12,065 nucleotides of DNA. Source: a virus (lineage: Duplodnaviria > Heunggongvirae > Uroviricota > Caudoviricetes). Positions within the stretch are counted from its first letter, which is position 1. The number at the start of each line of letters is the position of its first letter. Below are positions 1 through 12,065 of the stretch, piece after piece. A program made the translations under genes and the position numbers. The notes beneath the pieces were generated by a model. The model did not search any database. It was not told the origin of the DNA and saw only the letters and a program-made list of their open reading frames with translations. The stretch lies in IMG/VR virus record IMGVR_UViG_2579778856_000001; one strand, 5' to 3'.

Positions 1-165
1 CCTGAGCCATTTGAAAATAACATTATCATTGACGCCATTTTCACGTGCAATCTGTGCAACACAAGCTCCAGGTTGTGATGCCAGTTCCACCATACGAAGT
101 TTGAATTCATTCGAATAGTTTTTACGAGGTTCTTTTCGCCAGTCCTGTAATTCCATACTTAGATG
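1..165 (-). CDS. IS3-family transposase OrfA (HTH DNA-binding part), N-terminal ~55 codons; remainder lies beyond window start
   Basis: Reverse-complement of 1-165 translates from ATG (163-165) as MELQDWRKEPRKNYSNEFKLRMVELASQPGACVAQIARENGVNDNVIFKWLR. The pattern (F/Y)SxEFK...V(A/S)xIARExGVxxxxxxxW matches the OrfA helix-turn-helix of IS3-family elements (IS911, IS2 and IS3 OrfA are recalled from memory, not searched). Frame is open to the window edge. Confidence 0.55.
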
Positions 166-220
166 TCCGTCTATATCAGATGGGCGTCTAAGTTACCAAT
201 TCTCGTCTGATGGCTACATA
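1..220 (-). mobile_element. Left end of an IS3-family insertion sequence (partial; inner boundary approximate, around 215-235)
   Basis: IS3-family elements carry about 50-70 bp (including the terminal IR) upstream of orfA. Reverse-complement of 166-220 begins TGTAGCC..., consistent with the 5'-TG terminus typical of the family. Exact IR end not determinable without the right end. Confidence 0.4.
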
Positions 221-395
221 CGGCGGTCAGTTTACGCTTACGTCCCTTCTGGTCAAAATGGACGAAGAAATGCTCTGCTTCTTCGACAGCAACGGGCGAA
301 CCACCATGCCCCGTAAAGCTTTCTCCCTGCGTACTGGCGTAACCCGCCGCCAGCTGTTTCCAGACGCCATTTACTTCATTGAACGGGAGTTCTGA
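210..395 (+). pseudogene. Probable C-terminal remnant of the gene that preceded the radC-like gene, cut off by the IS insertion
   Basis: 61-codon ORF whose ATG lies at the predicted IS boundary. The frame only opens at 192 (TAA at 189-191). Its TGA (393-395) sits one base before the radC-like ATG (397), the tight coupling expected of the original operon partner. No recognisable domain. In CP4-type islands the gene upstream of radC-like is usually an antirestriction (KlcA/ArdB-like) or YeeR-like gene; that is inference only. Confidence 0.25.
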
Positions 396-396
396 C

Positions 397-849
397 ATGA
401 CCATGTTTACCCAGCGTGAAACCCGTATCCTTGACCAGGCGCGTGACATTATTAGCCGGTACTACCAGCGTGGGGTTCAACTCTGTTCCCCTGATGATGT
501 TCGACGGTGCGTGATGGTTGAGCTGGCACCGCTTGAACATGAAGAGTTTGGCATCATCCTACTCGATAATCATAATCAGCTGCTGCACCGCGAAATCCTG
601 TTCAGGGGTACGCTAAACTCGGTCAGCGTTCACCCCCGTGAAGTTATTAAGCGTGTGCTGAAACATAACGCCGCCGCCGTCATCCTTGTCCATAATCACC
701 CCAGCGGCGAGCCTGAACCCAGCCGGTGTGACATCCAGTTGACCAAAAAGCTTCAGGAGCTGCTGGAAATACTGGATGTGCGGTTACTTGATCACTTTAT
801 CGTGGCAGGAACTGAAACGGTGTCGATGGCTGAGCGAGGACTGGTGTGA
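397..849 (+). CDS. RadC-like JAB/JAMM-domain protein (DUF2466; YeeS/YfjY/YkfG-type of CP4 cryptic prophages)
   Basis: Translation MTMFTQRETRILDQARDI...HPREVIKRVLKHNAAAVILVHNHPSGEPEPSRCDIQLTKKL contains the complete JAMM signature H-x-H-x7-S-x2-D (HNHPSGEPEPSRCD) and the HPREV motif of the RadC family. The ORF track's TTG start at 379 is less likely than ATG 397 or 403. Confidence 0.85.
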   Translation: MTMFTQRETRILDQARDIISRYYQRGVQLCSPDDVRRCVMVELAPLEHEEFGIILLDNHNQLLHREILFRGTLNSVSVHPREVIKRVLKHNAAAVILVHNHPSGEPEPSRCDIQLTKKLQELLEILDVRLLDHFIVAGTETVSMAERGLV

Positions 850-895
850 TGCTGAAAGTTACTTGGTTTAATGTACGTTATTGCGGGTTACGCGC

Positions 896-1825
896 ATGAG
901 CAGGACAGCGTTGCGTCAGGTCGTGCCGGTGGTGCAAACCACCGTGTTCGATGCGTATATTGTCGGTCTGGCCCCCTCGGGACGGCGAGGTATCACCAGC
1001 CTGTTAAACCGCAGCGCCAGCATACTTAAACACGGTGCGGATGCAGCAGACTATCCGTGGGAACAACTTAACTACGCCGCCGTTGCCAAAGTGCGCGCGG
1101 CACTGCTGGATGACGGTTACGCCGTGTCATCGGTCAACATGGCGCTGTCAGCACTCCGGGGCGTAGCGCAGACGGCCTTTAACCTCAATTACATGGATGC
1201 CGAAACGCTGGCACGTATCCGGTCAGTTAAGCGCGTGAGCGGCGATGTCCAGCGCAAGGGAAGGGCGCTGGGCAGGCAGGAAATCCGGGTACTGATTCAG
1301 GCTGCAAAACAGCATCCGCAATCTGTACGGCGCTGTCGCGATGTCGCCATTGTGCTGATGCTTTGCGGAACGGGCCTGCGGGCCGGGGAACTGGTTAAAC
1401 TTGAGCGCCGGGACTATGACAACGGCATCCTGACGGTGAGGCAAGGGAAGGGGCGTAAATACCGTGAAATTCACGTGGCGGATGCGGTGGACAAGGCTAT
1501 TCGTGCGTGGCTGAAAGTTGGCGCAGACGAGGCTGACAGTGCGTTGTTTAGGCGAATTCAGCGCAGTGGTAAGGTCGCAAGCCAACCGCTGACTACGACC
1601 GGGTTAACGGGTATCCTGGCTGAGTTACAGCAAACGGCAGGTATAGCACGTTTTACCCCGCATGATATGCGGCGCACCTTCATCACCCGTTTGCTGGAGC
1701 AGGGCGTGGATATCAATACCGTCCGCCAGTTGGCAGGCCACAGCGACATATCCACGACGACGCGCTATGACTGTCGTGGTGATACTATGAAGATCAGTGC
1801 CAGCAAGCGCATCAGATGTTTTTAG
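896..1825 (+). CDS. Tyrosine site-specific recombinase / integrase (small, about 309 aa, XerD-like size)
   Basis: Catalytic-domain signatures are present: LRAGEL (Arg), GKGRKYREI (Lys), HDMRRTF (His-x-x-Arg), GHSDISTTTRY (His ... nucleophilic Tyr). ATG 896 preferred over the track's TTG 881. No N-terminal DUF4102/SAM-like extension typical of P4-type integrases. Confidence 0.85.
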   Translation: MSRTALRQVVPVVQTTVFDAYIVGLAPSGRRGITSLLNRSASILKHGADAADYPWEQLNYAAVAKVRAALLDDGYAVSSVNMALSALRGVAQTAFNLNYMDAETLARIRSVKRVSGDVQRKGRALGRQEIRVLIQAAKQHPQSVRRCRDVAIVLMLCGTGLRAGELVKLERRDYDNGILTVRQGKGRKYREIHVADAVDKAIRAWLKVGADEADSALFRRIQRSGKVASQPLTTTGLTGILAELQQTAGIARFTPHDMRRTFITRLLEQGVDINTVRQLAGHSDISTTTRYDCRGDTMKISASKRIRCF

Positions 1826-2426
1826 CAGTTGAGGCGTTGCCAGACTCGGTTTCAGTTTCATCTTCAGCACTCAACCGCGCGTACTTTTGATTCTGGATGT
1901 TAATTTGTGCATTGATATTTTCAGGCTGAAGCATCCACGCAACATCCTCACGCGCCCATTCTTTACCGTCAGAGAGTCGTTTTAACCGGGGTTTCCATAT
2001 TCCATACTCATTAAGTTTTTCTGCTACCGAAGCATATTTCTCACGATCTGACTCCCCCGTATGAAGCTTGTCAAAACGACCTTTTACAAGCTGGTAAACA
2101 GTATAGATTTCCAGTGCCTTAGGGGACCTGGCCGGGACTATCATGGGGTGTTCCTCCGGCCTATAAATCCCGTTTGGCTCTCCCTCATTGAGCAGGTCAT
2201 TAAACATGTGGTTCACGCAGGCACTCAGCACATCTGCCGCTTTCTCCGCAGCGAATTTATCCGGGCTAAAACCCGCTCCCGTCAGTTTCCGGGCAATCAG
2301 TGCCAGTTTTTGCCGGGTATCCCGTCCCAGATAAAGCTTCTTCTCCAGAAATTCAAAGACCTCGTTACTGCTTTTCCGTTCCCGGTGGCATCTGGCGTCA
2401 GCCTTGTTGCTTTGGTTACCAATCAT
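1812..2426 (-). CDS. Hypothetical protein (204 aa), convergent with the integrase and divergent from alpA; candidate island repressor or accessory gene (the position yfjH occupies in CP4-57)
   Basis: Long minus-strand ORF. The second ATG (2426) is preceded by GGAGGTGA with a 4-nt spacer (minus strand reads ATGGAGGTGACTATGATTGG). Predicted product MIGNQSNKADARCHRERKSSNEVFEFLEKKLYLGRD... is mostly helical and acidic at the C-terminus, with no domain I can name. Its 3' end overlaps the int stop by about 14 bp. Confidence 0.6.
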   Translation of the reverse strand: MIGNQSNKADARCHRERKSSNEVFEFLEKKLYLGRDTRQKLALIARKLTGAGFSPDKFAAEKAADVLSACVNHMFNDLLNEGEPNGIYRPEEHPMIVPARSPKALEIYTVYQLVKGRFDKLHTGESDREKYASVAEKLNEYGIWKPRLKRLSDGKEWAREDVAWMLQPENINAQINIQNQKYARLSAEDETETESGNASTAKNI

Positions 2427-2445
2427 AGTCACCTCCATGACAGTG

Positions 2446-2457
2446 TTTTGTACAAAA
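2446..2457. promoter_or_regulatory. Perfect 12-bp palindrome TTTTGTACAAAA, 20 bp upstream of the 204-aa gene start, in the divergent int-side/alpA-side control region
   Basis: Read directly: ...cagtgTTTTGTACAAAAtatcacc... is self-complementary over 12 bp. It sits in the 5' leader/promoter of the minus-strand gene, so it is a candidate operator. Confidence 0.35.
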
Positions 2458-2648
2458 TATCACCATTGAGCCTCAGTGAAAATTGCTTCTTTATATGACC
2501 GTTCTGGAGACAGAAATAGATGATCTCGAATGACATCCACATTAAAGATGCCCTTAACGTGCTCAACGAAGGCATCGTTGAGTGAATCCTTGCGTTTTTT
2601 GGTGGTTGTAAATAACCCGCTCCTGAAACAGCTCAAAGGAGCACAAGC

Positions 2649-2846
2649 ATGAACACCAACCGTATTTTGCGTAAAAAAGAGGTACTTCATCTGACGGGGA
2701 ACTCGTCAGCGACGTTGTACCGACTCATCTCGAAAGGATTCTTTCCTTTGTCAAAGAGGCTAACGGGCGACAATGGCCGGGCGGTAGGCTGGCTGGAGAG
2801 TGATATCAATAACTGGGTTAACAGCCGTATGCAGGCGGGAGAATGA
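2649..2846 (+). CDS. alpA: AlpA-family phage transcriptional regulator (MerR-like HTH; P4 Vis / CP4-57 AlpA type)
   Basis: 65 aa: MNTNRILRKKEVLHLTGNSSATLYRLISKGFFPLSKRLTGDNGRAVGWLESDINNWVNSRMQ. Shows the canonical AlpA pattern (L/I)R.xEV..LTG.S.sTiYRli..G.FP....L....VGW.esei..W. AGGAGC lies 7 nt upstream of the ATG. Confidence 0.85.
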   Translation: MNTNRILRKKEVLHLTGNSSATLYRLISKGFFPLSKRLTGDNGRAVGWLESDINNWVNSRMQAGE

Positions 2847-2847
2847 A

Positions 2848-3315
2848 ATGAAAGAGATAAAATCGAAAACCAGTTCTGCGAAAAAAACGCTGGTTCCTTG
2901 GTTCGAAACTATGGGGAAACAGGTTGGTTTATCACAAGAAACGATATCAGCAGTGTTAAAGGAGCAGCGTTTACGGATACGTAAGCTTAACTACGCATCT
3001 GCATATACAGTGTCCAATATTCTCATACAGGATTGCGGCGGGGCCGATGACATGTGGAGCAACTACGCTAAACTGGCGCTTATCCTTGAGCGTTGTAAAT
3101 ACATTCCCTGCGGGAGCAGGGCCTGTGCATATTGTTCTACCGCTCAGCAATTACATTATCAGGGGGTGGATGTAACCGGGGAATACGCTTTATATCAGTT
3201 GCCTGAGTTATTTTTAGATTTTTTAGAAACAAACGACAAAAATTCCTCTTATCATTGGGATTACAATAAGTTAGTTGAGCGGCATGAAGATGCTCAGGCG
3301 AGGTCATTCGGGTAA
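2848..3315 (+). CDS. Hypothetical protein (155 aa), translationally coupled to alpA; Cys-rich patch CKYIPCGSRACAYC
   Basis: ATG 2848 lies 1 nt after the alpA TGA (GAATGAAATGAAA), with GGGAGAA upstream. The track's 2800 start is an in-frame upstream ATG inside alpA and is less likely. The C-x4-C-x4-C-x2-C cluster suggests a possible metal site. No family recognised. Confidence 0.6.
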   Translation: MKEIKSKTSSAKKTLVPWFETMGKQVGLSQETISAVLKEQRLRIRKLNYASAYTVSNILIQDCGGADDMWSNYAKLALILERCKYIPCGSRACAYCSTAQQLHYQGVDVTGEYALYQLPELFLDFLETNDKNSSYHWDYNKLVERHEDAQARSFG

Positions 3316-3347
3316 TAGCCATTTCTGTATGGTGAAAAACTGACATA

Positions 3348-3380
3348 TTACCCTGCCACTGCATTTTGGTGGCAGGGTAA
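3348..3380 (+). promoter_or_regulatory. Perfect 12-bp stem / 9-nt loop hairpin (TTACCCTGCCAC-TGCATTTTG-GTGGCAGGGTAA) between the 155-aa and 284-aa genes; no U-tract
   Basis: Read directly from sequence. There is no T-run after the stem, so it is not a classical intrinsic terminator. The loop plus stem carry CCACTGCATTTT, a 12-mer repeated in the iteron cluster at 4335-4346. Confidence 0.4.
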
Positions 3381-3402
3381 TCAATACAGCTAGGAATATT
3401 AA

Positions 3403-4257
3403 ATGAACGATTCTTATTACTTCAGAACATCTGACCCGGATTACATTCGTCACGCACCGTCAATGCTTGAGATTTTAAGTAAAGCATTCCCCACTATTAT
3501 TACCCAGCAGGAAAGTGAGTATGAACTGCAGCGTCTTAACCATTTACTAAATAAACTGAAAGGCAGCAATCGCTGCTACAACATCATTGCTCAAAAACTA
3601 AGGCAGTGCAGAAACGGATCTCCATGCAACAGTCTTATATGCCCGCATTGCCAGCGGGAACGCATTCTGGCGCAACTGGCTATGTTGCATGTCTTGCCGG
3701 GGAATTCAGCAGAATACGTGGGAGTGGTCCTGTTTTTCAACAAGGATACGCAAACTCCGCCGCCATGGAAGAACATTGGGGCGCTCAGGGCGCAAATCGG
3801 TCGTTATAAGCAGAGGATAAGCCGGGTACTTAACCGCCTGGGGTACGCCGGTCCGGCCACAGGCACCTTCAGTATGATGCGACATATGCCTGATGGCCCA
3901 GAAGAGCGTATTTTCTGGGTTCCACAGTTGTGTTTGTTCCTGCCCAATGACAGTACGTTGATTAAGGGGCTAAAAGCGCATATGTCGCGAAGTGGTGGGG
4001 CATTCATTGATGCATCGACGCTTAACACACCAGTGATCGTGCTCAGGTATAAAGATCCCGCGAGACTGATTTCATGCGCCCTGAATCCAGTCTGGCACAC
4101 AGCAGATTACACACTGACTGATAAAGACGCTCTTGTTAAGTCAAGAATGGAGCTACTGAAAGGCCGGACACTGTTAAAAAGTCTGCTTACCCTGGACTCA
4201 CTCGGAACAGGTGTCGTTTCTTTTTCGTTTGGGCAACCCCCAGGGAAAGTGCACTGA
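3403..4257 (+). CDS. Hypothetical protein (284 aa) with cysteine cluster RQCRNGSPCNSLICPHCQRER; candidate replication/DNA-binding component of the alpA operon
   Basis: ATG 3403 preceded by AGGAATATTAA. Continuous 284-codon ORF in the same orientation as alpA. C-x5-C-x4-C-x2-C resembles a zinc-ribbon. No confident family assignment. Confidence 0.65.
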   Translation: MNDSYYFRTSDPDYIRHAPSMLEILSKAFPTIITQQESEYELQRLNHLLNKLKGSNRCYNIIAQKLRQCRNGSPCNSLICPHCQRERILAQLAMLHVLPGNSAEYVGVVLFFNKDTQTPPPWKNIGALRAQIGRYKQRISRVLNRLGYAGPATGTFSMMRHMPDGPEERIFWVPQLCLFLPNDSTLIKGLKAHMSRSGGAFIDASTLNTPVIVLRYKDPARLISCALNPVWHTADYTLTDKDALVKSRMELLKGRTLLKSLLTLDSLGTGVVSFSFGQPPGKVH

Positions 4258-4272
4258 TTTACCGGTAATGCA

Positions 4273-4404
4273 GCAACTGCAATGCACTTTTGCTGTTGAT
4301 TAAATTGCAGTGGAACGACGAATAACAGCGGCAACCACTGCATTTTCGTTGTTGTAAAACTGCAAAGCTTGCCAGTGATTTTGATGGCGCTGATGCACTT
4401 TAAC
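4273..4404. repeat. Iteron-like direct and inverted repeat cluster (candidate replication origin or regulator binding array)
   Basis: GCAACTGCAATGCACTTTTGCTGTTG (4273-4298), an inverted copy AATTGCAGTGG (4303-4313), GCAACCACTGCATTTTCGTTGTTG (4331-4354), AACTGCAAAG (4358-4367), TGATGCACTTTAAC (4391-4404). Core (A/C)ACTGCA(A/T)T recurs five times. A/T-rich TTTAAC patches follow. Confidence 0.45.
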
Positions 4405-4833
4405 ATTCCAACTGTCTCGATTTTAACGCAACCGTCTGTTTTCTGCAGGGGCTCACGGATGCCTCTGCACACCCGATCCTTACCATCAACTGACGAGTTA
4501 GCGCATCTGTGAGGGCTTTCTGTGTTTCTGTCAGTGAATATTCTACACACAATGGGGGGAGCGGTCAGCGAGCACCATTGCCATTGAGCGCAACGGAGAG
4601 CTTGGGGACATGCAGCACTACGGAGGCTTCATCTCCTTCTCATGTCATTAAACGATACGGCGAACGAGCGCAGCGAGTGAGGGAAGGCGTCAGCCTGAAC
4701 AGGGGGAAAGATTTGCGACCGGAGTGGAGCAAATCATGGGCGGAGCCCATCCTCGCGACTGGGGTTTTGACTTTCGAATTGCCCAGCGTTGAGTTTGGTT
4801 AATGTAGTGAGACGAGGATGCTGAGAGGGGACC

Positions 4834-6231
4834 GTGAGTACTGAAAAGGATTATCCAGTGAAGATCCCTAAGTGGGTTTATGACCGTATTACTGAAATAA
4901 CGGATTATGTCGTGGGGGATACGCAATGGGCTGTTACCCGGCGGCAGACAGTACGGTGGTTCCTGGCTCACATATGGCTGGAAACAGACGATGATGGCTG
5001 GACTATATGCACTGTCCGGGATATCCGTAGCAGCTATGCCAGTCTCCTGGGACAGTGTGAAATTAGTTACCAGGGGGAGTGCTTTATGTCCACGCTAACT
5101 GATTTCCTGCCGACACTTTCGGATATTGAATTTCGTGCAGGAAAAGCGAGCAAAGACCCGGAAAAGCGTAGAGCCAGTGCATGGCGGTTCAACCCCCTGC
5201 TGCCTGTGTGTGATGAGTCTGCCAGGGGTAAGTTAAATCTGGTTGACTTGGATACTGGTGAGTCTGTTAGTTTTAGAGCTCTGCTTCAGGGGAACGGGAA
5301 AGCTCCTGGGCATGCGATAGATGTAGAGAAACGCCAGACGGCCCTAAAACAAACGGAAAAGGACTTCTTGGCCAAAGTTGGGCGGGGGCGCATGAGTATA
5401 CAGTTTGTGAAGGAATTGCGTAGCCGTGAGCCGGATCACTATTACCGCGCAGGAATACGCAGCCTTAACCATCTCTACAATGGCAGGATTGAGGGACAAT
5501 ATGTCACTTACGACCATCATTATCGTCTGACGTTTGGAGGGCGGTATTATGATCAAGCTTTCCAGAATCTGCCCAATGAGTTCAAAGCTAAATTTCGGAC
5601 CGGGTTACTCAACTATGACATCGAAGCGTGCAATCTGGCCTGTCTGAACCATCTGTTCAGACAGTATGACGTCGATTATCGTGTGAAGTCATCGATATAT
5701 AAAACCATGATGGAACATACCGGGCTGACCCGTAAACAGTGCAAACAGATGGTCCATACCACCACCTACAGAATTGGGCGTGTGACTATTGGTGTTAATG
5801 ATGGCCTTGGGGCAAAAGTGTATGGATGGTGCGGTAACAGCAAAAAAAAGGCGCTAAAGATTTTGCGTTGGTGGAACCGTTATATCAGTCCATTGAAATC
5901 TGCGCTTGAGTCATTGCTGGAACGTGTGCATGGCGCACACCGCAAGAGTTGTTCATCACCGCGTAACTATCACAGGTACGCTAATGAAGTCGGATTAATA
6001 CTGGATCTTAATAGTGAGGTGTATCAGCGTGAAAAGACTCACCATCATCAATATGCGCGGAATAAGGCACTGTTGGCGTTTATGATCTGTGGTGTGGAGC
6101 AGGCGTATATCCGTGAGGTTGTCAGTATGAACCCTGGTCGTGTCTGCATGCTGGATCATGATGGGGTAGTGGCAACGGGCGCGCTTTCACTACCGGACTG
6201 GCGTGGTTTCACGATGAAAGTGAAGGACTAG
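4834..6231 (+). CDS. Hypothetical protein (465 aa) occupying the position of yfjI in CP4-57; carries motifs reminiscent of right-hand (PolA/T7-like) polymerase motifs A, B and C
   Basis: GTG 4834 is the first start after the in-frame TGA at 4822, with GAGAGGGG 3 nt upstream. Motif-like segments: LLNYDIEACNLACLNHL (aa 258-274), RKQCKQMVHTTTYRIG (aa 300-315, R-x3-K-x7-Y) and MLDHDG (aa 439-444). Spacings of about 42 and 139 aa are similar to Klenow's D705 / K758 / D882. Whether this is a real polymerase fold is unverified. Confidence 0.7.
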   Translation: MSTEKDYPVKIPKWVYDRITEITDYVVGDTQWAVTRRQTVRWFLAHIWLETDDDGWTICTVRDIRSSYASLLGQCEISYQGECFMSTLTDFLPTLSDIEFRAGKASKDPEKRRASAWRFNPLLPVCDESARGKLNLVDLDTGESVSFRALLQGNGKAPGHAIDVEKRQTALKQTEKDFLAKVGRGRMSIQFVKELRSREPDHYYRAGIRSLNHLYNGRIEGQYVTYDHHYRLTFGGRYYDQAFQNLPNEFKAKFRTGLLNYDIEACNLACLNHLFRQYDVDYRVKSSIYKTMMEHTGLTRKQCKQMVHTTTYRIGRVTIGVNDGLGAKVYGWCGNSKKKALKILRWWNRYISPLKSALESLLERVHGAHRKSCSSPRNYHRYANEVGLILDLNSEVYQREKTHHHQYARNKALLAFMICGVEQAYIREVVSMNPGRVCMLDHDGVVATGALSLPDWRGFTMKVKD

Positions 6232-6298
6232 CTTACTTTCTTGAATTTAACTATCTGCGATCTCTGATAAGGGCGTATTACGTTGTCAATCATAATGG

Positions 6299-6328
6299 GA
6301 TATGCGCATTGGAACGATGTGCATATCC
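6299..6328. repeat. Imperfect 12-bp inverted repeat GGATATGCGCAT-ggaacg-ATGTGCATATCC between the 465-aa gene and the IS30-like end
   Basis: Read directly: 11 of 12 bp complementary, 6-nt spacer, no flanking T-run. Could be a weak terminator, a protein-binding site or part of an eroded att/recombination site. Confidence 0.35.
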
Positions 6329-6355
6329 AGTAAGTGATCCATGTCCGCTTTGAGC

Positions 6356-7050
6356 TGTGAGTTCAACGGGTCGATGCAACGCTGTCCCTAATCAAGGGGG
6401 ACGTTGCCATGAAACGAAGAACTCGTATTAACTACACGCCAGAGCAAAAGGTGATTATTTGGGACAGATATAAGCAAGGTGATTCCCTGCATGATATCCC
6501 CCAGAATGTTCGACAGATTTCACTCTACTATCATGCCTACAATCCACCAGGCCGGTGGCTACCGTCCTCCCGTGCGAAAGCGGCACCGGTTAGCGTTTTC
6601 GCTTGATGAAAAAGAGGAGATATCCAGAGGACTGGTAGCAAAACGCATCATCAGGGACATCGCTGCTAAATTATCAATAGCTCCCTCAACGATTAGCCGC
6701 GAGATCAGGAGGCACGGCGGTGCAAAACAATACCGTGCAGCAAAAGCCGATCCTGCTGCGTGGGAAAATGCTCTGAGACCAAAACCTTGCAAGCTAATTG
6801 AAAGCCCCACATTGTGTAAAATCATTGCAGAGAAGATGCATCAGGACTGGTCGCCGGAACAAATTGGCGGTTGGCTAAAACGCTGTTATCCCGATAATCA
6901 GGAAATGCATGTGTCACATGAAATGATTTATAAAACGCTTTTTATACCAACCCGGGGAGCTTTAAAAAAAGAGCTGCAGCAATGCCTCAGAAGCGGAAGA
7001 GTAGTGCGTAGATCCAAAACCTCATCACTTAAAGTAAACAGAGATACATT
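6356..7050 (+). mobile_element. IS30-family insertion sequence remnant (left IR plus the 5' two-thirds of the transposase gene; 3' end deleted)
   Basis: 6356-6380 TGTGAGTTCAACGGGTCGATGCAAC resembles the IS30 left terminal IR (TGTAGATTCAATTGGTCAACGCAAC, from memory). The transposase start lies about 53 bp inside, as in IS30. Homology to the IS30 transposase stops near aa ...KVNRDT (about 7048), well before the DDE domain. Confidence 0.7.
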
Positions 7051-7090
7051 CTGGTCACGAATGCCCGGTTGTTCGTGCTTTGCGTTTTAA
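6409..7090 (+). pseudogene. IS30-family transposase, frameshifted (in the C5 run near 6500-6505) and C-terminally truncated
   Basis: Frame 1 (6409..) MKRRTRINYTPEQKVIIWDRYKQGDSLHDI matches the IS30 N-terminus pattern MRRTFTAEEKASVFELWKNGTGFSEI. Frame 2 (from about 6489) ...RMFDRFHSTIMPTIHQAGGYRPPVRKRHRLAFSLDEKEEISRGL...WSPEQIGGWLKR...YKTLF... matches the IS30 HTH region (...ERKRAVAHLTLSEREEIRAGL...WSPEQISGWLRR...YKTLY). The switch between frames occurs at atcCCCCCag. The last about 13 codons (FWSRMPGCSCFAF) are non-homologous read-through. Confidence 0.75.
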
Positions 7091-7227
7091 TCGCATTTTA
7101 CAGTTTCTGCCTGCGTGCAGAGGTTGATGGTATTTTCTGAAAAAGCGGCTCGCTTTGCTAATGCATATGGCACAAATACAACAGTTTGTGTCATTCTGAC
7201 CCATCTTTATACCGCGACGGTGGAAAC

Positions 7228-9798
7228 ATGGATGAGCTGCTAACCCTTGGCTGCATTGCTTTATTCTTCGCACTGGTGGTGGTTCCCATCCTCGCGATTA
7301 TCGCGCTCAGCCGCAGCACGGCTGTTCGTTCTGAGCTGGCGACCCTGCGTCGCCGGGTGGAGGTGCTTGAGCAGCGCGGTGTGACTGAAGCACCCGCCAC
7401 AGTGGTAACAACTGTGCCGCAGAGTGTTTCGCAGATGGTTGTGCCTGTTGAAACGTCTTCGCCTGCGGTTAACATCGTGCTGTCGGAGCCTGTGGCTGAT
7501 GTCACGCCTGAGTCCGTTGACCCCTGGCGTCCACAACCGAAGCCGCAAAACGAGGCGCTACCCACACCAGCGGTCGAACAATCTTCCGCTTTTGGTGGGG
7601 TGATGTCGTCCCTGGTGCGCTGGTTTATGCAGGGCAACCCGCTGGCAAAGCTGGGTATTCTGCTTCTCTTCCTTGGCTTCTCCTTCCTGCTGCGTTATAC
7701 GGTTGAACACTCCCTGTTCCCGCTTGAGCTACGTCTGGTGGCGACTTCGCTGTTTGCGATTGCCCTGCTGGTAGTGGGCTGGCGATTGCGGCATAAACAG
7801 CTGGTTTATGCGCTGATCATACAGGGTGGAGCTACGGGGACGCTCTATCTCACCGTTTTTGGCGCATTCTGGCTCTGGCAGATGCTGCCGATGACGCTGG
7901 CGTTTGCATTACTGGTGGCGATTTGCGCGGCGAGCGTGGGACTGGCGATTATGCAAAAAGCGCTCAGCCTCGCGATGCTGGCAAGTATCGGTGGCTATCT
8001 GGCACCGCTGTTGCTTTCCACCGGCGGCGGTAGTCATGTGGCGCTCTTCTCTTTCTACCTTCTGCTTTCCGTCGGTATTCTCGCCATCAGCATCTGGCAA
8101 CACTGGCGCGAGCTTAATCTGCTTGGCCTGTTATTTACCTTTGGTATCGGCGGTCTTTGGGGACTCGACGGCTATCGATCAGAGTATTACCTGAGCAGTC
8201 AGCTTTTCCTGATAGCCAATACGATCATTTTTGGTGTGCTGAGCGTGGCGCTATCGCTACGAGCACAGGAGAAAGGTAAGCAGATTATTGATGGCGTGCT
8301 GTTGTTTGCATCGCCGCTGGTCGGTTTTGGCATGCAGTACGCCATAACCCGGCATATGGAATATGGTCCGGCGCTTAGCGCGCTGGGTTACGGCGGTTTC
8401 TATCTGGCGTTAGCATGGCTTGCATTGCGTCGCTATCCCTCTTTGGGGAGGCCGCTGGTGCTGGCGGCGCTGGCGCTGGGTGGGGCATTTACCACGCTCG
8501 CTATCCCACTGGCGCTTTCGGCCCGCTGGACGGCGATGGCCTGGGCGCTGGAAGGTCTCGGCATCCTCTGGCTGGGCGTGCAACAGCAGCAGCGGCGTAT
8601 GAGCTATAGCGGCACTGCGCTGCTGGTGCTGGCAGTGTGCAGCGCGCTGTGGGCGCAGATGAACGGGATGAGCGCGCTTTCTCTGGTGCTAATCTTTGCC
8701 GTACTCAGCCTCAGCTGGCTGGCTGCCGCCTGGCTGTGGCGCAATATTCAGTTGCAGGGTAGTTGGGTTCTGTTGGCTGGCGGTTTGATCTTCTGGATAA
8801 TCGCGCTCATTGGGGCATCGCAACTGGTGCTGAAAAAGGACTCGCTGGTGCTGTCTGGCGTGCTGGCGTTAATGGCGATATCGGTCTGGGGCTGGCGGAT
8901 TGTCTCTGGTCGTCTGGCCTGGTGGGAGCTGGATGTCAGCAAATGGTTGCTGTGGCCGACGATGCTGGTGATGCTGCTGTCTCAAATTTCACAACATGAG
9001 ATTTTTGCTGCGGGCTGGCAGAATCTGGCCTGGTGTCTGGCGTTACCCGCTGCGGGGGCATTGCTCTGGCGTGATGCTGAGACGTTGCCGCCGCGCCTCT
9101 CCAGACTGGCGCACCTTTCACTCTTCTGGATGATTCTGCTCGCGCTGGCGGCGGAGCTATTCTGGTTTGCGCAAGATCTGCCATGGGGCATGGCGGCGTG
9201 GGGCTCCGGCCTGATGATGGCCGCGGGGGGCCTGCTCATCTTTCTCGTTCATGAGGCGGTTCATCGTCAGCTATGGCCATTCCGAAGCTGGCCCGCACTC
9301 TACGCTTCTCAGGCGATGATACCGGTAGCTGCGGTATTGGTTGTTCTGCTAGTACTGACGAATTTGCAGGATGGCGTAGTTTATCGCCAGACCTGGCTGC
9401 CGCTGGTGAATCCACTGGAGGAGGGGGCCGCTTTTGCGCTACTGGGACTCATTGTATTTTATCGCGTTTCGCAGCGCTTTTTCCCGGTGCAGATTTCGGT
9501 ATGCCGTCCCTGGCCGCTCATTGCACTGCTGGCGCTTAGCTTCTGGTGGCTGAATGGCATCCTGCTGCGCGCATTGGCCTGGTACGGCGAAGTGCCCTGG
9601 AGCGCGGAAACACTGTGGCATTCGCGGCTGATTCAGACCTGTTTTGCCCTGTTCTGGATGCTGGCGGCATTAGTGGTGATGCTACGTGCGACCCGGCGTT
9701 GCTCACGTCGCGAATGGCTTTGTGGATCCGTATTGTTAGGGATTGTTATTGTGAAACTGATGTTGGTAGACAGTGCGCGTGGCGGCGGCCTGGCATGA
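7228..9798 (+). CDS. Large polytopic inner-membrane protein (856 aa). Architecture: N-terminal TM + coiled-coil + Pro-rich linker + more than 20 TM helices, as in DUF2339-family proteins. Probably chromosomal backbone
   Basis: ATG 7228 is preceded by GGTGGAAAC. The track's 7186 start lacks an RBS. Uninterrupted 870-codon frame. Very hydrophobic, L/A/W-rich repeats of predicted TM segments. Visibly higher GC than the flanking island genes. Family call is from recalled architecture only. Confidence 0.75.
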   Translation: MDELLTLGCIALFFALVVVPILAIIALSRSTAVRSELATLRRRVEVLEQRGVTEAPATVVTTVPQSVSQMVVPVETSSPAVNIVLSEPVADVTPESVDPWRPQPKPQNEALPTPAVEQSSAFGGVMSSLVRWFMQGNPLAKLGILLLFLGFSFLLRYTVEHSLFPLELRLVATSLFAIALLVVGWRLRHKQLVYALIIQGGATGTLYLTVFGAFWLWQMLPMTLAFALLVAICAASVGLAIMQKALSLAMLASIGGYLAPLLLSTGGGSHVALFSFYLLLSVGILAISIWQHWRELNLLGLLFTFGIGGLWGLDGYRSEYYLSSQLFLIANTIIFGVLSVALSLRAQEKGKQIIDGVLLFASPLVGFGMQYAITRHMEYGPALSALGYGGFYLALAWLALRRYPSLGRPLVLAALALGGAFTTLAIPLALSARWTAMAWALEGLGILWLGVQQQQRRMSYSGTALLVLAVCSALWAQMNGMSALSLVLIFAVLSLSWLAAAWLWRNIQLQGSWVLLAGGLIFWIIALIGASQLVLKKDSLVLSGVLALMAISVWGWRIVSGRLAWWELDVSKWLLWPTMLVMLLSQISQHEIFAAGWQNLAWCLALPAAGALLWRDAETLPPRLSRLAHLSLFWMILLALAAELFWFAQDLPWGMAAWGSGLMMAAGGLLIFLVHEAVHRQLWPFRSWPALYASQAMIPVAAVLVVLLVLTNLQDGVVYRQTWLPLVNPLEEGAAFALLGLIVFYRVSQRFFPVQISVCRPWPLIALLALSFWWLNGILLRALAWYGEVPWSAETLWHSRLIQTCFALFWMLAALVVMLRATRRCSRREWLCGSVLLGIVIVKLMLVDSARGGGLA

Positions 9799-9918
9799 TC
9801 AGACATGAGATAAATGAAGGGGGATCCGTGAGATAAATAACGAATTGGAGTGGGTTAACATGGGTTCTGGTGAACAGAACTGAAATTCTTTTCCGCTATA
9901 CGATAGATAAGTCGGGCA

Positions 9919-9948
9919 TTGAAATCATCCTTCCTGGCAACTTAGAAT
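9919..9948 (+). promoter_or_regulatory. Sigma70-like promoter TTGAAA-17 bp-TAGAAT upstream of the 53-aa ORF
   Basis: Read directly: TTGAAA (9919-9924), 17-nt spacer, TAGAAT (9943-9948). Predicted TSS about 9955, leaving a roughly 37-nt leader to ATG 9992. Confidence 0.4.
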
Positions 9949-9991
9949 CGAGTTTGCTGAAACATGACCCGCAACAAAAAGGATGATTCCA

Positions 9992-10153
9992 ATGACTACT
10001 CAAAACAATAAGCATGATAGCCTGGATTACTCAGAAAAGCCCAAAAGCAAGCACATCGTGACGTTCGAGCGCGATTCCGGTAGAAAAGGAGAATCGTCTT
10101 CCTCTGCCAATAAAACCACTATGCCGGCAGCCCCTGCCCCAGGGAAAAAATAA
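9992..10153 (+). CDS. Small hydrophilic protein (53 aa; MTTQNNKHDSLDYSEKPKSKHIVTFERDSGRKGESSSSANKTTMPAAPAPGKK); not in the supplied ORF track (below its length cut-off)
   Basis: ATG 9992 has AAGGA 8 nt upstream and the promoter above. K/S-rich, no TM, predicted disordered. Stop TAA 10151-10153 lies 3 nt from the stop of the convergent membrane gene. Confidence 0.4.
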   Translation: MTTQNNKHDSLDYSEKPKSKHIVTFERDSGRKGESSSSANKTTMPAAPAPGKK

Positions 10154-10156
10154 ACA

Positions 10157-10789
10157 TCATTCATCGTTCGTTGCACGAACGCGCCTGATCTCCACTCTGG
10201 CAATCTGATCTGCTGGAATATAGGTTGCCAGAGCTCCCCAGTACTTATCAACCACGCCTTTATACTCTTCCCATTCGTTACTGCCTGAAGGGCTGCTGTG
10301 CGTGACGTAAAGAACCATATCGCCTTTATTCCCCAGGGTAAACGGACCGTTAGGCCACTCTTCAAAGTTCCCTGGCAGCCGTGACATCATACCGGAACCA
10401 TCGCGAAGAATCACTCTGACCTCGGTAACGCTGAAGCCTGTTTGATCAAACATTGCCTGCCATGCTGAGCTGGTATCGTCAGACCATGAAATATCATTAT
10501 TCCACAGTAATCTGTACATCCATTTGCGACCGTACCTGCGCCACCACGCACCGCATGTAAGGGCACACAGAAGTGCTGGTGGTGTTGCCAGCCAGGCATT
10601 CAGACCTGCCCACATAACAGCCTGGTAAGCCATCATTGCTGTCAGGCCAAAAATCAGCGAAGAAAAAGTCACCTCAATGGGCTTGTGGTGATCCTTCAGT
10701 CCCACATTCGCAATAAAATACCCAATATAGCCACTGGTCAGGGTCACCAGTGTTGCCCATGGCAGATTTAACAACGAAACGTCAAACAT
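10157..10789 (-). CDS. Hypothetical membrane protein (210 aa): three N-terminal TM helices plus about 120-aa soluble C-terminal domain
   Basis: Start ATG 10789 (MFDVSLLNLPWATLVTL...) is preceded by GGGAGAAAAT. The track's longer start (10867) would run through the mor terminator hairpin and is rejected. TM segments approximately at aa 8-30, 38-62 and 68-83. The C-terminal domain ...GNKGDMVLYVTHSSPSGSNEWEEYKGVVDKYWGALATYIPADQIARVEIRRV is of unknown family. Confidence 0.65.
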   Translation of the reverse strand: MFDVSLLNLPWATLVTLTSGYIGYFIANVGLKDHHKPIEVTFSSLIFGLTAMMAYQAVMWAGLNAWLATPPALLCALTCGAWWRRYGRKWMYRLLWNNDISWSDDTSSAWQAMFDQTGFSVTEVRVILRDGSGMMSRLPGNFEEWPNGPFTLGNKGDMVLYVTHSSPSGSNEWEEYKGVVDKYWGALATYIPADQIARVEIRRVRATNDE

Positions 10790-10824
10790 ATTTTCTCCCT
10801 GCATCCTGAATACTAAAGAGAGAG

Positions 10825-10866
10825 CATAAAAAAAGCACGGTAAGGGGTCTACCGTGCTTTTATACA
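10825..10866 (-). terminator. Rho-independent terminator of the gemA-mor transcript (hairpin AAAGCACGGTA-AGGGGTC-TACCGTGCTTT; T7 run on the minus strand); partly bidirectional
   Basis: 11-bp perfect stem 10832-10842 / 10850-10860, 7-nt loop. The minus strand continues TTTTTTTAT (complement of 10825-10831). The plus strand continues TTTTATAC. It lies 38 bp downstream of the mor stop. Confidence 0.65.
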
Positions 10867-10903
10867 ATAAGGAGATTTTTGAAAGGACTTTAACAAGCAG
10901 GAA

Positions 10904-11302
10904 TTATCTGGATTTGTTAACGTCTTTCGTCTCCTCTGGCAGATCTTCATCAAACAACCTGCCCTGCATCCGATCCAGTTCTTCTTTTCTGACCCGCTTA
11001 ACCACGCTGTAGACCCACTGAAGCGAAACACCAAACTTGCGGGCCAGTTCGTGGTGGTTGCGTCCGTTAAACTCCCTGAAGATTTCCCGGTCGCGCTGAC
11101 TGACCTTCCATACCATGCCCATCGGGAAATAAACGTTTTGCCCGCCCCAGACCTGCATCATTCGGTTCGCGACGGCCTGACCAATCTGGTCGGCAACTTC
11201 GGGCTCAATATCAATAATCTCGCGAACGGTCTCAGAGGTATGCTGTGCCAGTTCCACCAGGAGTTCCGGCCCCTTACTTCGAAACTGATTCAGGTCGCTC
11301 AT
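10904..11302 (-). CDS. mor: Mor-family transcriptional activator (phage Mu middle-operon regulator / C family), 132 aa
   Basis: MSDLNQFRSKGPELLVELAQHT...VYFPMGMVWKVSQRDREIFREFNGRNHHELARKFGVSLQWVYSVVKRVRKEE. The RDxxIxxxFNGxNxxELAxK(F/Y)G(V/L)Sxxx(V/I)Y C-terminal HTH is characteristic of the Mor/C family. RBS GGAGTCAAAC-ATG. Overlaps the gemA-like 3' end by 29 bp. Confidence 0.75.
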   Translation of the reverse strand: MSDLNQFRSKGPELLVELAQHTSETVREIIDIEPEVADQIGQAVANRMMQVWGGQNVYFPMGMVWKVSQRDREIFREFNGRNHHELARKFGVSLQWVYSVVKRVRKEELDRMQGRLFDEDLPEETKDVNKSR

Positions 11303-11726
11303 GTTTGACTCCCGCAGCTCTGCGCTGCCACTTCTTCAGTTTCTCAATAACACTGCTTGCCTGTTCAGTACTGAGCCAGCGCAGGGCGCTGATGCCCGTT
11401 TCCCGCTTGATCCACCGCGCTAATGCATTTTCTGAACGGTCACGAACAATGCCGGCAGCAGCCATTTCAAGCCATAGCGCACGGATTTTCCTGGACTGCG
11501 GATGGTTATCCAGCGGTAAACCGGAGCTGGCTTTTCCGGCAGGCTTAACGCGAAAGCCTTTCCTTTTCATGGATTCCAGCACGCAGTTTAGTTGTGTGGT
11601 ATCCATTCCTTTGGTTGAGGCTTTACCGGTCAGCCCCTGTAACATCTGGCGGTAGGTGTCTTCATCCATACCCAGTTCATTACGGGCAATATGAATGAGC
11701 TGGATAAGACGTTGTTTAGTCATCAT
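11274..11726 (-). CDS. gemA: Mu gp16/GemA-like protein (DUF1018 family), 150 aa
   Basis: From the ATGATG at 11726, with AGGAG 5 nt upstream: MMTKQRLIQLIHIARNELGMDEDTYRQMLQGLTGKASTKGMDTTQLNCVLESMKRKGF... The N-terminal motif is typical of Mu-like gp16/GemA proteins, as is the location immediately upstream of and overlapping mor. The track's earlier start (11765) is in frame but lacks an RBS. Confidence 0.7.
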   Translation of the reverse strand: MMTKQRLIQLIHIARNELGMDEDTYRQMLQGLTGKASTKGMDTTQLNCVLESMKRKGFRVKPAGKASSGLPLDNHPQSRKIRALWLEMAAAGIVRDRSENALARWIKRETGISALRWLSTEQASSVIEKLKKWQRRAAGVKHERPESVSK

Positions 11727-12065
11727 CGTTGCTCCTTTTACCTGCGCCACCGATATAATCGACATATAAAGGAAGCGCCACAGGCCAGCACAGGAACATC
11801 ACCGACCAGCTAATCCAGTAGCCAGCACCACTGTAACGTGAATAAAACCCTGAACGGCGGTGCAGTTCAGCAGTACACCAACCGACAAAACAATACCAGA
11901 ACAGGGCACATACAACAGATTCAGCCGTCATTCTGAATATCCCCCCAACTGATATGAATATTACGGGCAGCAATGACAGGGTCGTTATTCCACCATGCAC
12001 CTGACATGTATTTTTCAACCTGTTCGCGTCCGGCAATAACACCAATTGTGATCCCCGGCCTGACG
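11716..12065 (-). CDS. Hypothetical small membrane protein, partial (frame open to the window end); its 3' end overlaps the gemA-like start
   Basis: Minus-strand frame is open from the window edge (12065) to TAA at 11716-11718. Predicted product has two hydrophobic segments (LSLLPVIFISVGGIF, VVCALFWYCFVGWCTA) and an acidic tail. The internal TTG/GTG start at 12045/12042 is uncertain. Confidence 0.4.
   Translation of the reverse strand, partial: SGRGSQLVLLPDANRLKNTCQVHGGITTLSLLPVIFISVGGIFRMTAESVVCALFWYCFVGWCTAELHRRSGFYSRYSGAGYWISWSVMFLCWPVALPLYVDYIGGAGKRSNDDD

Follow-up and report, generated by a model that had tools for sequence, protein, structure and literature searches.

Rep_1 proteins are the HUH initiators of pC194 and pUB110 (PMC5714925), and the origin-binding domains of papillomavirus E1 and polyomavirus large T are inactivated HUH domains that serve in origin recognition (PMC13595969). 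In the CcPol-MP/PolA-SSB systems of SCCmec and other Bacillota elements, a truncated family-A polymerase and a small partner that binds template DNA together act as a primase (PMC10061031, PMC7581432). Among the integrase-bearing islands P4, PICI and PICMI, in which AlpA heads an operon with the island's own replication proteins, PICMI is reported to replicate as rolling-circle-like concatemers (PMC10803314).

The window analyzed here, a 12,065-nt stretch of DNA from the IMG/VR record IMGVR_UViG_2579778856_000001 (Caudoviricetes), resembles these islands in its integrase and in an AlpA-led operon with candidate replication proteins of its own. Whereas P4, PICI and PICMI encode a primase or primase-helicase (DUF3987/DUF5906 in PICMI), this operon encodes a Rep_1-like protein of 284 aa; no capsid or packaging genes were seen in the window. 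Literature searches for the combination of AlpA, HUH, and satellite returned no paper describing it.

Results

A selected gene in an AlpA-led operon

The open reading frame of the 284-aa protein is a real gene under purifying selection. An AGGA sequence lies 7 nt 5′ of its ATG, and a pair of E. coli alleles gives a dN/dS of 0.20. The product, listed in RefSeq as "hypothetical protein" (WP_001000136.1), is encoded in approximately 570 of 5426 complete E. coli genomes, ST131 included. In many ST131 genomes an ISEc52 lies between the gene and its two downstream neighbors, the structured element and the 465-aa protein gene (Table 1); the module is therefore dispensable for host viability and may be inactive in those genomes. 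IS insertions are common within the module, and the copies P0010, P0011, and P0014 are frameshifted or truncated, while full-length copies of the sub-clade defined below are retained in several genera at a constant position.

Table 1 Features of the island module, with coordinates in the window.
Feature	Coordinates	Strand	Description
radC	379-849		ahead of the recombinase gene
Upstream module	881-2438	.	XerC-like tyrosine recombinase 881-1825 (+) and divergent 208-aa gene 1812-2438 (-); Pfam
alpA, 65 aa	2649-2846	+	first gene of the operon; Pfam Phage_AlpA, E 2.6e-12
155-aa ORF	2848-3315	+	N-terminal helix and Cys4 module (RCKYIPCGSRACAYC), without HUH core
Hairpin	3347-3381	+	between the 155-aa ORF and the 284-aa gene; no U-tract after it
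284-aa gene	3403-4257	+	Rep_1-like protein, predicted HUH fold; N-terminal Cys4, catalytic residues all substituted
Cys4 cluster	3607-3651	+	codons C69-C83, C-x5-C-x4-C-x2-C, then R85/R87
GTFSMMRH, G154-H161	3862-3885	+	counterpart of GxxExDxH: E to S157, D to M159, H161 retained
WVPQLCLFL, W172-L180	3916-3942	+	degenerate HUH motif, compared with WxPHxHLL: H to Q175, H to C177
LISCALN, L222-N228	4066-4086	+	degenerate Tyr motif, compared with QxSYxFK: Y to C225, K to N228
Three TGCACTTT motifs	4246-4401	.	4246 minus, 4283 plus, 4394 plus; interleaved with CACTGCA/hairpin repeats
Structured non-coding element, ~200 nt	4540-4760	+	between the 284-aa and 465-aa genes
465-aa partner	4834-6231	+	Enterobacterales and jumbo-phage family with family-A-polymerase-like motifs

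A rare family remotely related to Rep_1 initiators

The window protein has no match in Pfam, PHROGs, NCBIfam, or PADLOC, and searches of PDB sequences with the protein and with its family profile gave chance matches only. Word-indexed protein searches with a single protein or a profile returned close relatives alone; the family was opened up by an exhaustive HMMER search of representatives, which uncovered a rare family of 46 clusters. Its consensus comprises C..C....CPxC (CxxxxCPxC), VTLIFY, GxxExDxH, WxPHxHLL, and QxSYxFK. The alignment analyzed below contains 38 full-length representatives of 50%-identity clusters, 18–55% identical to the window protein. A 364-aa gene at locus L012 was considered as a member and rejected.

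Eleven of the 38 members match Pfam Rep_1 singly (best E 1.5e-6), and the five matches read in detail begin at the Cys cluster and are collinear (18.8–21.7 bits, E 1.6e-4 to 1.2e-3). The family bit scores read are all below the Pfam gathering threshold for Rep_1 (PF01446; 33.2 bits). When profiles were compared with hhalign against pC194 RepA and pUB110 Rep, the whole family gave a probability of 93.8% (E 1.8e-7) and the clade with intact catalytic residues 95.9% (E 6.3e-9), with a shared register through the Cys knuckle, motif I, the Glu, and HUH. The profile of the sub-clade that contains the window protein reaches 6% by itself, so the link to Rep_1 runs via the intact clade. The first-pass annotation had recognized no family for this protein; on the sequence comparisons, the family is a remote homolog of the Rep_1 (pC194/pUB110) rolling-circle initiators. 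No match to an unrelated enzymatic family was found, and the family that is matched is replication-related, with its enzymatic residues lost here.

The order of motifs is that of Rep_1, namely a CxxxxCPxC-x-(W)R knuckle, motif I strand, Glu strand, HUH, and Tyr. Unlike in Rep_1, the first Cys precedes the second by 5 residues rather than 22, the genes lie behind alpA on Gram-negative and marine integrative islands rather than on small Gram-positive plasmids, and the window protein is without Glu, HUH, and Tyr. The family is a branch of Rep_1-type initiators not filed before, located on integrative islands behind AlpA.

The Cys cluster is exactly as first described, C69-x5-C75-x4-C80-x2-C83, and its conservation holds up among homologs. 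All four residues are present in 36 of the 38 representatives, some of them about 20% identical; C80 is invariant, and C69, C75, and C83 each occur in at least 90%. The cluster had been read as zinc-ribbon-like and as a metal-binding module for DNA interaction; it is not a free-standing zinc ribbon: the stretch C75-x4-C80-P-H-C83-Q-R-E-R has the C-x4-C-P-x-C pattern and basic residues of the Rep_1 knuckle. In hhalign C75, C80, and C83 align with CKNRFCPVCAWR of pC194 RepA and with its pUB110 Rep counterpart, whereas C69 is not covered by the alignment. In the AlphaFold model C69 follows helix 57–67, and C80/C83 stand at the start of helix 81–96. The cluster offers four conserved candidate metal ligands in two close pairs, as in zinc ribbons and zinc knuckles, and is, from its sequence, probably a metal-binding module with zinc as the likely metal.

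Catalytic residues are replaced in one sub-clade

AlphaFold returned a pLDDT of 41 from a shallow alignment, and the 38-sequence alignment was used instead (pLDDT 89.9, pTM 0.88, beta-alpha-beta-beta-alpha-beta core). The model predicts an HUH-endonuclease (ferredoxin-like) fold for residues ~100–280 and a helical region carrying the Cys4 knuckle for residues ~20–96. Foldseek found nothing significant for the model in the PDB; a BFVD search placed unnamed viral proteins at the top (E 4.8e-5) and Microvirus replication initiators further down.

Of the 38 representatives, 26 retain both the His pair of HUH and the Tyr of its motif, and nearly all of these also have the Glu; the motif PHxHLL is intact in 26 of 38 family members. 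The family Glu aligns in hhalign with that of pC194 'LEITYN'. The Glu and both His are missing from the remaining 12 representatives, the window protein included, and their Lys is replaced by D, N, or G; four of them still have Tyr at the motif column. In the window protein the degenerate HUH motif falls in strand E171–181 of the AF2 model. The 12 substituted members are monophyletic in a neighbor-joining tree. Their sub-clade is old, with identity down to ~20%, and has conserved motifs of its own (PQxRL and DPxW); the substitutions Q, R/C, and D/N are themselves conserved throughout it.

As the Glu, both His, and the Tyr are replaced, the window protein probably has no nuclease activity, and its sequence points to a DNA-binding derivative that is probably nuclease-dead; sub-clade relatives with the motif Tyr may keep residual chemistry. 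An HUH-type fold (here predicted) without nuclease residues yet kept under selection is what characterizes inactivated HUH domains.

Synteny and exchange of the downstream partner

The order radC, recombinase, small minus-strand gene, alpA, and family member recurs in loci L002, L004, L006, L012, and L017, and from the recombinase onward also in L005, whose contig ends before radC. An AlpA gene is found immediately 5′ of the family member in L003, L004, L005, L006, and L009–L013, and in relatives the HUH-like gene begins right at the alpA stop or overlaps it. In the window the 155-aa ORF stands where the first tandem paralog would, the same arrangement being found in Cedecea (L020). This ORF is related to the family over columns 29–85 (hhalign against family profile A3, probability 94.6%, E 6.8e-8; hmmsearch, E 6.6e-7).

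Association with the 465-aa gene, proposed in the first-pass annotation, extends well beyond the window. Ten of the loci read carry an intact 465-aa-family gene (the window, L001, L017, L020–L024, L005, and L011), and in every one of them sub-clade genes, from one to three in tandem, lie behind alpA and directly 5′ of it. Because the window, L001, and L017 represent a single island lineage in E. coli, the ten loci amount to approximately eight independent lineages. A sub-clade gene is paired with a distant 495-aa homolog of the 465-aa family in L012; L002, where IS2 adjoins, and L006 have sub-clade genes but no 465-aa gene. On their integrative islands, intact members directly follow alpA, with DUF927 on the 3′ side where downstream sequence is readable; in the intact-clade loci L004 and L007 the downstream protein is DUF927 and not the 465-aa protein. 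The spacer before DUF927 in L004 contains three tandem TGATTGGG repeats. The partner switches from DUF927 to another protein exactly where the catalytic residues are lost.

The 465-aa protein contains the motifs FGGRYYD..FQNLP, NYDIE, RKxCKx7Y, and MLDHDG, and its family and jumbo-phage homologs share the PolA order GGR..FQNLP, (N)YD/WD..SSQ, RRAAK..Y/F, and HDG. Pfam and PDB sequence searches with the 465-aa family, the distant island homolog, and the jumbo-phage homolog returned no match, and no significant sequence match of the 465-aa protein to any PolA was found. A joint profile compared with Klenow and T7 gp5 reached an hhalign probability of only 12% (E 0.0024), with the first three motifs aligned with Klenow; the HDG motif was aligned only in an earlier, lower-scoring alignment (1.6%). 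A family-A polymerase identity for this protein, as its motifs would suggest, is a lead rather than a result. No helicase domain was found in the 284-aa protein or adjoining it.

Conserved elements flank the gene

A hairpin ahead of the gene had been noted from the sequence, and it is borne out by folding: its 13-nt arms (3347–3359 and 3369–3381) are perfectly complementary and form a 14-bp stem (-29.8 kcal/mol, z -3.98). In Cedecea L020 the stem is retained, partly by G-U wobbles, and the 12-mer is not. This 12-mer, CCACTGCATTTT, has direct copies at 3356 and 4335 and an inverted copy with one mismatch at 4302; it was rejected as a conserved iteron, as neither the orthologous Cedecea hairpin nor the distant loci contain it.

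The region 4273–4404 had been taken for an iteron array. Tandem Repeats Finder detects no tandem array there, the 12-mer is lineage-specific, and the elements conserved across genera are instead TGCACTTT dyads and a structured element further downstream. All three copies of the TGCACTTT 8-mer in the 12-kb window fall within 4246–4401, and L005, L011, and L021–L024 have the same 7–8-mer at the corresponding position, arranged as inverted pairs. The cluster is a candidate for protein-binding dyads or an origin. Hairpins with common loop and stem sequences are present on both sides of the 284-aa gene, and folding of 4255–4420 as ssDNA is weakly better than that of shuffles (z -1.1, -2.2).

The structured element consists of the blocks TACACACAATGGGGGGAGCG..CAGCGAGC..CCATTG; CGAACGAGCGnAGCGAGTGAG; ATTTGCGAC..GAGCAAAT; and GGGC..GCCC, and is conserved in Escherichia, Cedecea, Yersinia, Serratia, Edaphovirga, and Budvicia. 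Its structure comprises 35 pairs, with 97.9% of cells paired. Eight pairs are changed on both sides compared with 0–1 in slid controls, and the observed value was reached by 0/500 shuffles. An Rfam scan of 3300–4900 returned no match.

Discussion

Membership in the Rep_1 lineage upholds the link to DNA replication that had been proposed for the 284-aa protein as an initiator or helper. The role of a conventional nicking initiator does not fit the replaced Glu, HUH His pair, and Tyr. We consider it moderately probable that this protein, as a nuclease-dead Rep_1 relative, serves an island replication module as the subunit that recognizes its origin or template. From what is known of HUH enzymes, intact members would nick an origin and thereby initiate rolling-circle replication, or transfer, of the island once it is excised. 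The sub-clade would have arisen once, by catalytic loss, followed by diversification and tandem duplication under continued purifying selection. Expressed from the AlpA-led operon, the 284-aa protein would have as its binding sites the TGCACTTT dyads and hairpins just 3′ of its own stop, and/or the structured element, and would then position or activate the 465-aa polymerase-like protein, by analogy with the small DNA-binding partner in CcPol-MP primases. Conservation and the predicted fold suggest that it binds zinc and DNA; its DNA target and its cooperation with the 465-aa protein are inferred.

The functional model is adopted by analogy with E1 and large T, which have an HUH fold minus the nuclease residues, as is predicted here; sequence kinship with them is not claimed. 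In the viruses the domain is joined to a superfamily 3 helicase and has no Cys4 knuckle, whereas the proteins described here stand alone, are tandemly duplicated, and are paired with a polymerase-like protein. CcPol-MP is similar in that the 465-aa motifs follow the PolA order and a small putative DNA-binding protein is encoded beside them. It differs in that the partner here is predicted to be of HUH type and not an OB fold, is encoded upstream, and belongs to Enterobacterales, and in that the 465-aa protein has no significant PolA match and no helicase gene was seen adjoining. A more far-reaching proposal, which we hold tentatively, is that the dead HUH proteins (one to three paralogs and the Cys4-only mini-protein) form with the 465-aa protein a new two-component replicase/primase. 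A polymerase-A-derived enzyme would be targeted by a nuclease-dead Rep domain to the ssDNA or RNA element at 4540–4760, which would be the origin, primer, or template, on Gram-negative islands and in some jumbo phages.

A transcriptional repressor or activator of the island module is a rather unlikely alternative: with the TGCACTTT dyads as its operator, it would control either the structured RNA or the 465-aa gene and take no direct part in DNA synthesis. Dyad-symmetric conserved 8-mers between the two genes would suit such a function, as would the predicted zinc module and DNA-binding fold, and rolling-circle Rep proteins are known to autoregulate. However, AlpA, a dedicated regulator, already heads the operon, and two to three divergent tandem paralogs strictly paired with one enzyme family look more like subunits of a machine.

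We regard it as improbable that the 284-aa protein is an active rolling-circle initiator or relaxase that nicks the nearby hairpins through a non-canonical site, for example one in which Q175/C177/H161 hold the metal and C225 or some other residue serves as nucleophile. The predicted fold and Rep_1 ancestry, the gene-flanking hairpins with their shared loop and stem sequences, the retained H161, and the motif-column Tyr of four sub-clade relatives are consistent with such activity. Yet Glu, His, His, Tyr, and Lys are all replaced in the window protein, the replacements Q, R/C, and D/N are conserved in the sub-clade, to our knowledge no HUH enzyme works without the His pair and Tyr, and the DUF927 partner is exchanged just where these residues are lost.

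There is little to recommend the gene as a decaying remnant of a former Rep gene, functionless today. Its lost catalytic residues, the frameshifted or truncated copies, and the frequent IS insertions would be expected of one, but the dN/dS of 0.20, the old monophyletic sub-clade with Cys4 and motifs of its own, and full-length copies always in the same position in several genera argue for maintenance. Very unlikely indeed is a theta-type initiator outside the HUH lineage, whose zinc ribbon would read tandem iterons at 4273–4404 and melt the origin: the conserved Cys4 and the short repeated motifs downstream agree with it, but the Cys motif is the Rep_1 knuckle, no tandem array is detected, the 12-mer is limited to the closest lineage, and Pfam, NCBIfam, and PHROGs reveal no similarity to winged-helix Rep proteins (Rep_3/RepA-type).

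The recognition-subunit reading thus preferred gives a lineage and a candidate role to a "hypothetical protein" of about one in ten complete E. coli genomes, including ST131. The family also constitutes a natural experiment, in which an intact clade is encoded with DUF927 and its sister clade has lost the site, been duplicated, and is paired with a polymerase-like protein and a structured element. Many mobile islands carry phage-defense cargo. If cooperation with the 465-aa protein is true, the module would be a new way for mobile islands to begin their own replication, and would give bacteria an equivalent of the inactivated HUH domains that bind origins in papilloma- and polyomaviruses. Should the replicase/primase proposal also be true, the pair would have been invented independently of CcPol-MP and in parallel to it, and would provide the first case in bacteria of an HUH domain reused to read an origin or template.

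A rare family of Rep_1-like descent

The gene for the 284-aa window protein is real and under constraint: between two E. coli alleles with 90% identical proteins, dS is 0.216 and dN 0.043, and the dN/dS of 0.20 indicates purifying selection on the reading frame. A 90%-identical E. coli copy (L017:5018-5971, WP_022645570.1; L-numbers denote loci read for comparison) has lost its stop codon, and 33 extra codons run through the TGCACTTT/hairpin region to give 317 aa.

Direct searches of the window protein against Pfam, PHROGs, NCBIfam, PADLOC and PDB sequences returned no match, and the first-pass annotation had recognised no family; a word-indexed protein search retrieved close enterobacterial copies only. 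Searching 1.84 billion representatives exhaustively with HMMER recovered 46 proteins, making this a rare family. The family consensus (C..C....CPxCxRxxR; VTLIFY; GxxExDxH; WxPHxHLL; RPM; QxSYxFK) itself reads like a rolling-circle initiator.

Three independent lines tie the family to Rep_1 (PF01446), the HUH initiators of pC194 and pUB110 (PMC5714925): Pfam matches, hhalign and an AlphaFold model. The Rep_1 model is matched individually by 11 of 38 members (best E 1.5e-6), and the five matches read in detail start at the Cys cluster and continue collinearly. Against the authentic pC194 RepA and pUB110 Rep sequences from plasmid records, hhalign gave the family a probability of 93.8% (E 1.8e-7), rising to 95.9% (E 6.3e-9) with the intact clade, whose members keep the His-x-His pair and the Tyr; the register shared with Rep_1 takes in the Cys knuckle, motif I, the Glu strand and HUH. 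Structure prediction, also proposed in the first-pass annotation, yielded a confident AlphaFold model from the 38-sequence alignment (pLDDT 89.9, pTM 0.88) with a beta-alpha-beta-beta-alpha-beta core. A fold search of a viral-model library gave unnamed top matches (E 4.8e-5) and also listed Microvirus replication initiators, and the search against solved chains held no Rep_1 protein among its matches; these model-based comparisons are compatible with the Rep_1 link but not decisive. Every Pfam Rep_1 score read falls under the curated threshold, so the family is a new remote branch rather than a Pfam member. Descent of the window protein from a Rep_1-like HUH ancestor is very probable.

The zinc-ribbon-like Cys cluster described earlier has exactly the reported pattern (C69-x5-C75-x4-C80-x2-C83), and its conservation, a check proposed in the first-pass annotation, held up among 38 full-length members that share 18-55% identity with the query: C80 is invariant, C69, C75 and C83 each occur in at least 90%, and all four are kept in 36. 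The cluster probably binds zinc. The upstream 155-aa ORF, which matches the family with an hhalign probability of 94.6%, is a stand-alone mini-paralogue that stands in place of the first paralogue in the window and in Cedecea (L020). The first paralogue is full-length at this site in other genera, and Budvicia has three copies in tandem.

Features of the window and their comparative context
Feature	Position (strand)	Details
XerC-like tyrosine recombinase (314 aa) and divergent 208-aa gene	881-2438	directly 5' of alpA, beside radC
155-aa ORF	2848-3315 (+)	probably translationally coupled to alpA; family's N-terminal helix and Cys4 module only (RCKYIPCGSRACAYC)
Upstream hairpin	3347-3359 / 3369-3381	13-nt perfectly complementary arms; folds as 14-bp stem, z -3.98
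Target gene	3403-4257 (+)	284 aa; AGGA 7 nt 5' of ATG; RefSeq: hypothetical protein
TGCACTTT motifs	4246 (-), 4283 (+), 4394 (+)	sole three copies in the 12-kb window
Structured element (predicted)	4540-4760 (+)	5' of 465-aa gene
465-aa protein	4834-6231 (+)	homologues also at L012:9749-11236, L027:4962-6578
IS30-like transposase remnant	6409-7090	directly after 465-aa gene; split into two frames that overlap (ORFs of 65 and 203 aa)
DUF2339 membrane-protein gene	7186-9798	seemingly truncated compared with ST131, in which a DUF3999 gene comes next
Mu-like prophage end	9800-12065	after DUF2339 gene; PHROG 12870 protein; Mor 10904-11302 (-); GemA 11274-11765 (-)

A monophyletic sub-clade has lost the catalytic residues

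The motif table of the 38 members separates two groups. The intact clade (26/38) has the His-x-His pair and Tyr, with Glu present in nearly all. The other group (12/38), a sub-clade that includes the window protein and is monophyletic in a neighbour-joining tree, has these residues substituted. In the window protein, Glu is replaced by S157, the two His by Q175 and C177, Tyr by C225 and Lys by N228, and H161 is the sole survivor of the ExDxH strand; most sub-clade relatives carry Arg in the column of C177. The window protein is thus likely to be catalytically inactive, and residual nuclease activity is the less probable alternative. A functionless remnant is improbable, since the substituted members form a single clade with conserved motifs of its own (PQxRL; [VA][FL][DN]PxW) and retained Cys4, and the resulting picture of one loss followed by long, constrained diversification fits a changed job and not a pseudogene.

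The gene belongs to a conserved island module

The window is a segment of an E. coli genomic island whose 2400-6300 stretch is present in 596 of 5426 complete genomes, almost all chromosomal; dhaR and ychF flank the island in ST131-type strains. In the 3' half of the window, RefSeq labels the equivalent of the IS30-like remnant a frameshifted partial transposase, and the arrangement beyond it suggests that a Mu-type element has inserted into the island of the window strain.

The conserved order radC, XerC-like tyrosine recombinase, small divergent gene, alpA, family member occurs in E. coli, on a Salmonella plasmid, on metagenomic contigs and in one complete genome. At almost every locus read, the family gene starts right at the alpA stop or overlaps it, which suggests translational coupling. 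The recombinase and divergent gene are arranged in the same way in L002, L004, L005, L006, L012 and L017, and the divergent 208-aa gene has no family matches. The XerC-like protein is a second recombinase, separate from the P4-type integrase of the islands; tyrosine-recombinase-like relaxases such as MobK exist (title of PMC8152469). Beyond the module lies variable cargo, mainly phage-defence genes (McrBC, restriction-modification, AbiE, a retron and a YobI ATPase).

Intact-clade members are followed 3' by a DUF927 protein (L004, L007), and sub-clade members by the 465-aa family. The spacer before the DUF927 gene in L004 (7925-8110) contains TGATTGGG(T) in three perfect tandem copies, which are candidate iterons of the active enzymes. 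A profile scan of loci fetched via the 465-aa protein or via HUH-family members found one to three tandem sub-clade genes directly upstream of an intact 465-aa-family gene in 10/10 loci (the window, L001, L017, L020, L021, L022, L023, L024, L005 and L011), the window, L001 and L017 being E. coli copies of a single island lineage. L012 has a sub-clade gene beside a distant 495-aa homologue of the 465-aa family (probability 96%); the exceptions are L002, where the gene is adjoined by IS2, and L006, with degenerate fragments. The target gene is coupled to alpA upstream and the 465-aa family downstream.

The 465-aa protein belongs to an unannotated family: no match to it came from Pfam, PHROGs, NCBIfam, PADLOC or PDB sequences, and its homologues are restricted to Enterobacterales islands and a group of jumbo phages of Erwinia, Dickeya and Yersinia. 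The invariant motifs of the family, most clearly in the phage homologues, resemble family-A polymerase motifs in order and approximate spacing: FGGR..FQNLP would correspond to PolA TGRLSS.PNLQNIP, NWDMKSSQF/NYDIE to motif A DYSQIELR, RRAAKVCLYGTIF/RKxCKx7Y (also RRAAK..Y) to motif B RRSAKxxNFGxxYG, and EHDG/DHDG to motif C HDE. An hhalign comparison with Klenow aligned the first three motifs at only 12% probability (E 0.0024, two-sequence template), and an earlier attempt against family-A polymerase gave 1.6%. A polymerase-like identity is offered as a lead. It is relevant because, on SCCmec and further mobile elements, truncated family-A polymerases working with a small DNA-binding partner serve as primases; a priming role has likewise been suggested for the 'TV-Pol' polymerases found in transposons and viruses (PMC10061031, PMC7581432).

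Conserved dyads and a structured element follow the gene

The first-pass annotation had placed a hairpin and an iteron array on either side of the gene. The hairpin is real. Its counterpart in Cedecea (L020:4487-4525) keeps the stem, in which three + strand pairs are G-U wobbles that would be mismatches on the other strand; this points to a role in RNA (processing, stability or attenuation) rather than to a DNA iteron. Copies of the 12-mer CCACTGCATTTT do occur at 3356 and 4335, with an inverted one-mismatch copy at 4302, but Tandem Repeats Finder detected no tandem array. The proposal of an iteron-binding initiator or helper is supported in part: the Cys4 cluster is conserved, but a Rep_1 relationship emerged and the array did not. 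A theta-type iteron binder is an improbable alternative.

The stretch between the target gene and the 465-aa gene carries conserved dyads as well as a structured element. The 7-8-mer TGCACTTT forms inverted pairs at the equivalent site in loci whose proteins share only 40-55% identity. The ~200-nt element is a mosaic of blocks conserved in six genera, with equivalents in L020-L024, L005 and L011; RNAalifold predicted 35 pairs, and on that alignment 97.9% of cells are paired, both sides changed at 8 pairs versus 0-1 in slid controls, and 0/500 shuffles reached the observed value. Rfam gave no match for it, and it may act either as RNA or as single-stranded DNA. A 97-aa ORF over it (4509-4802) is probably spurious, as relatives differ by indels whose lengths are not divisible by three. 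Many ST131 and other genomes have an ISEc52 (L001:16152-17320, equivalent to a site between about 4405 and 4540 in the window) that lies between the TGCACTTT cluster and the element, the window copy being uninterrupted; in other alleles the module has acquired IS3 or IS1182.

A putative recognition subunit

Rep_1 initiators and inactivated HUH domains are already known. The literature searched contained no description of this family or its AlpA association on integrative islands, nor of a probably dead, tandemly duplicated sub-clade paired with a structured element and an unrecognised polymerase-like protein.

HUH domains bind DNA in single-stranded and hairpin form, and those inactivated in papilloma- and polyomaviruses serve as origin-recognition domains (PMC13595969). 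We infer that the window protein binds DNA; given these precedents, a non-catalytic recognition subunit is the best-supported reading, and a pure transcription factor is a less probable alternative. AlpA would switch the module on, and the window protein would then recognise an origin or template for the 465-aa protein. There is about an even chance that it is the DNA-recognition partner of that protein.

Follow-up and report, generated by a model that had tools for sequence, protein, structure and literature searches.

Alternating, helically phased half-sites beside a predicted minimal A-family-type polymerase gene: a probable protein-binding array on enterobacterial islands

On an enterobacterial genomic island, a long non-coding stretch carrying short repeats separates the genes for a 284-aa and a 465-aa protein, which raises the question of what reads these repeats and to what end. 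We analyzed a stretch of 12,065 nt (hereafter the window), and its features are collected in Table 1. Positions 3300-4900 were matched, at identity or at 92% identity, in the chromosomes of 585 of the 5426 complete E. coli genomes, mostly of the ST131 type, corresponding to a module present in about 11% of complete E. coli genomes. Related islands were found in Salmonella, Yersinia, Serratia, Pectobacterium, Citrobacter, and Raoultella. The island is large, with a P4-type integrase adjoining ychF at one end; the cargo 3' of the 465-aa gene is variable, and the islands carry defence genes. Searches of Pfam, PHROGs, PADLOC, NCBIfam, and PDB sequences, each with some or all of the 284-, 155-, 208-, and 465-aa proteins, gave no significant match, leaving the 155-aa protein without an assigned family. 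Pfam and NCBIfam detected no helicase or P-loop domain in the 208-aa, AlpA, 155-aa, 284-aa, or 465-aa proteins. No tRNA genes were found. The 14-mer TGCCAGTTCCACCA, which occurs at 79 and 11246, was considered as a meaningful repeat and dismissed as a chance recurrence, since its flanks are unrelated.

Table 1. Features of the locus. Positions are those of the window; negative offsets are distances from the downstream invariant motif, which served as the anchor.
Feature	Position	Strand	Sequence or remarks
RadC gene	379-849		
XerC-like tyrosine recombinase gene	881-1825		
208-aa gene		-	between the XerC-like recombinase and AlpA genes
AlpA-type excisionase/regulator gene	2649-2846		
155-aa gene	2848-3315		
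Hairpin between the 155-aa and 284-aa genes	3347-3381	+	arms 3347-3359 and 3369-3381, 13 bp; loop 9 nt
284-aa gene	3403-4257	+	
Non-coding stretch			576 bp, between the 284-aa and 465-aa genes
Whole array	4246-4401		six TGCA-N-TTT half-sites in alternating orientation
27-bp unit of the array			TGCACTTTTGCTGTTGATTAAATTGCA
Half-site 1	4246-4253	-	AAAGTGCA; kept at -306 or -304 in L011, L013
Half-site 2	4283-4290	+	TGCACTTT; kept in L020, L011; TGCA core alone in L012, L013
Half-site 3	4302-4309	-	AAATTGCA; left arm of the extended palindrome TTGCAGTGG...CCACTGCAA
Half-site 4	4339-4346	+	TGCATTTT; within the 12-mer at 4335-4346; kept at -212/-213 in L011, L012, L020, L029
Half-site 5	4357-4364	-	AAACTGCA; kept at -193 to -195 in L011, L012, L013, L020, L029
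Half-site 6	4394-4401	+	TGCACTTT; kept at -156 to -158 in L012, L013, L020, L029; degenerate in L011
Spacer between array and initiation motif	4402-4535		moderately conserved
CAAC[TC]GTCT in spacer	4409-4417 and 4429-4437		
CAACTGAC in spacer	4487-4494		
Invariant motif	4536-4562	+	GAATATTCTACACACAATGGGGGGAGC; 27 bp; resembles a T7-group promoter
Leader	4543-4775	+	non-coding, ultra-conserved
Leader hairpins	4550-4555/4575-4580, 4710-4716/4729-4735, 4736-4741/4745-4750		
Terminator-like stem and T-run	4751-4774		ends the leader
465-aa polymerase-like gene	4834-6231	+	

The array is built from three AAANTGCA-N29-TGCANTTT units with a period of 55-56 bp. The starts of successive half-sites are spaced by 37, 19, 37, 18, and 37 bp, and the spacings of the TGCA cores (33, 23, 33, 22, and 33 bp) are roughly multiples of 11 bp, which places the cores on one face of the helix. 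The original prediction had described an iteron-like array of two direct repeats of about 24 bp. These repeats are present (GCAACTGCAATGCACTTTTGCTGTTG at 4273-4298 and GCAACCACTGCATTTTCGTTGTTG at 4331-4354, with starts 58 bp apart), as are the inverted copy of the CCACTGCAAT core (ATTGCAGTGG at 4305-4314) and the exact CCACTGCATTTT at 4335-4346. The repeats are thereby real, but the description was incomplete, and a fuller one is that of six half-sites alternating in orientation. The first of these overlaps the final codons (K-V-H) of the 284-aa gene and lies outside the previously given coordinates. The window contains eight TGCANTTT sites against 3.1 expected, six of them within 156 bp. At least four sites in 160 bp were found in 0 of 1000 simulated windows (order-1 Markov), the TGCA-N-TTT motif having been picked after the sequence was viewed; its conservation in distant relatives provides independent support.

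Relatives were gathered via the two flanking proteins plus a DNA motif. The identity of the 284-aa protein is 80-94% in E. coli FDAARGOS_497, Cedecea, and several metagenome contigs, 50% in lineage L020, 42-45% in Pectobacterium (L011), about 41-42% in Serratia (L012) and Yersinia (L013), and 35% in L029. A 284-like gene is missing in four lineages (Salmonella L014/15, L030, L031, and L032). Among the close relatives, 27 sites per 100 nt are variable in the array region and 21 per 100 in the coding DNA of the 284-aa gene, so that the region taken together is not better conserved than the gene. The array region lacks codon periodicity, yet its half-sites are retained. Between them, the DNA of the distant lineages is unalignable. 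Measured from the downstream invariant motif, the half-sites of the window lie at -306, -269, -250, -213, -195, and -158, and these offsets recur within 2 bp in L011, L012, L013, L020, and L029. When five deep lineages were compared without gaps on the downstream anchor, identity was 83% in the half-site columns versus 43% elsewhere, and the true register scored best among 180 circular shifts. The E. coli group has six recognisable half-sites; the number falls to five in L011, to four in L012, and to three in L029. Both arms of the central palindrome are changed in L011 (TGCAGT...ACTGCA to TGCAGC...GCTGCA), with the palindrome preserved. A lack of conserved repeats in homologous islands had been named as evidence that would count against the array; the half-sites are found in register in Pectobacterium, Serratia, Yersinia, and metagenome relatives with a 284-like gene. 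The array is a phylogenetic footprint of predicted sequence-specific protein-binding sites.

The same repeats could conceivably act as RNA, forming 3'-UTR hairpins of the 284-aa mRNA with a role in stability, attenuation, or termination. The array begins at the 284-aa stop codon, and the 8-nt arms of each unit can pair. However, the stems would measure just 8 bp around loops of 29 nt, the arms all have one sequence with no free covariation, no T-run terminator was detected in the array, and a search of the whole window against Rfam (E up to 1) returned no known RNA family. We therefore consider an RNA structure scarcely credible. Since the copies share one sequence, a TGCA core plus a T-tract, beyond what mere complementarity would call for, recognition by a protein is favored over RNA pairing.

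A hairpin between the 155-aa and 284-aa genes had been joined to the array in the original prediction because both contain the same 12-mer. The hairpin and an exact second copy exist; the copy is at 3356-3367, rather than 3354-3365, and the arms are 13 bp long, not 12 bp. It spans the final four bases of the left arm and most of the loop. The argument that an exact 12-mer would hardly recur by chance in 12 kb did not hold: the simulated windows contained a mean of 5.8 pair counts, with at least one in 99% of them, and the real window itself yields 13 such counts, from nine distinct repeat loci. The stem of the hairpin is conserved via compensatory changes (CCAC/GTGG to CTGC/GCAG in L005), and its loop is variable. 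A loop with TGCATTTT occurs only in the window's own lineage, L022, and L026, the last of which reads CAACTGCATTTT. The other relatives, L002, L003, L005, L010, and L027 among them, have a different loop, with TTGCTTTAC... in its place. The hairpin 12-mer is absent in most relatives and varies even in the closest lineages, contrary to the proposal that one protein acts at both places. Because chance recurrence is expected and the hairpin copy is not conserved, we discarded the shared 12-mer as a sign of such a protein and left the hairpin out of the array. The link between array and hairpin is most likely due to chance, and the hairpin copy could only conceivably be a lineage-specific seventh half-site.

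Which protein would occupy the half-sites? Wherever a 284-like gene occurs (at 35-100% protein identity, in lineages ranging from E. coli to Yersinia, L029 among them), the array lies directly 3' of it, and the lineages without the gene contain no TGCANTTT sites in the interval from alpA to the polymerase gene. The 284-like gene is the sole gene whose presence tracks the array, in agreement with the earlier suggestion that its product is a possible binder. In the 15 kb examined of the Serratia lineage L012, the array is accompanied by the 284-like and polymerase genes, whereas RadC, AlpA, and an XerC-like recombinase are all missing, which argues against either AlpA or the recombinase as the binder. 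The 284-aa protein contains a zinc-finger-like CxNxxPCx4CxxCxRxR motif. Its core is predicted to be beta-alpha-beta-beta-alpha-beta in a poor model (pLDDT 55), whose fold matches are generic ferredoxin-like domains. A Rep_1/HUH identity, an idea that came from the C..CPxCxxR motif, is unsupported by the sequence or the low-confidence model, and the HUH metal-binding motif with a catalytic Tyr was not found in the protein. Judging from co-occurrence across genomes, the array most probably represents the binding sites of this candidate zinc-finger protein. Perhaps no more than one or two losses in evolution lie behind the co-occurrence. Gene and array are also physically adjacent, and a single deletion would remove both. 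In L007-L009, the 284-like gene is split or frameshifted, yet the array is intact.

The gene content of these lineages also bears on recombination. The close pairs, TGCACTTTTG-CTGTTGA-TTAAATTGCA, have the core geometry of tyrosine-recombinase sites, with inverted arms of about 10 bp and a 7-bp spacer, and the XerC-like recombinase and AlpA are encoded 1.4-3.4 kb upstream. The array might on these grounds supply core-type or accessory sites for the two proteins. This seems highly improbable to us, because Serratia L012 has the array without recombinase or AlpA, while the Salmonella L014 lineage has recombinase and AlpA without the array. In addition, two direct core sites 56 bp apart would delete the intervening DNA, and no junction interrupts the array flanks, which are collinear in all relatives.

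Palindromic pairs of half-sites are typical of dimeric repressors, and the array is placed between two co-oriented genes. It could thus serve transcription alone, as an operator at which a repressor (the 284-aa protein, AlpA, or another island regulator) acts on host RNA polymerase, controlling either read-through from alpA-155-284 into the polymerase gene or a sigma-70 promoter, with no role in replication. In the lineages that lack the 284-like gene, a different palindrome, TTTTCCATTTTTAAAAATGGAA, is found about as far from the motif (about -150). On the other hand, no sigma-70-like promoter was found on the + strand in 4258-4833, six sites over 156 bp exceed what a simple operator needs, and AlpA and the recombinase are missing in the array-bearing Serratia L012. 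A single minus-strand sigma-70 match was detected (4568-4540), and it is not conserved in Serratia. A host operator of this kind is, in our estimation, distinctly unlikely.

Downstream of the array, the invariant motif and the leader accompany the polymerase gene in every lineage, and the array is present only with a 284-like gene. This distribution indicates that the motif is the core cis element and the array an add-on. The motif has one copy per island (L004 at 29.6 kb, L011, L012, L013, and L014), and a scan of viral contigs for it returned 0 matches. It reads ...GACTACACACTATGGGGGGAGC in Serratia and Yersinia, ...TTTACTACACATAATGGGGGGAGC in Salmonella, and ...TACTACTCACTATGGGGCC in L032. 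The L032 version and T7 promoters (AATACGACTCACTATAGAGGGA and TAATACGACTCACTATAGGAGA, read directly from phage T7) agree over nine contiguous bases, ACTCACTAT, and in the G-run after them, which is a resemblance only. Variable sites number 1.4 per 100 nt in 4530-4600 and 4.4 per 100 nt in 4662-4775, far below the flanking genes. The stem of the hairpin that overlaps the motif covaries, being CAATGG/CCATTG in the window, CTATGG/CCATAG in L012, CTATGGGG/CCCCATAG in L013, and TATGGGGC/GCCCCATA in L032, and the hairpins at 4710-4735 and 4736-4750 show compensatory or G-U changes. RNAalifold finds the leader hairpins with a covariation term of only -0.52 kcal/mol, the double changes coming mostly from one distant sequence, and on neither strand (z 0.77 and 0.17) does the minimum free energy of the leader improve on that of shuffled sequences. 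We regard the 4530-4775 block as a candidate cognate initiation element of the polymerase together with a candidate leader. The spacer open reading frames at 4107-4550 (-), 4400-4552 (-), and 4509-4802 (+) were rejected as coding, as the substitutions in 4258-4552 lack a 3-base periodicity; the last of them has 9- and 13-nt indels in relatives and nucleotide conservation near 100%.

The previously unannotated 465-aa gene encodes a predicted minimal A-family-type polymerase that resembles the TV-Pols. TV-Pols are minimal family-A-like polymerases of transposons and viruses. They lack a nuclease domain and share an RxxxK motif and a pair of catalytic Asp residues; in one subset, an additional N-terminal domain is present and the genes lie beside lambda-type integrases in restriction-modification-rich integration hot spots (Iyer, Abhiman & Aravind 2008, PMC2579912). 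The predicted fold of the 465-aa protein comprises the family-A palm, fingers, and thumb with no exonuclease domains, at a size within 400-600 residues. Motif A reads NYD262IEACN, motif B R300-x3-K304-x7-Y312, and motif C LDH442D443G, and D262, D443, R300, and K304 are invariant in 27 sequences, down to 45% identity. The N-terminal region of about 230 residues is an extra domain with weak winged-helix matches, and the gene neighborhood fits the integrase-linked TV-Pol subset, as compared by motifs, fold, and description. No cis element like this array has been described for TV-Pols. The RefSeq start in ST131 is at 5086, giving 381 aa; the start at 4834 is supported by homologues of 455-470 aa, down to 45% identity. 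Foldseek against viral models returned uncharacterised Dickeya jumbo phage proteins first and phage PolA next. An exhaustive profile search found only this one cluster and, in phrog_30690 (unknown function), distant relatives of 430-920 aa, which provide the only sequence link of a protein with no Pfam, NCBIfam, or PADLOC match.

An hhalign alignment to T7 DNA polymerase was not significant (E 0.21); its path places D262 on DASGLELR and R300/K304/Y312 on RDNAK...Y. The same non-significant path aligns a variable Asn with the steric-gate Glu of family-A DNA polymerases, a weak hint that the 465-aa polymerase may accept ribonucleotides. A tentative reading, which we hold to be possible but doubtful, is that the protein would be the smallest known T7-like single-subunit RNA polymerase or an RNA-making primase. 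The motif would then serve as its promoter, with the start in the G-run at 4554, the leader of about 220 nt would be produced as a functional RNA, perhaps along with the polymerase's own mRNA, and the array with the 284-aa protein would act as a post-induction switch. The T7-group RNA polymerases differ in several respects: the 465-aa protein is half as large as T7 RNA polymerase, each island has one motif as opposed to many promoters, and the motif is partly inside a conserved hairpin.

The original prediction pointed to an origin of replication or a control locus. A conserved array beside a plausible replication or initiation module was indeed found, but a classical iteron origin was not supported. 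According to such a model, an initiator would assemble on the iterons and unwind the DNA, and replication of the excised island would start at the array itself. The sites are repeated and helix-phased over about 150 bp, directly 3' of a candidate initiator gene as in the SaPI and SCCmec origins (PMC7581432), and near a TV-Pol-type polymerase gene. However, the half-sites alternate in orientation and are not direct iterons. A classical theta origin has at least three direct repeats of 17-22 bp, in one orientation and about two turns apart, and the period of the direct repeats here is 55-56 bp. In contrast to the iteron plasmids (F RepE, pSC101, R6K, and P1), no Rep_3-type protein was recognised here, and there is no series of 17-22-bp iterons in direct orientation. 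DnaA boxes are not enriched, and no AT-rich unwinding element was found: matches to the DnaA box (TTWTNCACA, up to one mismatch) number 23 versus 20.7 expected, with none in the array, and the lowest GC content of any 40-bp window across 4150-4900 is 0.40. The module also encodes no helicase. Finally, the array is dispensable in four related lineages, which keep the polymerase gene and the invariant motif without it, and the number of half-sites drops from six to three or four in others. Given these absences and reductions, the indispensable cis element appears to be the motif plus leader, and we consider it unlikely that the array is itself the origin.

We assign a probability of about one half to the reading that the array consists of six phased half-sites of, most probably, the 284-aa protein, and that it is the accessory upstream half of the control region of a two-gene module formed by the 284-aa and 465-aa genes. 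Dimers of the 284-aa protein would bind paired half-sites. Because the TGCA cores are separated by approximate multiples of 11 bp, the dimers would line up on the same side of the helix over about 150 bp and could build a higher-order complex. This complex would gate the polymerase, by either loading or blocking it, at ACACA(Y)(W)ATGGGG, 158 bp downstream. The polymerase would start de novo on the G-run, and its product, DNA or RNA, would be either a transcript or a primer with which the island is replicated. The polymerase's chemistry would decide whether the locus is origin-like, with a primer made for replication of the excised island in the way proposed for SCCmec, or promoter-like.

Besides the TV-Pols, the closest parallel is SCCmec, in which CCPol and MP form a DNA primase that works with the Cch2 helicase on the adjacent iteron origin (PMC7581432, PMC10061031). 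In the likeness to SCCmec pattern 2, a minimal A-family polymerase without exonuclease domains is encoded on an integrative island beside a site-specific recombinase, and the adjacent conserved intergenic region contains short inverted and direct repeats. The SCCmec enzyme prefers to start priming at G, which parallels the G-run proposed here. The SCCmec iteron AAGTG also resembles the half-site AAAGTGCA, a likeness that is probably coincidental. In contrast to SCCmec, the present module encodes no D5/Cch2-type helicase and no recognisable OB-fold MP partner, its recombinase is of the tyrosine type rather than the serine type, and its hosts are Enterobacterales rather than Bacillota. The alternating half-sites and the zinc-finger candidate binder are further differences, and CCPol keeps the steric-gate Glu, which the 465-aa polymerase lacks in the non-significant alignment.

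From these comparisons, the array may be viewed as a variant of the origin and operator arrays of mobile-element replication modules, and what makes it interesting would mainly be the undescribed polymerase module that contains it. Besides the phased array, this module comprises a zinc-finger protein and an unannotated A-family polymerase, and its non-coding part includes an invariant, T7-promoter-like motif plus an ultra-conserved leader, as far as these can be predicted from sequence and modeled folds. If it is a replication or priming system, the defence-carrying islands would be replicative elements, as proposed for SCCmec, with effects on their stability and spread, and primases of the CCPol/TV-Pol type would extend from Bacillota to Enterobacterales with different partners. 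If the polymerase makes RNA from its own promoter, the result would be an orthogonal transcription system that is very compact and of interest in practice. The six half-sites and the 27-bp motif provide defined targets for binding and initiation assays.

In many ST131 genomes, an ISEc52 insertion at about 4476-4478 separates the array from the initiation motif, which suggests that the intact arrangement is not under selection, or not needed, in these hosts.

The non-coding leader upstream of the 465-aa gene, which encodes the polymerase-like protein, contains 1.4–4.4 variable sites per 100 nt, as compared with 21 in the adjoining coding sequence. Its centre (4601-4660) is variable or deletable among the relatives. 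A search of Rfam returned no match. The leader could represent an ncRNA or an origin core. The invariant motif, which is the proposed polymerase start site, overlaps a hairpin with a covarying stem. In sequence, it resembles the promoters of the T7 group: the version in L032, a relative's locus lacking a 284-like gene, reads ACTCACTAT followed by GGGG, and the T7 counterpart is ACTCACTATAGGG. We also detected a sigma-70-like match on the opposite strand, the hexamers of which are not kept in Serratia.

Features of the module and of its relatives (positions in the window unless a relative's locus, L001 to L032, is named)
Feature	Location	Strand	Remarks
Hairpin, 13-bp stem	3347-3381		22 nt before the start codon of the 284-aa gene
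Second repeated motif, CAAC[TC]G[TA]C(T)	4409-4417, 4429-4437, 4487-4494		in the spacer that separates the array from the initiation motif
ISEc52 insertion (IS3 family)	~4476-4478; L001 10180-11428		many ST131 genomes
Invariant motif, GAATATTCTACACACAATGGGGGGAGC	4536-4562		single copy per island, all relatives
Sigma-70-like promoter match, CTGACC-17-TAGAAT	4568-4540	minus	inside the conserved motif, directed at the array
Ultra-conserved non-coding leader	4543-4775		three hairpins and a terminator-like end
AT-rich palindrome	L014 ~6650-6680; L030, L031, L032		in L030-L032, immediately 3' of alpA

The spacer between the TGCA array (six TGCA-N-TTT half-sites) and the invariant motif contains AACTG and ACGTAAC-type blocks that are also present in Serratia and Yersinia. 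The ISEc52 insertion in the spacer places ~1.25 kb between the array and the conserved motif together with the polymerase gene. Lineages without a 284-like gene carry an AT-rich palindrome, TTTTCCATT(T/A)TTAAAAATGGAAAA, which differs from the array and lies ~150 bp 5' of the conserved motif, the position occupied by the TGCA array in other lineages.

The 284-aa family is represented by two tandem paralogues in both the Yersinia island (L013 4585-5430 and 5550-6407) and the Serratia island (L012 4628-5413 and 5621-6394), with mutual identities of 23-32%. In L007-L009, a frameshift divides the 284-like gene into 170-aa and 127-aa ORFs. The stem of the hairpin preceding the 284-aa gene is kept through compensatory changes, as in L005, where CCAC/GTGG has become CTGC/GCAG; its loops fall into two unrelated families. 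Since no T-run follows the stem on its 3' side, a canonical terminator was ruled out.

The fold of the 465-aa 'hypothetical protein' (4834-6231) is that of a minimal family-A (TV-Pol-like) polymerase, and its catalytic residues are invariant. A shortened 381-aa form, starting at 5086, appears in RefSeq for ST131 genomes. A second, very distant polymerase-like homologue of 502 aa was observed in L032 (381-1889, minus strand), where it is encoded ~2 kb away from the main copy, and shares 25% identity with the polymerase-like protein across the catalytic half.

Bounded by the conserved module on one side and by a P4-type integrase at ychF on the other, the region 3' of the polymerase gene resembles a hot spot for defence genes. 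The cargo directly 3' of the gene is different in each lineage (L003, L007, L011, L013, L014, L031 and the window), and includes SIR2, methyltransferases, a deaminase, HNH, an S8 peptidase with an AAA protein, a type I restriction-modification system, and a DEAD-box helicase. The cargo of the window (6479-9798) is DUF2339/DUF3999.

Follow-up and report, generated by a model that had tools for sequence, protein, structure and literature searches.

A conserved hairpin array beside a predicted family-A-fold polymerase gene: a candidate single-strand-initiation region in an Escherichia coli chromosomal island

In ColE1-type plasmids, extension by Pol I uncovers the ssiA site (n'-pas), at which the PriA primosome is loaded (PMC3167613; PMC3640518). 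Mini-hairpins of the form GCGNAGC, which are exceptionally stable and poorly bound by SSB, are found at the G4 origin, at the ssiA of RSF1010 and at the promoter of the N4 virion RNA polymerase, vRNAP (PMC13037366). PICMI satellites, which have large non-coding regions, can excise and replicate with no more than int, a gene that overlaps int, AlpA and a priming enzyme (PMC10803314). Here, we analyzed a non-coding region, positions 4440-4833 of a 12,065-nucleotide stretch of DNA (IMG/VR record IMGVR_UViG_2579778856_000001, hereafter the window), and compared it with these systems. By analogy, we propose that it may well be the single-strand-initiation part of the replication origin of the element, a reading that we hold tentatively and place a little short of an even chance.

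The DNA of the window is an island of the E. coli chromosome that occurs in about 580 of the 5426 complete genomes of this species, ST131-named strains included. Over positions 3900-5400, sequence identity is 99-100% in 507 complete genomes (several with ST131 in their name) and 80-95% in about 87 others. The genes of the island are arranged as follows.

881-1825: tyrosine recombinase gene (int)
1812-2438, minus strand: 208-aa ORF, convergent with the recombinase gene and overlapping its end by 14 nt
2649-2846: AlpA-type HTH gene
Between the AlpA-type gene and the 284-aa ORF: ORF of 155-171 aa
3403-4257, plus strand: 284-aa ORF
4834-6231, plus strand: 465-aa ORF (true start perhaps GTG 4858), whose product has an N-terminal part with weak winged-helix-like matches and a predicted family-A polymerase-fold domain; the cargo lies 3' of it

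The order and type of the core genes, the large non-coding regions, the defence cargo and the int-overlapping ORF (1812-2438, here convergent with int) resemble those of PICMI and other AlpA-regulated satellites. The island, which is known here from its sequence, differs from PICMI in that its replication or priming gene appears to encode a family-A-fold polymerase and not a primase or Pri-Rep. Its core stays constant among relatives while the cargo changes: the 465-aa gene belongs to the core, with int and alpA, and the cargo that follows it comprises, in different relatives, Hachiman, type I restriction, SIR2, SNF2/MmeI-type, OLD plus UvrD, or CdiA toxin genes. The replication mode of the island bears on the spread of this anti-phage defence cargo. 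We also observed that the 208-aa ORF is kept in all relatives, at 175-223 aa; its overlap with the recombinase gene may be compared with the int-overlapping gene of PICMI satellites, which is required for excision.

A conserved non-coding region between two core genes

The original prediction had seen no credible gene at 4440-4833, and this was borne out, as about 580 E. coli genomes have no RefSeq feature there. ORF 4509-4802 has no match in Pfam, PHROGs, NCBIfam or PADLOC; in relatives, its frame is disrupted both by indels some 10-40 nt long and by 1-nt differences in the length of a G-run (5, 6 or 7 G). We conclude that 4440-4833 is non-coding. The intergenic region as a whole spans 4258-4833 and may reach 4857, because the family-conserved N-terminus (M/V)KIPKW of the 465-aa protein starts at GTG 4858. 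The start assigned earlier to this gene, GTG 4834, is uncertain, GTG 4858 being the better family fit; the RefSeq start of the ST131 gene is ATG 5086 (381 aa), and 89%-identical orthologues start near GTG 4834 (462 aa). The G-rich strings quoted in the original prediction were found at 4554-4564, 4679-4689 and 4700-4710, but its description of the stretch as noticeably GC- and G-rich overstated a mild bias that is not marked relative to the window: among 394-nt segments, it ranks at the 73rd percentile for GC (54.8%, compared to 51.1% in the window) and at the 81st for G (31.5%), with a GC skew between +0.18 and +0.30.

Relatives were gathered via the 465-aa protein, which yielded 78 clusters, and all organism-named matches were Enterobacterales. 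The loci compared were L002-L011 and L143-L154, with L011 and L143-L147 forming a distant group (group 2). A gap of 350-700 bp lies upstream of the 465-aa gene in 17 of the 17 loci for which upstream sequence was retrieved. Three non-coding blocks are 72-100% identical where the 465-aa gene is 65-72% identical at the DNA level, and 4440-4833 is better conserved than the neighboring genes. Conservation in related elements had been named beforehand as a test; both the sequence and the hairpin structure described below proved to be conserved. The features of the region and of its upstream flank are the following.

4250-4470, unstranded: ten TGCA-core repeats (iterons, consensus approximately A-A-n-TGCA-c-T-T-T), ten against 1.25 expected, Poisson P = 2e-7
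4540-4590, 4659-4697 and 4710-4750: conserved non-coding blocks
4540-4559, plus strand: near-invariant 14-nt box ATTCTACACACAAT, then a G-run (5-7 G); the best-conserved stretch across the family
4550-4580, plus strand: hairpin H1, stem CAATGG/CCATTG around the module GA-GC-GGTCA-GC-GA (4559-4571); DNA fold z = -1.7
4587-4655, plus strand: locally self-complementary spacer that differs among relatives in length (about 25-69 nt) and sequence
4662-4681, plus strand: 20-mer GAACGAGCGCAGCGAGTGAG, matching a ColE1-type segment at the ssiA position
4685-4696, plus strand: short hairpin AGGC-GTCA-GCCT, with two pairs changed on both sides and the loop GTAA in several relatives
4710-4735, plus strand: hairpin H5, stem GATTTGC/GCAAATC around GA-CC-GGA-G(T)G-GA
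4736-4750, plus strand: hairpin H6, ATGGGC-GGA-GCCCAT, with U-A to G-C changes and G.U variants
4751-4773, plus strand: weak terminator-like hairpin and T-run, in the window's lineage only (absent in L007 and L146)

The box is kept in all but two of 19 loci, one with a single substitution and the other, L143, with a degenerate copy. It occurs once in the window and is retained in the distant group, where the first hairpin is also kept and the 20-mer, the 284-aa gene and most other blocks are absent; the ssiA-like module that includes the 20-mer is therefore not essential to the island family. T7-group promoters have a 23-bp consensus that is A+T-rich from -17 to -13, reads CACTATA from -7 to -1 and starts with G. 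The box with its G-run (ATTCTACACACAAT followed by GGGGGG, and in L143 TTTTACTACTCACTAT followed by GGGG) may recall these promoters, at one base shorter than the consensus (compare TAATACGACTCACTATAGGG with TTTTACTACTCACTATGGGG of L143, about 5800-5825). The neighboring 465-aa protein is nearer to DNA polymerases than to RNA polymerases.

The iterons noticed in the original prediction were confirmed. They begin within the last bases of the 284-aa gene and run into the first part of 4440-4833, most of them lying upstream of 4440, and the segment 4258-4439 has a GC content of 42.9% against 51.1% for the window. Clustered direct repeats thus lie beside an A+T-richer segment, as in an iteron-type origin. 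Iteron origins such as P4 ori/crr and PICI ori likewise combine a cluster of short repeats with a lower-GC segment adjoining the replication gene, whereas a hairpin array 3' of the iterons is not typical of them. The TGCA repeats are conserved in the close (group-1) relatives, and the distant group has the palindrome TTTTCCATTTTTAAAAATGGAAAA instead. No DnaA box or known initiator was identified. In the 284-aa protein, a Cys4 motif, CRNxxPCxSxxCxHC, precedes (V)TLTFN-like and W.PQLxLLLP motifs, both of which fall on predicted strands, and the secondary-structure elements are predicted in the order beta-alpha-beta-beta-alpha-beta. Searches returned no family or structure match and no relatives of known function for this protein, and its AF2 model (pLDDT 40) was unusable; neither it nor the 465-aa protein has a match in Pfam, PHROGs, NCBIfam or PADLOC. 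The motifs of the 284-aa protein loosely recall motifs 1 and 2 of rolling-circle Rep proteins, but without the conserved His or Tyr.

Hairpins of the plus strand and recurrence of the 20-mer

The suggestion that the stretch could form structure was not supported for the stretch as a whole, since RNA folding of the entire region showed no gain over shuffles on either strand (z = -0.19 for the plus strand and +0.58 for the minus strand), but it was supported locally: H5 and H6 jointly reach z = -3.9 in DNA folding. RNAalifold and a hand-drawn model concur on H1, the short hairpin at 4685-4696, H5 and H6. Across 15 sequences, 98% of the cells of the proposed hairpins pair and five pairs change on both sides, including an A-U to U-A compensatory change in H1 (three sequences) and a G-C to A-U change in H5 (7 of 15). 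The observed level of covariation was reached by none of 500 shuffles, and slid registers fall to about 30% pairing; the covariance across homologous elements that the original prediction had asked about is thus present. As most pairs never vary, this support is real but modest, and the hairpin sequence is conserved beyond the needs of pairing.

Two hairpin tips, at 4559-4571 and 4666-4676, carry the module GA-GC-G(N1-3)A-GC-GA, and H5 provides a third, bulged module of GA tandem and GNA loop. In the 251-nt core there are two copies of the pattern GA-NN-G(N1-3)A-N'N'-GA, where 0.0245 would be expected, and none of 2000 shuffles contained two. Separately, ten bases of H6, GGGCGGAGCC (4738-4747), are identical to part of a G-rich stretch 5' of a ColE1-type origin (CAGGGGGGCGGAGCCTATGG, L155 829-848), although the order of elements differs from that in ColE1. 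In several lineages (L007-L009, L148, L011, L144 and L146), the ribosome-binding site just 5' of the polymerase start adjoins a conserved nested hairpin whose tip reads GCGC-C(N)(N)AA-GCGC; this hairpin is absent from the window's lineage.

We propose, by analogy, that the 20-mer reads as a hairpin formed by G.A/A.G, A-T, C-G, G.A/A.G, G-C and C-G pairs and closed by a GCA triloop, that is, by two tandem G.A pairs and four Watson-Crick pairs. Since the GCA triloop sits on G-C/C-G, the 20-mer contains the mini-hairpin GCGCAGC, and the heptamer looked for (GCGNAGC / GCGNNAGC) is indeed present at 4669-4675. In viral copies of the motif the loop base is A, C, G or T and the remainder is fixed; a C-to-T variant of the 20-mer gives a T.G pair on the plus strand only. 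Nearest-neighbor DNA folding predicts neither the 20-mer hairpin (z = +0.47) nor the corresponding ColE1 hairpin, under a standard model that does not account for sheared G.A pairs or GNA loops. For the proposed fold we rely on the published behavior of GCGNAGC mini-hairpins cited above and on the known properties of G.A tandems. The mini-hairpins of the G4 origin, of RSF1010 ssiA (RepB') and of the N4 early promoters (T7-like virion RNA polymerase) differ from this one in lacking flanking tandem G.A pairs. Within E. coli genomes, a 31-mer spanning the motif is confined to this island, with one copy in each genome.

Positions 4661-4684 of the window match a ColE1-like plasmid at 22 of 24 bases (CGAACGAGCGCAGCGAGTGAGGGA against CGACCGAGCGCAGCGAGTGAGTGA), with a score of 38 against 20.3 +/- 2.3 for shuffles (0 of 200). 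The largest group of partial plasmid matches comprises 36 Enterobacter records, largely 2.5-kb mobilizable plasmids, and the one examined is ColE1-like. In the ColE1-like plasmid L155, RNAI lies at 337-438 on the minus strand, and from this position the RNA/DNA switch is predicted near 883. The matching segment, CCGAACGACCGAGCGCAGCGAGTGAGTGAGCGAGGAAGCGG at 964-1004, lies on the RNAII-sense (displaced) strand, approximately 85-125 nt past the predicted switch. From this position, which is that of ssiA in ColE1-type plasmids (in pBR322, the H-strand factor Y site; compare CCGAACGACCGAGCGCAGCGAGTCAGTGAGCGAGGAAGCGG), we take the segment to be the probable ssiA.

Besides the shared core bases, the island and the ColE1/pMB1 ssiA (n'-pas) have in common a GA-NN periodicity around a GCGCAGC triloop hairpin and, if synthesis in the island runs rightwards, a location on the displaced strand. 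Both also lie beside a region served by a family-A polymerase, which is Pol I for ColE1 and would be the 465-aa protein in the island. They differ in that the plasmid version has one extra GA-NN unit per arm, and in that the island lacks the RNAI/RNAII system, encodes its own polymerase-like protein and has two or three modules plus iterons. If the comparison is valid, a classic plasmid signal occurs in a chromosomal island.

The motif GAACGAGCGNAGCGAGTGAG, the 20-mer with its loop base left free, is common to 55 viral contigs (L088-L142) of 33-65% GC whose flanks are unrelated to the window; by our rough estimate, about 0.5 would be expected by chance for 19 fixed bases in viral contigs. The flanks pair across the 20-mer in 30 of 43 distinct viral contexts, compared to 44% in a mixed-flank control, and in some AT-rich phages the stem is lengthened by a third G.A tandem. 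Among the neighbors sampled were helicase, primase, invertase, HNH endonuclease, transposase, integrase and terminase genes. In Clostridium phage CS229P1, which is phi29-like, a near-copy of the 20-mer (the first 17 bases, GAACGAGCGCAGCGAGC) together with a second GA module is found in both inverted terminal repeats (L157 60-99 and 16333-16380). The terminal repeats of phi29-like phages are replication origins. A less restrictive pattern, CTACACANNATGGGGGG, matched 75 viral contigs, which we judged compatible with chance for 15 fixed bases, and a literature search for a 12-mer returned vector-derived sequences only.

In one set of related phage contigs (L090, L095, L096, L099, L110, L116, L134 and L138; 45-53% GC), the motif lies about 7 nt past a TTGACA-N17-TAnnnT promoter, and other viral copies are flanked by G-runs. 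Because the motif follows promoters in some phages, the antitermination RNA of HK022 put was considered; it was set aside, as the put paper (an alignment of only ten put sequences) gave no sequence link. A tie between the 20-mer and the 465-aa polymerase family was likewise rejected, with no homologue in the stretches of about 1-15 kb that were examined around the motif in the 55 viral contigs.

An island without capsid genes would need a site for packaging by a helper phage, and in some viral contigs the 20-mer lies just 5' of a large-terminase gene or near a contig end, as a packaging signal (a pac or cos mimic) might. We consider this very improbable. By a rough count, a terminase gene lies within 4 kb in about 6 of the 43 distinct contexts, which is near the roughly 20% that we would expect by chance, and the ColE1 similarity has no connection with packaging. 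In addition, the distance to the contig end varies within one phage type (13, 251, 304, 1436 and 1637 nt), which points away from fixed genome ends and towards breaks in the assembly. Such breaks at a stable hairpin may account for the enrichment of the motif near contig ends.

The G.U and T.G variants of the hairpins fit the plus strand only, and the plus strand is therefore the folded one. As all hairpins lie on the mRNA-sense strand, a role as RNA fits them equally well. The most direct such role, and one that the original prediction had raised, is a structured 5' leader of the polymerase mRNA, whose hairpins would act on the downstream gene and the cargo through translation, stability or read-through. 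The region does lie between co-oriented genes of an apparent alpA operon, the conserved GCGC-CNNAA-GCGC hairpin abuts the ribosome-binding site in several lineages, and the window's lineage has the weak terminator-like element at 4751-4773. That element is not conserved, however, and the leader would have to be reconciled with loop sequences that are invariant well past pairing needs, with a 20-mer that recurs in DNA contexts, namely a replication signal of plasmids and the terminal repeats of a phage, with a whole-region fold no better than shuffles, and with the lack of an Rfam family match. We therefore rate a leader as unlikely, though as the strongest rival of the origin reading, which fits better.

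An independent small RNA gene, for example a P4-like immunity RNA, is highly improbable in our estimation. Conserved hairpins and, in the window's lineage, a short T-run after H6 would suit such a gene, but the T-run is lineage-specific, and in four lineages (the window, L151, L146 and L007) we found no plus-strand sigma-70 promoter or conserved terminator. The Rfam scan proposed at the outset gave no match at the gathering score in the window; on 4200-4900 at E <= 10 the sole match was a chance snoRNA (E = 0.42), and no match was obtained at the 20-mer motif in 13 viral loci. The analogy to P4 RNA-based immunity drawn in the original prediction found no support in the sequence.

The 465-aa protein and a proposed route of initiation

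AlphaFold modeled the 465-aa protein with a mean pLDDT of 85.7, and the Foldseek matches of the model are Taq, Bst, Klenow and Pol theta, with a best E of 2.5e-5. We are confident, on the strength of this model, that the protein has a family-A polymerase fold; its N-terminal part is possibly winged-helix-like. It contains the motifs GGRYYDQAFQNLP, NYDIxxC (motif A), RKxCK...Y..G (motif B) and MLDHDG (motif C), which we read as family-A motifs, GGRYYDQAFQNLP presumably corresponding to TGRLSSxxPNLQNIP. Glu is absent both from the steric-gate position and after HD, and the missing steric-gate Glu suggests relaxed sugar selectivity, as judged from sequence.

A profile search of 1.84 billion representatives returned only 72 relatives of the 465-aa protein, the distant ones sharing its C-terminal domain, and a sequence-profile search of the polymerase family returned no solved structure. 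Of the distant relatives tested, 10 of 10 match PHROG 30690 (function unknown) and 0 of 10 match Pfam. In the comparison with viral structures, the top matches are uncharacterized proteins from jumbo phages of Dickeya and Erwinia, and family-A DNA polymerases come next. One distant homologue adjoins a 5'-3' exonuclease and ThyX, that is, a phage replication neighborhood, and the motif was not found in the 736-bp region upstream of one distant homologue. By these sequence comparisons, the 465-aa protein belongs to a small unannotated family.

Since the non-coding region always adjoins the polymerase gene, and since the islands carry Hachiman, SIR2 and restriction systems, we considered that the region might supply the polymerase-like protein with its own dedicated nucleic acid, in a defence system similar to retrons or DRTs, its RNA or hairpins acting as template or primer for a product other than island DNA. 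The relaxed sugar selectivity suggested by the motifs would agree with this. Nevertheless, such a partnership is improbable. The polymerase gene is part of the conserved core with int and alpA while the cargo varies, no PADLOC or RVT match was obtained, and the predicted fold is that of family A and not, as in retrons and DRTs, that of a reverse transcriptase. Its relatives, moreover, fall in PHROG 30690 or, in the one case above, in a phage replication neighborhood.

Our preferred reading, a single-strand-initiation region, draws on the conservation of the blocks beyond that of the genes, the covariation, the module count, the ColE1 match, the recurrence of the motif in viruses including the phi29-like phage, the properties of mini-hairpins, the iterons and the PICMI-like layout. 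Among the three roles put forward in the original prediction, that of a primer or origin fits best, with hairpins of the single-strand-initiation type, a near-copy of the segment at the ColE1 ssiA position, iterons on the 5' side and a polymerase-fold gene on the 3' side. From this we infer an origin function, a direction of synthesis and a hairpin-reading protein. The region would act as DNA, as the cis-acting replication-initiation region of a small integrative AlpA-regulated island that usually carries phage-defence cargo. After excision, synthesis or transcription would enter at the iterons (4250-4470) and proceed rightwards, displacing the G-rich plus strand. Once displaced, this strand could fold up compactly, with hairpins at 4550-4580, 4662-4681 and 4710-4750 and their tips made of tandem G.A pairs and a G-N-A loop. 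Being very stable and poorly bound by SSB, such mini-hairpins may serve as single-strand initiation signals that load a priming machine, most likely the host PriA primosome, as at ColE1 ssiA.

Alternatively, the priming machine may be the island's own polymerase, in the way that the N4 virion RNA polymerase and RSF1010 RepB' read hairpins of this kind; in contrast to N4-type readers, the 465-aa protein resembles DNA polymerases more than RNA polymerases, as judged from sequence and model. In either case, the role of Pol I in ColE1 would here fall to the 465-aa family-A-fold polymerase, and the box with its G-run (4540-4559) might mark a start or recognition site. Taken together, the elements look like an initiation module of ColE1 type supplied with a polymerase of its own.

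In a broader form of the proposal, which we regard as possible but rather doubtful, the region and the 465-aa protein would constitute a self-contained replicon of a new type. A winged-helix and family-A polymerase would recognize the box and start or extend synthesis, and mini-hairpins of GA tandems and GNA loops would be a general single-strand priming signal, the 20-mer being so used in phages of very different hosts, including in the terminal repeats of protein-primed phages. If true, unannotated family-A-fold polymerases (PHROG 30690 and the jumbo-phage relatives) would gain a candidate role in starting replication, and a 20-base hairpin motif of unrelated phages would become a testable general priming signal.

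Two further observations concern the island itself. The cargo of the window consists of an IS30-family transposase remnant (6479-7090), followed by DUF2339 and, as annotated in RefSeq, a frameshifted DUF3999 gene (7186-9798); in relatives, recognized defence systems occupy the same cargo position. In strain AVS0935 (one genome), a 1253-bp insert of ISEc52, which is IS3-like, lies at 4476-4478, between the iterons and the box, with a 3-bp ATC duplication, and an ISEc52-interrupted match to the same 1.5-kb query was found in four further genomes.

Follow-up and report, generated by a model that had tools for sequence, protein, structure and literature searches.

The window analysed here, a stretch of 12,065 nucleotides, contains genes for an internal tyrosine recombinase, for a divergently transcribed 208-aa protein, for an AlpA-family regulator or excisionase and for a Cys-rich 284-aa protein, followed by a conserved non-coding region and the gene for a 465-aa putative polymerase (Table 1). 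AlpA heads the operon that the polymerase gene ends. Given that many homologues start at the codon equivalent to the GTG at 4858 (MKIPKW..., with AAGGA before it), the protein may be 457 aa long.

Table 1. Features of the window; strand is given where it applies, and residue numbers refer to the 465-aa protein.
Feature	Position	Strand	Details
XerC/IntP2-like tyrosine recombinase, internal	881..1825	+	314 aa; Pfam Phage_integrase, E 1.4e-31
208-aa protein, transcribed divergently and paired with AlpA	1812..2438	-	no family match
AlpA-family regulator/excisionase	2649..2846	+	Pfam Phage_AlpA, E 2.6e-12
Cys-rich 284-aa protein between AlpA and the polymerase gene	3403..4257	+	no family match
Three iteron-like units	4243..4410	.	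AAAnTGCA, ~29 nt, TGCAyTTT; spacing 55-56 bp
Invariant non-coding box CTACACACAATGGGGGG	4543..4559	+	family consensus YTACNCANNATGGGG; 291 nt before the start codon
Conserved leader	4559..4750	+	two G/A-rich repeats and two hairpins
Putative polymerase gene	4834..6231	+	465 aa; winged helix plus minimal PolA-type polymerase (predicted)
N-terminal domain, winged-helix-like	4861..5193	+	aa 10-120; DNA binding presumed
Middle helical region	5221..5469	+	aa 130-212; possible reduced thumb
FGGRYYDQAFQNLP block	5530..5574	+	aa 233-247; counterpart of Pol I 'TGRLSS..NLQNIP'
Motif A	5605..5655	+	aa 258-274, LLNYDIEACNLACLNHL; beta-strand ending at D262, then helix
Motif B / O-helix	5731..5778	+	aa 300-315, RKQCKQMVHTTTYRIG; K304 invariant
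G420/E422 long helix	6070..6117	+	aa 413-428; counterpart of the Pol I 'QGxAAD' helix
Motif C beta-hairpin	6142..6174	+	aa 437-447; H442-D443-G444 invariant

The gene in its island neighbourhood

In Enterobacterales, related islands inserted next to ychF or yicC (loci are denoted below by L numbers) show a recurrent gene order, namely, DUF2787, RadC, the integrase, a hypothetical gene on the minus strand, AlpA, further genes, the polymerase gene and then cargo. Counterparts of the window's recombinase are 57-58% identical in L015, L019 and L027, and the position of the 208-aa gene, whose product is probably a regulatory switch partner of AlpA, is occupied in L004, L015, L027, L028 and L029. 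Upstream of the polymerase gene, most island loci examined carry AlpA. The Cys-rich protein, absent from L004, L027 and L028, has 35-41% identical counterparts in L024, L005 and L029. The divergence of the polymerase tracks that of the backbone proteins (45-61% vs ~50-80%), and in L015, where the backbone is 55-71% identical, the same slot is held by a polymerase of another subfamily (25%). The polymerase gene thus belongs to the backbone of mobile elements.

Of 5,426 complete Escherichia coli genomes, 650 have the region, among them those of ST131, in which the polymerase gene is split by ISEc52 and the island persists. The polymerase gene is missing from L019, an E. coli island that has this backbone. 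Some islands harbour two paralogues of the polymerase, which is unusual for a replicase.

Motifs, predicted fold and affinities of the 465-aa protein

In the predicted structure, the protein is composed of an N-terminal winged helix, a short helical linker and a palm-plus-fingers core of the Pol I type. Because the linker helices (147-153, 166-180, 189-195 and 201-211) are N-terminal to the palm strands, as is the thumb of Pol I, the linker may represent a reduced thumb. Neither the sequence nor the model contains an exonuclease or proofreading domain. Structural comparison of the model revealed a similarity to T7 RNA polymerase (RNAP) that is real, although weaker than that to DNA polymerases (DNAPs); AEP primase-polymerase folds and reverse-transcriptase-like folds were missing from the structural matches, and AEP motifs are likewise absent. 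The initial annotation had put forward a small right-hand polymerase of the PolA/T7 type carrying motifs A, B and C, and both the fold, with the palm domain it called for, and the conservation described below support this proposal. Its coordinates for the motif region (5605-6165) and its spacings, 42 residues from D262 to K304 and 139 from K304 to D443, are exact.

Two sets of homologues were compared, a close family of 23 members (45-93% identity) and a broad alignment of 54 sequences that extends to relatives with ~15% identity. In the former, D262, R300, K301, K304, D441, H442, D443 and G444 are invariant; in the latter, 10 columns are, namely, G236, R237, Q244, D262, K304, G420, E422, H442, D443 and G444. 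The motif match is beyond chance, and the invariant columns are polymerase-motif positions. Among the five residues initially put forward as catalytic, no variation is seen at D262, K304 and D443 in the 54 sequences, whereas Y312 and D441 vary.

The best sequence signature is one that the initial annotation overlooked, the FGGRYYDQAFQNLP block, which both hmmsearch and hhalign aligned to Klenow TGRLSSTDPNLQNIP (Klenow 664-680) and in which N245 and P247 show no variation in the close family. In motif A, the model places a strand at 259-263 and a helix at 266-277, and hhalign superimposes D262 on D475 of T7 DNAP. The motif B helix spans residues 300-312 in the model, with K304 aligned to Klenow K758 and T7 DNAP K522. 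Of the R-x3-K-x7-Y pattern originally recognized here, only the lysine holds throughout: R300 is kept in the close family only, and Y312 is replaced by F, C, N or I among close relatives and is Y or F in other clades. The remote clades have 'LAHxIQGxE' at the G420/E422 helix, with G420 aligned to Klenow G850. In motif C, strands 437-440 and 444-447 flank a hairpin turn occupied by H442-D443, and H442-D443-G444 falls on Klenow H881-D882-E883. The proposed likeness of MLDHDG (aa 439-444, nt 6148-6165) to HDE is therefore valid for the His-Asp pair, and the Glu is replaced by Gly; D441 is restricted to the close family, with E or Q elsewhere.

Two substitutions set the family apart from family A polymerases: this Gly in place of the Glu that follows His-Asp, and the residue at the steric-gate position (D+5). 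In the window protein the latter residue is N267; the family has N, S or C there, other clades have H or Q, and the position corresponds to the Glu residues E480 of T7 DNAP and E710 of Klenow. Given the change of E883 to Gly, the variability of Y312 (the equivalent of Y766) and the N, S, C, H or Q at the steric gate, the sequence does not disclose whether the protein is active or which sugar it prefers. The core nevertheless retains D262, K304 and H442-D443, together with R237 and Q244, the counterparts of residues contacting the primer-template duplex in Pol I. Because these motif residues are retained in the alignment and the model, the protein looks catalytically competent and should carry out template-directed nucleotide addition on a duplex. 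Conversely, it is very improbable that the fold is catalytically dead and has been kept as a DNA-binding regulator or a structural protein. Such a role would fit the lost Glu of motif C and the variable Tyr of motif B, but the 10 columns that remain invariant over ~15% identity are catalytic and substrate-contact positions, a pattern expected only under selection for catalysis.

Despite these motifs, the family is barely visible to routine searches. Queries with the 465-aa protein against Pfam, PHROGs, NCBIfam and PADLOC, and with phmmer against the PDB, yielded nothing meaningful; Pfam models, PF00476 included, matched neither the window protein (E<=0.1) nor any of 20 remote relatives (E<=0.01 to 10), and a profile of the close family alone found no match in the PDB. 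The only PDB sequences retrieved by a profile at E<=10 were Klenow and T7 DNAP, and Pol I was reached only by profile-to-sequence hhalign, in which the 54-sequence profile matched E. coli Pol I at 86.6-88% (P 3-4.5e-6) with the TGR/NLQNIP block, motif B, QG and HD all in register. The same comparison with T7 RNAP showed no similarity (P 0.2-0.38). Identity to family A polymerases (Pol I Klenow, T7 gp5, Pol theta / Pol nu) is 12-15%, and the protein is roughly half as large as the smallest characterized members, whose polymerase domain alone comprises at least 540 aa. Unlike these enzymes, it has neither a 3'-5' nor a 5'-3' exonuclease, its thumb would be reduced to a few helices, and it carries the additional winged helix. 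Taken together, the alignments and the predicted fold indicate that the 465-aa protein is a real, extremely divergent and miniaturized member of the Pol I / T7 superfamily. The family is unannotated, all copies found being labelled hypothetical except for one mis-annotated as a Clp domain, and occurs on islands and small plasmids and in giant phages. A 2023 census of PolA subfamilies drew on PF00476-tagged sequences (PMC10201439); the family lies outside that census because PF00476 is blind to it.

Upstream elements and distant carriers

The iterons initially reported next to the gene are indeed there, in three units, and 6 of the 9 copies of their 8-mers in the whole 12-kb window fall within this array. 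The units are kept in L020, L024 and L005 and are absent from the lineage of L027, L028 and L004. In the leader, the 'GAGCG..CAGCGAG' repeats lie at 4559-4573 and 4666-4681, and the hairpins at 4711-4734 (ATTTGC..GCAAAT) and 4736-4750 (ATGGGC..GCCCAT); their pairing is maintained through a few two-sided changes (RNAalifold, with only ~5 distinct sequences). Rfam gave no match for the leader region at the gathering threshold or at E<=1, and no sigma-70-like promoter was found on the plus strand between 4200 and the gene.

Each of the 12 family loci examined has a single copy of the box, invariably on the coding strand and at a distance of 189-320 nt before the gene. The box resembles the promoters of the T7 group (in L004, ACTACTCACTATGGGG). 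Scored with a weight matrix derived from 10 annotated T7 promoters, it ranks 1st to 3rd among 24,000-43,000 positions in four loci and not in others; depending on the lineage, however, a fraction of 0.008-0.38 of random 350-nt windows scores equally high, and no T7-promoter enrichment was found upstream of the gene in the other two clades. We therefore regard a T7-type promoter as no more than a tentative reading of the box, the resemblance being not consistently significant in these controls.

The box nonetheless bears on the unlikely possibility that the protein is a miniature single-subunit RNAP or an origin-specific primase that would recognize in the box its promoter or site of initiation. 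Beginning with GTP at the G-run, such an enzyme would switch on its own operon or prime island replication, in the manner of T7 RNAP at the T7 primary origin or of the mitochondrial RNAP in mtDNA priming. The constancy of the box, its placement, its high matrix ranks in four loci and the missing sigma-70-like promoter all speak for this, as does motif C, HDG(F/V), which lacks the Glu of DNAPs much like the 'HDSF' of T7 RNAP; moreover, the winged helix could provide sequence recognition. On the other side stand the inconsistent promoter controls and the hhalign results, which match Pol I and T7 DNAP and show no sequence relationship to T7 RNAP, a member of the T7-type single-subunit RNAPs, which also include the small phage N4 RNAPII (gp15 + gp16). 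The TGR/NLQNIP block is a DNA-polymerase signature unlike the T7-type RNAPs, and neither a promoter-specificity loop nor an RNAP N-terminal domain was identified in the 465-aa protein. Finally, a separate primase may already exist, since in the Giesbergeria island a Toprim protein adjoins the polymerase.

That island belongs to the distant clades, in which the polymerase genes are found in phage genomes and, on plasmids of 7-11 kb, as neighbours of repA. The Giesbergeria operon consists of genes for a ParB-like protein, a helicase, Toprim_3 and the polymerase; in L007, Toprim is followed by the polymerase, and L009 has an O-like initiator, ParA, a resolvase and a ParB-like gene. On pW9NP1, the order is polymerase-RepA-ParA, and in L031 the polymerase stop codon overlaps the RepA_C start, whereas on pH8NP1 the polymerase gene is ~5 kb from repA. 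Searching deposited phages by tblastn, we found no match with the window protein, and the jumbo-phage relatives emerged only with the A4-type query, from the most diverse clade alignment.

Cloned REP regions of the carrier plasmids replicate in Polaromonas (PMC6015842). Because these plasmids have RepA_C, a standard initiator, the REP regions are self-sufficient and the gene is distant from repA on pH8NP1, basic plasmid replication can probably do without the polymerase. This self-sufficiency is also an argument for an accessory DNA polymerase that is neither replicase nor initiator and that serves repair, lesion bypass or gap filling during establishment, for example, complementary-strand synthesis following transfer. 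The missing proofreading domain and the conserved 124-146-aa partner protein encoded before the polymerase in plasmid-type loci would be in keeping with such a function, which we regard as quite improbable because it leaves unexplained the winged helix, the cis elements beside the gene and the helicase-Toprim operon.

The same genomic contexts weigh on a role in anti-phage or anti-plasmid defence, another unlikely explanation, under which the polymerase would be the first cargo gene and, upon infection, would produce an aberrant nucleic acid or a signalling product, much as the defence reverse transcriptases AbiK and DRT suggest by analogy. The gene does border on variable cargo (Type I RM plus AAA_15/21; SIR2; a retron and an ABC-3C system in the ST131 island), it is patchy on a shared backbone, being absent from L019, doubled in some islands and disrupted in ST131, and its conserved, structured upstream region recalls the ncRNAs of retrons and DRT. 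However, PADLOC-DB 2.0 (2023 library) gave no match at E<=1 for the polymerase or three neighbours, and the gene diverges in step with the backbone instead of being shuffled like cargo. Furthermore, it lies directly under the AlpA module in most island loci examined and, elsewhere, inside the replication/maintenance modules of ~10-gene plasmids and the helicase-Toprim operon.

With the initiators of iteron plasmids (Rep_3 / RepA), the family shares a winged-helix protein encoded beside repeats and the association with rep and par genes. It differs in that a putatively catalytic PolA palm and fingers take the place of the second winged helix, and the iteron-like repeats are only candidate binding sites. 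A similar likeness in winged helix and repeats extends to ColE2 Rep, an initiator-primase; here too, the putatively catalytic domain differs, being no AEP-type primase.

Probable function, pipolins and significance

On balance, we lean towards a divergent miniature polymerase of the PolA superfamily that makes DNA or primers on the genome of its element after excision or entry. From its context, a synthesis role on the element's own genome is most likely, and the same context favours, rather than proves, a replication-type function. In this reading, the enzyme would be brought by its winged helix to the conserved repeats and the box just upstream of its own gene, and synthesis of DNA or primer on the element's own genome would follow excision or entry.

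A parallel in gene layout, and in gene layout only, is provided by pipolins, islands with a primer-independent PolB (piPolB), the organization of which has been described (PMC11551731). In both cases, a second recombinase, of the XerC/IntP2 type, and an excisionase adjoin the polymerase, followed by exchangeable defence cargo (PMC11551731, PMC7385651). Pipolin-like, too, are the P4/SXT-type integrase at the attachment end in L001, L004, L005 and L028, the combination of DUF2787 and an Arm-DNA-bind_3 integrase in L001, L004, L005, L027 and L028, and the presence of orphan genes. By contrast, the polymerase here is family A-like, no PolB domain is present in the window or in the Pfam lists of related islands, and no WYL gene was seen in these islands. 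Pipolins integrate at tRNA-Leu and the present islands into protein genes, although ychF has been reported as a pipolin integration site as well (PMC11551731, PMC7385651). The pipolin authors noted 'piPolB-less pipolin-like islands', with no replacement polymerase described (PMC11551731). A bolder conjecture, which we deem improbable, would make these islands the family-A equivalent of pipolins, in which a 460-aa, winged-helix-guided, self-priming polymerase starts de novo and enables the excised island to replicate itself. The enzyme would then bind the repeats and the G-initiated box, with no need for a separate primase, and, if this were true, no smaller right-hand polymerase that is both sequence-specific and self-priming would be known.

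Family A polymerases, the standard for PCR and in-vitro transcription, rank with the most thoroughly studied of all enzymes, and yet this family has been missed by every curated model. If the protein is active, it would set the smallest functional core of the Pol I / T7 fold at ~250 residues, and the fused winged helix would constitute a new route for targeting such a core. Whether it makes DNA or RNA, its predicted compactness would make it a candidate for biotechnology. Finally, the polymerase gene is a candidate hallmark of widespread enterobacterial defence islands and ties these islands to small plasmids and jumbo phages.

A minimal polymerase fold of the PolA superfamily

Our analysis shows a genuine, deeply divergent and minimal PolA-superfamily polymerase fold in the 465-aa protein encoded in the window, with catalytic and substrate-contact residues conserved and an N-terminal domain, probably a winged helix, fused to this fold. 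It also shows that the family has no annotation and is restricted to mobile elements. Searches of the protein against Pfam, PHROGs, NCBIfam, PADLOC and PDB chain sequences returned nothing meaningful. Among 5.8 billion proteins we found 78 clusters of homologues, the most distant at 45% identity; every cluster comes from Enterobacterales (Escherichia, Salmonella, Citrobacter, Yersinia, Serratia, Pectobacterium, Raoultella) and bears the name 'hypothetical protein'. Searching 1.84 billion representatives with a profile added about 60 far more distant proteins of 430-590 aa, which match over the C-terminal 250 residues only and in which no Pfam domain was found either. These share a pattern parallel to Pol I, H.Y....GR(L/F)(Y/E)...(L/F)QN.P..(I/L)(K/R), followed by (N/D)YD(I/F)..(C/S)(H/Q)..IL and then, in order, by AK..L....(Y/F)G(A), LAH.IQG.E and L(L)(Q/E)HDGF.

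The initial annotation had read three segments as PolA-type motifs A, B and C; these are residues 258-274, 300-315 and 439-444, and both the nucleotide range (5605-6165) and the spacings (42 and 139 residues) prove correct. Among 23 close-family members (Enterobacterales homologues with at least 45% identity), D262, R300, K301, K304, D441, H442, D443 and G444 are invariant; in a 54-sequence alignment that extends to relatives only about 15% identical to the window protein, the sole invariant columns are G236, R237, Q244, D262, K304, G420, E422, H442, D443 and G444. Thus, of the catalytic positions put forward, D262, K304 and D443 are conserved, but D441 and Y312, the latter variable even within the close family, are not, and motif C has the expected His-Asp but Gly in place of the Glu of HDE. 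Aligned by hhalign to E. coli Pol I as a single sequence, the 54-sequence profile gave a probability of 86.6% (P 4.5e-6) from TGRLSS..NLQNIP through motif B, and a greedier alignment to Klenow 600-928 (88%, P 3.2e-6, 266 columns) pairs G420 with G850, H442 with H881, D443 with D882 and G444 with E883. On T7 DNA polymerase, D262 falls on D475 and K304 on K522; T7 RNA polymerase gave no hhalign signal. An hmmsearch of PDB sequences (E<=10) returned only Klenow and T7 DNA polymerase entries, with non-significant E-values. The strongest sequence signature of the protein is the TGR/QNLP block. The structure model built from the 54-sequence alignment (pLDDT 91.4, pTM 0.87) has a strand that ends at D262 and leads into a helix, an O-helix (300-312), a long helix (402-432) and a hairpin (437-447) that carries His-Asp at its turn, all as expected for this fold; only a few helices (130-212) occupy the thumb location, and the protein has no exonuclease domain. 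Sequence and structure therefore both support the PolA-type fold first suggested.

Whether the product would be DNA or RNA is a question on which the evidence is mixed. Two features are RNAP-like or neutral: a motif C without Glu, and a steric-gate position (D262 +5) that is N/S/C in the close family and H or Q in other clades, whereas DNA polymerases have Glu and T7 RNA polymerase Gly. Because many homologues start at the equivalent of a GTG at 4858 (MKIPKW), the mature protein may have 457 aa instead of 465. The largest homologue cluster, P0002 (1,010 member sequences), differs at about residues 36-74 of the winged-helix domain, where it carries the translation of the window's alternative-frame ORF 4907-5098 (GSWLTYGWKQTMMAG...). 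The pattern resembles a compensated double frameshift, through either real decay or recurrent assembly error.

Pipolin-like islands in Enterobacterales

In the window, two unknown genes separate AlpA from a 575-bp gap; beyond the gap come the polymerase gene, an IS30 remnant and a gene for a DUF2339 membrane protein. The remnant, directly 3' of the polymerase gene, is split over two frames and keeps only HTH_38/HTH_32 domains; the ST131 copy is annotated as a frameshifted, incomplete transposase. Mu-like phage early genes (9800-12065, minus strand) stand where ST131 has DUF3999 after DUF2339, which suggests that a transposable phage inserted near the end of the DUF2339 gene.

Coordinates of features in the window and in compared loci
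Feature	Locus	Position	Strand	Remarks
RadC	window	379-849
XerC-type recombinase	window	881-1825		314 aa
Divergent gene	window			208 aa; between recombinase and AlpA
AlpA	window	2649-2846
Neighbour protein	window	3403-4257		284 aa
Three repeat units	window	4243-4410		55-56 bp spacing; each AAAnTGCA, about 29 nt, then TGCAyTTT
Polymerase ORF	window	4834-6231	+	465 aa
IS30-family transposase remnant	window	6409-7090
phrog_12870 protein	window	10157-10867	-
Mor activator	window	10904-11302	-
phrog_286 protein	window	11274-11765	-
Second PolA-like paralogue	L004	6381-7889	-
Second PolA-like paralogue	L024	12215-13666	+
Second PolA-like paralogue	L029	1044-2585	+
Second PolA-like paralogue	L021	13435-13914
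Small protein before polymerase	L009	5702-6076
Small protein before polymerase	L017	1289-1663
Small protein before polymerase	L031	9520-9960
Small protein before polymerase	L032 (pW9NP1)	6828-7205

Complete E. coli genomes carry the region in 650 of 5,426 cases. In ST131 it lies on an island adjoining ychF/pth, together with a retron and an ABC-3C system, and the polymerase gene (L001 15392-16561) is split by ISEc52, as in all E. coli matches at the top of the list (ST131 and relatives), sometimes with ISEc23 in addition; the window copy is intact. Relatives with 45-61% identity occupy islands that lie at ychF or yicC and encode a P4/SXT-type integrase. The recurrent backbone runs HTH_35, a 175-aa gene, DUF2787, RadC, Int, a hypothetical gene on the minus strand, AlpA, (unknown genes), gap and polymerase, and is followed by variable cargo (Type I RM plus AAA_15/21, SIR2 and others), with Gabija on the opposite flank of one island (L004). 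A gene heading such cargo might itself encode a defence enzyme, a reading that we consider unlikely; the divergence of the polymerase roughly parallels that of the backbone proteins. The island L015 has a backbone with 55-71% identity but, in the same slot, a polymerase of a different clade (25% identity); on some other islands both clades occur together. The second paralogues belong to the clade found in L015, and AT-rich sequence with repeated TATAG-type motifs lies upstream of them. L019, an E. coli island that shares the backbone, has neither clade.

Gammaproteobacterial pipolins combine an SXT-type integrase, DUF2787 and orphan genes with an IntP2-type recombinase and excisionase beside the polymerase, then exchangeable defence cargo (PMC11551731; PMC7385651). 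The Enterobacterales islands match this layout, a likeness at the level of gene order; 'piPolB-less pipolin-like islands' have been mentioned by the pipolin authors (PMC11551731).

The conserved region upstream of the polymerase gene

Conservation of the 575-bp gap in places exceeds that of the proteins. Six of the nine window copies of the repeat-unit 8-mers fall within the three units. An invariant box, YTACNCANNATGGGG, at 4543 in the window, occurs once per locus in 12 of 12 family loci, on the coding strand and 189-320 nt 5' of the gene. The gap also holds G/A-rich repeats and two hairpins with a few compensatory changes; the upstream region has no Rfam match and, on the plus strand, no sigma-70-like promoter. 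The box resembles T7-group promoters, and in four loci the T7 weight matrix ranks it first to third; in a windowed control the fractions were 0.008-0.38, the upstream regions of other clades yielded nothing in this control, and we treat the likeness as a weak lead only. The top matrix match in the window, TAAAACGACTCTCTGACGGTAAA at 1967 (-) within the divergent 208-aa gene, is kept in close relatives (L020 7115 (-), L001 11568 (-)) and is probably due to chance.

A Cys cluster, CRNGSPCNSLICPHCQRE, marks the 284-aa neighbour, which matches nothing in the libraries searched; the protein is 35-41% identical in some islands, 22% in the polymerase-less L019 and absent from others. It may bind the 56-bp units, which start at its stop codon. 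In lineages without these units (L025, L027, L028, L004), a conserved palindrome, TTCCATTTTTAAAAATGGAA, probably an operator, lies just after AlpA, about 300-400 nt 5' of the polymerase gene.

Plasmid and phage relatives and a proposed role of the enzyme

The largest distant clade is mostly metagenomic and betaproteobacterial, and small complete plasmids carry it. On the 7.2-kb plasmid pW9NP1 of Polaromonas the order is polymerase-RepA-ParA...resolvase-small protein, and the homologue on pH8NP1 (11.2 kb; L033 6095-7600) is labelled 'Clp protease N-terminal domain-containing protein' in RefSeq, apparently a mis-annotation. On a plasmid-like contig (L031), the stop codon of the polymerase gene and the start of a RepA_C gene overlap; the contig (positions 1-14568) is made up of two 91%-identical copies of a 9,456-bp unit and could represent two related plasmids joined as a co-integrate, or strain variants assembled together. 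Another contig (L009) has the polymerase amid a weak O-like initiator, ParA, resolvase and ParB-like genes. A Giesbergeria island ends an operon of ParB-like, helicase and Toprim_3 genes with the polymerase, and the Toprim-polymerase pair recurs on a 39-kb viral contig; on other viral contigs the gene lies near structural genes, and the distant clade found in islands is shared by 41 jumbo phages that infect Erwinia, Dickeya and Yersinia. Plasmid-type loci encode, immediately 5' of the polymerase, a conserved protein of 124-146 aa without family match (34-48% identity among L009, L017 and L031; the pW9NP1 ORF is assigned by position only), which could be an accessory subunit.

Cloned REP regions of Polaromonas plasmids replicate (PMC6015842), and in pH8NP1 the polymerase gene lies far from repA, so that the enzyme is probably dispensable for basic theta replication of these plasmids. 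An accessory repair polymerase seems to us less likely still than a defence enzyme. We favour instead an enzyme that would act on the element's own genome to synthesise nucleic acid, whether as replicase, primase-polymerase or priming RNA polymerase, and that the winged helix may target to the adjacent repeats; in the pipolin-like islands, it may be the functional counterpart of piPolB.

Follow-up and report, generated by a model that had tools for sequence, protein, structure and literature searches.

Type I toxin-antitoxin systems of Bacillus subtilis, such as txpA/RatA and bsrG/SR4, combine a toxin gene with a convergent antitoxin RNA that overlaps it at the 3′ end; type I toxins are hydrophobic peptides of <60 aa, and type I antitoxins are non-coding. 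Class I holins have three transmembrane (TM) helices in an N-out/C-in topology and act with antiholin partners, as in lambda S105/S107 and P1 LydA/LydB. In the MscS architecture, three TM helices, again N-out/C-in, are followed by a cytoplasmic Sm-like beta domain. The Mor-dependent promoter Pm of phage Mu has a terminator-like dyad in the promoter region and no -35 hexamer (PMC4390567, PMC4287176), and the gpA-gpQ interval of P2 is a published defence hotspot (Rousset et al. 2022, PMC9122126). Finally, the proline-rich proteins SEP1, SEP5 and SEP2 (<50 aa) of Pseudomonas stutzeri ATCC 14405, encoded beside a DUF6338 gene, were seen by mass spectrometry (PMC10433244). These SEPs were abundant, at 44-114 PSMs, and the DUF6338 protein itself was not detected (Anal Chem 2023, PMC10433244). 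The same study described the SEPs and the DUF6338 gene as a same-strand predicted operon, and deemed the SEPs not conserved beyond P. stutzeri and maybe de novo genes (PMC10433244).

Here we analysed a stretch of 12,065 nt from a Caudoviricetes record (IMGVR_UViG_2579778856_000001; hereafter the window), which holds one end of a transposable, Mu-like prophage that sits within a host DUF2339 gene. The last unit of this prophage, whose terminus lies at 9796, is a pair of genes encoding a 53-aa basic, hydrophilic microprotein (9992-10153, + strand) and a 210-aa membrane protein (10157-10789, - strand; ATG at 10789, TGA at 10159-10157). Directly upstream of this cassette is mor (10904-11302, - strand; Mor transcription activator family, Pfam PF08765, E 1e-43), and upstream of mor is gemA (11274-11765, - strand; Mu gp16 family, PF06252, E 1e-40), in agreement with the annotation. 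RefSeq/PGAP annotates the same two coding sequences in an identical copy of the cassette. We tentatively read the pair as a terminal mobile cassette in which a membrane effector is held in check by a convergent microprotein gene, and judge the probability of this reading to be a little short of even.

The sequence and the list of open reading frames confirm the arrangement described in an earlier note on this DNA, in which the stop codon of the small gene (TAA, 10151-10153) lies 3 nt from that of the large gene, the two being separated by the trinucleotide ACA (10154-10156). As the note had claimed, there is no terminator at this junction: a terminator scan was empty, and folds of the two strands were no better than those of shuffled sequences (z -0.9 and -0.6). 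The last part of the large ORF itself contains a 6-7 bp hairpin (~10165-10181) that lacks a U-tract. We compared 32 non-redundant loci from gamma- and alpha-proteobacteria, whose large proteins are 34-90% identical to that of the window. A recognisable convergent small ORF is present in 28 of them, always in convergent orientation, and the stop-to-stop distance falls between -20 and +7 nt in most loci. Because this terminator-free, tail-to-tail abutment is kept in ~30 divergent loci, the DNA geometry predicts that transcription of each gene continues into the other, and the note's deduction of overlap is sound as geometry. In a P2-like locus (L074), no terminator-like site is reached on the large-gene strand until beyond the small gene and its promoter.

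The small ORF has the properties of a gene. Its first ATG, at 9983, would yield 56 aa; the ATG at 9992, which yields 53 aa, is preceded by AGGA 8 nt upstream and fits the conserved N-terminus MT(T/N)QNN. The product begins with MTTQNN..LDYSEKPKS and ends in a Pro-rich tail, PAAPAPGKK, and its composition (8 K, 8 S, GRAVY -1.4, pI 9.7) agrees with its earlier description as K/S-rich and hydrophilic. Comparison with an 88%-identical allele gives a dN/dS ratio of 0.11, other pairs that are not saturated give 0.05-0.26, and at <25% identity the start, Shine-Dalgarno sequence and motifs are kept and the ORF stays open. For the large gene, dN/dS is 0.08-0.18, so that by this measure both cassette genes are under purifying selection. 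Judged from these alignments, the small ORF codes for a conserved protein and is more than a driver of antisense transcription. Its exact product is encoded on at least 1000 contigs, every one named ‘hypothetical’.

These data bear on the comparison with B. subtilis type I systems, which resemble the cassette in the convergent 3′ overlap that its DNA geometry predicts, in a membrane-targeted effector (here putative) and in prophage carriage. Here the membrane protein has 210 aa and a folded cytoplasmic domain and is not a hydrophobic peptide of <60 aa, and the gene opposite, rather than specifying a non-coding RNA, is constrained as a protein by purifying selection. Nor is the pair a co-directional operon of the type II toxin-antitoxin kind, since the genes are convergent in all 28 loci. 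The small ORF could still be non-functional as a protein, with its promoter making a non-coding antisense RNA in the manner of type I systems. The geometry shared with the Bacillus loci and the membrane location of the large protein point that way; against it stand the open ORF with its conserved start, Shine-Dalgarno sequence and motifs at <25% identity, its low dN/dS (0.05-0.26) and the detection of related microproteins by mass spectrometry at 44-114 PSMs (PMC10433244). We consider this explanation very improbable.

The small gene is preceded by a sigma-70-type promoter on the + strand (9919-9948), detected by scanning and conservation. The earlier note had described it as near-consensus with a 17-nt spacer; the hexamers TTGAAA (9919-9924) and TAGAAT (9943-9948) match the consensus at 10 of 12 positions, but the spacer measures 18 nt. 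Taken alone, the scan is within chance, with 3 sites against 1.9 ± 1.5 expected from shuffling in 1.8 kb, as would suit a chance ORF and a chance promoter match in an untranslated prophage end. Comparative data refute such a coincidence, to which we assign practically no probability: the small ORF is conserved across loci with the dN/dS given above, and in 11 of 13 enteric-type loci, L074 among them, TTGAA(A/C)-18-TA(G/C)A(A/G)T precedes the ATG by 67-74 nt. The 5′ region of the mRNA from this promoter is unstructured (z +0.3).

Overlapping the promoter is an inverted repeat (9917-9994), found by repeat listing and covariation, whose arms (9917-9932 and 9979-9994) are 46 nt apart. The first arm spans the -35 hexamer and half of the spacer, and the second spans the Shine-Dalgarno sequence and ATG of the small gene. 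Across 9 loci, 81% of cells are paired, compared with 29-50% when the arms are slid; compensatory changes occur at 4 pairs, and the observed score was reached in 0 of 500 shuffles. Pairing favours RNA of the - strand (86.7% versus 81.1% on the + strand), as does the predicted fold (-31 kcal/mol, z -4.1, versus -22.2 kcal/mol, z -2.0).

The AlphaFold model of the large protein supports the three hydrophobic helices that had been proposed, at residues 11-27, 37-60 and 65-97. A Kyte-Doolittle threshold of 1.4 detects TM2 only, and the three helices are therefore moderately hydrophobic. The topology is probably N-out/C-in, which would place the C-terminal domain in the cytoplasm. This domain (about residues 105-205) is an Sm/SH3-like barrel: as in the Sm/LSm fold, an N-terminal helix precedes a five-stranded, strongly bent barrel, which can be superposed on Sm proteins. 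MscS-type mechanosensitive channels share the TM count, topology and Sm-like domain order with the large protein. We rejected an MscS-like mini-channel as its identity, however; neither sequences nor profiles showed similarity to MscS over TM3 and the beta domain. Class I holins resemble the cassette in the inferred topology, in the size of the TM bundle and in the concept of a small antagonist, but lack a counterpart of the 100-residue Sm-like cytoplasmic domain. Foldseek returned a weak resemblance of the TM part to LydA-type 3-TM holins that was not significant (E 0.05-1). Holin identity was likewise rejected: these fold matches are non-significant, and the gene lies outside the lysis cassette, ~11 kb from the putative holin and SLT endolysin of the prophage, which are located beyond the repressor.

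The earlier statement that neither product belongs to a recognisable family holds for Pfam, which, like NCBIfam, gave no match for the microprotein or the 210-aa protein, but not more widely: both fall into PHROG families without assigned function (phrog_15726 for the microprotein and phrog_12870 for the large protein), and the large protein has relatives that border on Pfam DUF6338 (PF19865). Weak DUF6338 matches, spanning TM2 to the start of the C-domain, occur in 19 of 34 homologues (best E 8.5e-6). One of these, P0122, scores 26.8 bits, just above the whole-protein gathering cut-off of 26.5 bits for membership; the others score 23.9-25.9 bits, and the window protein has no match even at E<=1. 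At best, the large protein would be a divergent sister branch of DUF6338. Clustering of its family at 50% identity yields 521 clusters. PDB sequences searched with a profile returned noise only, no Rfam family reached its gathering score anywhere in the window, and neither cassette protein was matched at E<=0.1 by the HMMs of the PADLOC 2023 catalogue. With blastn, the cassette had no match among 50,697 deposited phage genomes; the sole tblastn match was a distant Synechococcus phage protein with no assigned function.

Upstream of the large gene, on the - strand, we read from the sequence a Shine-Dalgarno sequence, GGGAG (10799-10795), and a -10-like hexamer, TAGTAT (10815-10810). We infer that TAGTAT serves as the -10 element; a Mor-type -10 hexamer is clear in the window only and weak or unclear in related loci, where none is convincing. 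Farther upstream is a strong hairpin or dyad followed by T7 (10831-10861, - strand), identified by terminator scan, folding and conservation, which folds at -19.1 kcal/mol (z -6.6) on the - strand and -16.7 kcal/mol (z -5.6) on the + strand. A hairpin and T-run recur at the same position with different sequence in 8 of 8 enteric loci examined. This element is mor's intrinsic terminator and, in addition, a candidate for the Mor-binding dyad of a Pm-type promoter. With an A-tract on one side and a T-tract on the other, it could also stop antisense transcripts on the + strand. The dyad centre lies 31 nt upstream of TAGTAT and 56.5 nt from the ATG of the large gene; at the annotated Mor-dependent Pm of Mu, the centre of the embedded terminator is 58.5 nt from the ATG. 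As in the middle operon of Mu, then, the gene is directly downstream of mor, with a dyad upstream of the -10 element and no -35 hexamer. The large gene occupies the position of that operon, and its expression may depend on Mor. The Mu operon likewise begins with small and membrane proteins of unassigned function (E19, gp20). Its final gene is that for the late activator C; in the window, the gene for the 210-aa membrane protein stands alone and is faced by a convergent gene.

This correspondence is the main argument for a simpler account, in which the large protein is a middle-operon membrane protein of the phage lytic programme, serving for instance to exclude superinfecting phage during lytic growth, to time lysis or to remodel membranes, the small gene is just a lysogeny-phase lock against leaky expression, and neither defence nor addiction is involved. 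The large gene has exactly the position at which Mu encodes E19 and gp20 under Mor control, the hairpin-to-ATG geometry agrees with Mu, and in P2-like elements the large gene starts 24 nt after ogr with no terminator between. Several observations weigh on the other side. Island and ICE-like loci carry the same cassette away from any lytic cascade; the P2 hotspot holds non-essential, exchangeable defence genes (PMC9122126); the holin/endolysin cassette of the prophage is located elsewhere; and the C-domain and microprotein form a hypervariable block that suggests an arms race, not housekeeping. We regard this account as unlikely, though it carries real weight. Even if the large protein were only a middle-operon protein with a lysogeny lock, the locus would still be a clean model of convergent-transcription regulation in a prophage.

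The settings of the cassette are diverse. It lies at the ends of Mu-like prophages at many insertion sites; in P2-like elements (L074/L075), in the order Phage_portal, Ogr, cassette, ..., Phage_GPA; among siphophage morons adjoining Ant or HigB; in an island with SMEK, PRTase and AAA_15/21 genes; and in an ICE-like locus. The L074/L075 cassette is thus a homologous copy within the gpA-gpQ hotspot of P2; the window copy belongs to a Mu-like prophage. The hotspot copy is 61% identical and has the same promoter type, in an interval (PMC9122126) whose accessory genes include old, tin and others. Transmembrane effectors are common in such systems, but the cassette is absent from those described for the P2 hotspot or catalogued in PADLOC. 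The comparisons show that the two genes, their abutting convergent layout and the promoter of the small gene travel as a set through unrelated mobile elements. The suggestion of a toxin/antisense or exclusion module, made from the DNA alone, fits these contexts of prophage end, P2 hotspot, siphophage morons and island or ICE.

The two genes might nevertheless be functionally independent, their packing reflecting genome compaction and the microprotein targeting something else, such as a host factor or a counter-defence. Phage genomes are compact, the small gene has its own promoter and so forms an autonomous unit, and intact large genes without a small gene exist (L014/L015 in symbiont genomes and L062 in a P2-like element). 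By contrast, the pair persists in 28 of 32 loci from two proteobacterial classes, on mobile elements of at least four kinds, whereas all other neighbours differ; Pro-tailed microproteins are linked to a DUF6338 gene in P. stutzeri as well (PMC10433244); and the small ORF moves together with the C-domain in a single exchanged block. On balance we find functional independence improbable. The unpartnered large genes indicate that the large protein is not obligatorily lethal on its own, and argue against strict toxin-antidote dependence.

The exchange of this block is visible in the alignments. The body of the small ORF and the large protein's C-terminal domain form one block of 38-70% identity, flanked by 95-100% identity on the promoter side and 83-97% on the TM side. 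The window and L027 alleles, for instance, have the flanks in common but not the variable block. Identity of the small protein follows that of the C-domain (Spearman 0.36, partial 0.36) and not that of the TM region (0.10). Plain physical linkage of two adjacent 3′ ends would, however, also give such co-variation of the small ORF and the C-domain.

A similar association has been described in P. stutzeri. The SEP tails there end in ...PPPPKK and ...PPPPPKKGG, compared with ...APAPGKK in the window and ...PPPSPKKK in alpha-proteobacterial loci, and both the P. stutzeri DUF6338 gene and the cassette large gene are flanked by one to three basic proteins of <60 aa; three tandem small-gene copies are also present in two of our loci (L030 and L032). 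Like the SEPs, the cassette microproteins are basic, <60 aa long and encoded beside a DUF6338-family gene, with a Pro-rich tail ending in K/R, PAAPAPGKK of the window being the weakest such tail of the set. The SEPs were reported as same-strand, whereas cassette small genes are convergent in all related loci examined, which suggests that antisense overlap is not universal in the wider family. They were also called lineage-restricted, whereas cassette small genes are conserved across two proteobacterial classes. Exact SEP sequences were absent from the protein collection searched, a degenerate DNA pattern for them had no match in viral contigs, and a literature search by accession number and PHROG id found nothing.

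From these comparisons we can frame a mechanism for the favoured reading, a membrane effector held in check by its convergent neighbour. In the lysogen, the small gene would be transcribed from its near-consensus sigma-70 promoter, starting at about 9955, and the transcript would cross the whole large gene antisense, up to the A/T-flanked hairpin at 10831-10861, keeping the membrane protein off. The microprotein, which is basic, disordered and carries short linear motifs, probably also binds the variable cytoplasmic domain of the large protein, given that this domain and the small ORF diversify together as a block. Activation of the large gene would come from the opposite side, by the phage lytic cascade, through a Mor-type promoter with a start at about 10802 or by read-through of the terminator after mor, or in P2-like phages through the ogr transcript. 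Its transcript would then run back across the small gene and its promoter. The large protein would most likely be a membrane-acting effector, producing a holin-like lesion or a channel, in phage-phage or host conflict, whether by exclusion, abortive infection or addiction, and the microprotein gene would serve as its safety catch. A more specific proposal, which we hold to be doubtful but worth stating, is that the cassette is an unrecognised phage-borne conflict system: a holin-like effector with a ring-forming Sm/SH3-like domain, opposed by a translated, convergent microprotein gene that provides both antisense RNA and a proline-tailed peptide that binds the variable domain, the block being exchanged like toxin-immunity pairs and the P. 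stutzeri SEPs belonging to the same ancient and widespread family of partners to DUF6338-type proteins.

If the effector reading is true, hundreds of uncharacterised membrane proteins (the 521 clusters above) would gain a function to test, as would a microprotein family often missed or labelled ‘hypothetical’ by annotation pipelines. It would add a new control design to phage accessory biology, a protein-coding antisense partner that maybe binds the effector, and would correct the view of the P. stutzeri Pro-rich small proteins as non-conserved. Cloning and testing the cassette is easy, since it is ~1 kb long, has its own promoters, is found in about 2.4% of complete E. coli genomes and occurs in the P2 defence hotspot.

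Between the cassette and the prophage end lies a weak terminator-like hairpin followed by GAAATTCTTTT (9863-9881, + strand; -9.6 kcal/mol, z -1.6), picked up by the terminator scan. It is not kept in Klebsiella relatives and could, on weak evidence, block transcription reading in from the host. The prophage terminus itself (TGATCAG..., 9796-9838, + strand) was defined by insertion-site comparisons and repeat listing, and homology to the same prophage at another insertion site begins at 9795/9796. Within it, TGAGATAAAT occurs as two direct copies (9806-9815 and 9829-9838), probable transposase-binding sites. The other prophage end is the inverted counterpart, with two copies of GCGATAAAT at identical spacing, and ...TGATCA is the end of the Klebsiella relatives at all four different insertion sites.

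The window carries two genes arranged tail-to-tail, as an earlier note had read from the sequence: a small ORF on the + strand (9992-10153, stop codon TAA at 10151-10153) and, on the - strand, a 210-aa membrane protein gene running from ATG 10789, with a GGGAG Shine-Dalgarno sequence at 10799-10795, to a TGA at 10159-10157. Both our sequence read and the ORF list agree with this arrangement, and the RefSeq annotation gives both CDS identically. The stop codons are separated by the three bases ACA, matching the spacing claimed. An AGGA 8 nt upstream and a conserved N-terminus, MT(T/N)QNN, favor ATG 9992 over ATG 9983 (56 aa), so the length of 53 aa stands. As described, the small product is hydrophilic and K/S-rich (8 Lys, 8 Ser, GRAVY -1.4); it is also basic (pI 9.7). 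A scan found no terminator-like element at the junction, again as claimed, and junction RNA folds no better than shuffled sequence on either strand (z -0.9 and -0.6). The near-consensus promoter assigned to the small gene is present with 10 of 12 matches (TTGAAA at 9919-9924, TAGAAT at 9943-9948), with a spacer of 18 nt instead of the reported 17.

A comparable ORF (33-66 aa) lies opposite the large-gene 3′ end in 28 of 32 non-redundant homologous loci. One further locus holds a frameshifted copy, and the ORF is absent from three: a P2-like element and two prophages that are decaying in the genomes of insect symbionts. Enteric small proteins share the pattern MT.QNN..D..DYSE.PK(S/G)...V(T)...PPAP..K, and the alpha-proteobacterial and remoter ones carry repeated (N/S)(Y/H)xPxT motifs and a PPPSPKKK or PPPPPPSR terminus, their genes at times standing two or three in tandem. 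At least 1000 contigs encode exactly this 53-aa protein, labeled 'hypothetical' every time, and a small-protein profile search returned 21 clusters, all from Enterobacterales and none named. For pairs with unsaturated synonymous sites, dN/dS of the small gene (0.05-0.26) falls in the same range as that of the large gene (0.08-0.18). Judged by sequence, the small gene codes for a real protein. Its transcript would also be antisense across the large gene; that the locus specifies a non-coding antisense RNA is, in our estimate, extremely improbable. In Rhizobium leguminosarum (homologous locus L029, 4625-4740), the small ORF begins MSEKK and finishes ...SYTAPTENHNRPPPPKK in another frame, which may reflect a frameshifted copy, a G-run sequencing error, or recoding. 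In Bradyrhizobium and Afipia (L006 5802-6844, L017, and L020), conserved 156-aa and 145-aa genes without a Pfam match precede the small gene on the same strand, and the alpha-proteobacterial cassette may thus have extra components.

Of 13 enteric-type loci, 11 keep the small-gene promoter as TTGAA(A/C)-18-TA(G/C)A(A/G)T, with 67-74 nt between it and the downstream ATG. Because this conservation includes the P2-like context, we assign the promoter to the cassette (the convergent gene pair) rather than to the Mu end. The predicted mRNA (start ~9955) has an unstructured 5′ region by RNA folding. A 16-nt inverted repeat places one arm over the -35 element and half of the spacer (9917-9932) and the other over the Shine-Dalgarno/ATG region (9979-9994), with compensatory changes and covariation across nine loci. 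Pairing is strongest in - strand RNA (-31 kcal/mol, z -4.1). The repeat is missing from mRNA begun at the 9919-9948 promoter and would occur in read-in transcripts and where the large-gene transcript extends at its 3′ side. The repeat may act as a translational insulator for read-in transcripts or give the large-gene mRNA a 3′ structure, or could represent paired DNA operator half-sites.

Compared with an E. coli allele (L027), the window shows 95-100% identity over the stretch that begins at the prophage end and takes in the promoter. Alleles with such near-identical flanks differ in a block comprising the body of the small ORF plus the large protein's C-terminal domain, and two Serratia copies (L011 and L012; Serratia sp. 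Ag1 contigs 17 and 29) show the same pattern. Across 16 enteric-type cassettes, small-protein identity co-varies with the C-domain (Spearman 0.36, partial 0.36) and does not track the TM region (0.10). The histories of the two large-protein halves, TM and C-terminal, are unrelated in this set (correlation -0.07), which indicates a recombination breakpoint within the large gene. The tail-to-tail order puts the microprotein gene right next to the region that codes for the C-domain, so that a single recombination tract swaps both. Joint exchange suits an interacting pair, and plain linkage predicts the same.

That the two genes are independent neighbors is a reading we consider distinctly improbable; they form a conserved pair that is mobile as a unit. 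The stop-to-stop distance falls between -20 and +7 nt in most loci, two others having +18 and +43, and the surrounding genes are entirely different between contexts. The cassette, carried by 133 of 5426 complete E. coli genomes, is found after mor at Mu-like prophage ends; in a P2-like element, where ogr and the portal gene immediately precede it and gpA follows, an interval defined as the P2 anti-phage hotspot (PMC9122126); at siphophage moron positions close to tail genes, Ant or HigB; in a Rhizobium island with SMEK, PRTase/DprA-like, and AAA_15/21 genes; and in transposase/integrase and ICE-like surroundings.

Positions 9796-12065 of the window form the terminal part of a transposable prophage that is Mu-like. 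The genes for GemA (11274-11765) and Mor (10904-11302) read towards the prophage end, so the cassette closes the early/middle arm as its final unit. E. coli SCU-101 carries an identical element at a different chromosomal site, with homology beginning exactly at 9795/9796. One strand of that prophage holds a ner-like gene, transposase A, an ExeA-type B protein, Gam, GemA, and Mor, and the opposite strand holds a holin, an SLT endolysin, head and contractile-tail genes, and an invertase. The termini are imperfect inverted repeats (9796-9838 and, in homologous locus L072, ~23255-23300), in each of which TGAT precedes two G(A/C)GATAAAT copies ~23 nt apart at equal spacing; these copies are probably transposase-binding sites. 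Klebsiella relatives at four insertion sites all end ...TGATCA. Both SCU-101 flanks have GCTTA(A), as expected of a short target duplication. In the window, the prophage interrupts a host DUF2339 membrane-protein gene (7186-9798) at 9795/9796, 90 nt short of its natural stop, and the TGA with which the phage terminus begins serves as the new stop. The insertion splits this gene from the downstream overlapping DUF3999 gene that is present in strain EC958. Upstream of gemA, a 109-aa hydrophobic ORF (11716-12045, - strand) without a Pfam match is a further small membrane protein of the early region.

A very stable hairpin with T7 after it separates mor from the large gene (10831-10861; -19.1 kcal/mol, z -6.6), and each of the eight enteric loci examined has a hairpin and T-run of differing sequence at this position. 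In the Mu genome as deposited (L077, 9163-9248), a predicted intrinsic terminator (9179-9200) falls inside the annotated Mor-dependent middle promoter, Pm (9163-9233), so that the early-operon terminator and the activator-binding dyad appear to be one element, a terminator-inside-promoter layout that the window copies. The dyad/terminator center is 58.5 nt from the first ATG in Mu and 56.5 nt in the window, where a TAGTAT hexamer 31 nt from the center places the dyad near -43. Mor binding in Pm occurs near -43 (PMC4390567, PMC4287176). By this geometry the large gene is the positional equivalent of the Mu middle operon, and by analogy its promoter would depend on Mor. The -10 element is clear in the window only, not in related loci. 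On the + strand, the hairpin is also stable (-16.7 kcal/mol, z -5.6) and flanked by an A-tract and a T-tract, so the antisense transcript would plausibly meet its first stop here, ~910 nt after its start. On the large-gene strand of the P2-like locus, the first terminator-like site comes only past the small gene and its promoter.

These features suggest a convergent switch. In the lysogen, the small gene would be on, and its microprotein may bind the Sm/SH3-like domain of the large protein through linear motifs and a PxxPxK-like tail. The lytic cascade would drive the large gene from the opposite side, via Mor here and via the ogr transcript in P2-like phages; transcription would then run over the small gene, and the large protein would act at the membrane. 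We tentatively favor a conflict module serving exclusion, abortive infection or addiction, a reading we hold at somewhat less than even confidence. The proposed Mor dependence could also fit a purely lytic-cycle role of the large protein combined with a lysogeny lock, which we regard as rather unlikely, the hotspot and moron positions lying on the side of a conflict module. A strict toxin-antidote pair is disfavored, as intact large genes exist without the small gene and the Pseudomonas stutzeri arrangement is reported as same-strand.

That report (PMC10433244) is the only paper naming DUF6338, the family to which the large protein is borderline. It describes three novel Pro-rich proteins of 36-47 aa adjoining a DUF6338 gene, with tails ...PPPPKK, ...PPPPPKRDSK, and ...PPPPPKKGG, seen at 44-114 PSMs by digest-free mass spectrometry with the DUF6338 protein undetected; its authors considered them not conserved and possibly de novo (PMC10433244). 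Our comparisons show Pro-tailed partners to be widespread, and convergent, in a sister branch of the family. Type I and type II TA systems, holins, and MscS each have one respect in common with the cassette. Unlike them, it has no small peptide toxin or non-coding antitoxin (type I), is not a co-directional operon (type II), lies outside the lysis cassette (holins), and encodes a large protein without a sequence match to MscS; it resembles the Mu middle operon in position and promoter geometry. The PADLOC catalogue does not include it, and it would best be filed as a prophage accessory or conflict module of convergent control design, attached to a borderline DUF6338 family.

The left part of the window (379-3315) is a separate integrative island encoding a RadC-like JAB protein (379-849), a tyrosine recombinase (881-1825), and an AlpA-type regulator (2649-2846); ORFs at 1812-2438, 3403-4257, and 4834-6231 have no family. 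Directly upstream of the DUF2339 gene, 6409-7090 holds a frameshifted and truncated transposase N-terminus (HTH_38), annotated in EC958 as a transposase pseudogene.

Follow-up and report, generated by a model that had tools for sequence, protein, structure and literature searches.

The window, the whole 12,065-nucleotide stretch of DNA that was analyzed, contained a candidate binding site for the activator Mor between mor and the gene for a 210-aa inner-membrane protein. This gene may be activated by Mor during lytic growth from a promoter of the phage Mu Pm type, as one half of a mobile cassette whose other half is a small open reading frame (ORF); we give this reading a probability of roughly one half. 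The 210-aa gene (hereafter the cargo gene) stands last at the left end of a Mu-like (BcepMu-type) E. coli prophage and is the outermost gene of its leftward early region. The features concerned are as follows.

9796..9838, plus strand: left end of the prophage (TGATCAG...); in E. coli G749 the same sequence starts from another host junction
9807-9815 and 9830-9838, within the left end 9796..9838 (plus strand): two GAGATAAAT repeats, presumed transposase-binding sites
9919..9948, plus strand: sigma-70-like promoter of the small ORF, TTGAAA-18-TAGAAT (10/12)
9983..10153, plus strand: small hydrophilic ORF of 56 aa, or of 53 aa if the RefSeq start (9992) is used; phrog_15726, E 1e-41
10157..10789, minus strand: cargo gene, 210-aa inner-membrane protein, ATG at 10789
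10794..10800, minus strand: ribosome-binding site AGGGAGA, read directly from the sequence
10810..10815, minus strand: TAGTAT, earlier proposed as a -10 hexamer, not supported
10828..10861, minus strand: intrinsic terminator of the gemA-mor early transcript; stem AAAAGCACGGTAG / TTACCGTGCTTTT, loop ACCCC, T7
10851..10856, minus strand: CACGGT, candidate weak -10 at 30.5 bp from the box center, inside the terminator 5' arm
10879..10894, minus strand: Mor-box-like dyad GTTAA-AGTCCT-TTCAA, 9 nt past the mor stop codon
10904-11302, minus strand: mor (Pfam Mor, E 1e-43)
11274..11765, minus strand: gemA, upstream of mor; RefSeq start at 11723

The left end at 9796 lies within the right end of the window and belongs to a 38-kb BcepMu-like transposable prophage. 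In the window copy the prophage end interrupts a DUF2339 gene, and the copy in E. coli G749 is inserted in gabP with a flanking 6-bp duplication (CATTCC). Like this prophage, the BcepMu-like phages (Bcepmuvirus; BcepMu, AY539836; PhiKM, PQ738613) insert at random and duplicate a short stretch of the target. Also shared are the inverted early region with gemA-mor beside the left end, an ExeA-like protein, a Tn552-type transposase, P2-like tail genes, and predicted Mor boxes at identical positions before the holin and head genes. In total, 767 of 5,426 complete E. coli genomes contained matches to the prophage, and of the 780 E. coli records that matched, 114 carried most of the query; one locus, L028, was a complete copy. 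The only Mor/C-family activator gene of the prophage was mor, there being one such gene per phage, and the Mor protein of the window was 32% identical to Mu Mor.

The prophage and many enteric relatives carried an extra module of ~1.05 kb comprising the box, the terminator, the cargo gene, and the small ORF. The whole module was absent from PhiKM and BcepMu, both of which end shortly after mor; in KP12, the record stopped ~480 bp past the mor match. These two phages visibly without the module bear out the view of the first-pass annotation that the gene is cargo. In GC content the cassette was compositionally not distinct.

The small ORF is convergent with the cargo gene and ends in a proline/lysine C-terminal tail, PAAPAPGKK. 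Most of the loci examined, among them those of Alphaproteobacteria and an HK97-like prophage, had a homologous convergent ORF 3' of the cargo gene, and on these sequence grounds the two genes form a mobile two-gene cassette. The hexamers and spacing of the small-ORF promoter were kept in most of the diverged enteric lineages examined, with differing flanks; no such promoter was found in Proteus (L037). Clustered at 50% identity, the cargo family of Gamma- and Alphaproteobacteria comprised ~520 clusters, and it was found as an accessory insertion in unrelated prophages and islands. In the HK97-like prophage, the family member lay between the head-connector and head-closure genes. In Bradyrhizobium an upstream helix-turn-helix (HTH) gene was considered as a dedicated regulator and rejected, as it was a truncated serine recombinase with full-length copies in L019 and L022.

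The hairpin 3' of mor is the intrinsic terminator of the early transcript. It extends from 10861 to 10831 with 13 pairs (one G-U, five G-C) and a 5-nt loop, is followed directly by seven T to 10828, and has a predicted ΔG of -16.6 kcal/mol. The terminator seen by the first-pass annotation was thus confirmed, with 13 pairs including one G-U in place of the 11-bp stem described there and with 38 nt, not 39, between the T-run and the ATG. A terminator followed mor in every relative, and the stems were of at least four unrelated sequences. The stems GCACGGTAG, GGGCAGA, AGATGAGC, GCGCAATGG, ACACAGTGG, and GCACT... all lay 3' of mor, each followed by a T-run, so that structure and position are kept while the sequence turns over.

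The Mor-type dyad that had been anticipated between mor and the 210-aa gene was present, at 10894-10879. It has the 16-bp, 5-N6-5 form of the Mu Pm dyad and matched seven of eight core positions. Scored by a weight matrix derived from five other sites in the prophage, it ranked 9th of 81,914 positions and was the best intergenic position outside the training sites and their reverse-strand readings. Such hits were expected in the spacer at 0.013, and the shuffle frequency of the window box was 0.003. It was also the weakest of the six sites (TTCAA rather than TTAAA/T; it scored 10 bits and the training sites 30-37), and the relaxed pattern TT[AC]A was set post hoc, after the window site had been seen. 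At 30.5 bp from the box center lies CACGGT, which is G+C-rich and matches nAnnnT at A2 and T6 only. Neither CACGGT nor TAGTAT had a -35 partner of at least 4/6 or a TGn motif, consistent with a promoter type that has no -35 and no extended -10. Since CACGGT is weak and lies inside the terminator stem, activation by Mor in the window is likely rather than certain; as read from the sequence, a terminator-independent Mor box beside the terminator probably switches the cargo gene on.

Other uses of the box were considered. A promoter directed antisense into mor, which would have TTAACG as its plus-strand +30.5 hexamer, was rejected. TATAAA (10864-10859) was set aside as a -10: it lies 22.5 bp from the box center rather than 30.5 bp and was missing in Serratia sp. 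Ag1. Class-I-type activation of a TAT(G/T)CT found after the T-run would place the box at -60.5 to -71.5, and the distances of 47.5, 57.5, and 58.5 bp differ from 30.5 by a non-integral number of helical turns.

Comparable boxes stood elsewhere in the prophage. When L028 was scanned for nTAA-N6-TT[AC]A followed by nAnnnT at +30.5, seven readings were returned: five sites, the cargo site, and the palindromic holin site read in reverse. The five sites were located 5' of the holin, head, tail-assembly, and baseplate genes (four late operons) and of the methylase gene. All seven readings lay between genes; box matches within genes had no valid hexamer. Over the 36.7 kb of BcepMu, whose Mor is 56% identical and whose GC content is 63%, there were only two such boxes, each on the plus strand with nAnnnT at +30.5, before the holin and gp32 genes (two late operons). 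The first-pass annotation had set the gene apart from a late lytic program, yet the sole Mor/C activator has boxes 5' of the lysis, head, tail, and baseplate operons. With a single activator and boxes at the late operons, Mor-dependent cargo would be on with the late genes and not in the lysogen.

Among relatives of the cargo locus, those from Citrobacter and Salmonella had a perfect TTAA-N6-TTAA abutting the hairpin, with CAATAT or CAACAT at exactly +30.5. In Arsenophonus, Symbiopectobacterium, and Phlomobacter, ATAA-N6-TTAA overlapped the hairpin and TATCAT or TATTAT lay past the T-run at exactly 30.5 bp, an arrangement that shares the layout of Mu Pm. The shuffle frequency of each of these box layouts was 0.0015-0.005. 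Boxes were present with the Mor recognition helix S(L/I)QW(V/I)YS(V/I)VK and absent with the Klebsiella-type Mor (TERGLRKLIER), so that in these sequences the box tracks the recognition helix across lineages; the cassette-less PhiKM likewise had no box. Between the window and Serratia sp. Ag1, nine box positions were unchanged and the N6 spacer and next 22 nt differed by ~30%. Where box, 22 nt, and hairpin followed one another, the +30.5 hexamer did not fit nAnnnT in E. coli L035 (GCAATG) or Proteus L037 (CCCACT) and was 1 bp off register in Serratia sp. Ag1. The window layout looks like that of Citrobacter minus about a dozen bp (about 13), with the good -10, CAATAT, gone; if such a deletion took place, the window promoter may be crippled.

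The Mor site of Mu is described as a 5-N6-5 dyad at -51..-36, centered near -43.5 (Artsimovitch and Howe, 1996, as given in PMC4287176 and PMC4390567). In the Mu sequence the dyad AGTAA-AGCCGG-TTAAT begins 2 nt past the mor stop, TATCCT lies 30.5 bp from its center, and the box overlaps the early terminator, as is also described in PMC4287176. The window resembles Mu Pm in that a 5-N6-5 dyad having TAA/TTA cores lies within a few nucleotides of mor, the early terminator occupies the same spacer, there is no -35, the position of the hexamer, a weak candidate in the window, is 30.5 bp from the dyad center, and uncharacterized small membrane proteins (E19 and E20 in Mu) are encoded downstream. 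The earlier comparison with Pm was therefore apt, although in Mu C does not follow directly, being preceded by E18, E19 (4 TM), and E20 (1 TM). Unlike in Mu, the box of the window is upstream of and separate from the terminator, so that the predicted start falls inside the hairpin and not beyond it, and the -10 is weak. There is also no second activator (C) here, the same Mor appearing to serve the late promoters. Mu, like BcepMu and PhiKM, lacks the mobile cassette found downstream here.

In the proposed mechanism, Mor would bind the box just past the mor stop, and the -10 position would fall within the 5' arm of the terminator. Transcription dependent on Mor would then begin within the hairpin (about 10844-10850), giving RNAs that lack its 5' arm. 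In folding predictions, RNAs with a 5' end at or past 10852 could not form the hairpin (0.0 against -17.1 kcal/mol). Transcripts without the 5' arm would escape termination and enter the cargo gene. The small ORF would be made in the lysogen from its own sigma-70-like promoter, with a transcript running antisense through the cargo gene.

The first-pass annotation had instead let the terminator dyad double as the activator site, with Mor bound there (center 10846) and TAGTAT (10815-10810) as the -10 of the activated promoter. We regard this as highly improbable. The 31 bp between dyad center and hexamer is near the 30.5 bp of Mu Pm, and a Mor box does overlap the terminator in Mu and in the Arsenophonus-group relatives. 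Some distances given for this model needed small corrections: TAGTAT is 21-26 nt upstream of the ATG instead of 26-31 nt, and the hairpin center, placed near -50, is 57 nt from the ATG, or at about -43 if TAGTAT occupies -12..-7. Against the model, the dyad has no TTAA-type half-sites. Its half-sites, GGTA/TACC, put the TA cores one bp too close (TA-N7-TA), a misfit to the TTAA-N6-TTAA of the five other sites, which Mor would also need to recognize. Within the prophage, the sequence GCACGGTA occurred nowhere but in the hairpin itself, and its one-mismatch matches were at chance (35 observed vs. 30 expected). Relatives with related Mor proteins had unrelated stems, and TAGTAT, which lacks a -35 partner, was not kept in Serratia sp. 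Ag1 despite an identical hairpin.

Two further explanations dispense with Mor at the cargo gene. It is conceivable, if somewhat unlikely, that the gene has no promoter and is expressed at a low level by read-through of early (Pe) transcripts, the box being a decaying relic that is functional in relatives. The poor +30.5 hexamer, which is not conserved among lineages of the same layout, the apparent loss of CAATAT relative to Citrobacter, and the lack of any sigma-70 promoter above chance on the cargo strand are all in its favor. Little read-through is expected, however, given the strength of the terminator (-16.6 kcal/mol, T7). The conservation of the nine box positions in Serratia sp. Ag1 amid ~30% divergence, and the absence of the box from a phage without the cassette, also speak against a relic.

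A classic moron, in which a weak constitutive promoter within the terminator, TAGACC-17-TATGCT (10851-10823), would drive the gene in the lysogen for purposes of lysogenic conversion or exclusion, we consider distinctly unlikely. This was the best sigma-70-like match of the strand (8/12), TAT(G/T)CT stood right after the T-run of three unrelated hairpins (window, L013, L035, L037), and the family is inserted as an accessory gene in unrelated prophages and islands. Yet 8/12 is the level of shuffled sequence (a mean of 1.08 matches per region) and A-T is commonly met after the T-run of a terminator. Moreover, the promoter that is conserved and looks constitutive is that of the opposing small ORF, whose transcription would interfere with the cargo gene. 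The cassette is like phage morons in being present or absent among close relatives, as PhiKM and BcepMu show, and in its unrelated mobile contexts. It differs from them as a convergent gene pair in which the cargo gene has no recognizable promoter or 3' terminator of its own; the conserved promoter belongs to the small ORF.

The expectation that the cargo protein has three TM helices and a soluble domain was upheld by the structure prediction and topology count that had been proposed as a check. The TM helices were at residues 11-27, 37-60, and 65-97, followed by a C-terminal beta domain (AlphaFold2, pLDDT 84), and positive-inside counting placed the N-terminus out and the C-terminus in. The C-terminal domain is predicted to be a cytoplasmic Sm/SH3-like beta-barrel. 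The MFD start was conserved in 34 homologues.

Searches gave no match at E≤1 in PADLOC 2.0 for either the cargo or the small protein, no match to the cargo protein among PDB sequences, and no matches in Rfam or NCBIfam. DUF6338 (PF19865), an uncharacterized membrane family of similar length (~205 aa), did not match the window protein at E≤1. Eighteen of the 34 cargo relatives matched it weakly, over TM2-TM3 and the beginning of the C-terminal domain, all below the gathering cut-off (the best at 23.9-25.9 bits against 26.5 bits). A literature search for DUF6338 returned no paper giving a function. A class I holin, a small protein with a short charged tail encoded in the lysis cassette, would fit the topology and was rejected, since the protein has a 110-aa folded domain and its gene lies far from the phage's own holin/SLT genes; Foldseek matches to holins were weak (E≥0.03) and covered the TM part only.

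Membrane proteins with exclusion or abortive-infection roles include HK97 gp15, lambda RexB, and T4 Imm. The cargo is like these in being a small inner-membrane protein and dispensable temperate-phage cargo; no sequence or fold relationship to them was found, and its expression is predicted to be lytic rather than lysogenic. As a low-confidence guess, the cargo could be an effector acting on the inner membrane in phage exclusion, abortive infection, or lysis modulation. By an equally low-confidence guess, the proline/lysine-tailed small protein could restrain it by binding the SH3/Sm-like cytoplasmic domain. The cassette could then be a widely mobile, so far undescribed module in which a holin-like 3-TM protein with a cytoplasmic SH3/Sm-like barrel is held by a constitutive micro-protein and an antisense transcript. 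In Mu-like phages it would be released by a Mor promoter that starts inside the early terminator, and the module would act as a switch of the toxin-antidote type in abortive infection, exclusion, or the timing of lysis. We think it unlikely that this wider scheme holds as a whole.

Accessory slots of the kind taken by the cassette have yielded new phage-exclusion and defence genes. This conserved mobile two-gene cassette occupies such slots in unrelated prophages, and the prophage that carries it here is common in clinical E. coli. For BcepMu-type phages, the single activator, the TTAA-N6-TTAA boxes, and the Mu-Pm geometry together provide a testable Mor regulon. The overlap of terminator and promoter known from Mu is rearranged in relatives, several of which have a predicted start inside the terminator stem. 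A start within the stem would be a simple way for one transcript to stop and another to pass at the same hairpin.

The cargo gene, which encodes a 210-aa membrane protein, was the final gene at a transposable phage's left end, because the prophage ended at window position 9796 and the host junctions differed between the window and E. coli strain G749. The genes gemA, mor and the cargo gene followed in that order on the minus strand, with 115 nt between mor and the cargo gene. The features of this end were:
11274–11765, minus strand: gemA (Pfam GemA, 1e-40)
10904–11302, minus strand: mor (Pfam Mor, 1e-43)
10861–10831, minus strand: intrinsic terminator of 13 pairs (5 G-C) with a 5-nt loop, followed by seven T to 10828
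10789 (ATG) to 10157, minus strand: cargo gene, 210-aa ORF, preceded by AGGGAGA
9983–10153, plus strand: small ORF (phrog_15726), hydrophilic, converging on the cargo gene
9919–9948, plus strand: sigma-70-like promoter of the small ORF, TTGAAA-18-TAGAAT (10/12)
9796: prophage end, TGATCAG..., with two GAGATAAAT repeats

Many E. coli chromosomes carried positions 9800–12065 at 99.8% identity. In strain G749 a prophage of 38.3 kb, inserted in gabP, had this stretch as its left end; the host gene next to the end thus differed from that in the window, and a 6-bp duplication (CATTCC) was present. The leftward early region of the prophage contained a repressor, ner-like genes, a Tn552-type transposase, an ExeA-like protein, gam, gemA and mor; the rightward region contained lysis, head and P2-like tail genes, and a Gin-like invertase was also present. 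The closest isolated phages, PhiKM and BcepMu, are classified as Bcepmuvirus. In the window, the prophage end at 9796 interrupted an 870-aa DUF2339 membrane-protein gene (7186–9798, plus strand). The stop codon of this gene was the terminal TGA of the phage, and the gene occurred in 507 of 5,426 complete E. coli genomes. An older island lay to the left of the prophage, its ORFs judged solely from translations: a RadC-like ORF (379–849), a 314-aa ORF reading like a tyrosine recombinase (881–1825), and two overlapping ORFs resembling a frameshifted IS30-type transposase (6409–7090).

The first-pass annotation had described mor followed by a terminator and a 210-aa gene with three transmembrane (TM) helices, a description borne out by Pfam, a terminator search, 34 homologues and a structure model. 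The predicted stability of the window hairpin was -16.6 kcal/mol. A hairpin and T-run followed mor in all relatives compared, in each of which a cargo homologue lay directly 3' of mor (Klebsiella, Serratia, Citrobacter, Salmonella, Proteus, Arsenophonus, Symbiopectobacterium and Pantoea), with predicted stabilities from -5.5 to -17.4 kcal/mol. The stems were mutually unrelated: GGGCAGA, AGATGAGC, GCGCAATGG, ACACAGTGG, GCACT... and, in the window's group, GCACGGT(A/G)G. Because structure and position were conserved while sequence was free, the hairpin is an RNA terminator rather than a protein-binding site.

Mor of Mu contacts DNA as a dimer, at a 16-bp element that occupies -51 to -36 in place of a -35 and in which two 5-bp inverted repeats flank a G/C-rich hexanucleotide (PMC4390567, PMC4287176). 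This element, AGTAA-AGCCGG-TTAAT (674–689 of the Mu locus), began 2 nt past the mor stop and shared bases with the annotated early terminator, in its 5' arm and loop. The earlier notion that terminator and activator site occupy the same space thus held for Mu, though not for the window hairpin, and the likening to Mu was well chosen. The only correctly placed nAnnnT in Mu was TATCCT, 30.5 bp from the dyad centre (+30.5), in a numbering inferred from published coordinates. The Mu order had been given as mor, Pm, C; E18, E19 and E20 lie between Pm and C. E19 (4 TM) and E20 (1 TM), both of unknown function, occupied 749–1451 between Pm and C; since Mu has these two genes, it is a recurring theme of Mu-like phages that the first Mor-dependent slot holds membrane proteins.

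A composite motif was common to two late-operon leaders of the complete prophage copy (L028) and absent elsewhere in the prophage. Scanning L028 for nTAA-N6-TT[AC]A with nAnnnT starting at +30.5 returned the following sites, together with the palindromic holin site read in reverse:
12499–12541, plus strand: predicted Mor promoter, GATGCT; holin next
19897–19939, plus strand: predicted Mor promoter, CAAACT; head gene at 19970 next
25814–25856, plus strand: predicted Mor promoter, CATACT; tail assembly next
32444–32486, plus strand: predicted Mor promoter, AATACT; baseplate W next
11095–11053, minus strand: predicted Mor promoter, CATCAT; Dam-like methylase next
1526 (window 10894–10879), minus strand: candidate Mor promoter, GTTAA-AGTCCT-TTCAA with CACGGT; cargo gene next

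All matches with a valid hexamer were intergenic, and none of the genic box matches had one. The hexamers were usually nAnnCT, and the methylase-gene box recalls Mu Pmom. The Mor of BcepMu was 56% identical to that of the prophage. In the 36.7-kb BcepMu genome (63% G+C) only two nTAA-N6-TTAn sites occurred, at 11485 and 18812 on the plus strand; they preceded the holin and gp32 genes, each with nAnnnT at +30.5, and the box spacer AGCCGA was close to AGCCGG of Mu. Each phage had a single Mor/C-family gene; the TTAA-type boxes of the prophage and BcepMu should therefore belong to Mor, and the cascade would have two tiers, not three. The predicted Mor regulon of BcepMu-type phages comprises the lysis, head, tail and baseplate operons and the Dam-like methylase. 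The Gin-like recombinase gene, near the right prophage end, also contained a perfect palindromic box, TTTAAAGTGCCTTAAA (L028 38257–38272), with a -10-like hexamer on neither side; it could be a chance occurrence.

Scored with a weight matrix derived from the other five sites, the cargo-gene box ranked 9th of 81,914 positions and was the best intergenic position besides the training sites and their reverse-strand readings. Equal or better matches were expected 0.013 times in the 115-nt spacer. The relaxed pattern, set after the site had been seen, occurred in 0.3% of spacer shuffles. The box was far weaker than the other five (10 bits vs 30–37, the latter inflated by training), and the relatives are stronger evidence than its own statistics. 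Three layouts were found:
(a) Arsenophonus, Symbiopectobacterium and Phlomobacter: tATAA-CGCACT-TTAAg, partly within the 5' arm of the hairpin
(b) Citrobacter braakii and Salmonella (Poona, diarizonae, Thompson): perfect TTAA-N6-TTAA, 1–4 nt past the mor stop
(c) window, Serratia sp. Ag1, two other E. coli variants and Proteus: box, about 22 nt, hairpin

Layout (a), in which TATCAT or TATTAT lies past the T-run and exactly at +30.5, is that of Mu Pm. In layout (b), CAATAT or CAACAT lay exactly at +30.5, abutting the hairpin; neither the N6 nor the 22-nt spacer was related from lineage to lineage, and the arrangements each occurred in 0.15–0.5% of shuffles. In layout (c) the box stands about 22 nt before the hairpin, so the +30.5 position falls within the stem; the hexamers were CACGGT in the window, CACGGT at 29.5 in Serratia sp. 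Ag1, GCAATG in E. coli (L035) and CCCACT in Proteus. The box tracked the Mor recognition helix, which was S(L/I)QW(V/I)YS(V/I)VK or a near variant in all box-bearing lineages. Klebsiella-type Mor had TERGLRKLIER there and no TTAA box; PhiKM lacked both cargo gene and box. A TAT(G/T)CT hexamer directly followed the T-run behind three unrelated hairpins (window 10823–10828, and relatives L013, L035 and L037); it resembles the nAnnCT hexamers of the predicted Mor promoters, with no box 30.5 bp upstream.

In layouts (b) and (c), transcription starting 6–8 nt past the hexamer would begin inside the 5' arm or loop of the terminator, and early transcripts would stop at the hairpin while Mor-initiated transcripts would pass. 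Window RNA from 10852 onward was predicted to be unable to form the hairpin (0.0 vs -17.1 kcal/mol), and in shortened RNA the hairpin weakened from -16.2 to -5.9 kcal/mol in Citrobacter and from -13.5 to -5.3 kcal/mol in S. marcescens. These computed energies support terminator bypass, a proposal that for the window depends on the weak hexamer CACGGT. The window spacer looks like that of Citrobacter minus about 13 bp, with CAATAT lost, and activation of the cargo gene by Mor in the window was therefore given a probability of about 0.5.

Expression by read-through only, from transcripts that continue past the terminator after mor, is rather unlikely. A weak constitutive promoter is a still more doubtful source: the best sigma-70-like match on the minus strand was TAGACC-17-TATGCT (8/12), and shuffles gave 1.08 such matches. 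The earlier proposal, in which Mor acts at the terminator dyad and TAGTAT serves as the -10, is very improbable. TAGTAT lay 21–26 nt upstream of the ATG (10815–10810), not 26–31 nt; the hairpin centre (10846) would be at about -43 for such a promoter, not near -50. A search for a -35 partner of TAGTAT found none, and the hexamer was missing in Serratia sp. Ag1 despite an identical hairpin. The half-site GCACGGTA occurred within 42 kb only in the hairpin itself, and one-mismatch matches were at chance (35 observed, 30 expected). The element worth testing for activation by Mor is the TTAA-type box at 10894–10879, neither the hairpin nor TAGTAT.

The cargo protein belonged to phrog_12870 (function unknown) and had 72 close relatives; a profile search extended this to 522 clusters at 50% identity, almost all with proteins of about 205 aa. 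The MFD... start was kept in 34 aligned homologues. An AlphaFold model on the homologue alignment (pLDDT 84) contained helices at 11–27, 37–60 and 65–97 and a C-terminal beta domain at 119–205. Charged residues around loop 1 and after TM3 imply a predicted topology with the N-terminus outside and the beta domain cytoplasmic. Invariant polar residues were H35 in loop 1 and S101, D104, D157, T163, H164 and R202 in the C-domain. Relatives scored 23.9–25.9 bits on Pfam DUF6338 (cut-off 26.5 bits), the window protein had no match to this family, and a literature search found nothing on its function. Fold search gave weak matches of the TM part to three-TM holins; PADLOC, NCBIfam and PDB sequences gave no match.

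The stop codons of the small ORF and the cargo gene were 3 nt apart, and the terminator search found none between them; the small-ORF transcript should therefore run antisense through the cargo gene. The hexamers and spacing of the small-ORF promoter were kept in most diverged enteric lineages examined, including the Klebsiella lineage; no such promoter was seen in Proteus (L037). Read on the plus strand, the hairpin (10828–10861) has A7 before it and TTTTAT after it and might stop this antisense transcript ahead of mor; its two-way character was not common to most relatives.

In most of the other contexts examined, a convergent ORF of 33–62 aa lay after the cargo homologue; none was evident in Pantoea (L016), Arsenophonus (L017) or Phlomobacter (L025). 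Contexts of the two-gene cassette included Bradyrhizobium, Afipia, Devosia and Rhizobiaceae islands, beside serine recombinases or a DNA methylase; a Sphingomonadales locus beside DUF4411 and Peptidase_M78 genes, where the candidate ORF was only 33 aa and of uncertain homology; and an HK97-like prophage, between head-connector and head-closure genes. In PhiKM and BcepMu no cassette lay between mor and the end of the genome; in KP12 the sequence extended only about 480 bp beyond the mor match. An (S/N)(Y/F)xP(K/Q) motif was common to the small proteins, as was a PPPxPxKK tail at the C-terminus, and the non-enteric ones additionally carried GVxGN(H/Y)xPxT. Since a small barrel faces a partner with a PxxPxK-like tail, we conjecture that it binds this tail directly.

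The regulation proposed here varies the known arrangement of Mu Pm in a new way, and if Mor controls the cargo gene, it would be expressed together with the late genes. The cargo itself, a widely mobile cassette of two uncharacterised genes, merits functional testing.
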